From Syntrophales bacterium (lineage in GTDB: Bacteria; Desulfobacterota; Syntrophia; Syntrophales; PHBD01), in the NCBI GenBank assembly GCA_035363115.1, contig DAOSEM010000001.1, forward strand, positions 335,356 to 399,355: 64,000 bases of DNA. Reading direction: 5' to 3'. The notes beneath the pieces are model-generated. The model was not told where the DNA came from. It made no database searches and worked only from the letters and a program-made list of their open reading frames with translations. This document shows positions 1 to 64,000 of the stretch, piece by piece (position 1 is the first letter of the stretch; each line of letters opens with the position of its first letter). The translations under genes and the position numbers were made by a program.

Positions 1-264
1 GTAATAGTCCAGGTTGTAGAACAGGACGTAGCCGAGGCGGCCGCCGAGGATCAGGCCCAGGATGATCCAGATGAATAGGTCCTGGATTGTTTCCGGCGTG
101 TAGGGGTATTTTTCCTGCCGGATTCTCCGGACCACCAGGAAATAGGTGAGGCCGAAGGCCACCAGATACATCAGGCTGTACCAGCGGAGCTGGAAGGACC
201 CGATCTGGAAGAGGAAAGGACTGATGTGGCTGGGAAGGTCCGCCCAGCCGGCCGGATGGTCCAT
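1..264 (-). CDS. lgt: prolipoprotein diacylglyceryl transferase, N-terminal 88 codons (gene continues beyond the left edge)
   Basis: Own reverse-complement translation from ATG at 264: MDHPAGWADLPSHISPFLFQIGSFQLRWYSLMYLVAFGLTYFLVVRR...LGGRLGYVLFYNLDYY. This matches the Lgt N-terminus pattern (..WYGLMYLVGF...GGRIGYVLFYN). It is absent from the ORF track because there is no stop in the window. Confidence 0.8.
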   Translation of the reverse strand, partial: MDHPAGWADLPSHISPFLFQIGSFQLRWYSLMYLVAFGLTYFLVVRRIRQEKYPYTPETIQDLFIWIILGLILGGRLGYVLFYNLDYY

Positions 265-438
265 GAGGTCTGCTTTCTCCCGCCTGCATCCCTGTGAAGC
301 CGGCGGTGTCTGAGGGATTGTCCTTGTACGGCGGGTTGCCCTTCGGGAGACCCGACTGACGCCGCCGTTGGCACACGGGCAGTCTCTTATCACAGCGGGT
401 GGTCCCTGTGCAACGGAAGTCCTTGAAACCGGGGTGTA

Positions 439-467
439 TTGACAGGGGGCGGCGCCTTCTGTATCGT
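439..467 (+). promoter_or_regulatory. candidate sigma-70 promoter of the DJ-1/PfpI gene
   Basis: TTGACA (439-444), 17 nt spacer, TATCGT (462-467), about 100 nt upstream of ATG 568. Motif match only. Confidence 0.3.
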
Positions 468-567
468 GGCTCCGGCCGGGGCGGAGCGGACCGCAGCCGT
501 CCGGGCGCATTCCGCCGCGCGGCGCCCGGTCCCGATTCCGGGTTGCCTGCATCGAAAAGGAGGCCTT

Positions 568-1197
568 ATGAAGTGGGGGATCCTGGTGTTTCCGAACGTC
601 GAGGAGCTGGATTTCGCAGGTCCCTGGGAGATCCTCGGCATGTGGGGCAAGTTCGCCGGGGGGCCCGACACCCGGCTGATTGTCGCCGAGACATCCGGAC
701 CGGTCACCTGCGCCAAAGGCCTGACCGTCCTCCCGCACGTATCTTTCGCGGACTGCCCGCCACTGGATGGTCTCCTCGTCCCCGGGGGCGAGGGAACGCG
801 CCGGGAGGTCGATAATCCGGCCCTGATCGACTTCATCGCCGCGCAGGCGAAATCGTGCCGGGCCATCCTCTCGGTCTGCACCGGCTCCTTCCTGCTGCAT
901 CGAGCCGGTCTCCTGAGCGACCGGAAGGCGACGACCCATTGGAGCTCCCTGGAGCGGCTGCGGAAACTGGGAGACGTGCTCGTCGAGGAAGAGCGGTTCA
1001 CCCGCGATGGCAACGTCTGGACCGCCGCCGGCGTGTCCGCCGGGATCGACATGATGCTCGCCTTTATCGCCGAGACGGCGGGGGAGCAGGCCGCGGGCGT
1101 CGCCCAGTTCGCCGCCGAGTATTACCCGCTCTGCCGCTCTTATGGAGACTCTCATATGCGCCCGGAAGCACCGGCGTATTTGAAAAGAAAGCGCTGA
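568..1197 (+). CDS. DJ-1/PfpI family protein (ThiJ-like glutamine amidotransferase-like fold)
   Basis: [24 protein letters not shown]...[15 protein letters not shown] (nucleophile-elbow Cys)...ATTHW. The start was moved to ATG 568, which is preceded by AAAGGAGG. Confidence 0.85.
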
Positions 1198-1318
1198 GAC
1201 GGGCGGGCGGCGGCCGTCGCCGGGATCGCCCGGCGTGGTCATATCCATCCATCATTCACGGCATGCAGCAGCCGGCTCGTTGAAGCACGCCGCTGGAATG
1301 CATGCCCCGGGGGACCGT

Positions 1319-1651
1319 ATGAAGCAGTGGGTATTTCTCTCGATCGCCATTGTGAGCGAGGTGGTGGCCACCTCGGCCCTGAAAAGCAGCGAGGGCTTCA
1401 CGAGGCTTCTGCCGTCGCTGCTTGTTGTTGCGGGCTACGGCGCCGCTTTCTATTTCCTGTCCCTGACGCTTCGGACGATTCCGGTGGGGATTGCCTATGC
1501 GGTGTGGTCGGGGGTCGGCATGGTGCTCATTTCCGTGGTGGCCTGGCTTTTCCTGGACCAGAAGCTCGACGCCCCGGCGATTGCAGGAATCGTCCTGATT
1601 GCGGCGGGGGTTGTTGTCATGAACGTATGTTCGAAAACGGTGGTGCATTAG
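1319..1651 (+). CDS. SMR family multidrug efflux transporter (EmrE/QacE-like, about 110 aa, 4 TM)
   Basis: [27 protein letters not shown]...[26 protein letters not shown]. The conserved membrane Glu (SEV) and the length are typical of SMR pumps. Confidence 0.85.
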
Positions 1652-1780
1652 GCGGCTGTTGAAAACGGGCCGTCTGCGTCGTTCCCCTCGCCCTTCGCCA
1701 TTCGACGTACAAACAAGTACGCCTTGTGGCTCAGGCCATCGGGAGCCTCGCATCCGACCCCTTTTGAACAGCCTGGGAAG
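1652..1780. repeat. intergenic structured repeat, full-length copy A
   Basis: Begins 1 nt after the SMR stop codon. It shares blocks GGCCGTCTGCGTCGTT(C/G)CCCT, TTCGACGTAC and CTTTTGAAC(A/G)GCCTGG with copies at 1793 and 5281. The termini GGCTGTTGAAAAC (1654-1666) and CTTTTGAACAGCC (1761-1773) are 11/13 complementary. Confidence 0.7.
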
Positions 1781-1792
1781 GTACTTGACAGT

Positions 1793-1835
1793 GCGGCTGT
1801 TGAAAAGGGGCCGTCTGCGTCGTTCCCCTTTCAAT
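1793..1835. repeat. intergenic structured repeat, truncated copy B (5' arm only)
   Basis: 1793-1829 is 36/37 identical to 1652-1688. It folds as TTGAAAAGGGG-N14-CCCCTTTCAA. Confidence 0.7.
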
Positions 1836-1852
1836 GGAGGTCTTCGCAGCGT

Positions 1853-2272
1853 ATGGAAAGCCGTTTCCGGGATTACAATCTGGCCCTCTTCTCGGGTGGG
1901 CGCCGGATTTTCACATCGATGGGGAAGGGGCTCCGGCCGCTGTTGGAGTGCCTGGACGCCTGCCGGGGTCTCCGGGACTGCGTGCTCCACGACAAGATCA
2001 TGGGGCTGGCGGCGGCCCGGCTGGCGGCGGACTCGGGGATCGTGCGGGAGATCGTGTCCCGGACGGCCTCGGAGCCGGCAGCGCGCTTCCTGGAAAGGAG
2101 GGGGCTCCCGCTGGAGGTGGAGGAGACCGTTCCCGCCATCCTCACGCTGGATGGCGGCGCCGTCTGTCCCGGGGAGCGGATCGCCCTGGCCGTGGAAGAT
2201 CCGGTGCGGTTTGAAGCGGAGATCCGGGCCATGATCGCCTCCGGCTCGGCCGGGCGGCCCGCCGGTCAGTAG
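1853..2272 (+). CDS. DUF1893 (TM1506-like) domain protein
   Basis: MESRFRDYNLALFSGGRRIFTSMGKGLRPLLECLD...VLHDKIMGLAAARLA...AVCPGERIA resembles the DUF1893 pattern. The start was chosen at the in-frame ATG 1853, because the longer track ORF runs through the repeat. Confidence 0.65.
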   Translation: MESRFRDYNLALFSGGRRIFTSMGKGLRPLLECLDACRGLRDCVLHDKIMGLAAARLAADSGIVREIVSRTASEPAARFLERRGLPLEVEETVPAILTLDGGAVCPGERIALAVEDPVRFEAEIRAMIASGSAGRPAGQ

Positions 2273-3231
2273 GCCATGCCCTTGAGGTCCTCCACGTAGA
2301 GTTGGGCCGAGTAAGCCGCGACGGCGCCATCACCGCATGCGGTGATGACCTGCCGCAGTGGAGTCGCCGTGCAGTCCCCGCAGGCGAACAGGCCCGGCGC
2401 CGACGTCCGCATCGCCCGGTCCACCCGGACGGCCCCGTCGGGCCCCCGGTCGACCAGGTCCCGGACGAGGTCCGTGTTCGGGATCAGGCCCACGAAGAGG
2501 AAGACCCCCTCTGCCGGGATCTCGCGCTCCTCTCCCGTTTTCACGTCCCGGAGGCGGACGGCCTCCACAGTCTCCTTCCCGAGGATTTCCCGGACGACGG
2601 AGTTCCAGGCAAAGGCGATCTTCTCGTTGGCGAAGGCCCGGTCCTGGAGGATCCCCGTGGCGCGGAGACGGTCCCGCCGGTGGACCACGGTGACCTTCCC
2701 GGCAAAGTGGGTCAGGAACAGGGCCTCCTGGACGGCCGTGTTGCCTCCCCCGACGACGACCACCTCGCGGTTTCGGTAAAACGGCCCGTCGCAGGTGGCG
2801 CAGAAGGAGACTCCACGGCCGATGTACTGTTCCTCCCCCGGGACGCCGAGCCTCCTCCAGGAGGCCCCCGTAGCCAGGACAACCGACAGGGCATCGATCG
2901 TTTTCCCGCCCGCGCCGATCCGCCAGACCGGCAGGTCTCCCCGTCGGCCGGCTTCCAGAGACGTCGTGTCCTCGGACAGGATTTCCAGGCCGAACTGCAC
3001 CGCCTGCTTCTTCAGGCGTTCCACCAGGTCGAATCCGTTGATGCCCTCCGGAAACCCCGGATAGTTCTCGATCATGTCGGTGATGGTGATCTGGGAGACC
3101 GTGGAGGCTCCCTGGACCAGGATCGTCCGGAGGTTGGCCCGGGCGGCGTAGATGCCCGTCGTCAGGCCCGCCGGACCTCCACCGATGATGGCCACGTCGA
3201 AGTAATGATCCGGGTGCGCCGCTTCTGCCAT
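2266..3231 (-). CDS. trxB: thioredoxin-disulfide reductase
   Basis: FDVAIIGGGPAGLTTGIYAARA, redox-active CATCDG, second Rossmann VVVVGGGNTAVQEA. Start at MAEAAHPD (ATG 3231). Confidence 0.9.
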   Translation of the reverse strand: MAEAAHPDHYFDVAIIGGGPAGLTTGIYAARANLRTILVQGASTVSQITITDMIENYPGFPEGINGFDLVERLKKQAVQFGLEILSEDTTSLEAGRRGDLPVWRIGAGGKTIDALSVVLATGASWRRLGVPGEEQYIGRGVSFCATCDGPFYRNREVVVVGGGNTAVQEALFLTHFAGKVTVVHRRDRLRATGILQDRAFANEKIAFAWNSVVREILGKETVEAVRLRDVKTGEEREIPAEGVFLFVGLIPNTDLVRDLVDRGPDGAVRVDRAMRTSAPGLFACGDCTATPLRQVITACGDGAVAAYSAQLYVEDLKGMAY

Positions 3232-3317
3232 GGAAAGCCTCCTGCCCGCCGGTTGCGGAATGGTTTCCCATCCTTTAGACAATCGGACCGGCCGTGTCAA
3301 CGGGAGGCCTTTTTCCC

Positions 3318-3346
3318 TTGGCAACCAGGGGCGGGTGTGCTATGAA
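3318..3346 (+). promoter_or_regulatory. candidate sigma-70 promoter of yebC-ruvCAB
   Basis: TTGGCA (3318-3323), 17 nt spacer, TATGAA (3341-3346). Motif match only. Confidence 0.3.
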
Positions 3347-3410
3347 ACGGCGAATAAATCAGAATATTTATGGAACTTAATCCCTTCCGTTTCCAAGGAG
3401 AAAATCCCTT

Positions 3411-4157
3411 ATGTCCGGCCATTCCAAATGGAGCACCATCAAGCGGAAAAAAGGCGCCATCGACGCGAAGCGAGGCAAGATCTTCACGAAACTCGCCAAG
3501 GAGATCAGCCTGGCGGCCCGGCTCGGCGGCGGCGATCCCGAAGCGAACGCGCGGCTCCGCCAGGCGGTCATCGCCGCCCGGGACGAGAACATGCCCAAGG
3601 ACAACATCGAACGGGCCATCAAGAAAGGTACGGGCGAGCTGGGGTCGGTCAACTACGAGGAAGTCACCTATGAAGGGTACGGCCCCGGTGGCGTGGCGCT
3701 GATGGTGGAGATCATGACGGACAACAAGAACCGGACCGTGGCCGAGATCCGCCACATCCTCTCCAAGCATGGCGGGAACCTGGGGGAAAACGGCTGCGTC
3801 TCCTGGATCTTCTCGAAGCACGGCAGCATCCTGATCGAGAAGAAGCAGATCGGCGAGGACGAGCTCATGGAGCTGGCCCTGGAGGCCGGGGCGGAGGACG
3901 TCCGGGAGGAGGAGAACGAATTCGAGGTTCTCACCGATCCGCTGTCCTTCGAAGGCGTCCGGAAGGTCCTGCAGGAGAAGGGCCTGAAGTTCCTCGAGGC
4001 GAAGGTGACCATGATTCCCCAGAATCTCGTCAAGCTCGAAGGGAGCAAAGCGGAGCAGATGCTCAAGATGATGGAGAAGCTCGAGGACAACGACGACGTC
4101 CAGAACGTCTACGCGAATTTCGACATCGCCGATGACGTGATGGAAAAGATGAGCTGA
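3411..4157 (+). CDS. yebC: YebC/PmpR family DNA-binding transcriptional regulator
   Basis: [32 protein letters not shown] is the hallmark N-terminus. The position upstream of ruvC is conserved. Confidence 0.9.
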
Positions 4158-4182
4158 CCGGTTCCCGCGCTTCTCTTTCGGC

Positions 4183-4680
4183 ATGCGTCCGGATCATCCC
4201 TTGAGAATCCTCGGTATCGACCCCGGAAGCCACGTAACCGGGTACGGTGTGGTGGAGAAGCGGCGAGCCGGCCTTTCCTGCATCACCTTTGGCGAGATCC
4301 GCCCGCCTCGGGGGGCCTCTCTCACCAAGGCGCTTTCCGTCGTTTATGAAAGGATCGAAGGCCTGATCCGTGAATCCGCTCCGGACGTCATGGCCATCGA
4401 GGACATCTTTTTCGGAAAGAACGTCCGGAGCCTGATCCGCCAGGGGCACCTGAGGGGGATTGTCCTTCTCGCCGGGACCCACGGAGGGCTGCCGGTTTTT
4501 GAATACACCCCCCTGGAGATCAAGAAGGCCGTCGTCGGTTACGGCCGGGCGGAGAAAAGCCAGGTGCAGAGCATGGTGAGGGCGATCCTGAAACTCCCCG
4601 GGGAGGCGCCCGCGGATGCATCCGACGCCCTGGCGGCGGCCATCTGCCACGCCCATTTCGGAAAGGACGAAACGGTCTGA
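4183..4680 (+). CDS. ruvC: crossover junction endodeoxyribonuclease RuvC
   Basis: LRILGIDPGSHVTGYGVV...; about 165 aa; followed by ruvA. Confidence 0.9.
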   Translation: MRPDHPLRILGIDPGSHVTGYGVVEKRRAGLSCITFGEIRPPRGASLTKALSVVYERIEGLIRESAPDVMAIEDIFFGKNVRSLIRQGHLRGIVLLAGTHGGLPVFEYTPLEIKKAVVGYGRAEKSQVQSMVRAILKLPGEAPADASDALAAAICHAHFGKDETV

Positions 4681-5285
4681 TGATCGCCCGCATCCAGGGA
4701 ATTCTTCTCGAGAAATCGCTCAGCTCCGTCACCCTGGACGTCGGCGGCGTGGGATACCGCGTCTTCGTTCCCCTCACCGCCGTCTACAATCTTCCGGAGG
4801 CGGGCGAAAGGCTGGCCCTGCACATCCACACGCACGTGCGGGAGGATGCCATCCAGCTCTTCGGCTTTCCGGACCTCGCCCAGCGGGATCTCTTCCAGAT
4901 GATGATTGCGGTCAGCGGGATCGGTCCCCGCCTGGCCATGAACATCCTGTCGGGAATCACACCGGAGGACCTGGCGGCGGCCCTCTCCCGGGGGGACCTG
5001 GCCCGGCTGGTAAGGATCCCCGGTGTAGGGCGCAAGATGGCCGAGCGGATGGTCCTGGAACTGAAGGAGCGGATCCTCAAGGCCGGCTTCACGGCCGCGG
5101 CGGGACGCGGCGAGGCGCCGCCGGAAGCCGCGGGCATGGAGGACGACGTCCTCTCGGCGCTCCTGAATCTCGGGTACAAGGAAGCGGCGGCGAAGAGCGC
5201 TCTGGAGAAGGCTGCAAGAGAGGTCTCGGAGCCGGCGTCGCTGGACGGGCTCCTCAAGGGAGCTCTCAAGATCCTGTCAGGCTGA
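4680..5285 (+). CDS. ruvA: Holliday junction branch migration complex subunit RuvA
   Basis: MIARIQGILLEKSLSSVTLDVGGVGYRVFVP...IPGVGRKMAERM (HhH motifs). Confidence 0.9.
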   Translation: MIARIQGILLEKSLSSVTLDVGGVGYRVFVPLTAVYNLPEAGERLALHIHTHVREDAIQLFGFPDLAQRDLFQMMIAVSGIGPRLAMNILSGITPEDLAAALSRGDLARLVRIPGVGRKMAERMVLELKERILKAGFTAAAGRGEAPPEAAGMEDDVLSALLNLGYKEAAAKSALEKAAREVSEPASLDGLLKGALKILSG

Positions 5286-5371
5286 TGAAAAATGGCCGTC
5301 TGCGTCGTTGCCCTTGTCATTAGCCGTTCGACGTACGGACAACGCTTTTGAACGGCCTGGAATGCATCAGC
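5281..5371. repeat. intergenic structured repeat, short copy C (between ruvA and ruvB)
   Basis: GCTGATGAAAAATGGCCGTCTGCGTCGTTGCCCTTGTCATTAGCCGTTCGACGTACGGACAACGCTTTTGAACGGCCTGGAATG aligns block-wise with copy A but lacks a 43-nt internal module. It is closed by GCTGATG (5281-5287) and CATCAGC (5365-5371). Confidence 0.7.
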
Positions 5372-5420
5372 GAATGGTCTGAGATTTGACAGGAAATGGG
5401 CCACTGCGGTTCCGCTTGGA

Positions 5421-6512
5421 GTGGAATTAACGGTGCCCGAGCAGGAAAGGACGATCCGGGTGGCGAAGAAGCGGAAAGAGGAAGCACCGGAAGAGAGAAA
5501 CCCGCTGGTTCATCCGGCGGTCCTGGAGGAGGACGCGGGGCTGGATGTGTCCCTGCGCCCCCGGAGCCTGGAAGAATACATCGGCCAGCCGAAAATTAAG
5601 GACAACCTCTCCCTCTTCATCCAGGCCGCCCGGGAGCGGGGCGAGGCCCTCGACCACGTACTCCTCTACGGTCCTCCCGGCCTCGGCAAGACAACCCTGG
5701 CCTATATCGTCGCCCGGGAGATGGGAGTGGACATCAAGGTGACCTCGGGTCCCGTCATCGAGCGGCCCGGGGATCTGGCGGCGATCCTCACGAACCTCCA
5801 CGACCAGGACGTCCTGTTCATCGACGAGATCCACCGCCTCTCCCACGTGGTCGAGGAAATATTATATCCGGCCATGGAGGACTACCACATCGATATCCTC
5901 ATCGGACAGGGGCCCTCCGCCCGCTCGATGAAGCTGGGTATCCCCCGGTTCACCCTGATCGGCGCCACCACGAAGGCGGGGTTGTTGACCTCCCCGCTCA
6001 GGGACCGGTTCGGCATGAGCTTCCGCTTCGATTTCTACAGCCCGGAGGAACTCGCGGTGATCATCCGGCGCTCCGCCGGGATCCTCTCCATCGCCATCGA
6101 CAACGGCGGTGCGGTGGAGCTGGCCCGCCGCTGCCGGGGCACCCCCCGGATCGCCAACCGGCTCCTCCGGCGCGTCCGGGACTATGCCCAGGTGAAGGCC
6201 CGGGGAAAGGTCGACCTGGAGGTGGTAGTCCGGGCCCTGGAGCTCTTCGAGGTGGACGGACGGGGATTCGATCACATGGACCGGCGGATCCTCCTGACCC
6301 TGATCGAGAAGTTCGGCGGCGGGCCCGTGGGCATCGACAGCCTGTCGTCGGCCATCGGGGAGGAGCGATCCACGCTGGAAGACGTCTATGAACCCTTCCT
6401 GGTTCAGGAAGGCTATATTCAGCGGACCGCCCGGGGAAGGCTGGCGACGAAAGCGGCCTATGACCACTTCGGAATGGCCTGGCCCGGGGCCCGCCAGGGG
6501 GAACTGCTATGA
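5421..6512 (+). CDS. ruvB: Holliday junction DNA helicase RuvB
   Basis: [16 protein letters not shown], Walker [18 protein letters not shown]. The start is uncertain: GTG 5421, or GTG 5460 preceded by AGGAAAGG. Confidence 0.9.
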
Positions 6513-7105
6513 AAGTCCTGCTTCACATCTGCTGCGCCCCGTGCGCCATCGTCCCCGTGGGGGAACTCAGGGACGAGGGCCATGACGTCACGGGCATGTT
6601 CTTCAACCCCAACATCCACCCCTTCCAGGAACACCAGCGGCGCCTGGAGACCCTCCGGGAATATGCGGACATGGTTTCCTTGCCGGTCATCTGGCCCGAA
6701 GAGTATCCCCTGGAGGAGTACCTGCAGGCGGTGATTTCCCTGGGTACCGAACGGTGCACGCAGTGTTACCGGATCCGCCTGGAGCGGACAGCCGAGACCG
6801 CCCGGGCCGGAGGGTACGATGCCTTCACCTCCACCCTCCTTTACAGCCGGTACCAGCGGCATGAACAGATCCGGGAAGTCGCAGCGGAAATGAGCAGCAG
6901 GCACGGGGTTCCATTCCTTTACCGCGATTTCCGGGAGGGATGGCAGGAGGGGCTCCGGAAATCCCGTCACATGGGACTCTACCGCCAGCCCTATTGCGGC
7001 TGCATCTTCAGCGAGAAGGAGCGTTTCTATCGCCCGCCCAGAACGGCAAAGCACGCGGCTTCCCAGGAGCCGTCCGCCGACCGGATGCCTCCCGGATGCG
7101 GATGA
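6509..7105 (+). CDS. queH: epoxyqueuosine reductase QueH (DUF208)
   Basis: [13 protein letters not shown]...FFNPNIHP...RCxxCYxxRL...[20 protein letters not shown] overlap with the ruvB stop. Confidence 0.85.
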
Positions 7106-7355
7106 CGGTGTACCGGGGCATGCTTCCGGTTCCCGGGCCGTGCCCCGATACCCTGTTTCATGCTGATGGCCGCCTCTGTGTTCTTATCGACACACCCGGT
7201 ACGGATATCCGTTCCGGCAGGCTCGGAAATGGTTCCCATTAAGGGCTCAATATGAGGGGTCATTTTAAACCACCACCCTGTTTTTCGTCAGGGCAGGGGG
7301 GCATGGTGCAGAACTTGCTTTTTAATGCTCCATCACATCGGGAATCGCGGGTTTT

Positions 7356-8288
7356 ATGCATTTACAAAGAACCATAAACGACGAAATCTATTGTAATAGT
7401 ACGGGCTTGCACTCGGGGCGGAAAGTCTCCATGACGATCCGGCCCGCCCTGGTGGACGAGGGGATTGTGTTCATTCGCAAGGATATCCCCTCCGGATACC
7501 GGATTCAGGCGGACTATAACAACGTGGCGGATACGACCCTTGCCACGACCCTCGGAACCAATGGCGCGAGCATTTCCACGGTGGAGCACCTCCTGTCGGC
7601 CTTCTCGGGCATGGGGGTCGACAATGCGATCGTGGAAGTGAACGCCCCGGAAGTGCCCATCATGGACGGCAGCGCCCTGCCCTTCGTCGAGATGCTCAAA
7701 GGGGTGGGAACCCGGACCCAGGGCAAGTACAAGAAAGTCCTGGTGGTTCGCCGGGAGGTTTCGGTCTCGGACGGGGTGGGGACGGCCATGTTCCTGCCGG
7801 CGCCGGAATTCAAAATCACGTATAAAATCGATTTCAAGCACCCCATTATCGGACAGCAGTCCCATTCCATGACCTTCACCGACGAGTGCTACGAGCGGGA
7901 CATCTGCCCCGCACGCACCTTCGGCTTCCTTCGGGACGTTGAATACCTGCAGGCCCGGGGACTCGCCCTGGGCGGCTCCCTGGGGAACGCCGTCGTTCTG
8001 GACGATGAACGTGTCCTGAACAAGGAGGGCCTCCGCTTCCCGGACGAGTTCGTGAAACACAAGATCCTGGACGCCATTGGAGACCTGGCACTCCTGGGGA
8101 TGCCCATCATCGGCCACTTTGTGGCGTACAAGTCCGGTCACAAAATGAACAACCTCCTCCTGAAGGAACTGATGTCCCGGGAGGAAAACCGGGAGATCAT
8201 CGACCACCCGACCGCAGAGGCCGCGCCGGAGCGGTTCCGGTCGCTGCGAATTCCGGCCTTTCGGGTTCTCGATGCGGCCCGGGCTTGA
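7356..8288 (+). CDS. lpxC: UDP-3-O-acyl-N-acetylglucosamine deacetylase
   Basis: TGLHSGRKVSMTIRPA...STVEHLLSAFSGMGVDN...FVKHKILDAIGDLALLG (HKxxD zinc motif). Confidence 0.9.
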   Translation: MHLQRTINDEIYCNSTGLHSGRKVSMTIRPALVDEGIVFIRKDIPSGYRIQADYNNVADTTLATTLGTNGASISTVEHLLSAFSGMGVDNAIVEVNAPEVPIMDGSALPFVEMLKGVGTRTQGKYKKVLVVRREVSVSDGVGTAMFLPAPEFKITYKIDFKHPIIGQQSHSMTFTDECYERDICPARTFGFLRDVEYLQARGLALGGSLGNAVVLDDERVLNKEGLRFPDEFVKHKILDAIGDLALLGMPIIGHFVAYKSGHKMNNLLLKELMSREENREIIDHPTAEAAPERFRSLRIPAFRVLDAARA

Positions 8289-8350
8289 TCGGGCTTAGAA
8301 AATACCAATCTTCCCGCCTTGTTGTAGCTTCCGTGATCCATATCTGGAGC

Positions 8351-8379
8351 TTGCAATTTCCGTGACAGTTCCTTAGAAT
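8351..8379 (+). promoter_or_regulatory. candidate sigma-70 promoter of the DUF4390-ntrY-ntrX-like operon
   Basis: TTGCAA (8351-8356), exactly 17 nt spacer, TAGAAT (8374-8379). This is the best sigma-70-like match in the window. Confidence 0.45.
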
Positions 8380-8469
8380 CCCTTTTTGCTTTCCAGGCGG
8401 ACAGGTTTTTGAAGGTTTCGAAAACCTGTTTCGTCCGGGGGAGAATGCTTGCACCGGGGAAAGACATCC

Positions 8470-9039
8470 ATGAAAAAAACCAGTTTGTTTGCATCGGCCG
8501 TCCTGATCCTGCTCACGGCCGTCATGGCTACGGCCGCAGCGACGTCGAAGCCGTACATCCGGGATATCCTCGTAACCACAAAAGGAGAACAGGTTCTTCT
8601 TTACGGAAAGGTCACCAACGGCTTCACCCCGGAGATGAACGCGGAGATTATGGCCGGGTTCCCCGTCCGGTTCACGTTTTATGCCGGCGTCTACCAGGAT
8701 CGTTCCTTCTGGTTCGACCGTCGGCTCTCGGAAATCGAGGTCAACCGGACGCTCAAGTACGATAACCTGAAGAAGACCTTCCTGGTTGCCTCCGACGGCA
8801 CCCCCGAGCCCGCCGTTTTCCAGACCCTGGGAGAGGCAAGGTCCGCCATGTCCGACCTGAACGGGTTCTCCGTCGGCTCGGTGAAGTCGCTTGCCAAGAA
8901 CACGGAATATTACCTGAAGGTGATGGCCAAGCTGGACCGGGTGCAGCTTCCGCTCCGGCTGGAATACGTCTTTCTGTTCGTCTCCCTGTGGGATCTGGAG
9001 ACGCCCTGGCACACGTACAGGTTCATCTATCGCGAATGA
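8470..9039 (+). CDS. DUF4390 domain protein (periplasmic partner commonly encoded upstream of NtrY-like kinases)
   Basis: Signal peptide MKKTSLFASAVLILLTAVMATAAA, then YIRDILVTTKGEQVLLYGKVTNGFTPEM...; its stop overlaps the kinase ATG (ATGA). Confidence 0.7.
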   Translation: MKKTSLFASAVLILLTAVMATAAATSKPYIRDILVTTKGEQVLLYGKVTNGFTPEMNAEIMAGFPVRFTFYAGVYQDRSFWFDRRLSEIEVNRTLKYDNLKKTFLVASDGTPEPAVFQTLGEARSAMSDLNGFSVGSVKSLAKNTEYYLKVMAKLDRVQLPLRLEYVFLFVSLWDLETPWHTYRFIYRE

Positions 9040-11306
9040 AACCGAATCGGAAGAACCCGGTCATCGACGAGAAGGAAGCCCGCAAGCGGCGGCGGGAACG
9101 GCTCATCATCCTCCTGACGGTGTGCCTGATCGTCCTTCTGGCCTACGTGGAGAGCAGGATCTCCTGGCGGGGCCAGGTCCTGCCCATCTCGGACAATGTC
9201 CTGATCTTCGGCTTCATCAACATCAACATCATCCTGATCATCCTCCTCATCTTCCTGATTGTCCGCAACGTGGTGAAGCTGGTATTCGAGCGCCGGCGCG
9301 GCGTCATCGGCTCGAAGTGGCGGTCCAAGCTGGTGGCGGCCTTCGTGAGCCTGTCGCTGATTCCCACGGCTCTCCTGTTTGTCGTGTCCATCAACTTCCT
9401 TTCCTACAGCATCGAGAACTGGTTCAATGTGCGTCTCGGGGATGCCCTGAACACAACCCTGGAAGTGGCCCAGTACTATTACCAGCAGGGGACCGAGTAC
9501 GCCCGCTACCATGCCCGCGGCATCAGCGGAGAAATCACGGACAATCGCCTCTACGAGCCGGACAAGCATTCGTACCTGAAGGCCCTCATGGAGCGGCGCC
9601 AGTCCAGCCTGAATATCGGGGTCCTGGAAGTGCATTTCGACAGCCAGAGAGAGGGGATGATCGTCCGCAGTACTCCCGCGGAGACAATACCTCCGTCTGT
9701 CCTGACGGCATCGCAGCTCGAGAAGGTCTATGCGGGGCAGGAAGTGGCGGAGATACAAACCAGCACGGCCGCCGGGGAGATCATCCGGGGGATCGCGCCG
9801 GTTTACACGTTCCTGGTTCCCAGGGAGGTGATCGGGTACGTGACGGTCAGTTACATCATGCCGAAGGCCATGGTGGACAAAATGGCCGTAATCTCCGCCG
9901 CGTCGGAGCAGTACCGCCAGCTGAAAATCCTGAAGAACCCGGTCAAGTTCACCTATGTGGTCACCCTGTCGGTCGTGACGCTCCTGATCCTTTTTTTCGC
10001 CACCTGGTTCGGCCTGTTCCTGGCGAAGGGAATCAACGAGCCCCTCGAGGACCTGGCGGAGGCGACCCGGAAGATTGCTGCCGGTGATCTTGATTATCAG
10101 ATCAACCTCGCCGGGGATGACGAGATCGGGGTCCTCGGGCAGTCCTTCAATGCCATGACCCGGGAGCTCAAGAAGTCGAACCAGCGCCTGGAAGAGGCGA
10201 ACAGGGACCTGGAAGAGCGCCGGAAATACATGGAAACGGTCCTGGGCAACGTTTCGGCGGGCGTCATCGCCGCCGACCGGGACGGCATCGTTACAGCCGT
10301 CAACCGGGCGGCGGAGCGGATGCTCCATATCCGGACGGAACAGGTCCTCTGGAAATCGTACCTGGACATCCTGACGGCGGAACAACTGGTGCTTGCCCGG
10401 GAAATGCTCCAGGAAATGAAGGAAAGCCCGGAGGGAGCCCTTCAGAAGCAGATGGAAATCGTCGTGGAAAGCCGGGCTATCACGATCCTCATGACGGCAA
10501 CGGACATCCGGGATGACGATGGACGCGACATGGGGGTCGTCGTGGTATTCGAGGACCTTACGGAGATGCAAAAGGCCGAGCGGGCCGCGGCCTGGCGGGA
10601 AGTGGCGCGGCGCATGGCCCACGAAATCAAAAACCCCTTGACGCCGATCCAGCTTTCTGCCCAGAGACTGCAGCGGAAATACGGGGACCGCCTCGGGGAG
10701 GACGTCAAGGTCTTCCAGGAATGCACGAAGACCATCATCGATCACGTGGACGTCCTCAAAAACCTGGTGAACGCCTTTTCCCAATACGCACGGATGCCCG
10801 TGACGAATCCGTCGCCCAATGACCTCAACGAGGTCGTCACCGATCCGGTGGTCCTGTTCCAGGACGCCCACAAGGACCTCCGGTTCGACCTCGACCTCGA
10901 TCCCGGAATCCCTCGGCTGCTCATCGATCCCGAGCAGATCAAGCGGGTCATGATCAACCTCCTGGACAACGCCGTGGCGGCGGTGCAGGGCTCCTCCGGA
11001 CACATCGCCGTCCGCTCCGCCTTCGACCGGCGGAACTCCCGGGTGACGGTGGCCGTGGCCGACAACGGGTGCGGGGTGCCGCCACGCTACAAGATGAAGA
11101 TTTTCGAGCCCTATTTTTCAACAAAAGTGTCCGGGACCGGACTCGGCCTCGCCATTGTCAGTTCCATCATCTCCGACCACCAGGGCCAGGTTCAGGTGGC
11201 GGACAACAATCCCTGCGGGACCGTTGTGTCTTTTCATCTTCCCGTAATGGAAGGGGACGGGAACGCGGCCATGAAGCAGCCTTCCCTGGAATCGGAACAT
11301 GCATAA
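9036..11306 (+). CDS. NtrY-like sensor histidine kinase (TM-HAMP-PAS-HisKA-HATPase)
   Basis: N-terminal TM helices, HAMP (EPLEDLAEATRKIAAGDLDYQI), PAS, H-box RRMAHEIKNPLTPIQLSAQRL, ATPase DNGCGVP...GTGLGLAIVSSII. Confidence 0.85.
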   Translation: MKPNRKNPVIDEKEARKRRRERLIILLTVCLIVLLAYVESRISWRGQVLPISDNVLIFGFININIILIILLIFLIVRNVVKLVFERRRGVIGSKWRSKLVAAFVSLSLIPTALLFVVSINFLSYSIENWFNVRLGDALNTTLEVAQYYYQQGTEYARYHARGISGEITDNRLYEPDKHSYLKALMERRQSSLNIGVLEVHFDSQREGMIVRSTPAETIPPSVLTASQLEKVYAGQEVAEIQTSTAAGEIIRGIAPVYTFLVPREVIGYVTVSYIMPKAMVDKMAVISAASEQYRQLKILKNPVKFTYVVTLSVVTLLILFFATWFGLFLAKGINEPLEDLAEATRKIAAGDLDYQINLAGDDEIGVLGQSFNAMTRELKKSNQRLEEANRDLEERRKYMETVLGNVSAGVIAADRDGIVTAVNRAAERMLHIRTEQVLWKSYLDILTAEQLVLAREMLQEMKESPEGALQKQMEIVVESRAITILMTATDIRDDDGRDMGVVVVFEDLTEMQKAERAAAWREVARRMAHEIKNPLTPIQLSAQRLQRKYGDRLGEDVKVFQECTKTIIDHVDVLKNLVNAFSQYARMPVTNPSPNDLNEVVTDPVVLFQDAHKDLRFDLDLDPGIPRLLIDPEQIKRVMINLLDNAVAAVQGSSGHIAVRSAFDRRNSRVTVAVADNGCGVPPRYKMKIFEPYFSTKVSGTGLGLAIVSSIISDHQGQVQVADNNPCGTVVSFHLPVMEGDGNAAMKQPSLESEHA

Positions 11307-12696
11307 GAACATCCTGATCGTTGACGACGAGAAAAGCATCTGCCAGTCCCTCGAGGGAATCCTCGCCGACGAGGGCTACGAAGTCCAGACGGCGCCGAGT
11401 GCCGAAGATGCCCTCCGCATGATGGAGGAGGAGGCACCGCACCTGGTGCTCCTGGACATCTGGCTTCCCGGAATGGACGGCCTCGAGGCGCTCAAGATCA
11501 TCAAGACCGAGTTTCCCCAGGTCCGGGTGGTCATGATGTCGGGCCACGGAACCATCGAGACGGCCGTCAAGGCGACGAAGCTGGGCGCCTTCGATTTCAT
11601 CGAGAAGCCCCTGTCGCTGGAAAAGATCATCCTGGTGATCAACCACGCGATGGACATGATGCGCCTGGAGGAGGAGAACGTCCTCCTGAAGCAGAAGCTA
11701 ACCCAGAGCTTCGAGCTGACGGGCAAGAGTCCCGTGATCATGGAGCTCAAGGAGCAGATCTCCATCGTGGCTCCCACCAACGCCTGGATCCTCATCATGG
11801 GGGAAAACGGAACCGGAAAAGAGCTGGTGGCCCGCTCCATTCACCGCAAGAGCCGACGGAACCAGAAGCCCTTCGTGGAGGTCAACTGTGCGGCCATCCC
11901 GGAGGAGCTGATCGAAAGCGAGCTTTTCGGCCATGAAAAAGGCGCCTTTACGGGGGCGACCTCGAAGAAGAGGGGCAAGTTCGACCTGGCCAACGAGGGG
12001 ACCATCTTCCTCGACGAGGTAGCCGACATGAGCCAGAAGGCCCAGGCGAAGATCCTCCGCATCCTCCAGGAAAAAACCTTTGAACGGGTGGGGGGCAACC
12101 GGCTCATCTCCACGGACGTCCGGGTCCTGGCGGCCACCAACAAGGACCTGGAACGGGAAATGGAGGAAGGACGCTTCCGGCAGGACCTGTACTACCGCCT
12201 GAACGTCATTCCCCTGCATGTGCCGCCCCTGCGGGACCGGCGGGAAGACATCCCGCTTCTTGTAGCCCGTTTTATCCACGACTTTTCACTGAAGGAAGGC
12301 GAGGTGGAAAAAACGATGAGCAACGAGGCCCTGGAGAAGCTCATGCGGCACGACTGGCCGGGGAATGTCCGGGAGCTGAAGAACATCGTCGAGCGCCTGG
12401 TCATCATGACGCCCGGCAGGGTCATCGACGTGGCGGATATCCCCCCGCTCCAGAAGACGGAGAACGGCCAGCGGCCGGAGACCGCCGACATTCCCATTCC
12501 CTCCGATTCGGACTCCCTCCGGGATGCCCGGCAGGACTTCGAGAAACAGTTCATCATCAAAAAACTGAAGGAGTTCGACGGGAATATCTCCCGAACGGCG
12601 GAGGCCATCGGGCTGGAGCGGAGCAATCTTCACCGGAAGATCAAGTCCTTCGGGCTGGACGCCAGGCCGGACGACCGGGAATCCCAGCCGTCCTGA
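11299..12696 (+). CDS. sigma-54-dependent response regulator (NtrX/NtrC family)
   Basis: Receiver ILIVDDE...LLDIWLPGMDG, AAA+ GENGTGKE, ESELFGHEKGAFTGA (GAFTGA loop), C-terminal Fis-type HTH. Confidence 0.9.
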   Translation: MHKNILIVDDEKSICQSLEGILADEGYEVQTAPSAEDALRMMEEEAPHLVLLDIWLPGMDGLEALKIIKTEFPQVRVVMMSGHGTIETAVKATKLGAFDFIEKPLSLEKIILVINHAMDMMRLEEENVLLKQKLTQSFELTGKSPVIMELKEQISIVAPTNAWILIMGENGTGKELVARSIHRKSRRNQKPFVEVNCAAIPEELIESELFGHEKGAFTGATSKKRGKFDLANEGTIFLDEVADMSQKAQAKILRILQEKTFERVGGNRLISTDVRVLAATNKDLEREMEEGRFRQDLYYRLNVIPLHVPPLRDRREDIPLLVARFIHDFSLKEGEVEKTMSNEALEKLMRHDWPGNVRELKNIVERLVIMTPGRVIDVADIPPLQKTENGQRPETADIPIPSDSDSLRDARQDFEKQFIIKKLKEFDGNISRTAEAIGLERSNLHRKIKSFGLDARPDDRESQPS

Positions 12697-13683
12697 TCAG
12701 GACTTTTCTCCGCCGTTCATCTGCCGCTGCAGGTCCGCCAGCGAGAATTTCATGAAGGGCAGGAACGGAAGTCCCATGACCACGATGAACAGTACGGAAA
12801 TGAAATGGTAGACCACGGCGAAGGGCAGTGCCTCCGCCTTGGTGATTCCGAACAGCCCGAGACCCAGGATACAGGCGTAATGCCAGTTCCCGATAAATCC
12901 CGGGGCCGTGGGAATGGCGATTCCGATCAGGAGGATGACCATCAGGATCAGGGCTGCCGTGACCGACAGGGGAAGGGAAAAGGCCGCGAACATGGCGTAA
13001 ATGATCGCCACGTCCACGACCCAGATCACAAGCGACAGTATGCCCACCCGTACAAGCAGGCGCGTGTCCCGGATGATCCCGAACCCGTCGATGAAATGGA
13101 GGATCATCCCCCGGATCGGGGCGGCAAAACGGCCGGGAATCCATCGAATGATGAACTCCGCCGCCTGCATGGCGTTTTCCCGCCGGAAGGACAGAAAGAT
13201 CATCAGGAAGACCAGCCCCAGCATGGCCGCCCCGAACAGGATGCCGGAACGGACGAGCCAGGGCGGGAAGGGCGTCCACTGCAGGGCGATCATCGCCAGC
13301 AGGAGAACGGTTGCGCCGTCCATGACCCTCTCCACCAGGATCGTACCGAGGGCGGAGGTCATCCGGATGCTGCTGTGGCGGGCGATGAGGTAGGGTCGGA
13401 CCAGCTCTCCCAGGCGGGCCGGCAGGGCCGTGATGGCCAGGAATCCGACGTTGGAGATTTTAAAAACGGTCCACGGGCGGACCGTTTCCAGGGGTTTGAG
13501 GATCAGGCCCCAGCGCCATGAGCGCAGGACCTGCATGGCCAGCATGCCTGCGAGCGCGGGAACGAGAAAGCCGTAGCGGATCGACCGGAATCCCTCGGCC
13601 ACATCCCCGAAACGAATGCCCCTCACCGAGAGCCAGACCAGGGCCGCACTCAGCAGGATTCCCAGGATCAGTTTCTTTTTCAT
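12697..13683 (-). CDS. flippase-like / lysylphosphatidylglycerol synthase TM domain protein (UPF0104)
   Basis: Polytopic membrane protein MKKKLILGILLSAALVWLSVRGIRFGDV...LRSWRWGLILKPL, typical of the family. Confidence 0.75.
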   Translation of the reverse strand: MKKKLILGILLSAALVWLSVRGIRFGDVAEGFRSIRYGFLVPALAGMLAMQVLRSWRWGLILKPLETVRPWTVFKISNVGFLAITALPARLGELVRPYLIARHSSIRMTSALGTILVERVMDGATVLLLAMIALQWTPFPPWLVRSGILFGAAMLGLVFLMIFLSFRRENAMQAAEFIIRWIPGRFAAPIRGMILHFIDGFGIIRDTRLLVRVGILSLVIWVVDVAIIYAMFAAFSLPLSVTAALILMVILLIGIAIPTAPGFIGNWHYACILGLGLFGITKAEALPFAVVYHFISVLFIVVMGLPFLPFMKFSLADLQRQMNGGEKS

Positions 13684-13752
13684 GGGCATTCCCGGCCGGT
13701 GACGGCGCTCAATCCGCCGCTCTCCCCGCAGGGGGCCGGGGTCCCTCGTTCA

Positions 13753-14244
13753 TCAGGGATTTCCGGTCGCTGCACCGGCTGCCGGAAGAGGTTTTACAAC
13801 CGGCGCGGGACTGCTTCCCAGCCCTCCGTTCCCGATCTTTGCGAGATTGTCCCGGATCCGATCCTGGATGAGCTGTGAGGAGACCTTGTTGCCGAACAGC
13901 CCCACCCGGACGGAGACCGTGGTGACGTCTTTGTCCTTGTACTTCAGTGCGATGGTCACGTCCTCCCCGTCGATGACGGCCTTGATCGTTCCCTCGCCGA
14001 TCTTCCGTTCCGGCGACACGTCCCGACCCTTCATGTCTGCCACGGTCTTCTCGCAGGCTTTCCAGGTCTTGTCCATGGCGAAATAGTAATCCGTCTTCAT
14101 CTCGCCGTTGATGTACGCATAGGTGCCGCCTCCGGCCCCCGCCGCGGCGACTCCCCCGACGATCAGGGCTGTCTCCAAACCACATCCGGCAAGCATCAGG
14201 ACCCCGAACACGACCGCCAGCGCTTTTTTCCACTTGTCCGTCAT
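13753..14244 (-). CDS. DUF3568-like lipoprotein
   Basis: MTDKWKKALAVVFGVLMLAGC lipobox, Gly-rich linker, then YYFAMDKTWKACEKTVADMKG...VTTVSVRVGLFGNK. Confidence 0.6.
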   Translation of the reverse strand: MTDKWKKALAVVFGVLMLAGCGLETALIVGGVAAAGAGGGTYAYINGEMKTDYYFAMDKTWKACEKTVADMKGRDVSPERKIGEGTIKAVIDGEDVTIALKYKDKDVTTVSVRVGLFGNKVSSQLIQDRIRDNLAKIGNGGLGSSPAPVVKPLPAAGAATGNP

Positions 14245-14385
14245 AGCTCCTCCTTTTGCTTCCTGGTGTTGGTGGCCGCCGGTGCGGTATGGACAGGCGG
14301 AACGCCGGCACCGGGGTGTGGGTCTCTTAGCACATTTTTCCTGGGACGTCACGGCTGAGCATGACGGGGACGAAGGGGGGACCCC

Positions 14386-15438
14386 TTATTCTCTCCCGAG
14401 GCGCTCGAACTCCCGGAGGAGTTCCTCCTGCTTCCGGTTCAGCGACGTCGGGATCGCAACCACGGTTTCGATGATCTGGTCGCCCCGTCCGTGGCCGCGC
14501 AGGCGGGAGACCCCCCTGCCTTTCAGGCGGAACGTCTTGCCGCCCTGAGTGCCCCGCGGGATCTTCAGCTTTTCCGTTCCTTCCAGGGTCGGCACCTCGA
14601 TGCTGGCGCCGAGGGCGGCCTGGACAAAGGAGATGGGGATCCGGCAGTAGATGTCGTCACCGCTGCGCTCGAAGAACTCATGAGGCTCCACGTGGAGGAA
14701 AATATAGAGATCTCCGCTGGGGCCACCGTGAACCCCTTTCTCGCCCTCTCCCCGCAGGCGCAGGCGGGAGCCCGTTTCCACGCCGGCGGGAATCTTCAGG
14801 TTGACGGTCTTGTGGACCCGTTCCCTTCCAGATCCGCCGCAGGCTTTGCAGGGGCTGGTGATGACCGCTCCCTGCCCCCGGCAGGACGGACAGGTGGAGC
14901 TGATGCTGAAAAAGCCGCTCGTCTGGGTGACCTGGCCCCGGCCCCGGCAGCGGCTGCAGATCTCCGGGGCCGTTCCAGGTGCCGATCCGGATCCCTCGCA
15001 CTCCCGGCACGGTTCGTATTTCTCGATGTCGATATCCCTGGAAATGCCCCTCACCGCCTCCATGAAGGAAAGGGAAAGGTCGTAGCGGAGGTCGGCGCCG
15101 GCCCGGGCCGCCGTTCGGGAGCGGCCGCCGCGAAAACCGAAAATGTCTTCGAAAATACTGCCGAAGCTGGTAAAAATGTCGTCAAACCCGGAAAACCCCC
15201 TGAATCCGCTGCTGGTCAGTCCCTCGTGGCCGTAGCGGTCGTAGATCTCCCGCTTCTGGGGATCGCTCAGGACCTCATAGGCCTCCGCGGCTTCCTTGAA
15301 CTTCTCCTCCGCCTCCCGGTCCCCGGGATTCCGGTCCGGGTGGTACTGCATCGCCAGCCGGCGGTAGCTCTTCTTCATCTCCTCTTCGCTGGCCGTCCGC
15401 TGGACTTCGAGAATTTCATAGTAGCAGCGTTTGCTCAT
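14386..15438 (-). CDS. dnaJ: molecular chaperone DnaJ (type I)
   Basis: YYEILEV...YHPDRNPGD (HPD), G/F-rich region, four CxxCxGxG zinc motifs ([32 protein letters not shown]). ATG at 15438. Confidence 0.9.
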
Positions 15439-15836
15439 TCGACACCTCCGCCATCCACCGGAGCCTTCCCGGCGTCGTGAACCTGCCGGAGGCCTTCCGT
15501 GTTTCCGCTCTTCTCGAAGGCATGGCGGGCAAAGGTGAGGCGGCCCCTCCGGAGGGCCTGTTCCCCGAGCCGGCTCCACTCTTCTTGTGTTGCTTCCCGG
15601 CCCAGCGCCTTGACGGCCTGGAGAAAGAACTGGACGTCCCCCTCTTCTTCGGCCCGGGCCATGATGGCGCGGAGCTTGCCCGCGTCGTTCCCCCGGCCGA
15701 AACACTCGACGGCGTCGGCGATCCGCCCGGCGGCGAGGTATCGGTCTCCCAGGGCGGAGAGGGCCGCCGGAGCTGTCCTGTCGAGATGGAGAATGCGCTG
15801 CTTTTCTTTGTAATCGGGAAGATCTTGACGTTTCAT
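15435..15836 (-). CDS. hypothetical helical protein (133 aa) translationally coupled to dnaJ
   Basis: [46 protein letters not shown]...; its stop overlaps the dnaJ ATG (ATGA on the minus strand). I recognise no family. Confidence 0.5.
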
Positions 15837-15949
15837 GAGGAATTACGGGACCACCCTGTCCGGCCGGTGCAGGTCGCGACGGCACCGGGACCGCTTTCTC
15901 AACACCCGAAGTTAATCATGGGGGATGGGTCTGTCAAGGCGGGCGCCTG

Positions 15950-16837
15950 TTATGCAGTCAGCCGCTGCAGCGCCTCCTCATACCGTTCCAGGGTTTTCCG
16001 GACGATGTCCGCTGGCAGGGGCGGCGCCGGCGGCTTCTGGTCCCAGTTCAGCGACAGGAGGTAATCCCGGAGGAACTGCTTGTCGAAGCTCTTCTGGGAC
16101 CGTCCCTCCCCGTAGGAGTCGGCCGGCCAGAAGCGGGAGGAATCGGGCGTCAGAAGCTCGTCGATCAGGATCAGCTCGCCGTCCAGGAGTCCGAATTCCA
16201 TCTTCGTGTCGGCGATGATGATGCCCGCCTTGAGGGCACGCTCGGCGGCCCGCCGGTAGACGGCGATGCTCAGTCCGATCACCCGTTCCGTAAGCTCCGC
16301 TCCGATCTTGTCCTCCATTTCCTTCCGCGTCATGGGCAGGTCGTGCTGTCCGATTTCCGCCTTGGTGGTCGGCGTGAACAGGGGTTCCGGCAGGCGGGCC
16401 GACTCGTTCAGTCCCTCCGGCAGGGGGATCCCGCAGATGGAGCGGCTCTTCCGGTACTCCTGCCAGCCGGAGCCGCTCAGGTACCCGCGGACGATGCATT
16501 CCACGGGAAGGGGGCGCGCCTTTTCAACCAGCATCGAACGGCCCTCCAGGATCTCGCGGTGCGGGGCGCAGGAGGCGGGGAAGTCCGCCGGGTCCGTGGA
16601 CAGCAGGTGATGGCGCACCAGGTCCTTCATGACCCCGAACCAGAACGAGGACATGCGGGTCAGGATCCTGCCTTTGCCGGGGATGGGATCGGCCATGACC
16701 ACGTCGAAGGCGGAGATCCGGTCCGATGTTACGATCAGAAGCCTGTCTCCCAGGTCGTATACGTCGCGGACCTTCCCGCGGCCTGCCAGCTGCAGGCCGT
16801 CCAGGTTCGTTTCCATCAGGCCTTTCGATTCATTCAT
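15950..16837 (-). CDS. purC: phosphoribosylaminoimidazole-succinocarboxamide (SAICAR) synthase
   Basis: GKVRDVYDLGDRLLIVTSDRISAFDVVM...LIDELLTPDSSRFW. Start taken at MNESKG (16837). Confidence 0.9.
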   Translation of the reverse strand: MNESKGLMETNLDGLQLAGRGKVRDVYDLGDRLLIVTSDRISAFDVVMADPIPGKGRILTRMSSFWFGVMKDLVRHHLLSTDPADFPASCAPHREILEGRSMLVEKARPLPVECIVRGYLSGSGWQEYRKSRSICGIPLPEGLNESARLPEPLFTPTTKAEIGQHDLPMTRKEMEDKIGAELTERVIGLSIAVYRRAAERALKAGIIIADTKMEFGLLDGELILIDELLTPDSSRFWPADSYGEGRSQKSFDKQFLRDYLLSLNWDQKPPAPPLPADIVRKTLERYEEALQRLTA

Positions 16838-16889
16838 GGGTATTTGCGCCTCCGTTCGAGTCGTTGTTTCCTGCCCGGAAGGCATCCGG

Positions 16890-17519
16890 CTATCGCAGGA
16901 ACGGATTGAATTTCTTTTCGTGTCCGATGGTGGAGGTGGGTTGGCGTCCATAGTTGTGTCCCGGCAGGACCACGGTGTCGTCAGGGAGGGAGAGCAGACG
17001 CTCCCGGATGGAGCGGCTCATGACCTGCCAGGATCCGCCGGGAAGGTCGGTTCGGCCCACCGCCTCGACGAAGAGCGTGTCTCCCGTGAAGACGAAGCCT
17101 TCCGTGTAGAGGGCCATTCCTCCGGGCGAGTGTCCCGGGGTGTGGATGACCTTCAGGGAGACGCTGCCGACGGTGATCGTGTCGCCGTCCCGAACGGTGA
17201 GATCCGCCGCCGGCGACTTCTGGGCCCTGAACATGGCGAGCATCATGGCCGGCGTGGACGTCAGCATGTCCGCATCGTCCTCGTGAACGACAATCGGAGC
17301 GCCGGTCTTTTTCTTCATGTCCTGGTTGCCGGAGATGTGGTCCACGTGGCCGTGGGTGTTCACGATATACTTGATGGTGAGGTCGGCCCGTTTGGCCTCC
17401 TCGAGAATGCCGGCGGTGTTCGCCGCCGGATCGATGACCAGGCCTTCCCCCGTCCGGGGATCGCCGACGATATAGGCGAAAACGGCCATCATCCCCACCT
17501 GCATCTGTTTCAGAAACAT
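16890..17519 (-). CDS. MBL-fold metallo-hydrolase (glyoxalase II-like)
   Basis: VNTHGHVDHISGN...HTPGHSPGG...GDTLF. Confidence 0.85.
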   Translation of the reverse strand: MFLKQMQVGMMAVFAYIVGDPRTGEGLVIDPAANTAGILEEAKRADLTIKYIVNTHGHVDHISGNQDMKKKTGAPIVVHEDDADMLTSTPAMMLAMFRAQKSPAADLTVRDGDTITVGSVSLKVIHTPGHSPGGMALYTEGFVFTGDTLFVEAVGRTDLPGGSWQVMSRSIRERLLSLPDDTVVLPGHNYGRQPTSTIGHEKKFNPFLR

Positions 17520-17687
17520 GGTTTTCTCCCGTCTTGGACGATTCGGGGCAGGCCTATCACTTTTCCTTTTTTCCCGTCAACGGAATTTGACCGGGCGACC
17601 GCCGGCGGATTGTTTTGACACGCCGGCCGCCGATGCCTTATGGTGCGGGCGGTTCATCACGGGAAGCGGAACGGAGGAGCGGAACCC

Positions 17688-17984
17688 ATGATCCGGGAGA
17701 AATCGGACCGTTATGACTGCGTCGGCTGCGGATACTGCTGCATCCGCCACACCTGCACCTTCGGACTGCACCGCCATCCCGGAAAGCGCGACCGCCGCTG
17801 CCCGGAGCTGCACTGGAACGGCTCGCGATACGTCTGCCGCCTCATGGTCGAGCCGGGGGGCATGTCCGATTTCATCCGGGAGCAGCTTCAGGCGGGATTC
17901 GGCTGCCGGTCTTATCACAATCCCTGGCGCTCCGAGGTGCGGGAGCGGACGGAAGAAGAGGAGAAGATCCTGTTTGATCGCTGA
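17688..17984 (+). CDS. small Cys-rich protein, YkgJ-like cysteine cluster (CxxCGxCC)
   Basis: MIREKSDRYDCVGCGYCCIRHTCTF...RCPELHWNGSRYVCRL. A candidate TTGACA-N18-TATGGT promoter lies at 17615-17644. Confidence 0.5.
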   Translation: MIREKSDRYDCVGCGYCCIRHTCTFGLHRHPGKRDRRCPELHWNGSRYVCRLMVEPGGMSDFIREQLQAGFGCRSYHNPWRSEVRERTEEEEKILFDR

Positions 17985-18014
17985 ACGGAAGGCCCCTGGC
18001 CGCCGGGACGTGCT

Positions 18015-18806
18015 TCAGAGCAGCGACCGGTCCCGGAGGATCCGGAGGAGCTCAAGGGCCTTCTCCTCCGTCGTCCCTTCCAGGAAGCGGCAGGATGCGG
18101 CCGGCGGGGCCGAGACCCCGAGGGAGCGCTCCCGGATCTCCGGGGCCGGCAGGGTATCCGCGGGGACTTCCGTGAGACCCTGCGAGCGGGCCCGGAGCAC
18201 GTGCGACAGGGCCGGGTAGCGAGGCCGGTTGATTCCCGTCTGAACCGCCACGACCGCCGGGAGGCGGATCGCCAGGATCTCCCTTCTGCCCCCCTCCATC
18301 TCCCGTTCCACGACGATGCAGGAACCTTCCAGACCAGCCTGTTCCCCGGGGCTGACATCAAGACGGACCGCGGAGGTGGCCCACGGCCAGTCCAGGCGCG
18401 CCGCCAGCATGGGCCCGGTCTGGCCGTGCATGTCGTCCTCCGAGAGCGTTCCCGCCAGGATCAGGTCGTATCCCCGACCCTCGGCCCAGGCGGCCAGGAG
18501 GGCGGAGATCTCCGAGGGCATCGGGTTTGCGTCTTCCTCCATGAGGATCAGGATTCCTTCGTCGGCGCCCATCTCCAGGGCCCGTCGCAGGGCGGCCCGC
18601 ACGCGCGGGGGACCGGCGGAGACGGCGTCGATCCGCGTGCCCGGGAGCGCCTCCCGGATCCGCAGGGCCTCCTCCAGGGCGTGCTCATCGTAGCGGTTGA
18701 TCCGCCAGTCCGCTCCTTCGGCGGCCCTCCAGCGGGTCCCGCTGTCGTCCGGTGCCACCGGGGCGTCGTCGTCCGGGACTTGCTTGATGCACACCAGGAT
18801 CTTCAT
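18015..18806 (-). CDS. etfB: electron transfer flavoprotein beta subunit-like protein
   Basis: MKILVCIKQVPDDDAPV...RINRYDEHALEEALRI...YDLILAG; its ATG overlaps the stop of the upstream response regulator (ATGA). Confidence 0.8.
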   Translation of the reverse strand: MKILVCIKQVPDDDAPVAPDDSGTRWRAAEGADWRINRYDEHALEEALRIREALPGTRIDAVSAGPPRVRAALRRALEMGADEGILILMEEDANPMPSEISALLAAWAEGRGYDLILAGTLSEDDMHGQTGPMLAARLDWPWATSAVRLDVSPGEQAGLEGSCIVVEREMEGGRREILAIRLPAVVAVQTGINRPRYPALSHVLRARSQGLTEVPADTLPAPEIRERSLGVSAPPAASCRFLEGTTEEKALELLRILRDRSLL

Positions 18807-20188
18807 GGATTCGCCTGCATCAGCCCGTACAGCTTCAGCTTCTTGTGGAGGGTGCGGCGCGTGATGCCGAGCCGGCGGGCTGCCTCGCTCTTGTTTCCTC
18901 CGGCATCCTCCAGGGTTTTCAGGATGGCGGCCCGTTCCAGTTCCTCGAGGGAGGTTCCCTCCACGGAAAGGGCCGTCTCTCCCGGGATCTCCGCCGGAGT
19001 GGGCGGGGCGCCGCCGGGGAGCGTCAGGGCCAGGTCGTCCTCCCCGAGCCGCTCCGATCGGGCCAGGACCACGCCTCGTTCTACCGCGTTCATCAGCTCC
19101 CGGACGTTTCCCGGCCAGGCGTGGCGGAGAAGCCGGTCCATCGCCCTGGGCGCGAATCCCTTGATGGCCTTTTTGTTTTTTTCCGCAAACCGGGCCAGGA
19201 AATGCTGGGCCAGAAGCGGGATGTCCTCACGGCGCTCCCGGAGGGGAGGAACGGCCAGGTTCACGACGTTCAGGCGGTAGTAGAGATCGTCCCGGAAGCG
19301 GCCCTGGCCGATTTCCTGGAGGAGATCCCGGTTCGTGGCGGCGATGATCCGCACGTCCACCGCGAGGACGTCGCTGCCGCCCACCCGCGTGATCTCACGC
19401 TCCTGGAGAACCCGGAGCAGTTTTACCTGCATCCCCAGGGACATTTCGCTTACCTCGTCAAGGAAGAGCGTTCCCCTGTCGGCCTGGCGGAATTTTCCCT
19501 CCTTGCGCCGGTCGGCCCCGGTGAAGGCCCCCTTTTCGTGACCGAAGAGCTCGGACTCCAGGAGGCTTTCCGCCAGGGCGGCGCAGTTGATCTTGACGAA
19601 GGGGCCGTCCTTCCGGAGGCTGTTGTAATGGATGGCGCCGGCGATCAGCTCCTTTCCCGTGCCCGATTCTCCCGTAATCAGGACCGTCGCCTCCGTGGGG
19701 GCGATCTGGACAACCGTCTCCAGGAGCCGGGTCATCGCGGCGGAGTGCCCCAGGAGGTTGGTGCGGTCGTACTGCTCCTTCAGGTTTTCCCGGAGCATCC
19801 GGTTCTCCTCCGCCAGGCGCAGGTGCTCCATGGCCCTTTGGAGCGTCAGCTTCAGCTCGTCGAAGTCCAGGGGCTTCGTGAGGTAGTCGTAGGCCCCCTT
19901 CTTGAGCGCCTCCACGGCGGTTTCCACCGAGGCGTAGGCCGTCATGAGGATGACCGGCAGGGCGGGGTTGAAGGCCTTGATCTCCGCCAGGGCCTCGATG
20001 CCCGAGACATGCACCATCCGGATGTCCATCAGGACCAGGTCGAGCGGTTCCTCCCGGACCGCGGCCACGGCGGCGGCACCGTCGTCGGCCTCGGTGATGT
20101 CGTATCCCCATCCTCCCAGGAGGGTTTTCAGCATGGTCCGGTGGGCCCGGTCGTCGTCGACGACGAGAATGTGTTCGCTCTTTTTCAT
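18803..20188 (-). CDS. sigma-54-dependent response regulator (ZraR/AtoC-like)
   Basis: Receiver HILVVDDD...LVLMDIRM, GESGTGKE, ESELFGHEKGAFTGA, C-terminal HTH GNKSEAARRLGITRRTLHKKL. Confidence 0.9.
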   Translation of the reverse strand: MKKSEHILVVDDDRAHRTMLKTLLGGWGYDITEADDGAAAVAAVREEPLDLVLMDIRMVHVSGIEALAEIKAFNPALPVILMTAYASVETAVEALKKGAYDYLTKPLDFDELKLTLQRAMEHLRLAEENRMLRENLKEQYDRTNLLGHSAAMTRLLETVVQIAPTEATVLITGESGTGKELIAGAIHYNSLRKDGPFVKINCAALAESLLESELFGHEKGAFTGADRRKEGKFRQADRGTLFLDEVSEMSLGMQVKLLRVLQEREITRVGGSDVLAVDVRIIAATNRDLLQEIGQGRFRDDLYYRLNVVNLAVPPLRERREDIPLLAQHFLARFAEKNKKAIKGFAPRAMDRLLRHAWPGNVRELMNAVERGVVLARSERLGEDDLALTLPGGAPPTPAEIPGETALSVEGTSLEELERAAILKTLEDAGGNKSEAARRLGITRRTLHKKLKLYGLMQANP

Positions 20189-21948
20189 GTCGTTTTCCTG
20201 TCGGGGATCCGGAACGTCACGACGGTTCCCCTGCCCGGACCGCTCTCCAGGCGGATGTCTCCATCGTGGGCCTCGACGATCTTGTGGACGATGGCCAGGC
20301 CCAGGCCCGTTCCGGACGGTTTGGTCGTGTAATAGGGATCGAAGACGCGCTCCAGGTCCTCCGCAGGAATGCCCGTCCCCGTGTCCGATATCTGAATCCG
20401 GACGGTTCCGTCCGCGTCGGCGGCCGCCGCGGTGGTCAGGATCCCGCCCTTCTCCATGGCCGCCAGGGCGTTCAGGTACAGGTTGAGGAACACCTGGTGC
20501 AGCCGGTCCGGATCCGCCTCGACGGCCGGCAGATCGTCTGGAATTCGGTTTTCCACGACGACGTTCTTCTCCCGTGCCTCTCCTGCAACGACCCGGAGCG
20601 CGCGTTCGGCCGCCTCTCCGATGGAAACGGGTTTCTTCTGGAGCGTCATGGGACGGGCGAACTCCAGGAGCTGGGTGATGACCCGGTTGAGCCGGTCCAC
20701 CTCCTGGATCAGGATGTCCGCGGTACTGCGGTCTTCCGGGATCTCCCGGTAACGCTCCCGGAAGTACGTGGCAAATCCCTTGATGGAGCTCAGGGGGTTG
20801 CGGATTTCATGGGCCACGCCGGCGGCCAGGCTGCCCAGGGATGCCAGGCGCTGGCTCCGGGCGACCTCTTCCTTGAGCTGGCGCATTTCCGTGATGTCCC
20901 GGAAAAGGAGAATGGATCCGAGCGGTGTGCCTTCTTCCGATTCCAGGGTTGTGGCCAGGGTCTCCAGGGGAAGGGTGCGGCCGTCCTCAAGCGGGCACTC
21001 CAGCTCCTTCTCGAGGGTTTTCCCACCTTCCCGCAGATCCTCCAGCAGATCCCACAGGCATTGGGGGAGCATTTCCCGGGCCGGCTTGCCGTCCACCCCG
21101 CCCGGAGCAAGGCTGAGGATGTCCTCGGCCGACCGGTTGCAGGCGGCAATGAGGCCGTCGTTTCCGACGGCGATGAGACCGATGGGCATGTGCTCCACAA
21201 GCCGGTCCGAGAAGGCCTTGATCCGGGAGAGCGACTGTCGCGTCATCCGCCATTCCTGGACGATGAAGAGAATCAGGAATCCGGCGCAACCAACCAGAAG
21301 GAAAAGGACGCCCTGGGCGATCGACTGGTTTCTCTGCCGCTTCCGGATGTCCTCGAGGGGGGTTGTATCCAGCCCGACGAAAACGATCAGCTGCCGGATC
21401 GCCTCCGGATTCACAGGAGGAGCGATCCGGCCTCCCGGGCCGAAGAGGCGACGGCCGGCGACGGGCTTGAAAGCCTGGTAAACCTCGAAGCTGTCTTCGC
21501 CGCCGGGGTTCGGAACCAGTCTCCAGCGAACCTGCCCGGAGCGGGCGATCTCCTTCAGATCCAGGTCGGTTCCATAGGGACGGCCCACCGACGAGGGATC
21601 ACTGTCCGCCAGGATGGTTCCCTCCCCGTCCACGACAACCATGTAATCGATACCCTGCTGCTGGGCCGTCTCGATCAGCAGTTTCTGCAGTTCCAGATAT
21701 CCCCAGCGGTGCAGGCCCAGGCCCGTTCGGGCCCCCGCCTCATAGGAGCGGATCAGGGCTTCTCCCTTCTCCAGGAGAAGCTGGTTCATGAAAGCCTCGT
21801 GGCGGGTCATGTTTGTCATCGCCATCCAGCCGTAAAGGGGGGCAAGAATGACCGCGGCGCCGAGGACGATCCAGGGCGAGAAACCGGCCCAGAAGGGTTT
21901 CCCGGGAGAGAGGCGGGCATGTTTTGTTCGTTTCGTCCGGGTGTTCAT
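20185..21948 (-). CDS. sensor histidine kinase (ZraS/AtoS-like; periplasmic domain-TM-PAS-HisKA-HATPase)
   Basis: Two TM segments flank a periplasmic domain. PAS, H-box AAGVAHEIRNPLSSIKGF, ISDTGTGIP...GTGLGLAIVHKIV. 4-nt overlap with the regulator gene. Confidence 0.85.
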   Translation of the reverse strand: MNTRTKRTKHARLSPGKPFWAGFSPWIVLGAAVILAPLYGWMAMTNMTRHEAFMNQLLLEKGEALIRSYEAGARTGLGLHRWGYLELQKLLIETAQQQGIDYMVVVDGEGTILADSDPSSVGRPYGTDLDLKEIARSGQVRWRLVPNPGGEDSFEVYQAFKPVAGRRLFGPGGRIAPPVNPEAIRQLIVFVGLDTTPLEDIRKRQRNQSIAQGVLFLLVGCAGFLILFIVQEWRMTRQSLSRIKAFSDRLVEHMPIGLIAVGNDGLIAACNRSAEDILSLAPGGVDGKPAREMLPQCLWDLLEDLREGGKTLEKELECPLEDGRTLPLETLATTLESEEGTPLGSILLFRDITEMRQLKEEVARSQRLASLGSLAAGVAHEIRNPLSSIKGFATYFRERYREIPEDRSTADILIQEVDRLNRVITQLLEFARPMTLQKKPVSIGEAAERALRVVAGEAREKNVVVENRIPDDLPAVEADPDRLHQVFLNLYLNALAAMEKGGILTTAAAADADGTVRIQISDTGTGIPAEDLERVFDPYYTTKPSGTGLGLAIVHKIVEAHDGDIRLESGPGRGTVVTFRIPDRKTT

Positions 21949-21966
21949 GATGTCCTGTTTCCAGGG

Positions 21967-22014
21967 TGGATAGTTCGTATCCAGCCGGATACCACGGGCG
22001 GATATTCTGTATCC
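21967..22014. promoter_or_regulatory. candidate enhancer (UAS): two GGATA-N5-TATCC palindromes plus a half-site
   Basis: TGGATAGTTCGTATCCA (21967-21983), GGATA (21987-21991), GGATATTCTGTATCC (22000-22014). These lie about 100-140 bp upstream of the sigma-54 promoter at 22111. Confidence 0.45.
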
Positions 22015-22080
22015 ACTTTTTTCTCACCAGGGTGCCAGGAAGCGGAGCGGGGAACGGTTAGTTTATTATAACAATTGTTA

Positions 22081-22093
22081 AATCAATAGGTTG
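22081..22093 (+). promoter_or_regulatory. candidate IHF site
   Basis: AATCAATAGGTTG fits WATCAANNNNTTR, in an AT-rich stretch between the UAS and the -24/-12 promoter. Confidence 0.4.
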
Positions 22094-22110
22094 TGGATTG
22101 GCTTCTGTGT

Positions 22111-22126
22111 TGGCATGGCCGTTGCT
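22111..22126 (+). promoter_or_regulatory. sigma-54 (-24/-12) promoter of the Spy/CpxP/ZraP-like gene
   Basis: TGGCATGGCCGTTGCT has GG (22112-13) and GC (22124-25) separated by 10 nt, matching TGGCAC-N5-TTGCW. It is 77 nt upstream of ATG 22203, which has an AGGAG RBS. Confidence 0.65.
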
Positions 22127-22202
22127 TCGTATCCCCGCAAAAGGGAAACGGAAGCGCGAAGAACAAAAAAAAGAAAGAGCAATATAGAAAGGAGATCCGG
22201 AA

Positions 22203-22724
22203 ATGAAAGGCAAGAAATGGATGACGACCGTGGCCATTCTGGCTGTTGTCCTGATGGCCACCACGACCTGGGCATACGGTCCGGGCGGAGGCAGAGGATG
22301 GGGGAGGGGCCCCTGTTACAATACGGGTGACGTAGGCGGTCCGGCGGGCCTGAACCTGACGGCGGAACAGAGTGCGAAGATGCAGGCCCTGCGGGTAGCC
22401 CACCAGAAGGATGTACAGCCCCTCCAGGCGGCCATGTTCGCGAAGCGGGGCGAGCTCAGGACACTCTGGCTGGATAACCCCCCGAGCGAGGAGAAGATCC
22501 TGAAGGTGAACAGAGATATCGATGCCATCAAGGCCCAGTTGAATGAAAAGGCCACGAAGCACCGCCTCCAGATGCTGAATGTCCTGACACCCGAGCAGAA
22601 GGCCCAGGTCCAGACGCGCGGTCCCGGCTTCGGTCGTGGCTTCGGTCCGGGAGCGGGTGCCGGATGCGACGGGTGGGGCCCCGGCAGCGGTCAGGGACGG
22701 GGAATGGGTCCCAGGGGCTGGTAA
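22203..22724 (+). CDS. periplasmic Spy/CpxP/ZraP-family protein (LTxxQ motif) with Gly-rich termini
   Basis: Signal peptide MKGKKWMTTVAILAVVLMATTTWA. LTAEQSAKMQAL and LTPEQKAQV (LTxxQ repeats). GPGFGRGFGPGAGAG tail. Confidence 0.8.
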   Translation: MKGKKWMTTVAILAVVLMATTTWAYGPGGGRGWGRGPCYNTGDVGGPAGLNLTAEQSAKMQALRVAHQKDVQPLQAAMFAKRGELRTLWLDNPPSEEKILKVNRDIDAIKAQLNEKATKHRLQMLNVLTPEQKAQVQTRGPGFGRGFGPGAGAGCDGWGPGSGQGRGMGPRGW

Positions 22725-22764
22725 GCAACTCCCAACCGGCGCAGAGCGCCTGACATAGAGAAAA

Positions 22765-22799
22765 GGGTCGGAGGATCGTGAACCTCCGGCCCTTTTTTT
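22765..22799 (+). terminator. intrinsic terminator
   Basis: GGGTCGGAGG (22765-74), 8-nt loop, CCTCCGGCCC (22783-92), then TTTTTTT (22793-99). Confidence 0.8.
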
Positions 22800-23050
22800 C
22801 GTCCGGGGCGCGGGGGCTGCCGCGGTGGTTTCCGCCGTCGCGGAAGCGTTTCCGCAAACGGTGTACTGAGAGCGGTAAGCCGGCGGAATGAAAACGCTTC
22901 CCAATGCTTCCTCTGGAAACCCCGGTCGCGCCCCCGCGGACATTGGGCGATGCCGGGTGATCTGGTCTCCGGGGCTGCAATCTGAGGGTTGATGTCCGGG
23001 ACGGGAAAGCGTAGGAGAAATGTCCTGTCGTTTTCCTGGAGCAAACCCGA

Positions 23051-24073
23051 ATGATCCGGACCATCCATCGAATATTTCTCTCCGGTGCGTCACTGCGACG
23101 GCCCTTTACGCGGGAATTCTTCCCGCCGCGCAGGCGGATCGTTCCGCTGCTGCTCTCCCTGCTTTTCCTGCTCATGGCCGCTCCCGCCTCGGCGGAGCGA
23201 GCCTGCCGGCATCTCGTCATCCTGGGCGATCCCCATGTCCCCGGGCAGCACATGGCCGCGAAGGAACAGGTCCTTCAGACGGTGAACTCCTGGCCGGACG
23301 TGGATCTGGTCGTTGCCGTGGGGGACCTCTGCGAGGACCGCGGGACCGTCGATGAGTACCGGACGGTGAAGCGGTTCTTCGGCGGGCTCGCGAAACCGTT
23401 TCTGCCGATTCCGGGCAACCATGACGTCGTGTACCGGGACGAGCTGAACGCAAACGGGCGGAGGGTGCGCGGAGACGACGCCTCCCGGGAGGAGAAGCGG
23501 CGGCGTTTCCGGGAGACCTTCGGGTTGGCTGCGGACTATCACAGCAGGAAAATGGGCGCTTACCTGCTCGTTTTCCTCGCGCCGGAGAGGCCCGAGCACC
23601 TCGCGGAGATGTCGTACCGGCAGGTCGACTGGCTGAGATCGGAACTGAAAAAGAACCGGCGGCTCCCGACCATCGTATTTTTCCACGCCCCCCTCCGGGG
23701 CACCCTCCCGGACTACAATTTCCGCGTCAACACGCCGAACTACATCGCTCAGCCGGCCGACCGGATCCACGACGTCCTGATGGAGAATCCCCAGGTCTTC
23801 CTCTGGGTCTCCGGGCACACCCATACGGTACCGTTCCGGGACGGTTTCGCCTCGCCGATCAACACATACGGGAAACACGTCACGAACATCCACAATCCCG
23901 ACATGAACCGCGCCGGTATCTGGACAAATTCCCTCTACCTGTTTCCCGACCGCATCGTCATCCGGACCTACGATCATAGAAAAGGCGCCTGGCTTCCGGA
24001 GCTCGAGCGGACCATCCGGCCGGAGGACCCGCGGAAAACGTCAGGCCGGAGCCGCGCCGGCATTCCGCCCTGA
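23051..24073 (+). CDS. secreted metallophosphoesterase
   Basis: Signal-like N-terminus. GDPH, GDLCED, GNHD, FFHAP, GHTH motifs in canonical order. Confidence 0.8.
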   Translation: MIRTIHRIFLSGASLRRPFTREFFPPRRRIVPLLLSLLFLLMAAPASAERACRHLVILGDPHVPGQHMAAKEQVLQTVNSWPDVDLVVAVGDLCEDRGTVDEYRTVKRFFGGLAKPFLPIPGNHDVVYRDELNANGRRVRGDDASREEKRRRFRETFGLAADYHSRKMGAYLLVFLAPERPEHLAEMSYRQVDWLRSELKKNRRLPTIVFFHAPLRGTLPDYNFRVNTPNYIAQPADRIHDVLMENPQVFLWVSGHTHTVPFRDGFASPINTYGKHVTNIHNPDMNRAGIWTNSLYLFPDRIVIRTYDHRKGAWLPELERTIRPEDPRKTSGRSRAGIPP

Positions 24074-24161
24074 CGGTGGCCTGCATCGGAACGTTCGGGT
24101 TGATTAACGGGCGAAGATATTATAGAAAGAACGCCACTCGGCATTTGTGGAGCGAGTACAA

Positions 24162-25436
24162 ATGGGCCTCACCATCACCGAAAAAATCCTTCTCCGGCAC
24201 ACCGACCTCACGGACATCCGTCCGGGCATGCTCATCAACGCCCGCGTGGACGTGGCCCTGGGGCACGACATCACGGCGCCCATCGCCATCGACGAGTTCA
24301 GGAAAGCCGGGGGGGGAAAGGTCTTCGATCCCTCCAGGGTCGTCCTGGTGGCGGACCACTTCACCCCTAACAAGGACATCCTCTCGGCGGGACAGGTGAA
24401 GATCCTCCGGGAGTTCGCCCGGGAGCAGGGCCTGACCCACTATTATGAGGGGGGGCGGTGCGGCGTCGAGCACGTCCTGCTTCACGAGAAGGGGATCGTC
24501 GTCCCCGGAGACGTGGTCATCGGCGCCGACAGCCACACCTGCACGTACGGTGCCCTGGGGGCCTTCTCCACCGGTGTCGGGAGCACGGATCTCGCGGCGG
24601 TCATGATGACCGGCGAAGTCTGGCTCCGCGTCCCCGAGAGCATGGAGATCGTCCTCCGCGGTCGCCTAGGGCGCTGGGTGGGCGGGAAGGACGTCATTCT
24701 CCACGTCATCGGCCGGATCGGCGTTGACGGTGCCCTGTACAAGGCCATGGAATTCAAGGGAGACGGTGTTTCCGCGCTGTCCCTGGCGGACCGGTTGACC
24801 ATGGCCAACATGGTCATCGAGGCGGGGGCCAAGAATGGGATCTTCGCGGCGGATGCCGCCACGGAGGCCTATGTGAAGGAGCGGGCCGGCCGGACCGGCA
24901 GCCTCCTCGCCTCCGACCCGGACGCCCGGTACGCCGAGCGCCTGGAGGTGGACCTGGACGCCCTGGAGCCCCAGGTGGCCTTTCCCCACCTGCCCTCCAA
25001 CACCCGGGGAATCCGCGACGCGGGCAACGTTCCCATCGACCAGGTCTACATCGGCTCCTGCACGAACGGCCGGATCGAGGACCTGCGGATCGCCGCGTCG
25101 CTCCTGAAGGGGAGAAAGGCGGCGCCGGGGCTCCGCCTGATCGTCGTCCCTGCCACGCCGGAGGTCTACGGCCAGGCCCTGCGGGAAGGGCTCCTGGAGA
25201 TCTTCCTTGCCGCCGACGCCGTGATCGGTCCGCCTACGTGCGGACCTTGCCTGGGCGGGCACATGGGGATCCTGGCGGAGGGCGAGCGGGCCGTGGCGAC
25301 AACGAACCGGAACTTCGTGGGCCGCATGGGCCACACGAAAAGCGAGGTCTACCTGGCCAACCCCGCCGTGGCTGCGGCGTCGGCCGTCCTGGGCCGGATC
25401 GCCGGACCCGACGAACTCGAGAGGGGTGCCCGATGA
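24162..25436 (+). CDS. leuC: 3-isopropylmalate (or homoaconitate-type) dehydratase large subunit
   Basis: MGLTITEKIL..., ADSHTCTYGA, IGSCTNGRIEDL, PTCGPCLG (aconitase-family cluster ligands). The short form (about 425 aa) is typical of the archaeal-type enzyme. Confidence 0.85.
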   Translation: MGLTITEKILLRHTDLTDIRPGMLINARVDVALGHDITAPIAIDEFRKAGGGKVFDPSRVVLVADHFTPNKDILSAGQVKILREFAREQGLTHYYEGGRCGVEHVLLHEKGIVVPGDVVIGADSHTCTYGALGAFSTGVGSTDLAAVMMTGEVWLRVPESMEIVLRGRLGRWVGGKDVILHVIGRIGVDGALYKAMEFKGDGVSALSLADRLTMANMVIEAGAKNGIFAADAATEAYVKERAGRTGSLLASDPDARYAERLEVDLDALEPQVAFPHLPSNTRGIRDAGNVPIDQVYIGSCTNGRIEDLRIAASLLKGRKAAPGLRLIVVPATPEVYGQALREGLLEIFLAADAVIGPPTCGPCLGGHMGILAEGERAVATTNRNFVGRMGHTKSEVYLANPAVAAASAVLGRIAGPDELERGAR

Positions 25437-25945
25437 AATTCCGGGGCCGCGTGTGGATCTTCGGGGACAACGTCGACACCGACGTCATCTATCCCGCCCG
25501 GTACATGAACATCCACGATCCGAAGCAGATGGCCGCCCACTGCATGGAGGACGCCGACCCGGATTTCATGAAGAAGATCCGCCCCGGCGACATCATCGTG
25601 GCGGGAGAGAATTTCGGCTGCGGCTCCTCCCGGGAGCACGCCCCCATCGCCATCCGCGAGGCGGGCCTTTCGTGCGTCGTGGCCCGGAGCTTCGCCCGCA
25701 TCTTCTACCGCAACGCTTTCAACATGGGGCTGCCCATCTTCGAGTCGGCGGATCTGCGGGACCGGGTGGCGGAGGGGGCTGAGATCGAGATAGACGGTGC
25801 CGCCGGGACGATCCGCATCCTCGGCGGAGAGGGAGAGACCCTGTCCATCCAGCCCATCCCGCCGTTCATGCAGGAACTGCTTCAGGACGGCGGCCTCATG
25901 AAGCACCTGGCGAAGAAGCGGTCCGCCGGGGAGGGACGGACATGA
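25433..25945 (+). CDS. leuD: 3-isopropylmalate dehydratase small subunit
   Basis: [24 protein letters not shown]...[18 protein letters not shown] overlaps on both sides. Confidence 0.85.
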
Positions 25946-27036
25946 GCGGGAAACAATTCCGGATCGCCGTATTCGCGGGCGACGGCATCGGGCCGGAGGT
26001 TGTCCGGGAGGCCCTGCGGGTCCTTGAGGCCCTGACGGAGGACACGGGCCTGTCCGTCGATATCCGGGAGGGCTTTGTCGGCGGTGCCGCCTTTGACCGG
26101 TTCGGGGAGCCCCTTCCGGAGCAGAGCCTGTCGCTGGCGATGGAGTCCGACGCCGTTCTCCTTGGCGCCGTGGGCGGTCCCAAATGGGAGGCCCTTGAGT
26201 ACGGCCTCCGGCCGGAGCGGGCCCTCCTGGGGCTCCGGGAGCGGCTGGGCCTGTTCGCCAATCTCCGCCCGGTCCACGTCTTCGAGGAACTTCTGGACGC
26301 CTCCCCGCTCAGGCGCTCCGTCGTCGAGGGAACCGACGTCCTGATCGTCCGGGAGCTGACGGGAGACCTCTACTTCGGGATCCCCCGGGGGGTCCGTGTC
26401 GAGGACGGGCAGCGGGTGGGGATCAACACCCTCGTCTACACGGAAGGGGAGATCCGCCGCATCGCGAAAACGGGCTTCGAAGCCGCCCGGGCGCGGAGAA
26501 GGAAACTGCTCTCCGTGGACAAGGCAAACGTCCTGGAGAGCACCCAGCTCTGGCGGGACGTGGTGACGGAGGTCGGCCGGGACTACCCGGACGTGGAGCT
26601 CGGCCACATGTACGTGGACAACTGTGCCATGCAGCTGGTCCGCAATCCGCGCCAGTTCGACGTCATCGTCACGACGAACATGTTCGGCGACATCCTGAGC
26701 GACGAGGCCGCCATGATCACGGGATCCATCGGCATGCTGCCGTCGGCGAGCCTTGGGGACGGCCGGGGGATGTACGAGCCCATCCACGGATCGGCCCCGG
26801 ACATTGCCGGGACGGACGCGGCCAATCCCCTGGGAACGATCCTCTCCGTCGCCATGATGCTCCGCCATTCCTTCGGCCTCGAGAAGGAGGCCCGGCGGAT
26901 CGAGGACGCCGTCCGGGCGGTCCTCCGGGACGGGCTCCGGACCCGCGACATCGCCGGGGACGGGGCAGGGCCGGCGCCCGTCGGCACCGTCGCCATGGGG
27001 GACGCCGTCGTCCGGAAGATCCGGGACGGGGCCTGA
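25942..27036 (+). CDS. leuB: 3-isopropylmalate dehydrogenase
   Basis: [15 protein letters not shown]...NLRP...[27 protein letters not shown]...[13 protein letters not shown]. Confidence 0.9.
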
Positions 27037-27095
27037 CGGTCTCCCCGGGCAAGGACCGCCGGCGAACCGATCCGGCCGCCCCGAAGGGAGCGAAG

Positions 27096-27761
27096 ATGCA
27101 GGACACACCCGGCCGGCCCTGGCCGGTCACCGTTTTCGACGCCATTCCCCTCCGCACGCCCGTCCGGGAGATCTATCGCCGCCTGGGCTGGCGGTCGGGA
27201 CGTACGGAGCTTCCGGACGAGCGGCGGCGCGAGGTGGACCGGCAGATCCGGGAGGCCGAATCCCTGATTCATCTTCGGGGGGCGGCCCGGAGAGTTCCTC
27301 TCCGCCTCCTGGAGGCGGGACGTACGGTCCTGGCCGGAGGACAATCGCTGGAGAGCGCGAAGCTGTCCCGTTTCCTGGAAGGGTGCCCGGATGTTCTCCT
27401 GATGGCCGCCACGGCGGGAGGGGACATTGTAGCGGAGGCCTCCCGGGATACCGCCGCAGGAAGCGCCACACGCGGGGTGGTTCTGGACGCCGCGGCTAGC
27501 GAGATCACCGACGCCGCCCTGGACTGGATCGCGGCCTGGTTCAACAGGATGCTCCTCCGGGAGGGGCGGAGGCTGCTCAAAAGGCGGTATTCCCCCGGCT
27601 ACGGGGACCTGGCCCTGGAGAGCCAGCGGACTCTCTTCAAACTCCTGGAGCTTGACCGGATCGGCGTTTCCCTGACGGATCACAGCCTCCTTGTGCCGGA
27701 AAAGTCCGTTATCGCCCTGACGGGCATCCTGCCGGGGACGGAGCCGGATCATGATCGCTGA
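27096..27761 (+). CDS. stand-alone methionine synthase activation (reactivation/AdoMet-binding) domain protein
   Basis: ...RRYSPGYGDLALESQRTLFKLLELDRIGVSLTDHSLLVPEKSVIALTGI resembles the C-terminal activation domain of MetH. Confidence 0.7.
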   Translation: MQDTPGRPWPVTVFDAIPLRTPVREIYRRLGWRSGRTELPDERRREVDRQIREAESLIHLRGAARRVPLRLLEAGRTVLAGGQSLESAKLSRFLEGCPDVLLMAATAGGDIVAEASRDTAAGSATRGVVLDAAASEITDAALDWIAAWFNRMLLREGRRLLKRRYSPGYGDLALESQRTLFKLLELDRIGVSLTDHSLLVPEKSVIALTGILPGTEPDHDR

Positions 27762-28206
27762 CCACTCGTTCCTGTTCGAAGAGGGGCTCTGGGGCGCCCG
27801 TGGATACTACATCGATTCCATCGGGGTCCCTTATCCGGTGGAGGGCGAATCCCGGATCACCCACGAGGGGGACTCTTGGATCAACGATTCGTGGATGCGC
27901 ATCCCGGCGGACCCGCCCGTGGAATACCGGAACCGGTACGTGATCACGCCCTTCGAGGAAGGGACCGACTGCACCGCCTGGATTTCCGACAATCCGGCGC
28001 TGGGCCGGCTCCGGGGGACGTTCGTCCTGGTGGACGACGCGATCCTGTCCGTCTATGGTACGGAAGACGGCCGTCTCCGGGGCAGTGAGGCTCTTTTCAG
28101 GGTTTCGAGCATTTTTTACAGGGGGCGGGGGTGCCTGATGGAAGGGGAGAAGAAAATTTCCTCCTGGTCGGTGGAGCTGAAGCGGCGGGAAAGCGGGACA
28201 AGATGA
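27751..28206 (+). CDS. hypothetical protein (151 aa) between the metH activation-domain gene and the metH core
   Basis: MIADHSFLFEEGLWGARGYYIDSIGVPYPVEGESRITHEGDSW...; overlaps the upstream stop by 11 nt and the downstream ATG by ATGA. No family recognised. Confidence 0.5.
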   Translation: MIADHSFLFEEGLWGARGYYIDSIGVPYPVEGESRITHEGDSWINDSWMRIPADPPVEYRNRYVITPFEEGTDCTAWISDNPALGRLRGTFVLVDDAILSVYGTEDGRLRGSEALFRVSSIFYRGRGCLMEGEKKISSWSVELKRRESGTR

Positions 28207-30617
28207 AGAATAGAAGGACAGCGGCAAAACGATCGATCCGGAATATCGTGAGCGAGCGGATCCTGATCCTCGACGGGGCCACGGGGACGGAGCTCCAGAA
28301 GCGGGGAATGCCCGCCGGGGTCTGCCCCGAGGTGTGGTGTCTCGAGCACCCGAGGCACACCGGGGAGATCCACCGGGCCTACGCCAGGGCAGGATCGGAT
28401 GTCATCTTCACCTGTACCTTCGGGGCCAACCGCCTCAAGATGGAGACGTACGGCATTGCGGGTGTGCGGGAGATCAACCGGGACCTGGCCCGCCTGGCGC
28501 GGGAGGCCGCCGGCCCCGGCGTGTTCGTCTTCGGGGACATCGGATCCACGGGCCGGTTCGTCGAGCCCTTCGGCCCCCTCGGGTTCGAGGAGGCCGTGGC
28601 GATCTTCCGGGAGCAGGTGCGGGGTCTCCTGGAGGGCGGCGCCGACGGGTTTGCCGTCGAGACCATGATCGACATCCAGGAGGCCCGGGCGGCCCTCCTG
28701 GCGATCCGCGAAGAATCCGATGCCTTTGCCATCGTGTCCATGACCTATGAAGCCGACGGACGGACCCTTGGCGGGACGGACCCGCTGACGGCCCTGGCGA
28801 TCCTCCAGGGTCTCGGGGCCGACGCCGTTGGCTGCAACTGCTCCGTGGGACCCGAGGCGATGGCGGAAATGGTCCGGGCCGTGAAGCCCTATGCGAAGGT
28901 CCCCCTCGTCGCCAAACCGAATGCGGGCCTGCCCCGCCTTGTTGAGGGACGGACCGTTTTCGACATGACGCCCGATGCCTTCGCCCGTGCGGCCGTTACA
29001 ATGGTTGAGGCGGGAGGAAACCTCCTGGGCGGCTGCTGCGGGACGACGCCGGAGCATATCCGCGCCCTCGCCGATGCGGTCCGGGACCGGAAGCCCGGGG
29101 CGCCGAACCGCCGGCCCCCGGCCGTGCTCAGCAGCGCCCGGGGCTGCCGGGTTCTCGAAGACGGTCCCCTGATGATCGTGGGCGAGCGGATCAACCCCAC
29201 CGGCAAGAAAGCCCTCCAGGAGGAGCTCCGGGCGGGAAGCATGGAGACGGTCCGCCGGATGGCCCGCGAACAGGAGGAGGCCGGGGCGGATCTCCTGGAC
29301 GTCAACGTCGGCGTCCCCGGCATCGACGAGGTGAAGACCGTCCGGGAGGTGATCGGCAGTGTCATCAGCGTCACCGCCCTGCCCCTGGTGATCGACTCCT
29401 CCCGGGTGGAGACCATCGAGGCGGCCCTTCGGCTTTACCCCGGCCGGGCCTTGATCAATTCGATCTCGGGGGAGAGGGACAAGCTCGACCGGCTGCTGCC
29501 GCTGGCCGCCCGCTACGGGGCCATGTTCATCCTCCTTCCCCTGAAGGGCCGCGAGGTGCCGGAGACCTTCGAGGAGCGGCGGGAGATCGTCCGCGAGGTC
29601 CTGAGGGAAGCGAAACGGTATGGGCTGACGAAGGAAGACGCCGTTGTGGACGCCCTGGTGATGACCGCCGCGTCGAGGCCCGCGGCGCCCCGGGAGACCC
29701 TGCGGACCGTGGAGTGGTGCGCCCGCAGCCTGCGCTGCCGGACGATCGTGGGGCTCTCCAACGTGTCCTTCGGGCTGCCGGAACGGCGGTGGATCAACGG
29801 GTCCTTTCTGGCCATGGCGCAGACCCTGGGCCTGACGATGGCTATCGCCAACCCGGGGCAGGAAGAGCTCATGAGCCTGAAGATGGCCGGCGACGTCCTC
29901 CTGGCGAAGGACCGGAATGCCGCCGCCTATGTCCGGCGCTTCTCCGCAATCCGGAAGGAGCCGGAGCCGGCGGCCGCTGCGGATCCCGCCCGGCGGGTGG
30001 CCGACGCCATCCTGGAGGGGGACCGCGACGCCGTGGTCGCCCGCGTCGAGGAGGCCCTGTCCGCGGGCATCGGTGTCGGGGATCTGGTGGAGGGCACGAT
30101 GATCCCGGCGGTAGTCCGGGTGGGGGACCTCTACGAGCAGAAGCGCTACTTCCTGCCCCAGCTCATCGCCGGGGCGGAGGCCATGCAGCGGGCCATGGAT
30201 CACCTGGAGCCCCGCCTCCGTGGGGATGCGGCCCGGGCCCCCAGGGGATCGGTCGTCCTGGCCACGGTGGAGGGGGACATCCACGACATCGGAAAAAACA
30301 TCGTCTCCCTGATGCTCCGCAACGCCGGCTGGCGGGTGGTGGACCTGGGGAAAGACGTGAGCGCCGCCCGCATCGTCTCGGCCATGGAAGAAGTGCGGCC
30401 CCGGGCCGTGGGCCTGTCGGCCCTGATGACGACAACCATGGTTCACATGAAGCAGGTGATCGACCTGGCCCGGGAAAATGGGTTCCGGACGCCGTTTCTT
30501 GTCGGCGGCGCCGTGGTCACCCGGGAGTACGCGGACTCGATCGGGGCCGCCTACGGGAAGGACGGCGTGGAGGCCGTCCGGGTCCTGGAGGCCCTGCCCC
30601 CAGCGGAGGATTCCTGA
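28203..30617 (+). CDS. metH: methionine synthase core (Hcy-binding, pterin-binding and B12-binding domains; no activation domain)
   Basis: ILILDGATGTELQ...GGCCGTTPEHI (zinc Cys), pterin-binding barrel, cobalamin motif GDIHDIGKNIV...SALMTTT. It ends right after the B12 domain. Confidence 0.9.
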   Translation: MKNRRTAAKRSIRNIVSERILILDGATGTELQKRGMPAGVCPEVWCLEHPRHTGEIHRAYARAGSDVIFTCTFGANRLKMETYGIAGVREINRDLARLAREAAGPGVFVFGDIGSTGRFVEPFGPLGFEEAVAIFREQVRGLLEGGADGFAVETMIDIQEARAALLAIREESDAFAIVSMTYEADGRTLGGTDPLTALAILQGLGADAVGCNCSVGPEAMAEMVRAVKPYAKVPLVAKPNAGLPRLVEGRTVFDMTPDAFARAAVTMVEAGGNLLGGCCGTTPEHIRALADAVRDRKPGAPNRRPPAVLSSARGCRVLEDGPLMIVGERINPTGKKALQEELRAGSMETVRRMAREQEEAGADLLDVNVGVPGIDEVKTVREVIGSVISVTALPLVIDSSRVETIEAALRLYPGRALINSISGERDKLDRLLPLAARYGAMFILLPLKGREVPETFEERREIVREVLREAKRYGLTKEDAVVDALVMTAASRPAAPRETLRTVEWCARSLRCRTIVGLSNVSFGLPERRWINGSFLAMAQTLGLTMAIANPGQEELMSLKMAGDVLLAKDRNAAAYVRRFSAIRKEPEPAAAADPARRVADAILEGDRDAVVARVEEALSAGIGVGDLVEGTMIPAVVRVGDLYEQKRYFLPQLIAGAEAMQRAMDHLEPRLRGDAARAPRGSVVLATVEGDIHDIGKNIVSLMLRNAGWRVVDLGKDVSAARIVSAMEEVRPRAVGLSALMTTTMVHMKQVIDLARENGFRTPFLVGGAVVTREYADSIGAAYGKDGVEAVRVLEALPPAEDS

Positions 30618-30621
30618 AGCC

Positions 30622-31350
30622 ATGACGCAGATCCGCCTTCCCTCCCGGCAGAGGGACATCCGGATTTCTCTCCTGGTGTCGGCGGCCCTTCATGCCACCG
30701 TGGTGGTGCTCCTGCTTATGGCCACCGCCGAATCCGGCCTGCCGAAGCTCCTGAAGGCGGAGGGGACGAATCTGATCGTCTCCTGGATCTCCGTGGTGCC
30801 GGCGGTTCAAGAGACCGCTGTGGCTCCGGCGGGCAGGGCGGCTCCGCGCATTTCCACGCCGCCGGTTTCGGTTCCGCAAACGAAGGCGCTGCCCGGACCG
30901 CAGGAGGAACACGCGGCGCCCGAGGCGGCGGTGGAGGCAGGGCGGATGACCTATACCCCGGCCGCCTTGACGGCTGCCGTATCGGGCCGGGTGGCGGGTG
31001 TCCCAGGCGTTCCGGCGGCGTCTGTACCGACCGGAAGCGGAGCCTCCGGGGCGGTTCCGACCGCGGCGCTTCCGCGCTACCGGGACAATGCCAGGCCCGC
31101 GTACCCGCTTGCGGCCCGGCTCCGCGGATACGAGGGGATGGTGCTCCTGTCCGTGGACGTGTCCGCCGAAGGCCGGGTGGACGGCCTCACGGTGAAGCGG
31201 TCGTCGGGTTACGAAGTCCTGGACCGGTCCGCCCTGGAGGCCGTCCGGACCTGGACGTTCGAGCCGGCCCGGCGGATGGGCCGGCCGGTCGGGATGCGCG
31301 TGGATATCCCCGTGAAGTTCGTACTCCACGGGGAGGAGTCCCTGTCCTGA
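30622..31350 (+). CDS. TonB family energy transducer
   Basis: N-terminal TM ISLLVSAALHATVVVLLLM, Pro/Ala-rich linker, C-terminal YPLAARLRGYEGMVLLSVDVSAEGRV...SGYEVLDRSALEAVRTWTFEPA. Confidence 0.75.
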   Translation: MTQIRLPSRQRDIRISLLVSAALHATVVVLLLMATAESGLPKLLKAEGTNLIVSWISVVPAVQETAVAPAGRAAPRISTPPVSVPQTKALPGPQEEHAAPEAAVEAGRMTYTPAALTAAVSGRVAGVPGVPAASVPTGSGASGAVPTAALPRYRDNARPAYPLAARLRGYEGMVLLSVDVSAEGRVDGLTVKRSSGYEVLDRSALEAVRTWTFEPARRMGRPVGMRVDIPVKFVLHGEESLS

Positions 31351-31358
31351 AATCTCTG

Positions 31359-31949
31359 ATGGAGGAAATCGACCCTATGGACCTGTCTCAAAGCCGGGAT
31401 CGCCTGGCGGAGCTGATTCTCCGCCGATCCTTTCAATACCGGGAGGACCCGCCGTTCACCCTGGCCTCCGGGAAGACGAGCTTCTACTACTTCAACTGCA
31501 AGCCGGTGACCCTGGATCCCGAGGGGATGAACCTGATCGGCCGCGTCCTCTTCGGGATGGTCCGCGGCACCGGCGTCACCGCCGCCGGAGGCCTGACCCT
31601 GGGGGCGGATCCCCTGGCCAACGCCCTGTCGGTTATCTCGTTCCAGGAGGGCGAGCCGATCAAGTCGTTCATCGTCCGGAAGGACGTGAAGGCCCACGGG
31701 ACAAAGAGCGCCGTCGAGGGGAACGTGGCGAAGGGAGAGCACGTGGTCGTCCTCGACGACGTCATCACGACGGGGGGATCGACGATCACGGCCATCGAGA
31801 GGGTCCGCGAGGCGGGCCTCATCGTGGACCGCGTCATCGCCCTCATCGACCGGGAAGAGGGAGGGCGTGAAAACATCCTGGCCCTGGCGGGCCGCGTCGA
31901 TGCCGTCTTCACCCGGACCGAGATCATGGAGCGGTACAAAAAAAGCTGA
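31359..31949 (+). CDS. pyrE: orotate phosphoribosyltransferase
   Basis: FTLASGKTSFYYFNCK...VVVLDDVITTGGS (PRPP motif). Confidence 0.9.
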   Translation: MEEIDPMDLSQSRDRLAELILRRSFQYREDPPFTLASGKTSFYYFNCKPVTLDPEGMNLIGRVLFGMVRGTGVTAAGGLTLGADPLANALSVISFQEGEPIKSFIVRKDVKAHGTKSAVEGNVAKGEHVVVLDDVITTGGSTITAIERVREAGLIVDRVIALIDREEGGRENILALAGRVDAVFTRTEIMERYKKS

Positions 31950-31991
31950 GCCCCGCTGCTTTCAGGAGGAGCGGGTCCATCGCGGGCTCCA

Positions 31992-33284
31992 ATGCCGAAA
32001 GCAATGAAGAAATCAGCGAAAAACGGGCAGACCGCTTCGAAGATCCGTTCGATCGAGCAGCGTTACCGACGGATTTTTGAGGCGCTCAGCAAGTCGGAGC
32101 AGGAGAAGTCGGTCATCCTCGACGCCATGACCGAGCTGGTCCTGTATCTCGATACGGACATGCGGATCATCTGGGCCAACAAGGCCATGCACGACGCCTT
32201 CCGCCTCGTGCCGGGCCGGTTGACCGGAAAGCACTGCTACCGGGCGCTGCACCGCCGAACCAGGACCTGCAGCATCTGCCCGGCGGAAAAAACCCTCGAA
32301 TCCGGCGAGCCCCGGGAAGTCGTCGATTTTTCATCATACGGGAAAAACTGGGTGCTCCGCAGCTATCCCGTCCGGAATGAAAAGGACATTCTCACCGGCG
32401 TCGTCGAAATCGTCACGGACACCACCGAGCGCATCCGCGCCGAGGAGGCGATGCGCCTCTCGGAGCAGAGATACCGCGAGCTTTTCGAAAACGCCACCGA
32501 CATCATCTTCATTCTGGACCTGAAAGGCCGGATCCTCTCCTGCAACGCCTCCGTCTCCAGGACGTACGGCTACGAAAAGGAACAGCTCCTGGGGCGCAGC
32601 ATCGAGACCCTTCTGGACCGGGACTATGTGCCCGTCGTCCGGGACCTGATCCGGAAAAAGCGGGATGGCCTGCAGGTTCCGAACCCCATCGAATTTCTCA
32701 CCTGCACAAAGGACGGCGGGATCGTCTGGCTGGAGGTGAGCGCCCGGATCGTGAAGGAAAACGGGCGGCAGGTGTCGATCCACGGCATTGCCCGCAACAT
32801 CACCGAGCGCAAGCTGATGGAGGAGGCCCTGAAGAAGAGGGAGCGGGAGTTGGAGGAACAGTCCCGCAACCTGGAGGACGCCAACACGGCCCTGAAGGTT
32901 CTGCTCAAGCGCCGGGAAGAGGACAAGTCGGAGCTGGAGGAGAAGGTCACCTTCAACATGAGGGCGCTGATCCTGCCGTACATCGAAAACCTGAAGATCA
33001 CCCATCTCGACAGCCACCAGCGGAATCAGCTCGACATCCTCGAGCGAAACACGAGCGAGATCGTTTCCCCGTTCCTGCGCACCCTCTCCTCGAAATACCC
33101 CAATCTCACGCCGATGGAGATCAAGGTGGTCAATTTCATCAAGGAAGGGCGCACGACGAAGGAAATGGCGGCTCTTCTGCACGCATCCGCCCGGACCGTG
33201 GAGGTCCACCGGGACAACATCCGGAAAAAGATCGGACTGAGGAACCGGAAGGCGAATCTGCGGTCTCATCTGCTGTCTCTCTGA
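31992..33284 (+). CDS. PAS-domain LuxR-family transcriptional regulator (no receiver domain)
   Basis: Two PAS-like segments, a coiled-coil stretch, and a C-terminal LuxR HTH LTPMEIKVVNFIKEGRTTKEMAALLHASARTVEVHRDNIRKKIGL. Confidence 0.8.
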   Translation: MPKAMKKSAKNGQTASKIRSIEQRYRRIFEALSKSEQEKSVILDAMTELVLYLDTDMRIIWANKAMHDAFRLVPGRLTGKHCYRALHRRTRTCSICPAEKTLESGEPREVVDFSSYGKNWVLRSYPVRNEKDILTGVVEIVTDTTERIRAEEAMRLSEQRYRELFENATDIIFILDLKGRILSCNASVSRTYGYEKEQLLGRSIETLLDRDYVPVVRDLIRKKRDGLQVPNPIEFLTCTKDGGIVWLEVSARIVKENGRQVSIHGIARNITERKLMEEALKKRERELEEQSRNLEDANTALKVLLKRREEDKSELEEKVTFNMRALILPYIENLKITHLDSHQRNQLDILERNTSEIVSPFLRTLSSKYPNLTPMEIKVVNFIKEGRTTKEMAALLHASARTVEVHRDNIRKKIGLRNRKANLRSHLLSL

Positions 33285-33321
33285 TCGGCGGCGGTCCGCG
33301 AAGGCCGGCACGTATTTGAAC

Positions 33322-33338
33322 TACGTATAGAATACGTA
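33322..33338. promoter_or_regulatory. candidate operator: perfect 17-bp palindrome TACGTATAGAATACGTA
   Basis: Seen directly. An extra ACGTAT half-site lies at 33310-33315. The palindrome sits between the LuxR-type gene and the downstream redox operon. Confidence 0.35.
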
Positions 33339-33482
33339 ATCTTTCCGGATTGCCCTGTTCCAGAATCGGTGGTTTTGTTCCATCATGCGTTACCCCGGGG
33401 GTTCCCGGCGCGGAAATTCGAGGGGGATTCTCCGTCTCCGGAGAGTTCTGTCAGCCTGTCCACTTAAGCGGGGGGAAAATCG

Positions 33483-34022
33483 ATGACGAAAGAAGAGAAG
33501 ATCGAGGAAATCCGCCAGCGGGCCCGAAAGAATTTCTCGCTCGGATACAACTGCGCCGAGTGCGTGACCGAGGCCATTCTTTCCCTTGTCGACACGGGGC
33601 TGCCGGCGGAGGTGAAGAAGTGCGCCACGGGCTTCGGCGGCGGGATCGGGCTGTTCGGAGACACCTGCGGAGCGCTTGCCGGGGCCGTCATGGCCGTCAG
33701 CGCAGTCCACGGGAGAAGCAACCTTCCTGAAGGCGAGGGCAAGGAGGCGGTGAAGAAAGCCGCGGATCAGCTCTATGGAAGGCCCGGCCTGTACCGGCTG
33801 TTCAACATCATTCCCAACCGGTTCCAGACCAAGTACGGGAAAACCCTTTGCCGTGAGCTTACCACCCAGTGGCAGTCCACCTGGCTCTGCCGTGATCATG
33901 CGCTCTTCTGCAGGGATCTCATCACCGAGGCGGCGGGTATTGCGGGGGAGCTGGTTCTTTCCGACCGGGAGGCGCTGGCTTCGGGGAACTTCGGAACCAA
34001 CGTCGAAAACCTGAAAGACTGA
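33483..34022 (+). CDS. C_GCAxxG_C_C family redox-active protein
   Basis: GYNCAECVTEAIL...GFGGGIG..GDTCGALAGAVMAV...CRELT...C. Confidence 0.8.
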   Translation: MTKEEKIEEIRQRARKNFSLGYNCAECVTEAILSLVDTGLPAEVKKCATGFGGGIGLFGDTCGALAGAVMAVSAVHGRSNLPEGEGKEAVKKAADQLYGRPGLYRLFNIIPNRFQTKYGKTLCRELTTQWQSTWLCRDHALFCRDLITEAAGIAGELVLSDREALASGNFGTNVENLKD

Positions 34023-34037
34023 CAGGAGATCAACGAC

Positions 34038-35372
34038 ATGAGTCAACGATTGGTGGTCATTGGTGGCGGGGCTGCAGGTCCTTCCACGGCGGCGGAAGCC
34101 AAGCGGAGGAACAAGTCTTTCGATGTATGCATGATCGAGGGCGGCGACTTTGTCTCCTATGCCGCCTGACCGATGCCTTATTACATCGGTGATGTAATCA
34201 AGGACTACAAGCGGTTGGTGATCCGGACGCCGGAAGAGTTCGGGAAGACGGGAATCGAGGTTAAGATCAGGACCCGGGCCCTTGATATTGATCTCCGGAA
34301 AGGACTGGTCCATCTGTCCGATGATTCCAGCATTCCCTATGACTTCCTGGTCATGGCGACGGGTGCTGAGGCCGTACGCCTGGATATCCCGGGGGCCGAT
34401 CTGGAAGGAGTCTTCGTCCTGAGAAACCTGACGGATGCCCTGCGTTTCAAATCCTACCTGAACGAGCACAATTGCCGGAAGGCCGTTCTGATCGGCGGTG
34501 GTTTTATTGCGATGGAGATGTGCGAGGCCCTCAGGAACCTGGGAATTGAGACAACCGTGATGATCCGGGGTTGCCGGCCGGTCACCCGCTGGGATCCCGA
34601 GTTCACGAACCTGATTGTCGAGGAGCTGAAGCAAAACGATGTGACCTTTCTGCCGGAAACGAAGCCCCTGTCCATTGAAAGAGGAACGAACGGCGGACTT
34701 GTGCTGAACACGGACAAGGGCGAGGTGGCTGCCGACATTGTCTTGTCGGGAGTGGGCATACACAGCAGTACGAAGCTGGCGAAGGCCATCGGCCTGGAAA
34801 TGGGGGCAAGCGGGGCCATCAAAGTGGATCATCGGCAGCGGACCTCCATCGAAGGGATCTACGCCGTCGGTGACTGCTGCGAGGTTTTTCACAAGGTTGC
34901 CGGGCGCTGGGTCTATTTGCCCCTGGGAGACATCGCCAACAAGCAGGGCCGGGTGGCCGGCCAGAATATCGGTGGACACATGGCGGAATTCCCGGGGGTT
35001 GTCGGTGCGCAATCGTTCAAGGTGTTCGATCTCGAGGTCGGGGCTGCGGGGCTGACAGAGGACGAGGCCGTCCGCTATGGATTCCAGCCGGTCAGCACGA
35101 TGATCTGGGGTCTTCCCATCGGGCGCCCCATGTCGAGAGGCGAGAAGTTGGGCGTGAAACTCATTGCCGACAAAACCTCGGGAAGACTCCTCGGCGGACA
35201 ATGCATCGGCGAAAAAGGAGCCATCCAGCGAACCTTTGCCCTGTCGGTTGCCCTGTGGTCGGAACTGAGCATCGACGAGGTGGGGTATCTGGACTTGCCC
35301 TACTCCCCGCCTTTCGGAGGTGCCTGGGACGCGATTCACGTTGTGGCCCAGTCCCTGCGGGCCAGGATGTAG
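34038..35372 (+). CDS. CoA-disulfide reductase / NADH oxidase family flavoprotein with in-frame TGA (probable selenocysteine at codon 44)
   Basis: ATG 34038 gives MSQRLVVIGGGAAGPSTAAEAKRR...DFVSYAA-TGA(34167-34169)-PMPYYIGDVIKD, in the same frame as track ORF 34173..35372. The N-terminal GxGxxG is supplied only by the upstream 43 codons. The TGA sits where the family has its catalytic Cys. A SECIS-like hairpin follows. Confidence 0.75.
34176..34203 (+). promoter_or_regulatory. SECIS-like recoding hairpin
   Basis: CCTTATTACATC-GGT-GATGTAAT(C)AAGG forms 12 bp with one bulged C and an apical GGU. The stem begins after a 6-nt gap from the UGA, and the loop is about 20 nt after it. Confidence 0.55.
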
Positions 35373-35459
35373 CCGGCAGGCATCCTGCCGGAAGGCAGGA
35401 AGGGCCGATGAGAGCGCCCCCTTGGGCAGATGAATGGCGGGACGGAAGGCAGGTACCGG

Positions 35460-35837
35460 ATGAAGAAAAAAGCGAAGAAAGCAGACACAAGCGCGGTTGA
35501 ATCAGGGTTTGACGTGGTCAGCGTCCATATCGGGACAGAAGATCCGGTTGTCTACAGGGGACTGGGCGGAACGTTCGCCAGTTTCGCCGACAGCTGCCTT
35601 CGCAAGCGGGTCCTGCCGGGCTTCCATCAAAAGGGGCTGATCGCGGAAGCGGAGCCGAAAGAGTCGGGCCTTGTCCTCTGCTTATCCGGCAAGCGCAGCG
35701 AGAAAAGGCTTCGGGAAATCATGGACATCGCGTTGGTCAACACGGGAGCCTATCCTTCCAGGGGGGGGAAGGCTGGATTTTCCATAAACGTCACATCAAA
35801 GATGCAGGACGTGAAAAGGAGGAAATCATGGCTCTGA
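35460..35837 (+). CDS. hypothetical protein (125 aa)
   Basis: MKKKAKKADTSAVESGFDVVSVHIGTEDPVVYRGLGG...; its 3' end overlaps the next gene start by 10 nt. No family recognised, and the RBS is weak. Confidence 0.4.
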   Translation: MKKKAKKADTSAVESGFDVVSVHIGTEDPVVYRGLGGTFASFADSCLRKRVLPGFHQKGLIAEAEPKESGLVLCLSGKRSEKRLREIMDIALVNTGAYPSRGGKAGFSINVTSKMQDVKRRKSWL

Positions 35838-37279
35838 AGACGGCGAACGAGTTTTTGGACACCATCCGGAAAATGAAGCCCCGCGTATACTGCGGGGGGA
35901 AATGGGTGACCGGCCTGCTTGACAACCCGGTCACGCGGTCCATGGTCATGGCCAACTCGGCAATCTACGGCCTGGCCGAGGATCCGGCCAACAAGGAGGT
36001 GATGGTGGCGACCTCCCACCTGACAGGGGAGCCGATCAACCGCAACCTGAACGTCGCCCGGAACATCCACGACCTGGACATGCGTCAGGAGATGGCGCTC
36101 CTCACAAGCCAGACGGTGGGCACCTGCAACTACCGCTGCGTCGGCTGCGATGCCCTCAACAGCCTGGCCGCCACGACGTGGGAGATGGATCAGGCCCTGG
36201 GGACGAACTACGAGGAGCGGTTCAACAAATGGCTGGCCTTTGCCCAGGCCAACGACCTGGCCGTGTCCGGAGCCATCACCGACGCCAAGGGCGACCGGAA
36301 GAAACGCCCCTCCCAGCAGGATGAGATCGACACCTTCGTCCACCTGGTGGAGAAGCGAGACGACGGCATCGTGGTCAGGGGGATCAAAGTGAGCCAGAGC
36401 GGCGCCATCGGCTCCCATGAAACCCTGGTGCTTCCGGGCGGGGCCCTCAAAGAGGGGGAAGAGAAGTTCGCCCTGGCTTTTGCAGTCCAGAACAGCGTCC
36501 CGGGGCTGTCCTACATCTGCCAGTACAACGCCTACTCCGCGGAGCGGGAGATGTTCGGCGACGAGGAATGCGAGCTGGGGAACCCGATTTACGGCCAGCG
36601 GGAGACCTCGACGATGGTGTTCGACAACGTCTTCATCCCCTGGGAGCGGGTTTTCCTCTGCGGCGAGACCAAGTACTGCGGGCGGATGGTCACCCGGTTC
36701 GCCAAGGCCCACCGCATGAACTGCGGAGGGGCCTGCAAGGTGGGGTTCGCCGACCTGATCATCGGCGGCACCATGCTGGCCGCCGAGTACATCGGAGTGG
36801 AAAAGGTCCCCCACATCCAGGAGAAGATCATCGATATGGTCCGTTTCAGCGAAACCTCCCACGCCTGCGCCATCGCGGCCGCCATGAGGGGGCGGGAGGA
36901 GCCGAAGGGCTCCGGTGTCTACCTGCCGGACGACCTGTTCGGCAATGCCGCCAAGCTGAACATTGCCCACGGGTTCTGGGAGATCATCAAGAACGCCGGG
37001 GACATCGGCGGCGGCCTGGTGGTGACCATGCCGAGGCTGAAGGATCTGGAGGACCCGGAAGTCGGCCCCGTTCTGAAGAAGGCCTTCGGGGCCGCGGCTC
37101 CGGCGGACAAGCGGCTGAAAGTCGCCAAGTTCCTGCAGCACTGGTCGGCGGGACTTCACGGGCCCGGGACCTGGCATGGCGCCGGCGCCCCCCAGACCCA
37201 GCGGTTCATGTTCACGGTGCTGACGGATTTCGACGCGAAGAAGAAGATGGCCAAGAAGATTATGGGGATGAAGGACTGA
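35828..37279 (+). CDS. abfD: 4-hydroxybutyryl-CoA dehydratase / vinylacetyl-CoA isomerase family protein (HpaB-like fold)
   Basis: MALKTANEFLDTIRKMKPRVYCGGKWV..., Cys pair in GTCNYRCVGCDAL as in the Fe-S site of AbfD. About 483 aa. Confidence 0.8.
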   Translation: MALKTANEFLDTIRKMKPRVYCGGKWVTGLLDNPVTRSMVMANSAIYGLAEDPANKEVMVATSHLTGEPINRNLNVARNIHDLDMRQEMALLTSQTVGTCNYRCVGCDALNSLAATTWEMDQALGTNYEERFNKWLAFAQANDLAVSGAITDAKGDRKKRPSQQDEIDTFVHLVEKRDDGIVVRGIKVSQSGAIGSHETLVLPGGALKEGEEKFALAFAVQNSVPGLSYICQYNAYSAEREMFGDEECELGNPIYGQRETSTMVFDNVFIPWERVFLCGETKYCGRMVTRFAKAHRMNCGGACKVGFADLIIGGTMLAAEYIGVEKVPHIQEKIIDMVRFSETSHACAIAAAMRGREEPKGSGVYLPDDLFGNAAKLNIAHGFWEIIKNAGDIGGGLVVTMPRLKDLEDPEVGPVLKKAFGAAAPADKRLKVAKFLQHWSAGLHGPGTWHGAGAPQTQRFMFTVLTDFDAKKKMAKKIMGMKD

Positions 37280-37299
37280 TCCCGCAGAAGCCGGAACGG

Positions 37300-37335
37300 A
37301 AAGGCAGGGCACAGAGCCCTGCCTTTCTTCTTTGG
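37300..37335 (+). terminator. intrinsic terminator
   Basis: GGCAGGGC (37303-10), loop ACAGA, GCCCTGCC (37316-23), then TTTCTTCTTT. It lies 20 nt after the abfD-like stop. Confidence 0.7.
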
Positions 37336-37780
37336 GGCAGCGGATGGTACCCGCCGCCACGCCGGTAACGCCCTTCCGGCACTCCCTGCCAGGGCTCGAA
37401 GCGATGCGGACGTCGATGGGGGTGCAAAGCATTCCCGCCCCGTCGTCTGCCTGGAGTTGAGAAGGATCCCCGATGCATTGCCGTGAGATCCTTCCATATT
37501 GATTCGGGAAGATGCCTGTTTATGCCCGAAGCAACAGCCGATCCGGTGCAGAAAGGACTTGCAACCACTTCCCCTTTGCACTATGATCGCGGGCTGTAAA
37601 ATATAAGTATTTAAGATTCTTGGGGTATTCCCATTTCTGGCTGGTCCGGCGGTTCCTTTGCCAAGCCGTCGTCGTTCGGTTCAGAACGTGTACGGCGGCG
37701 ATGAAGGGTTCGTTATCCCAGGCCTTCCGCAACAAGGGCCGGGAAAATGCCGGTACCCGGGAATCGGAGCAGGTTGTACC

Positions 37781-38488
37781 ATGAGCAGAAAAAAGAGGAT
37801 CGTTGTCCTGGCGGCAATGCTGGTTCTGGTGTCCGCCGCCGCGGCGTATGCCCTGCGGGGAGAGATCGTGGAGGTGGCCCTCTACCGGAACGCAAAGATG
37901 GTCAACGGCGTTCCGGCGGGCTGGAAGATCATGCGCCATTCCGGCACGCCGGTCATCCGGCTGGAGAAATTCGGCGATGCCTACTATGTGCGCATGATCA
38001 GCGATTCCCGGTCGGGTTTCGGCATTGAAAAGGAAGTCAGTGTCGACCTAAGGGAATACCCCTACCTGAACTGGACCTGGACGGCGACGAAGCTGCCCCG
38101 GGGCGGCGATGTCCGGAAATCCGCCACCGACGACCAGGCGCTCCAGATCTATGTTGTCCTGCCTACAACTGGATTCCCGGAGCAGCTGAACTACCCGATC
38201 CTTACCTATGTCTGGGACAATGAGGCCCCGAAGGGACTGGTCACCAAGAGTCCCAAGCCCCTCATGAAAAAGATCCGCTACGTCGTTGTCCGCAACAAGA
38301 CGGACCGCCTCGGCACGTGGTACACGGAGAAGCGGAATGTGTACGAGGATTTCCGGAAGGTTTTCCGGGACGTGGACGGCGGTGAGCCCCGGGGGGCTAC
38401 GCACGGGCTGCGCTTCTACATCAACTCGCAGAACACCAAGAGCCAGGCGGAAGGCTACATCGGCGAAGTCTTCTTCAGCAAGTCCTGA
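37781..38488 (+). CDS. DUF3047 domain protein (secreted)
   Basis: Signal peptide MSRKKRIVVLAAMLVLVSAAAAYA...LNWTWTATKLPRGGDVRKSATDDQALQIYVVL. Confidence 0.75.
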   Translation: MSRKKRIVVLAAMLVLVSAAAAYALRGEIVEVALYRNAKMVNGVPAGWKIMRHSGTPVIRLEKFGDAYYVRMISDSRSGFGIEKEVSVDLREYPYLNWTWTATKLPRGGDVRKSATDDQALQIYVVLPTTGFPEQLNYPILTYVWDNEAPKGLVTKSPKPLMKKIRYVVVRNKTDRLGTWYTEKRNVYEDFRKVFRDVDGGEPRGATHGLRFYINSQNTKSQAEGYIGEVFFSKS

Positions 38489-38527
38489 CAACCCCCGGAT
38501 TTTCGTTTCCTGACCTGCAGGACCACC

Positions 38528-38558
38528 GGGCCGGCTTTCCACTCACGGATGCCGGCCC
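38528..38558. terminator. hairpin between convergent genes (possible bidirectional terminator)
   Basis: GGGCCGGC (38528-35), 15-nt loop, GCCGGCCC (38551-58), followed by CTTTCGGTT. The U-tract is weak. Confidence 0.4.
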
Positions 38559-38569
38559 CTTTCGGTTCC

Positions 38570-39256
38570 TCACTCTCCCGCCGCCACCCGGATCCGGTTT
38601 ACCGCCCGGTGGGCCTGGCGGACCGGTTCCGGCAGGCGATAGCCCCGGCAGCAGGATAGGATGATCCCGACGGCCTTCTCCAGGCCGATCCGGTGTCCCT
38701 GGGAGACGTACACGGGCTTTACCCGGTCCCGCGTCCTGAGTGCGGTGCCGACGATGGCGCCGTCCGCCAGGAGATCCGCCCTGTTTCCCGTCTCCATGCC
38801 CACTTCACCGTGTATTCCATAGAGCCGGGTCTTGGCGCAGCCGATCGCCGGCAGGTCGAGAAACAGCCCCAGGTGGGAGGCGAGGCCGAATCCGCGCGGA
38901 TGGGCGATTCCCTGTCCGTCGAAGAGAACCGCGTCGGGATTGCGGCGCAGCCGCCTGAAGGCCTTCAGGACGACGGGACCTTCCCGGAAGCTGAGGAGGC
39001 CGGGGACGTAGGGGAAGGAGGAACGGTCCTCGGCGGAGGCCTCTTCCAGCAGTTCCAGGGATGGGTAGGCGAGAACGACAACCGCGGCGAAGAAGCGGTC
39101 GCTCCCCCGGGCGTAGGAAACGTCGGCCCCGGCAATGGTCTGCAGGGAGGAGGGAAAGGACCGGTCGTCCAAAATCAGCCGCTCCCGCAGCTGTTGCTGA
39201 AGGGCGATGGCCTCTTGGCAGCACAGGTCCCAGGGATGGAGGCTACGGGCCCTCAT
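38570..39256 (-). CDS. nfi: endonuclease V
   Basis: IAGADVSY...FPYVPGLLSFREGP...DGQGIAHPRGFGLASHLG. Confidence 0.85.
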   Translation of the reverse strand: MRARSLHPWDLCCQEAIALQQQLRERLILDDRSFPSSLQTIAGADVSYARGSDRFFAAVVVLAYPSLELLEEASAEDRSSFPYVPGLLSFREGPVVLKAFRRLRRNPDAVLFDGQGIAHPRGFGLASHLGLFLDLPAIGCAKTRLYGIHGEVGMETGNRADLLADGAIVGTALRTRDRVKPVYVSQGHRIGLEKAVGIILSCCRGYRLPEPVRQAHRAVNRIRVAAGE

Positions 39257-40196
39257 CGGGATTTTCCAGCCAGTCCGCCAGGATGCTCTCTGCTTTGGCC
39301 ACATCGGCGCGGATCTGCGTCACCAGCGCCTCGGGACCGTCGAACTTCATCTCCGGCCGGAGGCGGTCGATGAAGAGGATCTCCAGCGATTCCCCGTACA
39401 GGTCGCCCCGGAAGTCGAGGATGAAGACCTCCACCGACAGCTCCGAGTCTCCGAACGTCGGATTGTAGCCGATGTTGAGAACGGACTTCATGGAGCGGCC
39501 GTCCATTTTCGTGACGGCGGCGTAAACGCCCCGGGCCGGCAGGAGCTCCTTCCCGGGCCGGACGTTTGCCGTCGGGAAACCCAGCCCCGTGCCGCGGCGG
39601 TGGCCGTGGACGACCCGGCCGGCCACGTTGTAGGGACGGCCGAGGAGGCGCCGGGCCGTGCGGACGTCGCCGTCGAAGATGGCGTTCCGGATCCGGGTGC
39701 TGCTGATGACGTCGCCGCTCCCCGAGACGGCCCCAAGGGCCTCCACGTCGAAGCCGAGGGTCTTCCCCCAGCGGACCAGGAATGCCTCGTTTCCCTCCTT
39801 GCCTCGGCCGAACCGGTAATCGTGGCCGATCAGGATCTTCCGGATGTGGAGCCGCTTCCAGAGGACGTCCCGGACAAAGGATTCTGCGGAAAGAGCGGCA
39901 AAGTCCAGGTCGAAGGGGATCAGCAGGAGAGCGTCGACGCCGGTGGCGGCAATCTCCCGGATTTTTTCCTCCGGCGTCGTGATCAGGTAGAAGGGCCGGC
40001 GATCGGCCCGGAGAACGCTTTTCGGATGCGGCTCGAAGGTGATGACCAGGACGGGCGCCCCGGAGGGACGCGCCTCCTCGATGAGCCGGCGGAATATGGA
40101 TCGGTGGCCCCGGTGCACACCGTCAAAATTGCCGATGGTGACGAATGCTCCCTCCAGTTCCCGGGGGATTTCCTCCAGACTGCGGATGACCTCCAT
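39243..40196 (-). CDS. ribF: bifunctional riboflavin kinase / FAD synthetase
   Basis: TIGNFDGVHRGH...GFPTANV...YGESLEILFIDRLRPEMKF. Confidence 0.9.
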   Translation of the reverse strand: MEVIRSLEEIPRELEGAFVTIGNFDGVHRGHRSIFRRLIEEARPSGAPVLVITFEPHPKSVLRADRRPFYLITTPEEKIREIAATGVDALLLIPFDLDFAALSAESFVRDVLWKRLHIRKILIGHDYRFGRGKEGNEAFLVRWGKTLGFDVEALGAVSGSGDVISSTRIRNAIFDGDVRTARRLLGRPYNVAGRVVHGHRRGTGLGFPTANVRPGKELLPARGVYAAVTKMDGRSMKSVLNIGYNPTFGDSELSVEVFILDFRGDLYGESLEILFIDRLRPEMKFDGPEALVTQIRADVAKAESILADWLENPDEGP

Positions 40197-40274
40197 GCTT
40201 TCCCTTTCCGCTGGCCTGCCCCGTCCGATTCCTTGTGAATCCGCCACTGGCGCGGCCCGGGCGGATCATTTTCC

Positions 40275-40304
40275 TTGACAGGGGATTGGCGATTCGTGTA
40301 GAAA
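40275..40304 (+). promoter_or_regulatory. candidate sigma-70 promoter of tRNA-Leu
   Basis: TTGACA (40275-80), 18 nt spacer, TAGAAA (40299-304), about 30 nt upstream of the tRNA 5' end. Confidence 0.35.
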
Positions 40305-40336
40305 CAAACGCTCTTTTGAGATGCACCAGCCTTTTT

Positions 40337-40424
40337 GCCGAAGTGGCGGAATTTGGTAGACGCGCTAGGTTCAGGGTCTAGTGGGCGTACGCCTGTCCGG
40401 GTTCAAATCCCGGCTTCGGCACCA
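40337..40424 (+). tRNA. tRNA-Leu (anticodon CAG), class II with long variable arm, encoded CCA
   Basis: Hand-folded. Acceptor GCCGAAG/CTTCGGC, anticodon stem CTAGG/TCTAG with loop TTCAGGG, variable arm GGGCG-TA-CGCC, T-arm CCGGG-TTCAAAT-CCCGG, 3' ACCA. Confidence 0.9.
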
Positions 40425-40435
40425 TATATACAGAC

Positions 40436-40464
40436 GGGGGCGCTCTGTCAAGCAGGGCGCCCCC
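40436..40464. terminator. GC-rich hairpin between the tRNA and the 3' end of the convergent synthase/phosphorylase gene
   Basis: GGGGGCGCTCTG, loop TCAAG, CAGGGCGCCCCC (12 bp, one mismatch). There is no clear U-tract. Confidence 0.4.
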
Positions 40465-40602
40465 TCTGCATTCCGGACCGGGTTCGCTTTTGCTGCGGTC
40501 CTCTCACCCATTGTTCCGTCTTCTCCCTGCTCATGGCTCCTCTAAGCCGGGAGTGGTCCTGCCGGCACGCCTGATGTTCAGCGTGAGCGGTTTTGTGCGT
40601 GC

Positions 40603-43600
40603 CTACCCCCAGAGAATCAGCCCCATCTCCTGGAGCGTTGCCAGCTGCGGATGGAACGGCAGTACGCGGATCCCGTAGGAGAACATCCCGTTTTCCCGAA
40701 CGGTGTACTCGCCGGAAAAGACCAGCATGCCGCTTTTCTCCACGTCCGCGACTTTCAGGGGGACTCGTTGCGGAGAGCCGGTAAAGCCGTGGCTGTCCCG
40801 GAGGCCGACGACCATCTCCACGAGAATCTCCTCGGGTGCCATCTTTCCCGGATCGATCCGGACCTGGACGGACAGGGGCTGGTCCACCACGATCGTGTCC
40901 CCGTGGATGCCCCCGATGGACACTTCCTGGAGTTTCAGGGAGGAGAACCGCATGGGCACCTTGCGCTTCCAGTCGACGATCGTGCGGGCCAGGGCGAACC
41001 CCTCCGACGTCAGCTCCTGATCCCGCTGCGCCGCGGGCCGGTACATCAGGCTGTAATACTCGGAAAGCATCCGCTCGGTGTTGAATTTTGGAACCAGGGT
41101 CTGCATGGAGCGTTTGACCGCGGCCATCCAGCGTTCCGGAACCCCGGAAAGATCGCGGTCATAGAAGGTGGGGATCACGGTTTCCTCGAGGAGATCGTAG
41201 AGATCCCGCCCGTCCTCCTCGTCGGCATTGGGCCGCTCCTCCACCTGTTGCCGCACCAGCGGGCCCATCGTCCAGCCGTTTGTCCCGTCGAAGCCCTCGG
41301 GCCACCATCCGTCGGAGACGCTCAAGTTCAGGACGCCGTTGGCTGCCACCTTCATGCCGCTTGTACCGCTGGCCTCGTAGGGGCGCCGGGGTGTGTTGAG
41401 CCAGAGATCGACTCCCTGGACCAGCATCCGTGCGCTGCCGAGGGAATAGTCTTCGATGAAGAAGATGCGGCCCCGGAACCGGACGTCCCGGCAGACGTCG
41501 ATGACGCGCTTCACGAGGTTCTTCCCCATGTCGTCGTTGGGGTGGGCCTTGCCGGCGAAGAGGATGTGCACCGGCCGGGTCGGATGGTTGACGATGCGGT
41601 CCAGCCGGTCCAGGTCCGACAGGAGCAGGTCCGCCCGCTTGTACGGCGCGAAGCGGCGTGCGAATCCGATCAGGAGCGCCGAAGGATTCAGCCGGGAAAA
41701 CATGTCCTCCCTCCAGTTTTTCCAGGAGGGAAACTTTGTGTCCGTCGCGGCGGTATAATCCCGGAGGTAGTCGAGCAGCCGCTGTTTCATCTCGTGGCGG
41801 ATCCGCCAGAGCTGAATATCCGGGATGTCCTGGATGCGCCGCCAGCGTTCCGGATCCGTCAGGTGCTTTTCCCAGTCCATTCCGAGGTACGTGTCGAAGC
41901 ACTCCTTCATCCGGGGGGCGATATAGGACATCACATGGACGCCGTTGGTGATCTGTCCGATGGGAATGTCCGAATCGTCGAACCCCTTCCAGACGTCCCG
42001 CCACATGTGCCGGGCCACCTGCCCGTGGAGGTTGCTCACGGCGTTGCTCCGGTGGGACATCTTGAGGGCCAGGATGGTCATGAAGAACGGCTTGTCGTCG
42101 CCCCGTTCCTTCCGGCCGAGGTCCCAGAACCGGGCCCAGGACAGGCCGAAGCGCTTCATGTATCCTCCGAGGTACGACTCGATCAGGTCCTTCGAGAAGC
42201 GCTCGTTTCCCGCTTCCACGGGGGTGTGTGTGGTGAAGACCGTGCTGCCGTGGACGACCTCCGCCGCCTCCTCCAGGGACAGCCCCTCCCCGCTCATCAG
42301 GTCGGCGGTCCGCTCGAAGATCAGGAATGCCGAGTGTCCCTCGTTGATGTGATAGACCCGGGGACGGATGCCCAGCTTCTTCAGGAGGCGGACTCCCCCC
42401 GCTCCCAGCAGGATCTCCTGCTCGATCCGCACTCGCGGGTCGGCCCCGTAGAGACGGGACGTAATGGAGCGGTCCTGGAGTGTGTTCCTCGGAACATCCG
42501 TGTCCAGGAGGTAGAGAGATACACGGCCCACCTTGATTTCCCAGATGTTTGCGTACAGGGTGCGCCCGGGGAGCTCCAGGGAGATCTGGACATCCGCTCC
42601 CAGATCGTCACGGACGATCTGCACGGGCAGGCTGGAGAAGTCGTTCTCGGGATACTCGGCGACCTGGATGCCGTTCCGGTCGATGAGTTGCCGGAAGTAG
42701 CCGTTTTTGTAAAGCAGCCCTACCCCGACGAGGGGGATGTTCATGTCGCTGGCGGTCTTGAGATGGTCCCCGGAGAGCGTGCCCAGGCCGCCGGAATAGA
42801 TGGGAAGGCACTCGTGGAGACCATACTCGGTCGAGAAATAGGCCACCGGGCTGGACCAGCGGATGCCGTTTGCGGCGTAGGGGTTGCTGTCGGAGGTCTT
42901 CTCCTCCATGTAGTCGTCGAACTGGCCCATGATCTGGCCGTACAGGGCCATGTAGCTCGGGTTTTCCGCCGCTTCGGAGATCCGCTCGGAGCTCACCGTT
43001 TCGAGCATCCGCACGGGATTGTTTCCCATGTCAAGCCAGAGCTTCGGGTCCAGCGTGGCGAACAGGTCCAGGGCCCGGGGAGTCCAGACCCACCAGAGGT
43101 TGTATGCCAGCTCGCGCAGGCGGCCGATCTTTTCCGGAAGGTGGGCCACCGCGGTGAAGGTCCGGAAATGGGGCTGGGTGGAGGCGGTGCCCGCAAAGAC
43201 GTGCTTCTTCTCGCCATCCTCGGTCACTGCCATCTTGGCGGACCGCTCGAAGGCCGTTCCCAGGGCCCGGTCGTAGGCCGCCAGGTAGGCCCCGTAAAAA
43301 TCGTGCCAGCCGGCATGCAGGGCCAGGAGGCGTGCGCCCTTGCGCATCCGGAGCCAATCCGGCTCCGTCCAGGCAAAGCTTTCCCGGAGGATCTCCTTGA
43401 GCTCCTCCTCCACGGTCGCCGGTTCCTGGTTGCGCCGGTCCAGGATCCTCACGCCGTCATAACCGCCGCTCATCTGCCGGACCCACTGCCCGAACCCGGC
43501 CAGATCGGTGGAGACGGTCGGTACGGCAAAGGCGGCGCACTCCAGGGGGGTGTATCCCCATGGCTCATAATAGGAGGGGAAGACGCCCATGTCGCATCCC

Positions 43601-44856
43601 TGGAGGGCTTCATAGTAGGGAAGGTTGAGAAAACCGTCTTTCCCATCCAGCGGGGCCGGAACGAAGATGACGCTGACCCGGTTTTCGGGCATGTTCCGGA
43701 GACCCAGCCGCTTGCAGGTCTCCATGACAGGATCCGAGGCCCCGTAGTGAAGGCGGTGCGTGGCGATGGGAAGCGGACCCGAATCGGTCCGCGTATAGTG
43801 CTCCTTGAGAGAGGGCAGCAGGTCCATGTGGCCGCCCATGACGAAGAGGAAGGCCACGGCCGACTGTTCCGCTTCGAGTTCCCGCTCGAGGCGGCCCAGG
43901 GCTCCGAGGAACACGTCGATCCCCTTGTTGTGGAACTCGTAGCGGCCGGATGTCAGGAAAATCCGCGAGCTTTGCGGGAGGTCGCGGCGGAGGAACCGGG
44001 AGGCCGCCTCCAGCAGGATCCTTCTCGACGTCTCCGACGGTTCCCGGTCTTCCGTCAGGTCCGGGATGGTTTCCATGTCCAGCCCGTTGGGGGTGATCAC
44101 GTCGGGTGACCGGCCGAGGATGTTGCGGGCCTCCAGGGCGGTGATCTCGCTGACCGTCGTGAAGCAGTCGGCCTCCCGGGCCGCCACCTGCTCCATGGAA
44201 AATTTCGCGCTGATGTTGTGGACCACGGCCTCTCTCTGGGGAGACAGGTGTTCCATCGAACCGTACAGGTCCATGCCGGTGCCCGAGAGGGTGCGGCCCA
44301 GGATGGTGGCGTGGGTGGTGAATACGGTTGCCATCTCGGGAATCCGCCGCTTCAGGTAGAGAAGACCCGCCCCGCACATCCATTCGTGAAAGTGGGCGAT
44401 CGCGGGGTTGCCGGCGGGCCTGGCCAGGACGTTGTACGCCGTTTCGATGACCTCTCCCGCGGCACTGCTGAACATGACGGGCTCCACGTAGTCCCAGCCG
44501 CCGGTCATCGAATCGACCCCCCAGTTTTCCCAGATCCGGAAGAGAAGCTGGTCCTTGTCGTAGCGGTTGCGGAACTCCACGAGGATGACTTTCGGACGTC
44601 CCGGAATCCGCCACCGGCCGAAGCGGCAGGGGAGTTCCTTGATGGCCGTTGCTTCGCGGATCCGGTTCCAGCATTCCTCGTCCGTTTCCTCGAACTCGGT
44701 GTAGTTCTTGAGATCCGGACCCAGCAGGATGCAGCGGTCTCCGAAGGTGCGCAGGACCTCCCGCATCTTGCTCGTGAGGACGGTGTGGATCCCGCCTACC
44801 TTGTTGCATACCTCCCAGCTGACCTCAAACAGGTAGGTGTTCCGGTGTTCCGTCAT
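40603..44856 (-). CDS. fusion protein: GT3-type glycogen synthase (N-terminal) + alpha-glucan phosphorylase GT35 (C-terminal), 1417 aa
   Basis: N-terminus YLFEVSWEVCNKVGGIHTVLTSK resembles the eukaryote-type glycogen synthase signature. The C-terminal half carries YNLWWVWTP... (DUF3417-like) and EASGTSGMKVAANGVLNLSVSDGWW (PLP-Lys motif of phosphorylases). ATG 44856 is preferred over the TTG at 44898. Confidence 0.85.
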   Translation of the reverse strand: MTEHRNTYLFEVSWEVCNKVGGIHTVLTSKMREVLRTFGDRCILLGPDLKNYTEFEETDEECWNRIREATAIKELPCRFGRWRIPGRPKVILVEFRNRYDKDQLLFRIWENWGVDSMTGGWDYVEPVMFSSAAGEVIETAYNVLARPAGNPAIAHFHEWMCGAGLLYLKRRIPEMATVFTTHATILGRTLSGTGMDLYGSMEHLSPQREAVVHNISAKFSMEQVAAREADCFTTVSEITALEARNILGRSPDVITPNGLDMETIPDLTEDREPSETSRRILLEAASRFLRRDLPQSSRIFLTSGRYEFHNKGIDVFLGALGRLERELEAEQSAVAFLFVMGGHMDLLPSLKEHYTRTDSGPLPIATHRLHYGASDPVMETCKRLGLRNMPENRVSVIFVPAPLDGKDGFLNLPYYEALQGCDMGVFPSYYEPWGYTPLECAAFAVPTVSTDLAGFGQWVRQMSGGYDGVRILDRRNQEPATVEEELKEILRESFAWTEPDWLRMRKGARLLALHAGWHDFYGAYLAAYDRALGTAFERSAKMAVTEDGEKKHVFAGTASTQPHFRTFTAVAHLPEKIGRLRELAYNLWWVWTPRALDLFATLDPKLWLDMGNNPVRMLETVSSERISEAAENPSYMALYGQIMGQFDDYMEEKTSDSNPYAANGIRWSSPVAYFSTEYGLHECLPIYSGGLGTLSGDHLKTASDMNIPLVGVGLLYKNGYFRQLIDRNGIQVAEYPENDFSSLPVQIVRDDLGADVQISLELPGRTLYANIWEIKVGRVSLYLLDTDVPRNTLQDRSITSRLYGADPRVRIEQEILLGAGGVRLLKKLGIRPRVYHINEGHSAFLIFERTADLMSGEGLSLEEAAEVVHGSTVFTTHTPVEAGNERFSKDLIESYLGGYMKRFGLSWARFWDLGRKERGDDKPFFMTILALKMSHRSNAVSNLHGQVARHMWRDVWKGFDDSDIPIGQITNGVHVMSYIAPRMKECFDTYLGMDWEKHLTDPERWRRIQDIPDIQLWRIRHEMKQRLLDYLRDYTAATDTKFPSWKNWREDMFSRLNPSALLIGFARRFAPYKRADLLLSDLDRLDRIVNHPTRPVHILFAGKAHPNDDMGKNLVKRVIDVCRDVRFRGRIFFIEDYSLGSARMLVQGVDLWLNTPRRPYEASGTSGMKVAANGVLNLSVSDGWWPEGFDGTNGWTMGPLVRQQVEERPNADEEDGRDLYDLLEETVIPTFYDRDLSGVPERWMAAVKRSMQTLVPKFNTERMLSEYYSLMYRPAAQRDQELTSEGFALARTIVDWKRKVPMRFSSLKLQEVSIGGIHGDTIVVDQPLSVQVRIDPGKMAPEEILVEMVVGLRDSHGFTGSPQRVPLKVADVEKSGMLVFSGEYTVRENGMFSYGIRVLPFHPQLATLQEMGLILWG

Positions 44857-44894
44857 GAATCGTGCTCCCTGCGCTTGCTGGACCGGCTTCCCGT

Positions 44895-46094
44895 TCAATC
44901 CCCGGGGGGCAGGAGCCGGTAGATGCCGTCAATGATTTCCGCCGCAGCCTGCCACCGGACCGCCTCCGCTTCCGTCCGGACCGATTCCGCCAGGGCCGCT
45001 GCCCCGGCCGGATCGGCCAGGAGGTCGAGAATGTTCCGGGCCAGCCCTTCCGTGTCCCAGAAATCGAACTGCCGTGCCGATTTCAGCACTTCCGCGACCC
45101 CCGACTGGCGGGATATGATCACCGGGATACCCCGGCGGGCCGCTTCCAGCGGGGCGATTCCGAAGGGTTCGGAAACGCTGCTCAGCACAAAAAGATCGCA
45201 CGCGGCCAGGGCGTTCTCGACCTCCCGCCCCTCGAGAAATCCGGGAAAGCGGACCCGGTCGGCGATTCCGAGGTCCCGTGCGTGCCGCTTCGCGTCGTCC
45301 AGTCCGTCCCCGTCTCCGGCCATGATGAAGGTCGCCTCCGGCATCTCCCGGAGGACATGCCCGGCGGACTCCAGAAAAAACCGGGGGCCTTTCTGATACG
45401 TGATCCTTCCCAGGAATAGAACGGTTTTCCCGTCCCGGTCCCGAACCGGGAACGGTCCCTCCTCCATGCCCGGATCGGCTGCGTTGTGCGCGACGGTGAC
45501 CCGCTCCGTTGGGATCCCGTAGCGGCTCACGATCATGTTTTTCAGAAAGGCGCTCACAGCGATGACGTGATCCGCCCGCTCCATCCCGTATCGTTCGATT
45601 TCAAAGATGTTCCGGTTGATGTCCTCGCCCCGGCGGTTAAATTCCAGGGAATGGAAATGGAAGACCAGGGGCCTGCCGGAGGTCTCCCGCGCCCGGACCG
45701 CGGCAAAGGCCGTCATCCAGTCGTGGGCGTGAATCACGTCGAAAGCGAGGTCCCGGGCGAGCCAGGACGCCTCTTCGCCGTACCGGATCACCTCCGAGAG
45801 GAGATCCGGCCCGTAGCCGCTCTCCGGAGCCGGATCGGCCGCTCCCTCTTCGCGAAGAGGCGGCTGCAGGTAGGATGCCGGCGTCTGGTAAGGGGTCAGG
45901 GGAGATGGCACGGGCCGCACCTCCATCTCCCGGCTGCCGGCGTTTCCTGTGCCCGATGCCGTGTCACTGCGTGGAAAGACGAGGATCACCTCGTGGCCCA
46001 TCCCGGAAAGGGCGTCCGTGATTCCCCGGCAGGCCGGACCGATGCCGCCGCTGGACCGGGCCGAGAATTCCCAGCCGAACATCAGAACGCGCAA
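44895..46094 (-). CDS. glycosyltransferase family 4 (GT-B) protein
   Basis: MRVLMFGWEFSARSSGGIGPACRGITDAL...; C-terminal SEPFGIAPLEAARRGIPVIIS (EX7E-type motif). Confidence 0.8.
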   Translation of the reverse strand: MRVLMFGWEFSARSSGGIGPACRGITDALSGMGHEVILVFPRSDTASGTGNAGSREMEVRPVPSPLTPYQTPASYLQPPLREEGAADPAPESGYGPDLLSEVIRYGEEASWLARDLAFDVIHAHDWMTAFAAVRARETSGRPLVFHFHSLEFNRRGEDINRNIFEIERYGMERADHVIAVSAFLKNMIVSRYGIPTERVTVAHNAADPGMEEGPFPVRDRDGKTVLFLGRITYQKGPRFFLESAGHVLREMPEATFIMAGDGDGLDDAKRHARDLGIADRVRFPGFLEGREVENALAACDLFVLSSVSEPFGIAPLEAARRGIPVIISRQSGVAEVLKSARQFDFWDTEGLARNILDLLADPAGAAALAESVRTEAEAVRWQAAAEIIDGIYRLLPPGD

Positions 46095-46191
46095 GGGCCT
46101 TCCCTCCGCTTTGCCGTGTTGAGAAATTCTGTCACAGTCAATCCGGGTTGTAAACGGAATTCCCGGCGCGGGTCAGCCGCCCGGAAGCCGC

Positions 46192-48213
<2,022 letters not shown>

Positions 48214-48270
48214 GGCGGCCCCCTGCGGGTTGCGGGATGACGATGATAAGAGGCAACGGTTCCCGTCGGA

Positions 48271-49074
48271 TTATGGAAGATGGAGAACCTCGACGCCCTT
48301 TGGGGGTTGGAAGGAAAACGTCCGGTCGGGTATTGCTACGTTCTCCCTGAGATCCCGAAAGGCAACCCGGGTGAAATTCCCGAAGGAATCGGTGAATCGA
48401 ACTTCGTGAACCTGGAGATCTTCCCTGCCTACGGTCAGGTTCAGCCGGGAGACGCCCAGGCCGGAATCGCGGGGTGTAAGGACGAGCAGCAGGTTTCCGT
48501 CCCGGTCGACGGCATCGGGCCTGGCGTACTCGATCTGGAAATCCTCCCGCAGTTTTCCCAGCCCGGTGAAGAAGCGGATGGTCAGACGGGATTTGAGCAG
48601 GCTTTCGGCCTTCTGGACATAAACGGCCCGGTCTTCCGGGACGTAAAGCCATGAGGTCCTGGGGCCGATGATCAGCTTCTTTGCTTTCGGTTTCTCGTAA
48701 TGCCAGGCCATCCGGCCGGGATTTCGAAAGTAGACCGTTCCTTCCTCCCGTTCGGCCTTTTTCGATCCCTTCACCGTCACTTCCTGGATAAAGCGTCCCT
48801 TCAGGGATTCGGTTTTCTCATACCGTTCCTGCATGTCCGCCAGAAGCTTTTCCAGAGGCGGCGCTTCCGCTCCACGGACTGCTGCGGGCAAAAGGAGAAT
48901 CCCCAGGAGGGGCAGCCACACAAGGGACAGGACAGCCGTGAGCCGGTGGAGAGAACGCCGGCTCCGGCCGGAGCGCAGACGTGCCTCCGGTGATAAATCC
49001 GTTGAAACAGAGAGGGAATTTCGCTTCACAGAAAAAACCTCACGATTTATCCCGCAGCATGGTGCCGCTGGCAT
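48271..49074 (-). CDS. lolA: outer-membrane lipoprotein carrier protein LolA
   Basis: LKGRFIQEVTVKGSKKAEREEGTVYFRNPGRMAWHYEKPKAKKLIIGPRTSWLYVPED. The start is uncertain: ATG 49074, or GTG 49029 with a GAGG RBS. Confidence 0.75.
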   Translation of the reverse strand: MPAAPCCGINREVFSVKRNSLSVSTDLSPEARLRSGRSRRSLHRLTAVLSLVWLPLLGILLLPAAVRGAEAPPLEKLLADMQERYEKTESLKGRFIQEVTVKGSKKAEREEGTVYFRNPGRMAWHYEKPKAKKLIIGPRTSWLYVPEDRAVYVQKAESLLKSRLTIRFFTGLGKLREDFQIEYARPDAVDRDGNLLLVLTPRDSGLGVSRLNLTVGREDLQVHEVRFTDSFGNFTRVAFRDLRENVAIPDRTFSFQPPKGVEVLHLP

Positions 49075-49230
49075 ATTTCTTTCAATGGGTTTCCGGAAGG
49101 GGGTTCTGGCATGCGCTAACCTTCCGAAATTCTGCCCTGCTTTGTAAGCTTTTGTTATAAATAACGATTTTCCGTGCCTACACCTTGTGCAAGGCGGTAT
49201 AAAATCGTGACATTTGAAGCCTTAGGGTTT

Positions 49231-49274
49231 TTATCCACAGAGTTGTCAACAGGTTCATCAACAGCTCTGTGGAT
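49231..49274. promoter_or_regulatory. perfect DnaA-box sequence inside a 10-bp-arm inverted repeat
   Basis: TTATCCACA (49231-39). Arms ATCCACAGAG (49233-42) and CTCTGTGGAT (49265-74). The loop contains TCAACAG twice. The surrounding intergenic region is AT-rich. Confidence 0.3.
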
Positions 49275-49322
49275 TCCTTCGTTAACTCCCCGGATCAAGG
49301 GAAAGAACCCGCGGAATAGCAG

Positions 49323-50399
49323 TTACCCTGATATTTTCAGACGCCAGCCGAAGGGATCTTCCTTCTGGCCGTACTGGATCTGCAGGATTTCGTTGTAAAG
49401 CCGCTCCGTCAGGGGGCCTGTCTTCCCGCTGCCGATCTTGTGCTCCTTCCCGCGGAAGAACATCCGGCCGATGGGCGAAACGATGGCGGCCGTTCCGGAG
49501 GCGAAGGCCTCGTTGAGGAGTCCCCGCTCTGCGGCCTGAATGACCTCTTCCATGGCAATGGGGCGTTCCATGACGGGAATCCCCCAGCTGCGTGCCATCT
49601 CGATCACCGAATCCCGCGTCACGCCGGGCAGAATCGTTCCACCCAGGGGCGGCGTCACCAGTTCGTCGCCGATCAGGAAGAATATATTGCTGGTGCCGAC
49701 TTCCTCGACGTATTTCTTGTGAACGGCATCGAGCCACAGGACCTGGGTATAGCCTTTGTCCTGGGCGGCTTTGCTGGCATACAGGCTGGCGGCGTAATTG
49801 GCCGCGGCCTTACAGTAGCCGATGCCTCCCGGAGCGGAGCGGACGTAGTGCTCCTCCACGTAAATCTTCGTGGGGCTGAATCCCTCGGGATAATAGGCGC
49901 CGACGGGGCCCACGATGATGAAGAAGAGGTATTCCGGGGAGGCGTGAACGCCCAGGGCCGGCTCCGTGGCGATCATGGTGGGCCGGATGTAGAGGGACGT
50001 GCCCAGGCCTTTGGGGATCCAGTCCTTTTCGATGAGCACCAGTTCCCGGACGGCCTCCAGGAACAGGTTCTCGTCAACCGCGGGCATGCAGAGGCGTCGG
50101 GCCGAGTTGTTCATGCGCCGGGCGTTTTCGAGGGGACGGAACAGGTAGATCTCGCCACCCTTGCCCCGGTATGCCTTCAGGCCTTCGAAAATGAGCTGGG
50201 CGTAGTGCAGGCAGATGCAGGCGGGATCCAGGGCGAACGCCTGGTAGGGCTCGATGGCCGGGTTGTACCAGCCCTTGCCCTCCTTGTACTGCATGGTGAA
50301 CATGTGGTCCGTGAAGATCTTCCCGAACCCCAGCGTTGCCTCGTTCTTGTGTTTCGGTTTGTGCTTTGCCGGTGCGGTCTTCGTGATCTTGATCTTCAT
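49323..50399 (-). CDS. ilvE: branched-chain amino acid aminotransferase
   Basis: FGKIFTDHMF...YHYAQLIFEGLKAYR...class IV aminotransferase pattern; 358 aa. Confidence 0.9.
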   Translation of the reverse strand: MKIKITKTAPAKHKPKHKNEATLGFGKIFTDHMFTMQYKEGKGWYNPAIEPYQAFALDPACICLHYAQLIFEGLKAYRGKGGEIYLFRPLENARRMNNSARRLCMPAVDENLFLEAVRELVLIEKDWIPKGLGTSLYIRPTMIATEPALGVHASPEYLFFIIVGPVGAYYPEGFSPTKIYVEEHYVRSAPGGIGYCKAAANYAASLYASKAAQDKGYTQVLWLDAVHKKYVEEVGTSNIFFLIGDELVTPPLGGTILPGVTRDSVIEMARSWGIPVMERPIAMEEVIQAAERGLLNEAFASGTAAIVSPIGRMFFRGKEHKIGSGKTGPLTERLYNEILQIQYGQKEDPFGWRLKISG

Positions 50400-50450
50400 G
50401 ATTATCCCCCAGTATGATTTAACATCCCAAAAAAATTACAGATCGCTTTA

Positions 50451-51983
50451 TCACGATTGGACCAGCCGATCAAGGCTTCTGTACTGGATCGCCTCGGCGA
50501 CGTGGGAAGGCCCGATGGATTCCGCCTCCTCCAGGTCGGCGATCGTACGGGAGGTCCGGAGGATTCTCGAGTAGGCCCGGGCGCTGAGACCCAGCCTGTC
50601 CATGGCCATTTCGAGGAGCTGCCGGGACTCCCCGTCCAGGGTGCAGAACCGGCCGATCTGGTCATTGTCCATCCGGGCATTCGTTGCCGCTTCGTCTCCT
50701 TCGAAACGTGCCCTCTGAAGCCTCCTTGCGCTGCGGACGCGGGCGGCGATGGCGGCGGAGCCTTCCCCCCGGGTTCCCATGGTCAGCTCCCGGTGCCGGA
50801 CGGCGGGAACCTCGATATGGAGGTCGATCCGGTCCAGGAGCGGTCCGGAGATCCGTGACTGGTAGCCACGGATCGCCGCGGCGGAGCATCGGCATCGCCG
50901 CCTCGTCTCCCCGAGAAACCCGCAGGGGCAGGGATTCATCGCCGCCACGAGCATGAACCGGGCGGGAAAGGTGGCGCTCACGGCGGAGCGGCTGATGGTG
51001 ATGACCCCGTCCTCCATGGGCTGGCGGAGGGCCTCCAGGACGTTCCTGCGAAATTCCGGGAGCTCGTCGAGAAAAAGAACGCCGTGGTGGGCGAGGCTGA
51101 TCTCCCCCGGCCGTGGCTGCTGGCCGCCTCCCGCCATTCCCGCATCGGACACGGTGTGGTGGGGCGATCGGAAGGGCCGCGTCGAAACCAGGGAGCGGCT
51201 TCTCTCCAGAAGGCCGGCTACGGAAAAGATCTTCGTCGTCTCGATGGCCTCCGGCAGCGTCAGCTCGGGAAGAATACCGGGAAGCCGCTGGGCGAGCATG
51301 GTTTTCCCCGACCCGGGGGGGCCGATCATGAGGATGTTGTGCCCTCCGGCGGCGGCGATCTCCATGGCCCGCTTGGCCTGTTCCTGGCCCCGAATCTCGC
51401 TGAAGTCCGGGAAGGCCCGGAAGTCACGCCGGAACAGGGACACCGGCTCCACCCGGTGAGGTTCGATCGGCTTCGTCCCGGACAAACCGTCCACGACGTC
51501 CGACAGAACGTCCACCGGCAGGACGTCGAGGCCTTCGACCATAGCCGCTTCGTCTGCATTTTCCCTGGGGACGACCATTGCCGGCCTGCCGGAACGGTGT
51601 ACCTCCTGGGCAATCGGAAGAACTCCCGGGACTCCCTTGACCGCTCCGTTCAGTGAGAGCTCTCCGGTAAACACACAGCCGTCGAGCATCGCGGGCTGGA
51701 CGATGCCCTCAGCCGCCAGAATGCCCATGGCGATGGGAAGATCGAACCCGGTACCTTCTTTCCGGATGTCCGCCGGCGCGAGGTTGACCGTTACATGATG
51801 ACGGGGAAAGGAATAGCCGGCGTTTCGAATGGCCGCCCGAATCCGGTCCCGGCTTTCACGGACGGCCGCATCGGGCAGCCCGACCATGGAAAAATGAGGA
51901 ATGCCGTTGGTTACGTCCACTTCCACGTCCACCAGGCGGCAGTCGATACCAATGACCGCGGCCCCGCAGGTCTTGACGATCAT
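50451..51983 (-). CDS. YifB/ComM family Mg-chelatase-like AAA ATPase
   Basis: MIVKTCGAAVIGIDCRLVDVEVDV...GPPGSGKTMLAQRL...FLDELPEF...; C-terminal ARAYSRILRTSRTIADLE. Confidence 0.9.
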   Translation of the reverse strand: MIVKTCGAAVIGIDCRLVDVEVDVTNGIPHFSMVGLPDAAVRESRDRIRAAIRNAGYSFPRHHVTVNLAPADIRKEGTGFDLPIAMGILAAEGIVQPAMLDGCVFTGELSLNGAVKGVPGVLPIAQEVHRSGRPAMVVPRENADEAAMVEGLDVLPVDVLSDVVDGLSGTKPIEPHRVEPVSLFRRDFRAFPDFSEIRGQEQAKRAMEIAAAGGHNILMIGPPGSGKTMLAQRLPGILPELTLPEAIETTKIFSVAGLLERSRSLVSTRPFRSPHHTVSDAGMAGGGQQPRPGEISLAHHGVLFLDELPEFRRNVLEALRQPMEDGVITISRSAVSATFPARFMLVAAMNPCPCGFLGETRRRCRCSAAAIRGYQSRISGPLLDRIDLHIEVPAVRHRELTMGTRGEGSAAIAARVRSARRLQRARFEGDEAATNARMDNDQIGRFCTLDGESRQLLEMAMDRLGLSARAYSRILRTSRTIADLEEAESIGPSHVAEAIQYRSLDRLVQS

Positions 51984-52225
51984 ATTTCCCTCAAAAATGG
52001 TCTGTGGCAGGTTGTTCCTTGGAGGAAACACGGGGATGGAAAGACTGTACCCGGCAGGGACGTCCTCTTTAATTCAGAACACCAATGAATGCAAGGTCTT
52101 TCTCTCTCTCGCCGACGCCCAGCGGAACCGGCTTGACGGCGGGAAAACGCTGTGTTAAGTTTCACCCGCTTTTGCTAATCCGTTCACTTTCACTTTCCCG
52201 GAGTCAGCCCATCACAGCAAACGCA

Positions 52226-52702
52226 ATGACCCGCATGACCCATTTGGATGAATACGGCCGCGCCCGTATGGTTGACGTCACACGGAAGAAAGAGACCGTG
52301 CGTGTGGCGGTTGCCAGGGGATCGGTGCTCATGAAGCCGGAAACCCTGGCGATGATCTCGCGGGGCGAGATGGCCAAGGGGGATGTTTTTTCCGTCGCCC
52401 GGATTGCGGGGATCATGGCGGCCAAGAATACGTCCGGCTTGATTCCTCTGTGCCACCCGCTGCAGTTGACGGGTGTCGAGATCCGGTTTTCCGTGCGGGA
52501 CGAACGCACGCTGGAGATCGAGGCGCAGGTGACCAACCGCGGGAGAACGGGCGTGGAGATGGAGGCCATGACGGCTGTCAGCGCGGCGGCCCTCACGGTC
52601 TACGATATGTGCAAGGCCGTGGACCGTCGCATGGTCCTGACGGAAATACGCCTGATCTCGAAAACGGGGGGCAAGAGCGGAACTTTTGTACGGGAACCAT
52701 GA
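52226..52702 (+). CDS. moaC: cyclic pyranopterin monophosphate synthase MoaC
   Basis: MTHLDEYGRARMVDVTRK...KGDVFSVARIAGIMAAKNTSGLIPLCHPL. Confidence 0.9.
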   Translation: MTRMTHLDEYGRARMVDVTRKKETVRVAVARGSVLMKPETLAMISRGEMAKGDVFSVARIAGIMAAKNTSGLIPLCHPLQLTGVEIRFSVRDERTLEIEAQVTNRGRTGVEMEAMTAVSAAALTVYDMCKAVDRRMVLTEIRLISKTGGKSGTFVREP

Positions 52703-52724
52703 TTCCGCGAGACCGGACGACCCC

Positions 52725-53243
52725 ATGACACAGACAATTTACCGGATCAAGTCATCCTTCCTGATTCCCCTTGGCCTGGATGTCGTTCTTCTGCTGGTGC
52801 TTCTCGGGTGGTCCGTTCTGGGATCCGGAACCTATACGGAGCGCGTGGTTTTGGGTATTTTCTTTCTCCTGGCACTGGCGGTCTTCGCTGAGGCGGTGTC
52901 CCGGAACGTGTCCGCCGACGAGGAAGGGATCTCCATCCGGAAATTCTTCCGGGGGACCCGTCTTCTCTGGCTGGAAATCAATTATGCCGGAACCCTGATC
53001 ATGCGTGGCAAGGCCTATATCCTCCTGACCACGACAAAAGGATACCATGTCCTGTCCAGTGCCTACGGGAACTACGAAAAACTGATCGACCACATGGTCC
53101 GTCACCTGGACGCGGAGAGGGTGGAGGAGACGCTTCGAGCGCAGATCGACCAGCCGGTTCGCGGCAGGTCGGATGCGGCGTCGGCATGGTTCGCAGCAGC
53201 TGTGATCCTCGGTATTCTTATCCTGAAATTGCTGAAGATTTGA
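52725..53243 (+). CDS. hypothetical membrane protein (2 N-terminal TM + 1 C-terminal TM, possible bacterial PH-like middle domain)
   Basis: MTQTIYRIKSSFLIPLGLDVVLLLVLLGWSVLG...VVLGIFFLLALAVFAEAV...ISIRKFFRGTRLLWLEINYAG.... Confidence 0.5.
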   Translation: MTQTIYRIKSSFLIPLGLDVVLLLVLLGWSVLGSGTYTERVVLGIFFLLALAVFAEAVSRNVSADEEGISIRKFFRGTRLLWLEINYAGTLIMRGKAYILLTTTKGYHVLSSAYGNYEKLIDHMVRHLDAERVEETLRAQIDQPVRGRSDAASAWFAAAVILGILILKLLKI

Positions 53244-53271
53244 CCCTTCCAACGGAGAAAGCCTCAAGACC

Positions 53272-53577
53272 ATGAAGACCAGGAAATCCACAGCCGGTAG
53301 TCGGATGGAGAAAGCGGATGATCCCGTCCGGGTCGTGGAACGGATGATGGAGATGAAGCTCGAGGATATCGCCACGGTGCTGGGCGCGTCGGGCAATGGA
53401 AAAAGCCGGCTCCATGAAAATGTGATGACGATGGTGGAGCGGAGCCTCTTCCGGATCGCCCTCGGCCGTTCCGGCAATGTGCGCAGCAAGGCCGCGGCAT
53501 ACCTGGGGATCAACCGGAACACCTTCCAGAAAAAACTGATCCGGCTTGGTCTGGACGGCAATCCGGAGGAGGAGTGA
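53272..53577 (+). CDS. small Fis-type helix-turn-helix DNA-binding protein
   Basis: C-terminus GNVRSKAAAYLGINRNTFQKKLIRLGL is a typical Fis HTH. The start is uncertain. Confidence 0.6.
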   Translation: MKTRKSTAGSRMEKADDPVRVVERMMEMKLEDIATVLGASGNGKSRLHENVMTMVERSLFRIALGRSGNVRSKAAAYLGINRNTFQKKLIRLGLDGNPEEE

Positions 53578-53628
53578 GGATGCCGGGGGAGAAACCGGAC
53601 CGGACTTCGGTACGGGAGAGGCCGGGAG

Positions 53629-54890
53629 ATGGATGATGCTTTCCTGCCCGCCACCATACGCAGGCTCCTCGAGAAAGGCGTCCGCATCCCTCATCCCTGG
53701 ACCGTCGAGGTGGGGGATGAGGTTTCCCTCGACCGCGTCTCCGGCCGGGGCGTTGTCCTCCATGGCGGTGTCCGGCTTCGCGGTGAACGGACGCTCCTCT
53801 GTGACGGGGTAAAACTGGGGGCGGAAGGCCCGGCCGTCGTGGAAAACTGCCTCGCGGGGCCCGACGTCGAACTGAAAGGCGGCTTCTTCCGGGGGTCGGT
53901 TTTCCTCCGCGGCGTTCAGATCGGTTCCGCCTCCCATGTCCGGGAAGACTGCCTCCTCGAGGAAGAATCCTCCGGAGCTCATGCCGTCGGACTCAAGCAG
54001 ACCATCCTTTTCCCCTTCGTGACCCTCGGCAGCCTGATCAACTTCTGCGACTGCCTCATGGGGGGCGGCACGAGCCGCCGAAACCACAGCGAGGTGGGAA
54101 GCTCCTTCATCCATTTCAATTATACCCCCCGGCAGGACAAGGCGACGGCGTCTCTTCTCGGCGATGTTCCGCGCGGCGTCATGCTGGATCAGCCCCCCAT
54201 CTTTCTCGGCGGGCAGGGAGGAATCGTCGGGCCCGTCCGGATGGGGTTCGGAACGGTCCTTCCCGCCGGTTCGATCTGCCGCCGGGACGTTCCGGAGGGA
54301 GGCGTGACAACCGGCGAAGACGGCAGGGACCGGATTGAAGGACCCTTCCTCTCGAAACGGGGGGGGGATCTTGCCAGAAAAGTGCGGAACAACCTCCTGT
54401 ACATAGCCAATCTTTTCGCCCTGCGGGCCTGGTATGCACAGGTCCGGAGTCCCTTTTTCCGCGCCGCTTCGCACGAAGCGGAGCTGCTGCCGGGTGCGCT
54501 GGACGTCCTCGAAGGGGCGATTGCGGAGCGGCTTCTGAGGCTTCGGAATGTCGCCGCAAAACTGCCGCCGGAGGGCGAAGCGACCGGACCGGCGGGGGTT
54601 GTATCCGAACGCCGCCGGCAATTCAGGGAGCGGTGGCCGGAAGCCGAGGAGGTCCTTCAGGACGGAGCCGGGGATTGTGGAGATCCGATGCTCCGGGACC
54701 GGTTCCTGGCCGTCCGGGACCGGCTGGCGGGACGTCCGGCTGGGGCGGCGGACTATCTTCCCTTCATCCAGGCGCTCAAAAAGCCGGAGCGCCTCCTGGG
54801 GACGGCCTGGCTGGAGAGCATCGTGAACGACCGGATGGAACGGGTTCTGGGTGTGCTGACGGCCTTCCGTTCCGGGCCTGTGGAGGCGGC

Positions 54891-54894
<4 letters not shown>
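53629..54894 (+). CDS. hypothetical protein with hexapeptide-repeat-like (left-handed beta-helix) N-terminal half and helical C-terminal half
   Basis: Periodic segments VVLHGGVRLRGERTLLCDGVKLGAEGPAVVENCLAGPDVELKG... and HSEVGSSFIHFNYTPRQDKATASLLGDVPRGVMLDQPPIFLGGQGGIVGPVRMGFGTVLPAGS resemble acyl/nucleotidyl-transferase LbH folds. Its stop overlaps the next ATG (ATGA). Confidence 0.6.
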
Positions 54895-60268
<5,374 letters not shown>

Positions 60269-60280
60269 ATTCCGTCCCCG

Positions 60281-61285
60281 GTGGACATGGAACCCCTGCT
60301 CCTGCACCTGGAAAACAATGTTACCCTCGAAGAGGACCGGCTGGTCCTGGTGGACCGGCGGCGGCTGCCCCGGGAGATCGTCCGGGTCTCCTGTGCCGGC
60401 TACGGGGACGTGGCGCGGGCCATTGAAGACATGGTCGTCCAGGGGGCGGGTGACATCGCCGTCACCGCCGGATTCGGGCTATACCTGGCGGCCCGGGAGG
60501 CGGAGCGGCTGGGCGGTCGGGAGGCCGGGGCCTTTCTGGAGAGGGCCGCAGAGCGGCTGAAGGCCACTCGGCCAACGGGCTATCACCTGGCGGCGCTTTT
60601 GGACCGGCTTCTGGGAATGCTGGCGGAAGAGCCGGACGATCCCCGCCCGGCGGAGAGAATCCTGTCTTTCCTGAAAAACATCCTGGACCGGCAGCGGCGG
60701 ATCTCCGAAGACACGGGGCGCCACGCCGAGACGCTCCTTGTCCCGGGGGAATCGATCCTGACCCACTGCTTTGCCGGGGGAGCGCTCCTGTACATGCTGC
60801 GCTTCGCACGGGAAAAGGGGAAGGACGTCCGCATTTTCTGCACGGAAACCCGACCTTATCTCCAGGGCGCGCGGCTCACCGCCTGGTCGGTCAGCCATCT
60901 CGGCCTCCCCGTCACCCTCATCACCGACAACATGGCGGCCCACTGCATGTCCCGGGGGATGGTGCAGAAAGTTTTCACCGCCGCCGACCGGATCGCCCTG
61001 GACGGAACCGTCGCCAACAAGGTGGGAACCCTGCAGCTGGCGATCTGCGCGGACCGGTACAAAATTCCTTTCTGGGTGCTTGCCTATGGAGGGCCGGACC
61101 GCCGGACGGCCCGCGGGGAGGACATTCCCATCGAGGAGCGGGATCCGGCGGAGGTGCTGACGTTTCGGGGCACTCCCATCACCGGGGAGGATGTGAAGGG
61201 ATATTATCCGGCCTTCGACCTCACGCCACGGGAGCTGGTGACGGGCATCGTCACCAGCCGCGGGATCGAGACCTGGAAGGGCTGA
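60281..61285 (+). CDS. mtnA: S-methyl-5-thioribose-1-phosphate isomerase family (eIF-2B alpha/beta/delta-like) protein
   Basis: CTETRPYLQGARLTAWSVSHLGLPVTLITDNMAA...ADRIALDGTVANKVGTLQLAICADRYKIPFWVLA. Start at GTG 60281 or ATG 60287. Confidence 0.8.
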   Translation: MDMEPLLLHLENNVTLEEDRLVLVDRRRLPREIVRVSCAGYGDVARAIEDMVVQGAGDIAVTAGFGLYLAAREAERLGGREAGAFLERAAERLKATRPTGYHLAALLDRLLGMLAEEPDDPRPAERILSFLKNILDRQRRISEDTGRHAETLLVPGESILTHCFAGGALLYMLRFAREKGKDVRIFCTETRPYLQGARLTAWSVSHLGLPVTLITDNMAAHCMSRGMVQKVFTAADRIALDGTVANKVGTLQLAICADRYKIPFWVLAYGGPDRRTARGEDIPIEERDPAEVLTFRGTPITGEDVKGYYPAFDLTPRELVTGIVTSRGIETWKG

Positions 61286-61287
61286 TT

Positions 61288-61497
61288 CTACTGGATCGTC
61301 CGTGGCGGAGTGTCGCTGCGCTGCTCCATCTTCAGCATGGACCGGGGAATCAGAAAGCTCCGCATCCGGGAGGGGACGTAAACGAGCATCCACAGGTCGT
61401 CGGGAACCCTGAGGCCCCTCCTGCCTACGATCTTTCCCTGCAGCCCGTTCAGGGGATGCCGGGGATCATTCACGAGGACGAGGTCGCCGAGGTCCAT
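61288..61497 (-). CDS. small hypothetical protein (69 aa) with KOW/SH3-like N-terminal motif
   Basis: MDLGDLVLVNDPRHPLNGLQGKIVGRRG...; good RBS (GAGAGGAGAATCGAATG). Confidence 0.45.
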   Translation of the reverse strand: MDLGDLVLVNDPRHPLNGLQGKIVGRRGLRVPDDLWMLVYVPSRMRSFLIPRSMLKMEQRSDTPPRTIQ

Positions 61498-61699
61498 TCG
61501 ATTCTCCTCTCTTGGAGCGGATCCGTCCGGCGGCGGGATCAAGGGCGGGCGGCCGGGCGTGGGATCGGACGGTGGGATCACCCGTGACTGACATGACGAT
61601 AGCACAAAAGACCGCGTACTGCATGGGGAATCATACCCACTATGACATTTCATACGGCATGTGATAAGAAATGACGACCCGACACAGGAGGGAGAGCCG

Positions 61700-62002
61700 A
61701 TGAAGATCCGGATGCCCATCTCGTTTCACGGCAATTACCTGGTCCAGATCCGCCTGGGGGAAGAGGAGAGCCGGGAGCGGTGCCAGAAGTTGACCGTCAG
61801 GGAACTGTCGACGGAGGAAAGGGCCCAGTCTTTCCCGGGCATGCCGGAGGACCGGATGCCCACCCACCAGATCACCTTCTACGACTTCGGCTGCAAGCGG
61901 GTCATCGAGGGAAAAATCACGGCCAATGAGGAGAGCCGGATTGCCTTTGCCGTCCGGGACAAGGAGTACATCTTTTCCCCCTTCCGCCCCCGTTCGGCGT
62001 GA
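61700..62002 (+). CDS. hypothetical protein (100 aa)
   Basis: MKIRMPISFHGNYLVQIRLGEEESRERCQKL...; RBS CAGGAGGGAGAGCCGATG. No family recognised. Confidence 0.45.
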   Translation: MKIRMPISFHGNYLVQIRLGEEESRERCQKLTVRELSTEERAQSFPGMPEDRMPTHQITFYDFGCKRVIEGKITANEESRIAFAVRDKEYIFSPFRPRSA

Positions 62003-62062
62003 AAGCCGGCCGGATGGGCGGACCGGGCGCTTCGAACCCGACGGGCCGGGAGCCTTTGTTCT

Positions 62063-62590
62063 ATGAGCATTTCTCCGGGGAAGGCTGAAATCCCCATTCT
62101 GTCCATTGTCGGCAAGTCCAACACGGGAAAGACGACCCTTATCGAACGGCTCATTCCCGAGCTCGTGCGGAGGGGCTGGCGGGTGGCGACGATCAAGCAC
62201 AACCGCCACGGCTTCCAGATGGACCACGAGGGGAAGGACAGCTGGCGCCACCGGAACGCCGGAGCCCGCATGACCGTCGTCGCATCCCCGCATGAGGTGG
62301 CCCTCGTGGCGGACGCTCCCCGGGACTACACGATGGCCGAGCTAAGGGACCTCTTCATCCGCGACGTCGATCTCGTCCTGGCGGAGGGATTCAAGAAGAA
62401 TCCCCACCCCAAGATCGAGGTGTTCCGCCCGGAGGTCCACTCCGAGCGCCTCTGCGGCCCCGATGACCACTGCATCGCCGTAGTCACCGGATCCGACCTG
62501 GCGCCGGCGGTTCCCCGGTTCGGGCCGGACGAGATCTCCGCCCTCTGCGATTTCATTGAGAAGAGCATCCTGGGGGGGCCTGCGCCGTGA
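62063..62590 (+). CDS. mobB: molybdopterin-guanine dinucleotide biosynthesis protein B
   Basis: ILSIVGKSNTGKTTLIERLIPEL..RGWRVATIKH..HGFQMDHEGKDSWRH. Confidence 0.85.
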   Translation: MSISPGKAEIPILSIVGKSNTGKTTLIERLIPELVRRGWRVATIKHNRHGFQMDHEGKDSWRHRNAGARMTVVASPHEVALVADAPRDYTMAELRDLFIRDVDLVLAEGFKKNPHPKIEVFRPEVHSERLCGPDDHCIAVVTGSDLAPAVPRFGPDEISALCDFIEKSILGGPAP

Positions 62591-62928
62591 CGGACATTGC
62601 CGCGTGGGATATCCTCAAGTGGGTGCTCCTGGTTCTGCTGGCGGGGTTCATCGGCCAGTTCGGCAAGAGTTTCGCCCAGGCGGTCATGTCCCGGATTCGG
62701 AAAAAAAAGTCCGTGAGCGGGGTCTCTCCCGAACGCTCCGAACCGTCCGCAGCCGTGGCAGGGCCGGGTGAGCCGGGGACCCTGCCGGCTCCCGCGGAAC
62801 CGGCCGAATCGAAGCCCGGGGGGATGGAAGAACCGGCCACCGGTTCGGATGGGAACAAGAAAGCCCTGAAGACCCTGGCGAAGACGCAGAAAAAAGAAGC
62901 GAAGCTCCGTTCGAAACTCTCGAAGTAG
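62587..62928 (+). CDS. small hypothetical membrane-anchored, Lys-rich protein (113 aa)
   Basis: The GTG start overlaps the mobB stop (GTGA). One TM (WDILKWVLLVLLAGFIGQFG), then a low-complexity Pro/Ala/Lys tail. Confidence 0.4.
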   Translation: MTDIAAWDILKWVLLVLLAGFIGQFGKSFAQAVMSRIRKKKSVSGVSPERSEPSAAVAGPGEPGTLPAPAEPAESKPGGMEEPATGSDGNKKALKTLAKTQKKEAKLRSKLSK

Positions 62929-62950
62929 TCTCCGGCACGGTTGCGGAATC

Positions 62951-63970
62951 ATGATGGCCCAGCAGCCCCCTCCCCCGATCCATGTAGACACCGTCGCCAT
63001 CGCCTGGCACAGCGGCGAGGATCCCCTTCCGGGAACCTGCGAAGCCGTCTCGGCGGCCCGGTTCCTGAGCGCCGCTCCGGTGGGGAGGACGGTCGTCGCG
63101 ATGTGCGGCGCCAACCCGGAGGCGGCCGCCCGCAAGGTCGCCGCCGATACGGGACTGCCGGTGTTCGCCCTTCGGGGATCGTCGCTCGATCCCGCCGCCG
63201 GGGACGACGCCGTCCCGGCGCTGGCCTCGTTCCTCCGTGTTCTCGATCCCGCCCTGATCATCCTGGTCCATGATTCCCACGGAGCCGATCTGGCTCCCGC
63301 CCTGGCTGTCCGCCTGGGCGCCGCCTGCATCACCGCCGTGGAGGAGTTTTCTTTCCGGGACGGCCGGCGAACGTTCCTCCGCCCGGTCTGCCGGGGGCGG
63401 ATGCGGATGGAGATTCTGCCTGAGACGGCGTGTACCGTCCTGACCGTCCTGCCCGGCGCCGTCAGCCCCGGCTTTCCGGAGGATGATCGTGCCGGCGGCC
63501 GGAATACAAGGACGGTTTCCGTCCGGATCCGGGATGCAGAGCCCGGGCGCGGCAGGGTCGCGCTGCGGGGTGAAGTCTGCGGCGAGGAAGGCGGTGTTGA
63601 ACTGGCGGAGGCGGACGTGATCGTTTCGGCGGGACGGGGAATCGGTCGGGAAGAGAACCTCGATCTGATCCGGCGCCTGGCGGGCCTGTTTCGGAACGCC
63701 GCCGTGGGCGCTTCCCGTCCCGTCTGCGACCAGGGCTGGCTCGGGTATCGGCACCAGGTCGGCCTTACGGGCCAGACCGTTGCACCGGACCTTTATGTGG
63801 CCTGCGGGATCTCCGGGACATCGCAACACCTGGCCGGGATGAAGGGCTCCCGCTGCATCGTCGCCGTCAACCGGGATCCTGCCGCCCCGATTTTCCGGGC
63901 GGCCCATTACGGAGTCGTCGAGGACCTGACGGTCTTTCTTCCCCGGCTGATCGAGGCGGTGAAGGGTTAA
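62951..63970 (+). CDS. etfA: electron transfer flavoprotein alpha subunit
   Basis: C-terminal FAD-binding region VGASRPVCDQGWLGYRHQVGLTGQTVAPDLYVACGISGTSQHLAGM...IVAVNRDPAAPIF. Confidence 0.85.
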   Translation: MMAQQPPPPIHVDTVAIAWHSGEDPLPGTCEAVSAARFLSAAPVGRTVVAMCGANPEAAARKVAADTGLPVFALRGSSLDPAAGDDAVPALASFLRVLDPALIILVHDSHGADLAPALAVRLGAACITAVEEFSFRDGRRTFLRPVCRGRMRMEILPETACTVLTVLPGAVSPGFPEDDRAGGRNTRTVSVRIRDAEPGRGRVALRGEVCGEEGGVELAEADVIVSAGRGIGREENLDLIRRLAGLFRNAAVGASRPVCDQGWLGYRHQVGLTGQTVAPDLYVACGISGTSQHLAGMKGSRCIVAVNRDPAAPIFRAAHYGVVEDLTVFLPRLIEAVKG

Positions 63971-64000
63971 CCCGGCCCGCCGCGTCTTATTCCCACCCCA

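Follow-up and report, generated by a model that had tools for sequence, protein, structure and literature searches.

Mammalian thioredoxin reductase (TrxR) is the best-known selenocysteine (Sec)-containing pyridine-nucleotide disulfide oxidoreductase. TrxR keeps an N-terminal CxxxxC dithiol and carries its Sec in a C-terminal GCUG tail, with a eukaryotic SECIS element located in the 3'-UTR. The archetype of the bacterial SECIS is that of E. coli fdhF; the consensus element is a coding-sequence hairpin that directly follows the UGA on its 3' side and has a small apical loop beginning with GG or GU, and sequence identity among SECIS elements is not expected. Sec-containing NADH oxidase is a listed bacterial selenoprotein family (PMC1794560, PMC9312934, PMC13188914). 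Its members have Sec in place of the single catalytic Cys and a SECIS within the coding region directly downstream, and they come from anaerobic deltaproteobacteria (Desulfobacterota/Thermodesulfobacteriota). A known Sec member is the 'NADH oxidase' of Geobacter metallireducens from the surveys of 2004-2006 (representative WP_011365774.1), and the published Sec motif is UGxP (PMC13188914). Cys-type relatives of known structure include the NADH oxidase (Nox) of T. thermophilus (6ruz), the CoA-disulfide reductases (CoADR) of P. horikoshii (4fx9/3kd9) and S. aureus (1yqz), and the NADH peroxidase (Npx) of E. faecalis (1joa), which share a fold with the domain order FAD Rossmann, NAD(P)H Rossmann and dimerisation domain.

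A gene of the same superfamily is located in the window, the 64,000-nucleotide stretch of metagenome-assembled DNA analysed here (Table 1). With a probability of about 0.9 it is one gene for a 444-residue flavoprotein of homodimer type from the CoADR/Nox/Npx family, the single-Cys pyridine-nucleotide disulfide oxidoreductases, in which a hairpin-directed Sec44 replaces the single redox-active Cys. The original prediction held that the ORF list starts this gene at ATG 34173, that the same frame is open from ATG 34038 and that it contains a TGA at codon 44. All of this is borne out by reading and translating the sequence: the listed ORF comprises 399 aa from ATG 34173, and the frame from ATG 34038 is open through the TGA to the TAG at 35370-72. 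The upstream start is preceded by a Shine-Dalgarno-like motif, and inspection of the sequence upstream of ATG 34173 revealed no comparable purine-rich motif. The 43 codons ahead of the TGA have a slightly negative codon-usage score (-7.3), yet this is the best among the six frames, and they show protein-level conservation with freely varying synonymous sites.

The Pfam Pyr_redox_2 alignment crosses the TGA (PF07992, residues 4-285, 194 bits, 5e-57) and is joined by Pyr_redox (PF00070, residues 148-219, 63 bits) and Pyr_redox_dim (PF02852, residues 326-428, 39.6 bits), all above their cut-offs, which completes the domain set of the single-Cys flavoprotein family. The FAD-binding motif GGGAAG at residues 9-14 is part of the product only if the TGA is read through. 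The Cys-type structures match with E-values from 6.5e-92 to 2e-51; 6ruz (6.5e-92) and 4fx9 align with the target end to end, and full-length Cys orthologues measure 443-445 aa against 444 codons in the target. The C-terminal rhodanese domain present in homologues of about 570 residues such as 3nta and 8a56 is absent. To judge from profile scores, the protein is nearer to CoADR than to Nox. It scores 369.6, 354.1 and 189.8 against the CoADR equivalogs NF007123, TIGR03385 and NF010037, whose curated cut-offs are 458, 578.8 and 394, and 214.4 against the H2O-forming NADH oxidase model NF046103 with its cut-off of 600. Because the best-scoring CoADR equivalogs fall below threshold, it is not assignable as a CoADR and is best described as CoADR-like. 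Cys280 in the motif GDCCEVFH is invariant within the clade, and the position is Val in 6ruz and 4fx9, the two printed alignments. A 649-aa minus-strand ORF over the target (33390-35339) has a low GC3 of 0.60 and was on that ground rejected as an artefact that the 63.5% GC content produces on the antisense strand.

Table 1. Positions of the selenoprotein gene, its decoding signals and the neighbouring genes in the window.
Feature	Position	Strand	Remarks
PAS-PAS-LuxR/GerE regulator	31992..33284	+	Pfam; position conserved upstream of the cluster in most close-clade loci
C_GCAxxG_C_C putative redox protein, all-Cys form	33483..34022	+	Pfam PF09719, 4.5e-23
Shine-Dalgarno-like AGGAGA	34024..34029	+	8 nt upstream of ATG 34038; direct sequence reading
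Full-length selenoprotein gene (main reading)	34038..35372	+	444 codons plus stop; FAD/NAD(P)H flavoprotein of the CoADR/Nox/Npx family, with Sec44
UGA read as Sec (main reading)	34167..34169	+	Codon 44, catalytic-Cys column
10-nt spacer, UGA to conserved stem	34170..34179	+	CCGAUG (34170-75) can pair alternatively with CAUCGG (34184-89)
Extended hairpin of the window	34176..34203	+	Adds 4-bp lower stem CCUU/AAGG with bulged C34199; -9.5 kcal/mol
Conserved SECIS core	34180..34198	+	8-bp stem AUUACAUC/GAUGUAAU, apical loop GGU (34188-90)
Conserved small ORF, no family match	35430..35837	+	About 96-108 aa in relatives; overlaps AbfD-like start by 10 nt
4-hydroxybutyryl-CoA dehydratase/vinylacetyl-CoA isomerase-like (AbfD-like) gene	35828..37279	+	HpaB_N + HpaB

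The TGA falls on the column of the catalytic Cys, as had been predicted. It is aligned with the catalytic Cys of the NADH oxidase 6ruz ('vsygaCglpy') and of the CoADR 4fx9 ('vshapCgipy'), and a Cys stands opposite the TGA in all nine full-length close homologues (motif FVSYAACPMPYYIGD). The family motif S-x-x-x-C-x-x-P (residue ~42-44) is matched by S40-Y-A-A-U44-P-M-P47 with Sec for Cys, so that target and Cys-type structures share the SxxxC column and differ in the residue that fills it. Sec and Cys forms pair as FVSYAA-[U/C]-PMPYYIGD, and the peptide spanning residue 44 reads SFDVCMIEGGDFVSYAA[U/C]PMPYYIGDVIK. The locus of one Cys form, P0002, is fully syntenic, which makes that form an orthologue. 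Among 47 species-representative loci, which are Syntrophales/Smithellaceae MAGs, the TGA is kept in 42 and replaced by TGC or TGT in the remaining five. Across a protein identity span of about 50-100%, the TGA occurs together with the frozen hairpin described below in 43 of 54 sequences, and at least eight apparently independent TGA>TGY replacements can be placed on the tree.

Directly 3' of the UGA the coding sequence contains a hairpin, originally described as a 12-bp stem with one bulged C. Such a stem is present in the window, where the extended hairpin CCUUAUUACAUC-GGU-GAUGUAAU(C)AAGG follows the UGA after a gap of 6 nt and the loop after 18 nt (34170-34187). It is the predicted MFE and centroid structure, and its 66-nt context folds at -21.3 kcal/mol (z = -2.36, with 2 of 200 shuffles as good). 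However, the 12-bp stem was rejected as the functional unit: only 6 of 40 Sec-type relatives have all of its lower 4 bp, which on this comparison are probably not essential to the SECIS. The conserved element thus consists of the upper 8 bp (arms 34180-87 and 34191-98, beginning 11 nt after the UGA) with a loop that reads GGY across relatives. The bSECISearch model (Zhang & Gladyshev 2005), in the summary given by PMC13188914, asks for a loop of 3-9 nt with a G within the two initial positions, a stem of 4-16 bp, a spacing of 16-37 nt and an MFE of -7.5 kcal/mol or lower (PMC13188914). In agreement with the SECIS-like loop and spacing first proposed, the 3-nt loop (GGU), the 8-bp upper stem and the 18-nt spacing of the window hairpin lie within these limits; the extended form with its non-conserved lower stem reaches -9.5 kcal/mol, whereas the 19-nt core alone, at -5.2 kcal/mol, is weaker than the energy criterion. 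Compared to the consensus bacterial SECIS, the loop has the minimal length, the conserved element lacks a conserved lower stem or bulge, and the nucleotides adjacent to the UGA can form a competing 6-bp hairpin, CCGAUG/CAUCGG, which is formable in 36 of 40 Sec loci and comes out as the MFE prediction for many relatives. No Rfam SECIS family matched at the gathering threshold, and at E<=10 the 161-nt region gave chance matches only.

Since the stem is invariant it offers no compensatory covariation, and support for the hairpin was drawn from synonymous-site entropy and from the contrast between Sec and Cys forms. In 40 Sec sequences synonymous variation is zero (H = 0) at the paired codons 48, 49, 50, 52 and 53, while the loop codon is free (GGT in 28, GGC in 12) and all other degenerate conserved codons among codons 1-75 vary. 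A perfect stem is found in 42 of 43 Sec forms versus 2 of 11 Cys forms (Fisher p = 1.7e-7, computed on 40 versus 11), and in the Cys forms the frozen sites have changed synonymously (TAC>TAT, GAT>GAC, GTA>GTG, ATC>ATT). This pattern indicates that the hairpin is under purifying selection at the RNA level and that this selection is linked to the presence of the TGA. For SECIS evolution the clade is a natural experiment of unusual clarity: one hairpin sequence within the conserved YYIGDVI codons has stayed fixed at all synonymous sites in about 40 species and decays in step with the reversions from Sec to Cys. It is useful as a benchmark for bacterial SECIS and selenoprotein predictors, and the current understanding of Sec decoding is unchanged by these results.

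What is established about Sec decoding in bacteria and about the enzyme family suggests how the gene would be expressed and how its product would work. With the ribosome at the UGA, the mRNA just outside it (from +11 nt) would fold into the 8-bp hairpin with the GGU apical loop. SelB carrying Sec-tRNA(Sec) would then bind this loop and bring Sec to the A site, and translation would go on without termination. In the finished enzyme electrons would pass from NAD(P)H via FAD to Sec44, which would alternate between the selenolate and an oxidised form; the latter would be either a selenenic acid or a selenenylsulfide formed with a thiol substrate, CoA for example. The source organism presumably has the capacity for Sec insertion. 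No selA, selB, selD or tRNA-Sec was found within the 64-kb window or the fetched flanks: SelA, SelB and SelD are absent from the Pfam annotation of about 48 gene calls in the window, tRNA-Leu is the only tRNA that ARAGORN detects there, and no tRNA-Sec occurs in 56 related loci. At the level of the lineage, such a capacity is supported by Syntrophus aciditrophicus, which encodes SelD and 19 selenoproteins (PMC1794560). S. aciditrophicus is a cultured Syntrophus, and several of the related loci are MAGs labelled Syntrophus.

The same mRNA signals would be expected if the UGA and its SECIS were decoded as Cys, or as a mixture of Sec and Cys depending on selenium supply, by a tRNA-Cys resembling tRNA-Sec (selC*) and a dedicated second SelB (SelB*), a route proposed for some deltaproteobacteria. 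Such selC* tRNA-Cys species, some with a UCA anticodon, and SelB* have been reported from Syntrophobacterales, Desulfobacterales and a composite Smithella genome (Mukai et al., PMC5389517), and the repeated TGA>TGY replacements demonstrate that Cys is clearly functional at this site. Decoding as Cys is nonetheless very unlikely. A plain TGY codon would serve as well at no such cost, whereas the TGA and the frozen hairpin persist in most sequences, and from this persistence it can be argued that Sec itself is selected. No selC* or selB* gene turned up in the window.

If the TGA were instead a genuine stop, the locus would have two separate products, a peptide of 43 aa and a 399-aa protein from ATG 34173. 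This is exactly how public gene calls split it, about 110 of the 120 closest protein clusters are deposited as the 399-aa fragment, and with the ATG only 3 nt after the stop, translational re-initiation is conceivable. This reading is barely credible, however, given that the 399-aa product lacks both the GGGAAG motif and the catalytic residue, which are indispensable in the family, and that its start has no Shine-Dalgarno sequence. Furthermore, the 43-codon 'peptide' is conserved in 42 other species as the missing part of the domain, and there is no reason why a stop should fall exactly on the catalytic-Cys column ahead of a hairpin whose synonymous sites are frozen. The gene, like other bacterial selenoprotein genes, is prone to mis-annotation; its deposition as a fragment without the FAD-binding fold means that one whole redox enzyme is missing from metabolic reconstructions of Syntrophales and Smithellaceae and that their selenoproteins are counted too low. 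A pseudogene, or a TGA that arose as an assembly or sequencing error, might be considered for a metagenome assembly, where one window alone cannot exclude it, but is effectively refuted: the TGA recurs in 42 species-level genomes that were assembled independently and in several separate assemblies of the same sequence, and both halves of the gene are under purifying selection. Genome-wide reassignment of UGA to Trp or Gly (genetic codes 4 or 25) has nothing in its favour but the in-frame TGA itself and is refuted, as TGA ends 31 of 38 confident genes in the window, TGA read-through extensions score negative for coding except for a same-frame next gene or a very short extension, no other interrupted gene was found in the window, and the homologous residue is Cys rather than Trp or Gly. 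With TGA as the normal stop, the target TGA is therefore a case of site-specific recoding. A codon-usage-scored scan of the window for TGA read-through returned only adjacent same-frame genes and no other convincing in-frame-TGA gene; the scan is insensitive to short N-terminal segments and missed the target itself, whose 43 upstream codons score -7.3.

The original prediction stated, correctly, that Sec-containing NADH oxidase homologues occur in deltaproteobacteria (PMC1794560, PMC9312934, PMC13188914). Because such homologues were already known there, its verdict of a selenoprotein prone to mis-annotation, and not of a new family, is the right one, and the target is a new, mis-annotated member of a known selenoprotein family. 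With this family it shares the superfamily, the position of Sec at the single catalytic Cys, the SECIS directly downstream in the coding region and the anaerobic deltaproteobacterial hosts. The two differ by motif: where the published form is UGxP, the target clade reads U-P-M-P, which keeps the Pro at +3 and has Pro rather than Gly at +1, a residue invariant in 51 of 51 clade sequences. At 50% clustering the target clade forms a single separate cluster whose next relatives are at most 46% identical, which places it in a different sub-clade as judged from these comparisons. The target clade occurs in Syntrophales/Smithellaceae, for which the 2006 survey of S. aciditrophicus did not include the family (PMC1794560). 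A Sec member of the UGxP type, L060, is 38% identical to the target and reads U-G-I-P; its SECIS has a different stem and the same GGU triloop, located 22 nt after the UGA, and by these features L060 appears to represent a second Sec lineage in the family. With TrxR the target shares the FAD/NAD(P)H disulfide-reductase fold and, by prediction, the use of Sec in redox catalysis, but in the target the only flavin-proximal Cys gives way to Sec, which an in-frame bacterial SECIS specifies.

The two neighbours named in the original prediction, the C_GCAxxG_C_C gene and the AbfD-like gene, are where it placed them, and a conserved small ORF lies between the target and the latter. The stop codon of the C_GCAxxG_C_C gene precedes the target ATG by 15 nt and the two genes are likely to be co-transcribed; they adjoin each other in most loci of the clade with at least 64% identity, in which the C_GCAxxG_C_C protein is 72-97% identical. 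Its NCBIfam match is TIGR01909, 'C-GCAxxG-C-C family (seleno)protein', and the idea that it is a second selenoprotein, as this name might suggest, was rejected for an all-Cys protein with no in-frame TGA. The best PDB match of the AbfD-like protein is 1u8v (1.9e-109), the residues aligned to C99, C103, H292 and C299 are conserved, and identity is 85-96% across most loci holding the gene. With a C_GCAxxG_C_C protein on one side and an AbfD-like radical dehydratase on the other, the conserved neighbourhood of the Sec flavoprotein provides a testable functional lead. One rather unlikely reading is that the flavoprotein is the dedicated reductase of a conserved, PAS-LuxR-controlled redox module of four genes, which may comprise the C_GCAxxG_C_C protein, the Sec-containing CoADR-like enzyme, the family-less protein of ~100 aa and the AbfD-like [4Fe-4S]/FAD radical dehydratase. 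In that case NAD(P)H may supply electrons that travel via Sec44, with Cys280 as a possible resolving thiol, to the C_GCAxxG_C_C protein or a CoA-linked species, and they may serve the activation, repair or protection of the oxygen-sensitive dehydratase. If true, the enzyme family would gain a new physiological role, and C_GCAxxG_C_C proteins would for the first time be placed in a functional context. The small ORF matches no Pfam or NCBIfam family and its true start is probably downstream of 35430; it occupies the same position in most close-clade loci and is 38-64% identical in species-level relatives.

The flavoprotein gene of the CoA-disulfide reductase (CoADR)/NADH oxidase/NADH peroxidase type is well supported by sequence comparison as a real selenoprotein gene whose SECIS looks functional and which ORF callers have wrongly cut in two. 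The selenoprotein family to which it belongs is known; the gene is a new member, specific to its clade, and of modest intrinsic novelty. The reading frame extends from ATG 34038, preceded by AGGAGA at 34024-34029, to the TAG at 35370-35372 with one interruption, the TGA at 34167-34169 (codon 44). This single in-frame TGA is the reason why mechanical ORF calling starts the gene at ATG 34173 and yields a product of 399 aa; open frame, TGA and displaced start had all been read correctly in the original prediction. The read-through product of 444 residues contains a Pfam Pyr_redox_2 domain that is continuous across the TGA (residues 4-285, 5e-57), with Pyr_redox and a dimerisation domain after it, and aligns end to end with the Thermus thermophilus NADH oxidase 6ruz (6.5e-92) as well as with Pyrococcus CoA-disulfide reductases (4fx9, 3kd9), NADH peroxidase and S. 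aureus CoADR. Position 44 lies opposite the catalytic Cys of the solved enzymes ('vsygaCglpy', 'vshapCgipy'). A minus-strand ORF covering the gene (33390-35339) is rejected as an antisense artefact on account of its low GC3 in a window of 63.5% GC.

Among the best 120 homologue clusters, about 110 are exactly 399 aa long, begin MPYYIG... and are thus truncated alike. The remaining nine are full-length (438-479 aa) and all nine read FVSYAA-C-PMPYYIG, so that the predicted location of the TGA on the catalytic-Cys column holds for these homologues and the solved enzymes alike. A sequence identical to this region is found in JGI metagenome 3300009707 (contig Ga0116195_1000030, 0 mismatches over 21.2 kb), where public gene calls cut the gene into ORFs of 43 and 399 aa. 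A locus scan with one genome per species gave 50 loci, and every one comes from a MAG of Syntrophales, Smithellaceae or related Thermodesulfobacteriota. In the 47 species-level loci that include the N-terminus the 43 upstream codons invariably form a conserved Rossmann segment, and codon 44 is TGA in 42 and TGC or TGT in five. The locus of one Cys form (P0002, 75% identical) is fully syntenic, and Sec and Cys forms are therefore orthologues. Recognition of the mis-split gene is useful for annotation.

Six nucleotides past the UGA lies a hairpin (34176-34203) of 12 bp with a bulged C34199 and a GGU loop (34188-34190), which is both the MFE and the centroid structure of the local RNA (z = -2.36; 2 of 200 shuffles as good). 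The bacterial SECIS consensus comprises an apical loop of 3-9 nt and an upper stem of 4-16 bp (PMC13188914, Fig. 2), with G as first or second loop nucleotide, a UGA-loop distance of 16-37 nt and an MFE of -7.5 kcal/mol or lower (PMC13188914). The anticipated resemblance is borne out by a loop of 3 nt with the sequence GG, a stem of 8 or 12 bp and a spacing of 18 nt, all within the published ranges; against the energy criterion, the extended hairpin alone reaches -9.5 kcal/mol and the conserved 8-bp core by itself only -5.2 kcal/mol. The 12-bp stem with its bulged C and GGU, as originally drawn, does fold in the window, but its lower 4 bp are complete in only six of 40 relatives, and the conserved element is therefore an 8-bp stem with a GGY triloop, its first base 11 nt after the UGA.

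The hairpin shares its nucleotides with codons of the conserved peptide YYIGDVI, and nucleotide conservation alone thus proves nothing; synonymous variation was therefore measured over codons 1-75 of 40 TGA-bearing sequences. The paired bases occupy codons 48 (TAT), 49 (TAC), 50 (ATC), 52 (GAT) and 53 (GTA), which show zero synonymous variation, and the first two bases of codon 54. The loop codon is variable (GGT 28, GGC 12), as is the base immediately 3' of the stem (ATC/ATA/ATT), and all other degenerate conserved codons vary with entropies of 0.38-2.25 bits. Selection acts on the RNA and coincides exactly with the 8-bp stem 34180-34187/34191-34198. This constraint goes with Sec: all 8 pairs of the stem are Watson-Crick in 42 of 43 Sec sequences versus two of 11 Cys sequences (Fisher p = 1.7e-7 for the 40 versus 11 set, with sequences treated as independent despite kinship). 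The lone imperfect Sec stem carries a D52G change and retains the pair as U-G, and Cys forms show synonymous changes (TAC>TAT, GAT>GAC, GTA>GTG, ATC>ATT) that are absent from all Sec forms. CCGAUG (34170-34175), directly after the UGA, can alternatively pair with CAUCGG (34184-34189). This pairing, possible in 36 of 40 Sec loci, rules out simultaneous formation of the SECIS stem, and many relatives have it as their predicted MFE fold; the Pro45 codon is CCG in 37 of 40 Sec relatives and less variable than other Pro codons. The competing hairpin would be melted by a ribosome positioned on the UGA; it may stem from selection on the UGA context or be an 'anti-SECIS' that the ribosome melts.

A formal rival to Sec is SECIS-dependent insertion of Cys at the UGA via selC* and a second SelB. 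Such a tRNA-Sec-like tRNA-Cys (selC*) and second SelB are described from a composite Smithella genome and from Syntrophobacterales and Desulfobacterales (Mukai et al., PMC5389517), yet TGA and SECIS have been retained long-term though TGY clearly works, which argues for Sec rather than Cys at this position. A changed genetic code is rejected, since TGA ends 31 of the 38 confident genes of the window and extensions past it score non-coding, except where they enter a same-frame next gene or are very short; the TGA at codon 44 is a site-specific recoding. Scanning the window for other TGA-interrupted genes gave none convincing, the scan being insensitive to short N-terminal pieces; in the gene itself the 43 codons before the TGA have a negative score (-7.3), though no other of the six frames scores higher. 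No selA, selB, selD or tRNA-Sec was found within the 64-kb window or the flanks of the relatives' loci. The organism's presumed Sec competence is supported by the comparative signal and, at the level of the lineage, by the literature, which gives S. aciditrophicus SelD and 19 selenoproteins (Zhang et al. 2006, PMC1794560).

In a quick neighbour-joining tree (no bootstrap; root placed on L046 and L047, Cys forms of 42-45% identity) Sec predominates in one large clade, with an identical SECIS core in both deep sub-branches, and Cys forms are scattered over eight tips or cherries. Most simply, Sec replaced Cys once, long ago, and reverted to Cys repeatedly, with decay of the hairpin after each reversion. 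Among Cys forms the stem is intact in L026 and L055, has one wobble pair in L053 and L056, and pairs at 4-7 of 8 positions (G-U counted) with no stable fold (MFE -0.9 to 0.0 kcal/mol) in L057, L058 and L059; the hairpin is absent from L039, L040, L046 and L047. The pattern agrees with a published account of a 'dynamic balance' among bacterial selenoproteins (PMC1794560), and the clade provides a clean example of SECIS evolution. Clustering at 50% reduces the whole clade to a single representative, the next relatives being at most 46% identical.

'NADH oxidase' is among 25 bacterial selenoprotein families and was then known only from Geobacter metallireducens (Zhang et al. 2006, PMC1794560), a listing that bears out both the earlier statement on deltaproteobacterial Sec homologues and the view of a mis-annotation-prone selenoprotein, not a new family. 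Another Sec 'NADH oxidase' is found in an Olavius symbiont. The present clade differs as a separate sub-family with the motif U-P-M-P (Pro45 invariant in 51/51 sequences) and Syntrophales hosts. The 2006 list of 19 S. aciditrophicus selenoproteins is without this family (Zhang et al. 2006, PMC1794560), and no paper on the clade turned up in the literature collection searched. Among those next relatives is a second, independent and likewise mis-called Sec lineage. This protein, P0137 (locus L060, 38% identical), reads TSYAA-U-GIPYYVG, its Sec motif being the published UGxP. Its SECIS-like hairpin, CGUCGGCA-GGU-UGC(U)CGACG, 22 nt past the UGA, differs in stem sequence and shares the GGU triloop. 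The gene adjoins hemerythrin, TusA, DsrE, cysteine desulfurase-type aminotransferase and NifU genes, a sulfur-relay context quite unlike that in the window.

The best NCBIfam matches are CoA-disulfide reductase equivalogs, all under cut-off (369.6 < 458; 354.1 < 578.8), and the match to the H2O-forming NADH oxidase model is much weaker (214 < 600), which leaves a CoADR-like protein with no assignable substrate. Its FAD motif GGGAAG is without the His10 typical of Nox/Npx, and an AKRR segment presumably resembles the CoA-phosphate-binding basic residues of CoADRs. Cys280 (GDCCEVFH, C280-C281, 34875-34880) is invariant in 51/51 clade members and present too in more distant representatives (GDC...), whereas Val (GDVAE) takes its place in the two solved enzymes compared, T. 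thermophilus Nox and P. horikoshii CoADR. Cys280 may serve as the resolving thiol for Sec44. A block of PAS-PAS-LuxR regulator, C_GCAxxG_C_C protein, Sec flavoprotein, family-less small ORF and AbfD-like gene is conserved in most of about 40 loci whose flavoprotein is at least 64% identical, in line with the neighbours first noted, and is lacking around more distant Sec members. The C_GCAxxG_C_C protein, whose family NCBI names 'C-GCAxxG-C-C family (seleno)protein', keeps its pairing with the Sec flavoprotein in most close-clade loci. The small ORF (38-64% identity in species-level relatives; conserved motif G-L-x-G-T-F-A-x-F-x-D-x-C-x-R) is called as 96-108 aa in relatives, so its true start is probably downstream of 35430. 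The best solved relative of the AbfD-like protein is 4-hydroxybutyryl-CoA dehydratase 1u8v (1.9e-109), whose C99, C103, H292 and C299, presumably the [4Fe-4S] cluster ligands, are conserved. A putative CoA-linked thiol/selenol redox role serving this oxygen-sensitive acyl-CoA enzyme is a reasonable suggestion. Right after the TAG, 35373-35392 forms a perfect 8-bp GC-rich hairpin, CCGGCAGG-CAUC-CCUGCCGG; no U-run follows, and the hairpin is no canonical intrinsic terminator. Within the operon it may stabilise the mRNA or act in attenuation.

Features of the window and of the second Sec locus
Feature	Position	Strand	Remarks
Pyridine-nucleotide disulfide oxidoreductase, 352 aa	2266-3324	-	only general Pyr_redox-type Pfam domains
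ETF-domain-only gene	18015-18806	-	ETF domain
PAS-PAS-LuxR regulator	31992-33284	+	
C_GCAxxG_C_C protein	33483-34022	+	TIGR01909; all-Cys copy; 15-nt gap to Sec flavoprotein gene
Sec flavoprotein	34038-35372	+	UGA at codon 44
Small ORF	35430-35837	+	between Sec flavoprotein and AbfD-like genes in most close-clade loci; no Pfam/NCBIfam match
AbfD-like gene	35828-37279	+	
Fused ORF, 1431 aa	40603-44898	-	Glycogen_syn + Glyco_transf_5 + DUF3417 + alpha-glucan phosphorylase domain
1341-aa ORF	54633-58658	+	Pfam recognises only central SIS domain
ETF-alpha-like gene	62951-63970	+	ETF domain
Second Sec flavoprotein	L060:1394-2749		Logan SRR27730047 contig; gene calls split it into ORFs of 44 and 398 aa

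Elsewhere in the window, the second pyridine-nucleotide disulfide oxidoreductase gene adjoins a DUF1893/TM1506 gene and contains no in-frame TGA. The fused ORF joins glycogen-synthase-type glycosyltransferase domains to DUF3417/phosphorylase, a fusion also called in relative L053, and is followed by a GT4 glycosyltransferase and a glycogen debranching enzyme. A stretch of about 1 kb (53577-54633) before the 1341-aa ORF has no accepted gene call. The two ETF-domain genes are 44 kb apart, neither with an obvious directly adjacent partner subunit among the gene calls, and a 113-aa ORF without family lies upstream of the one at 62951.
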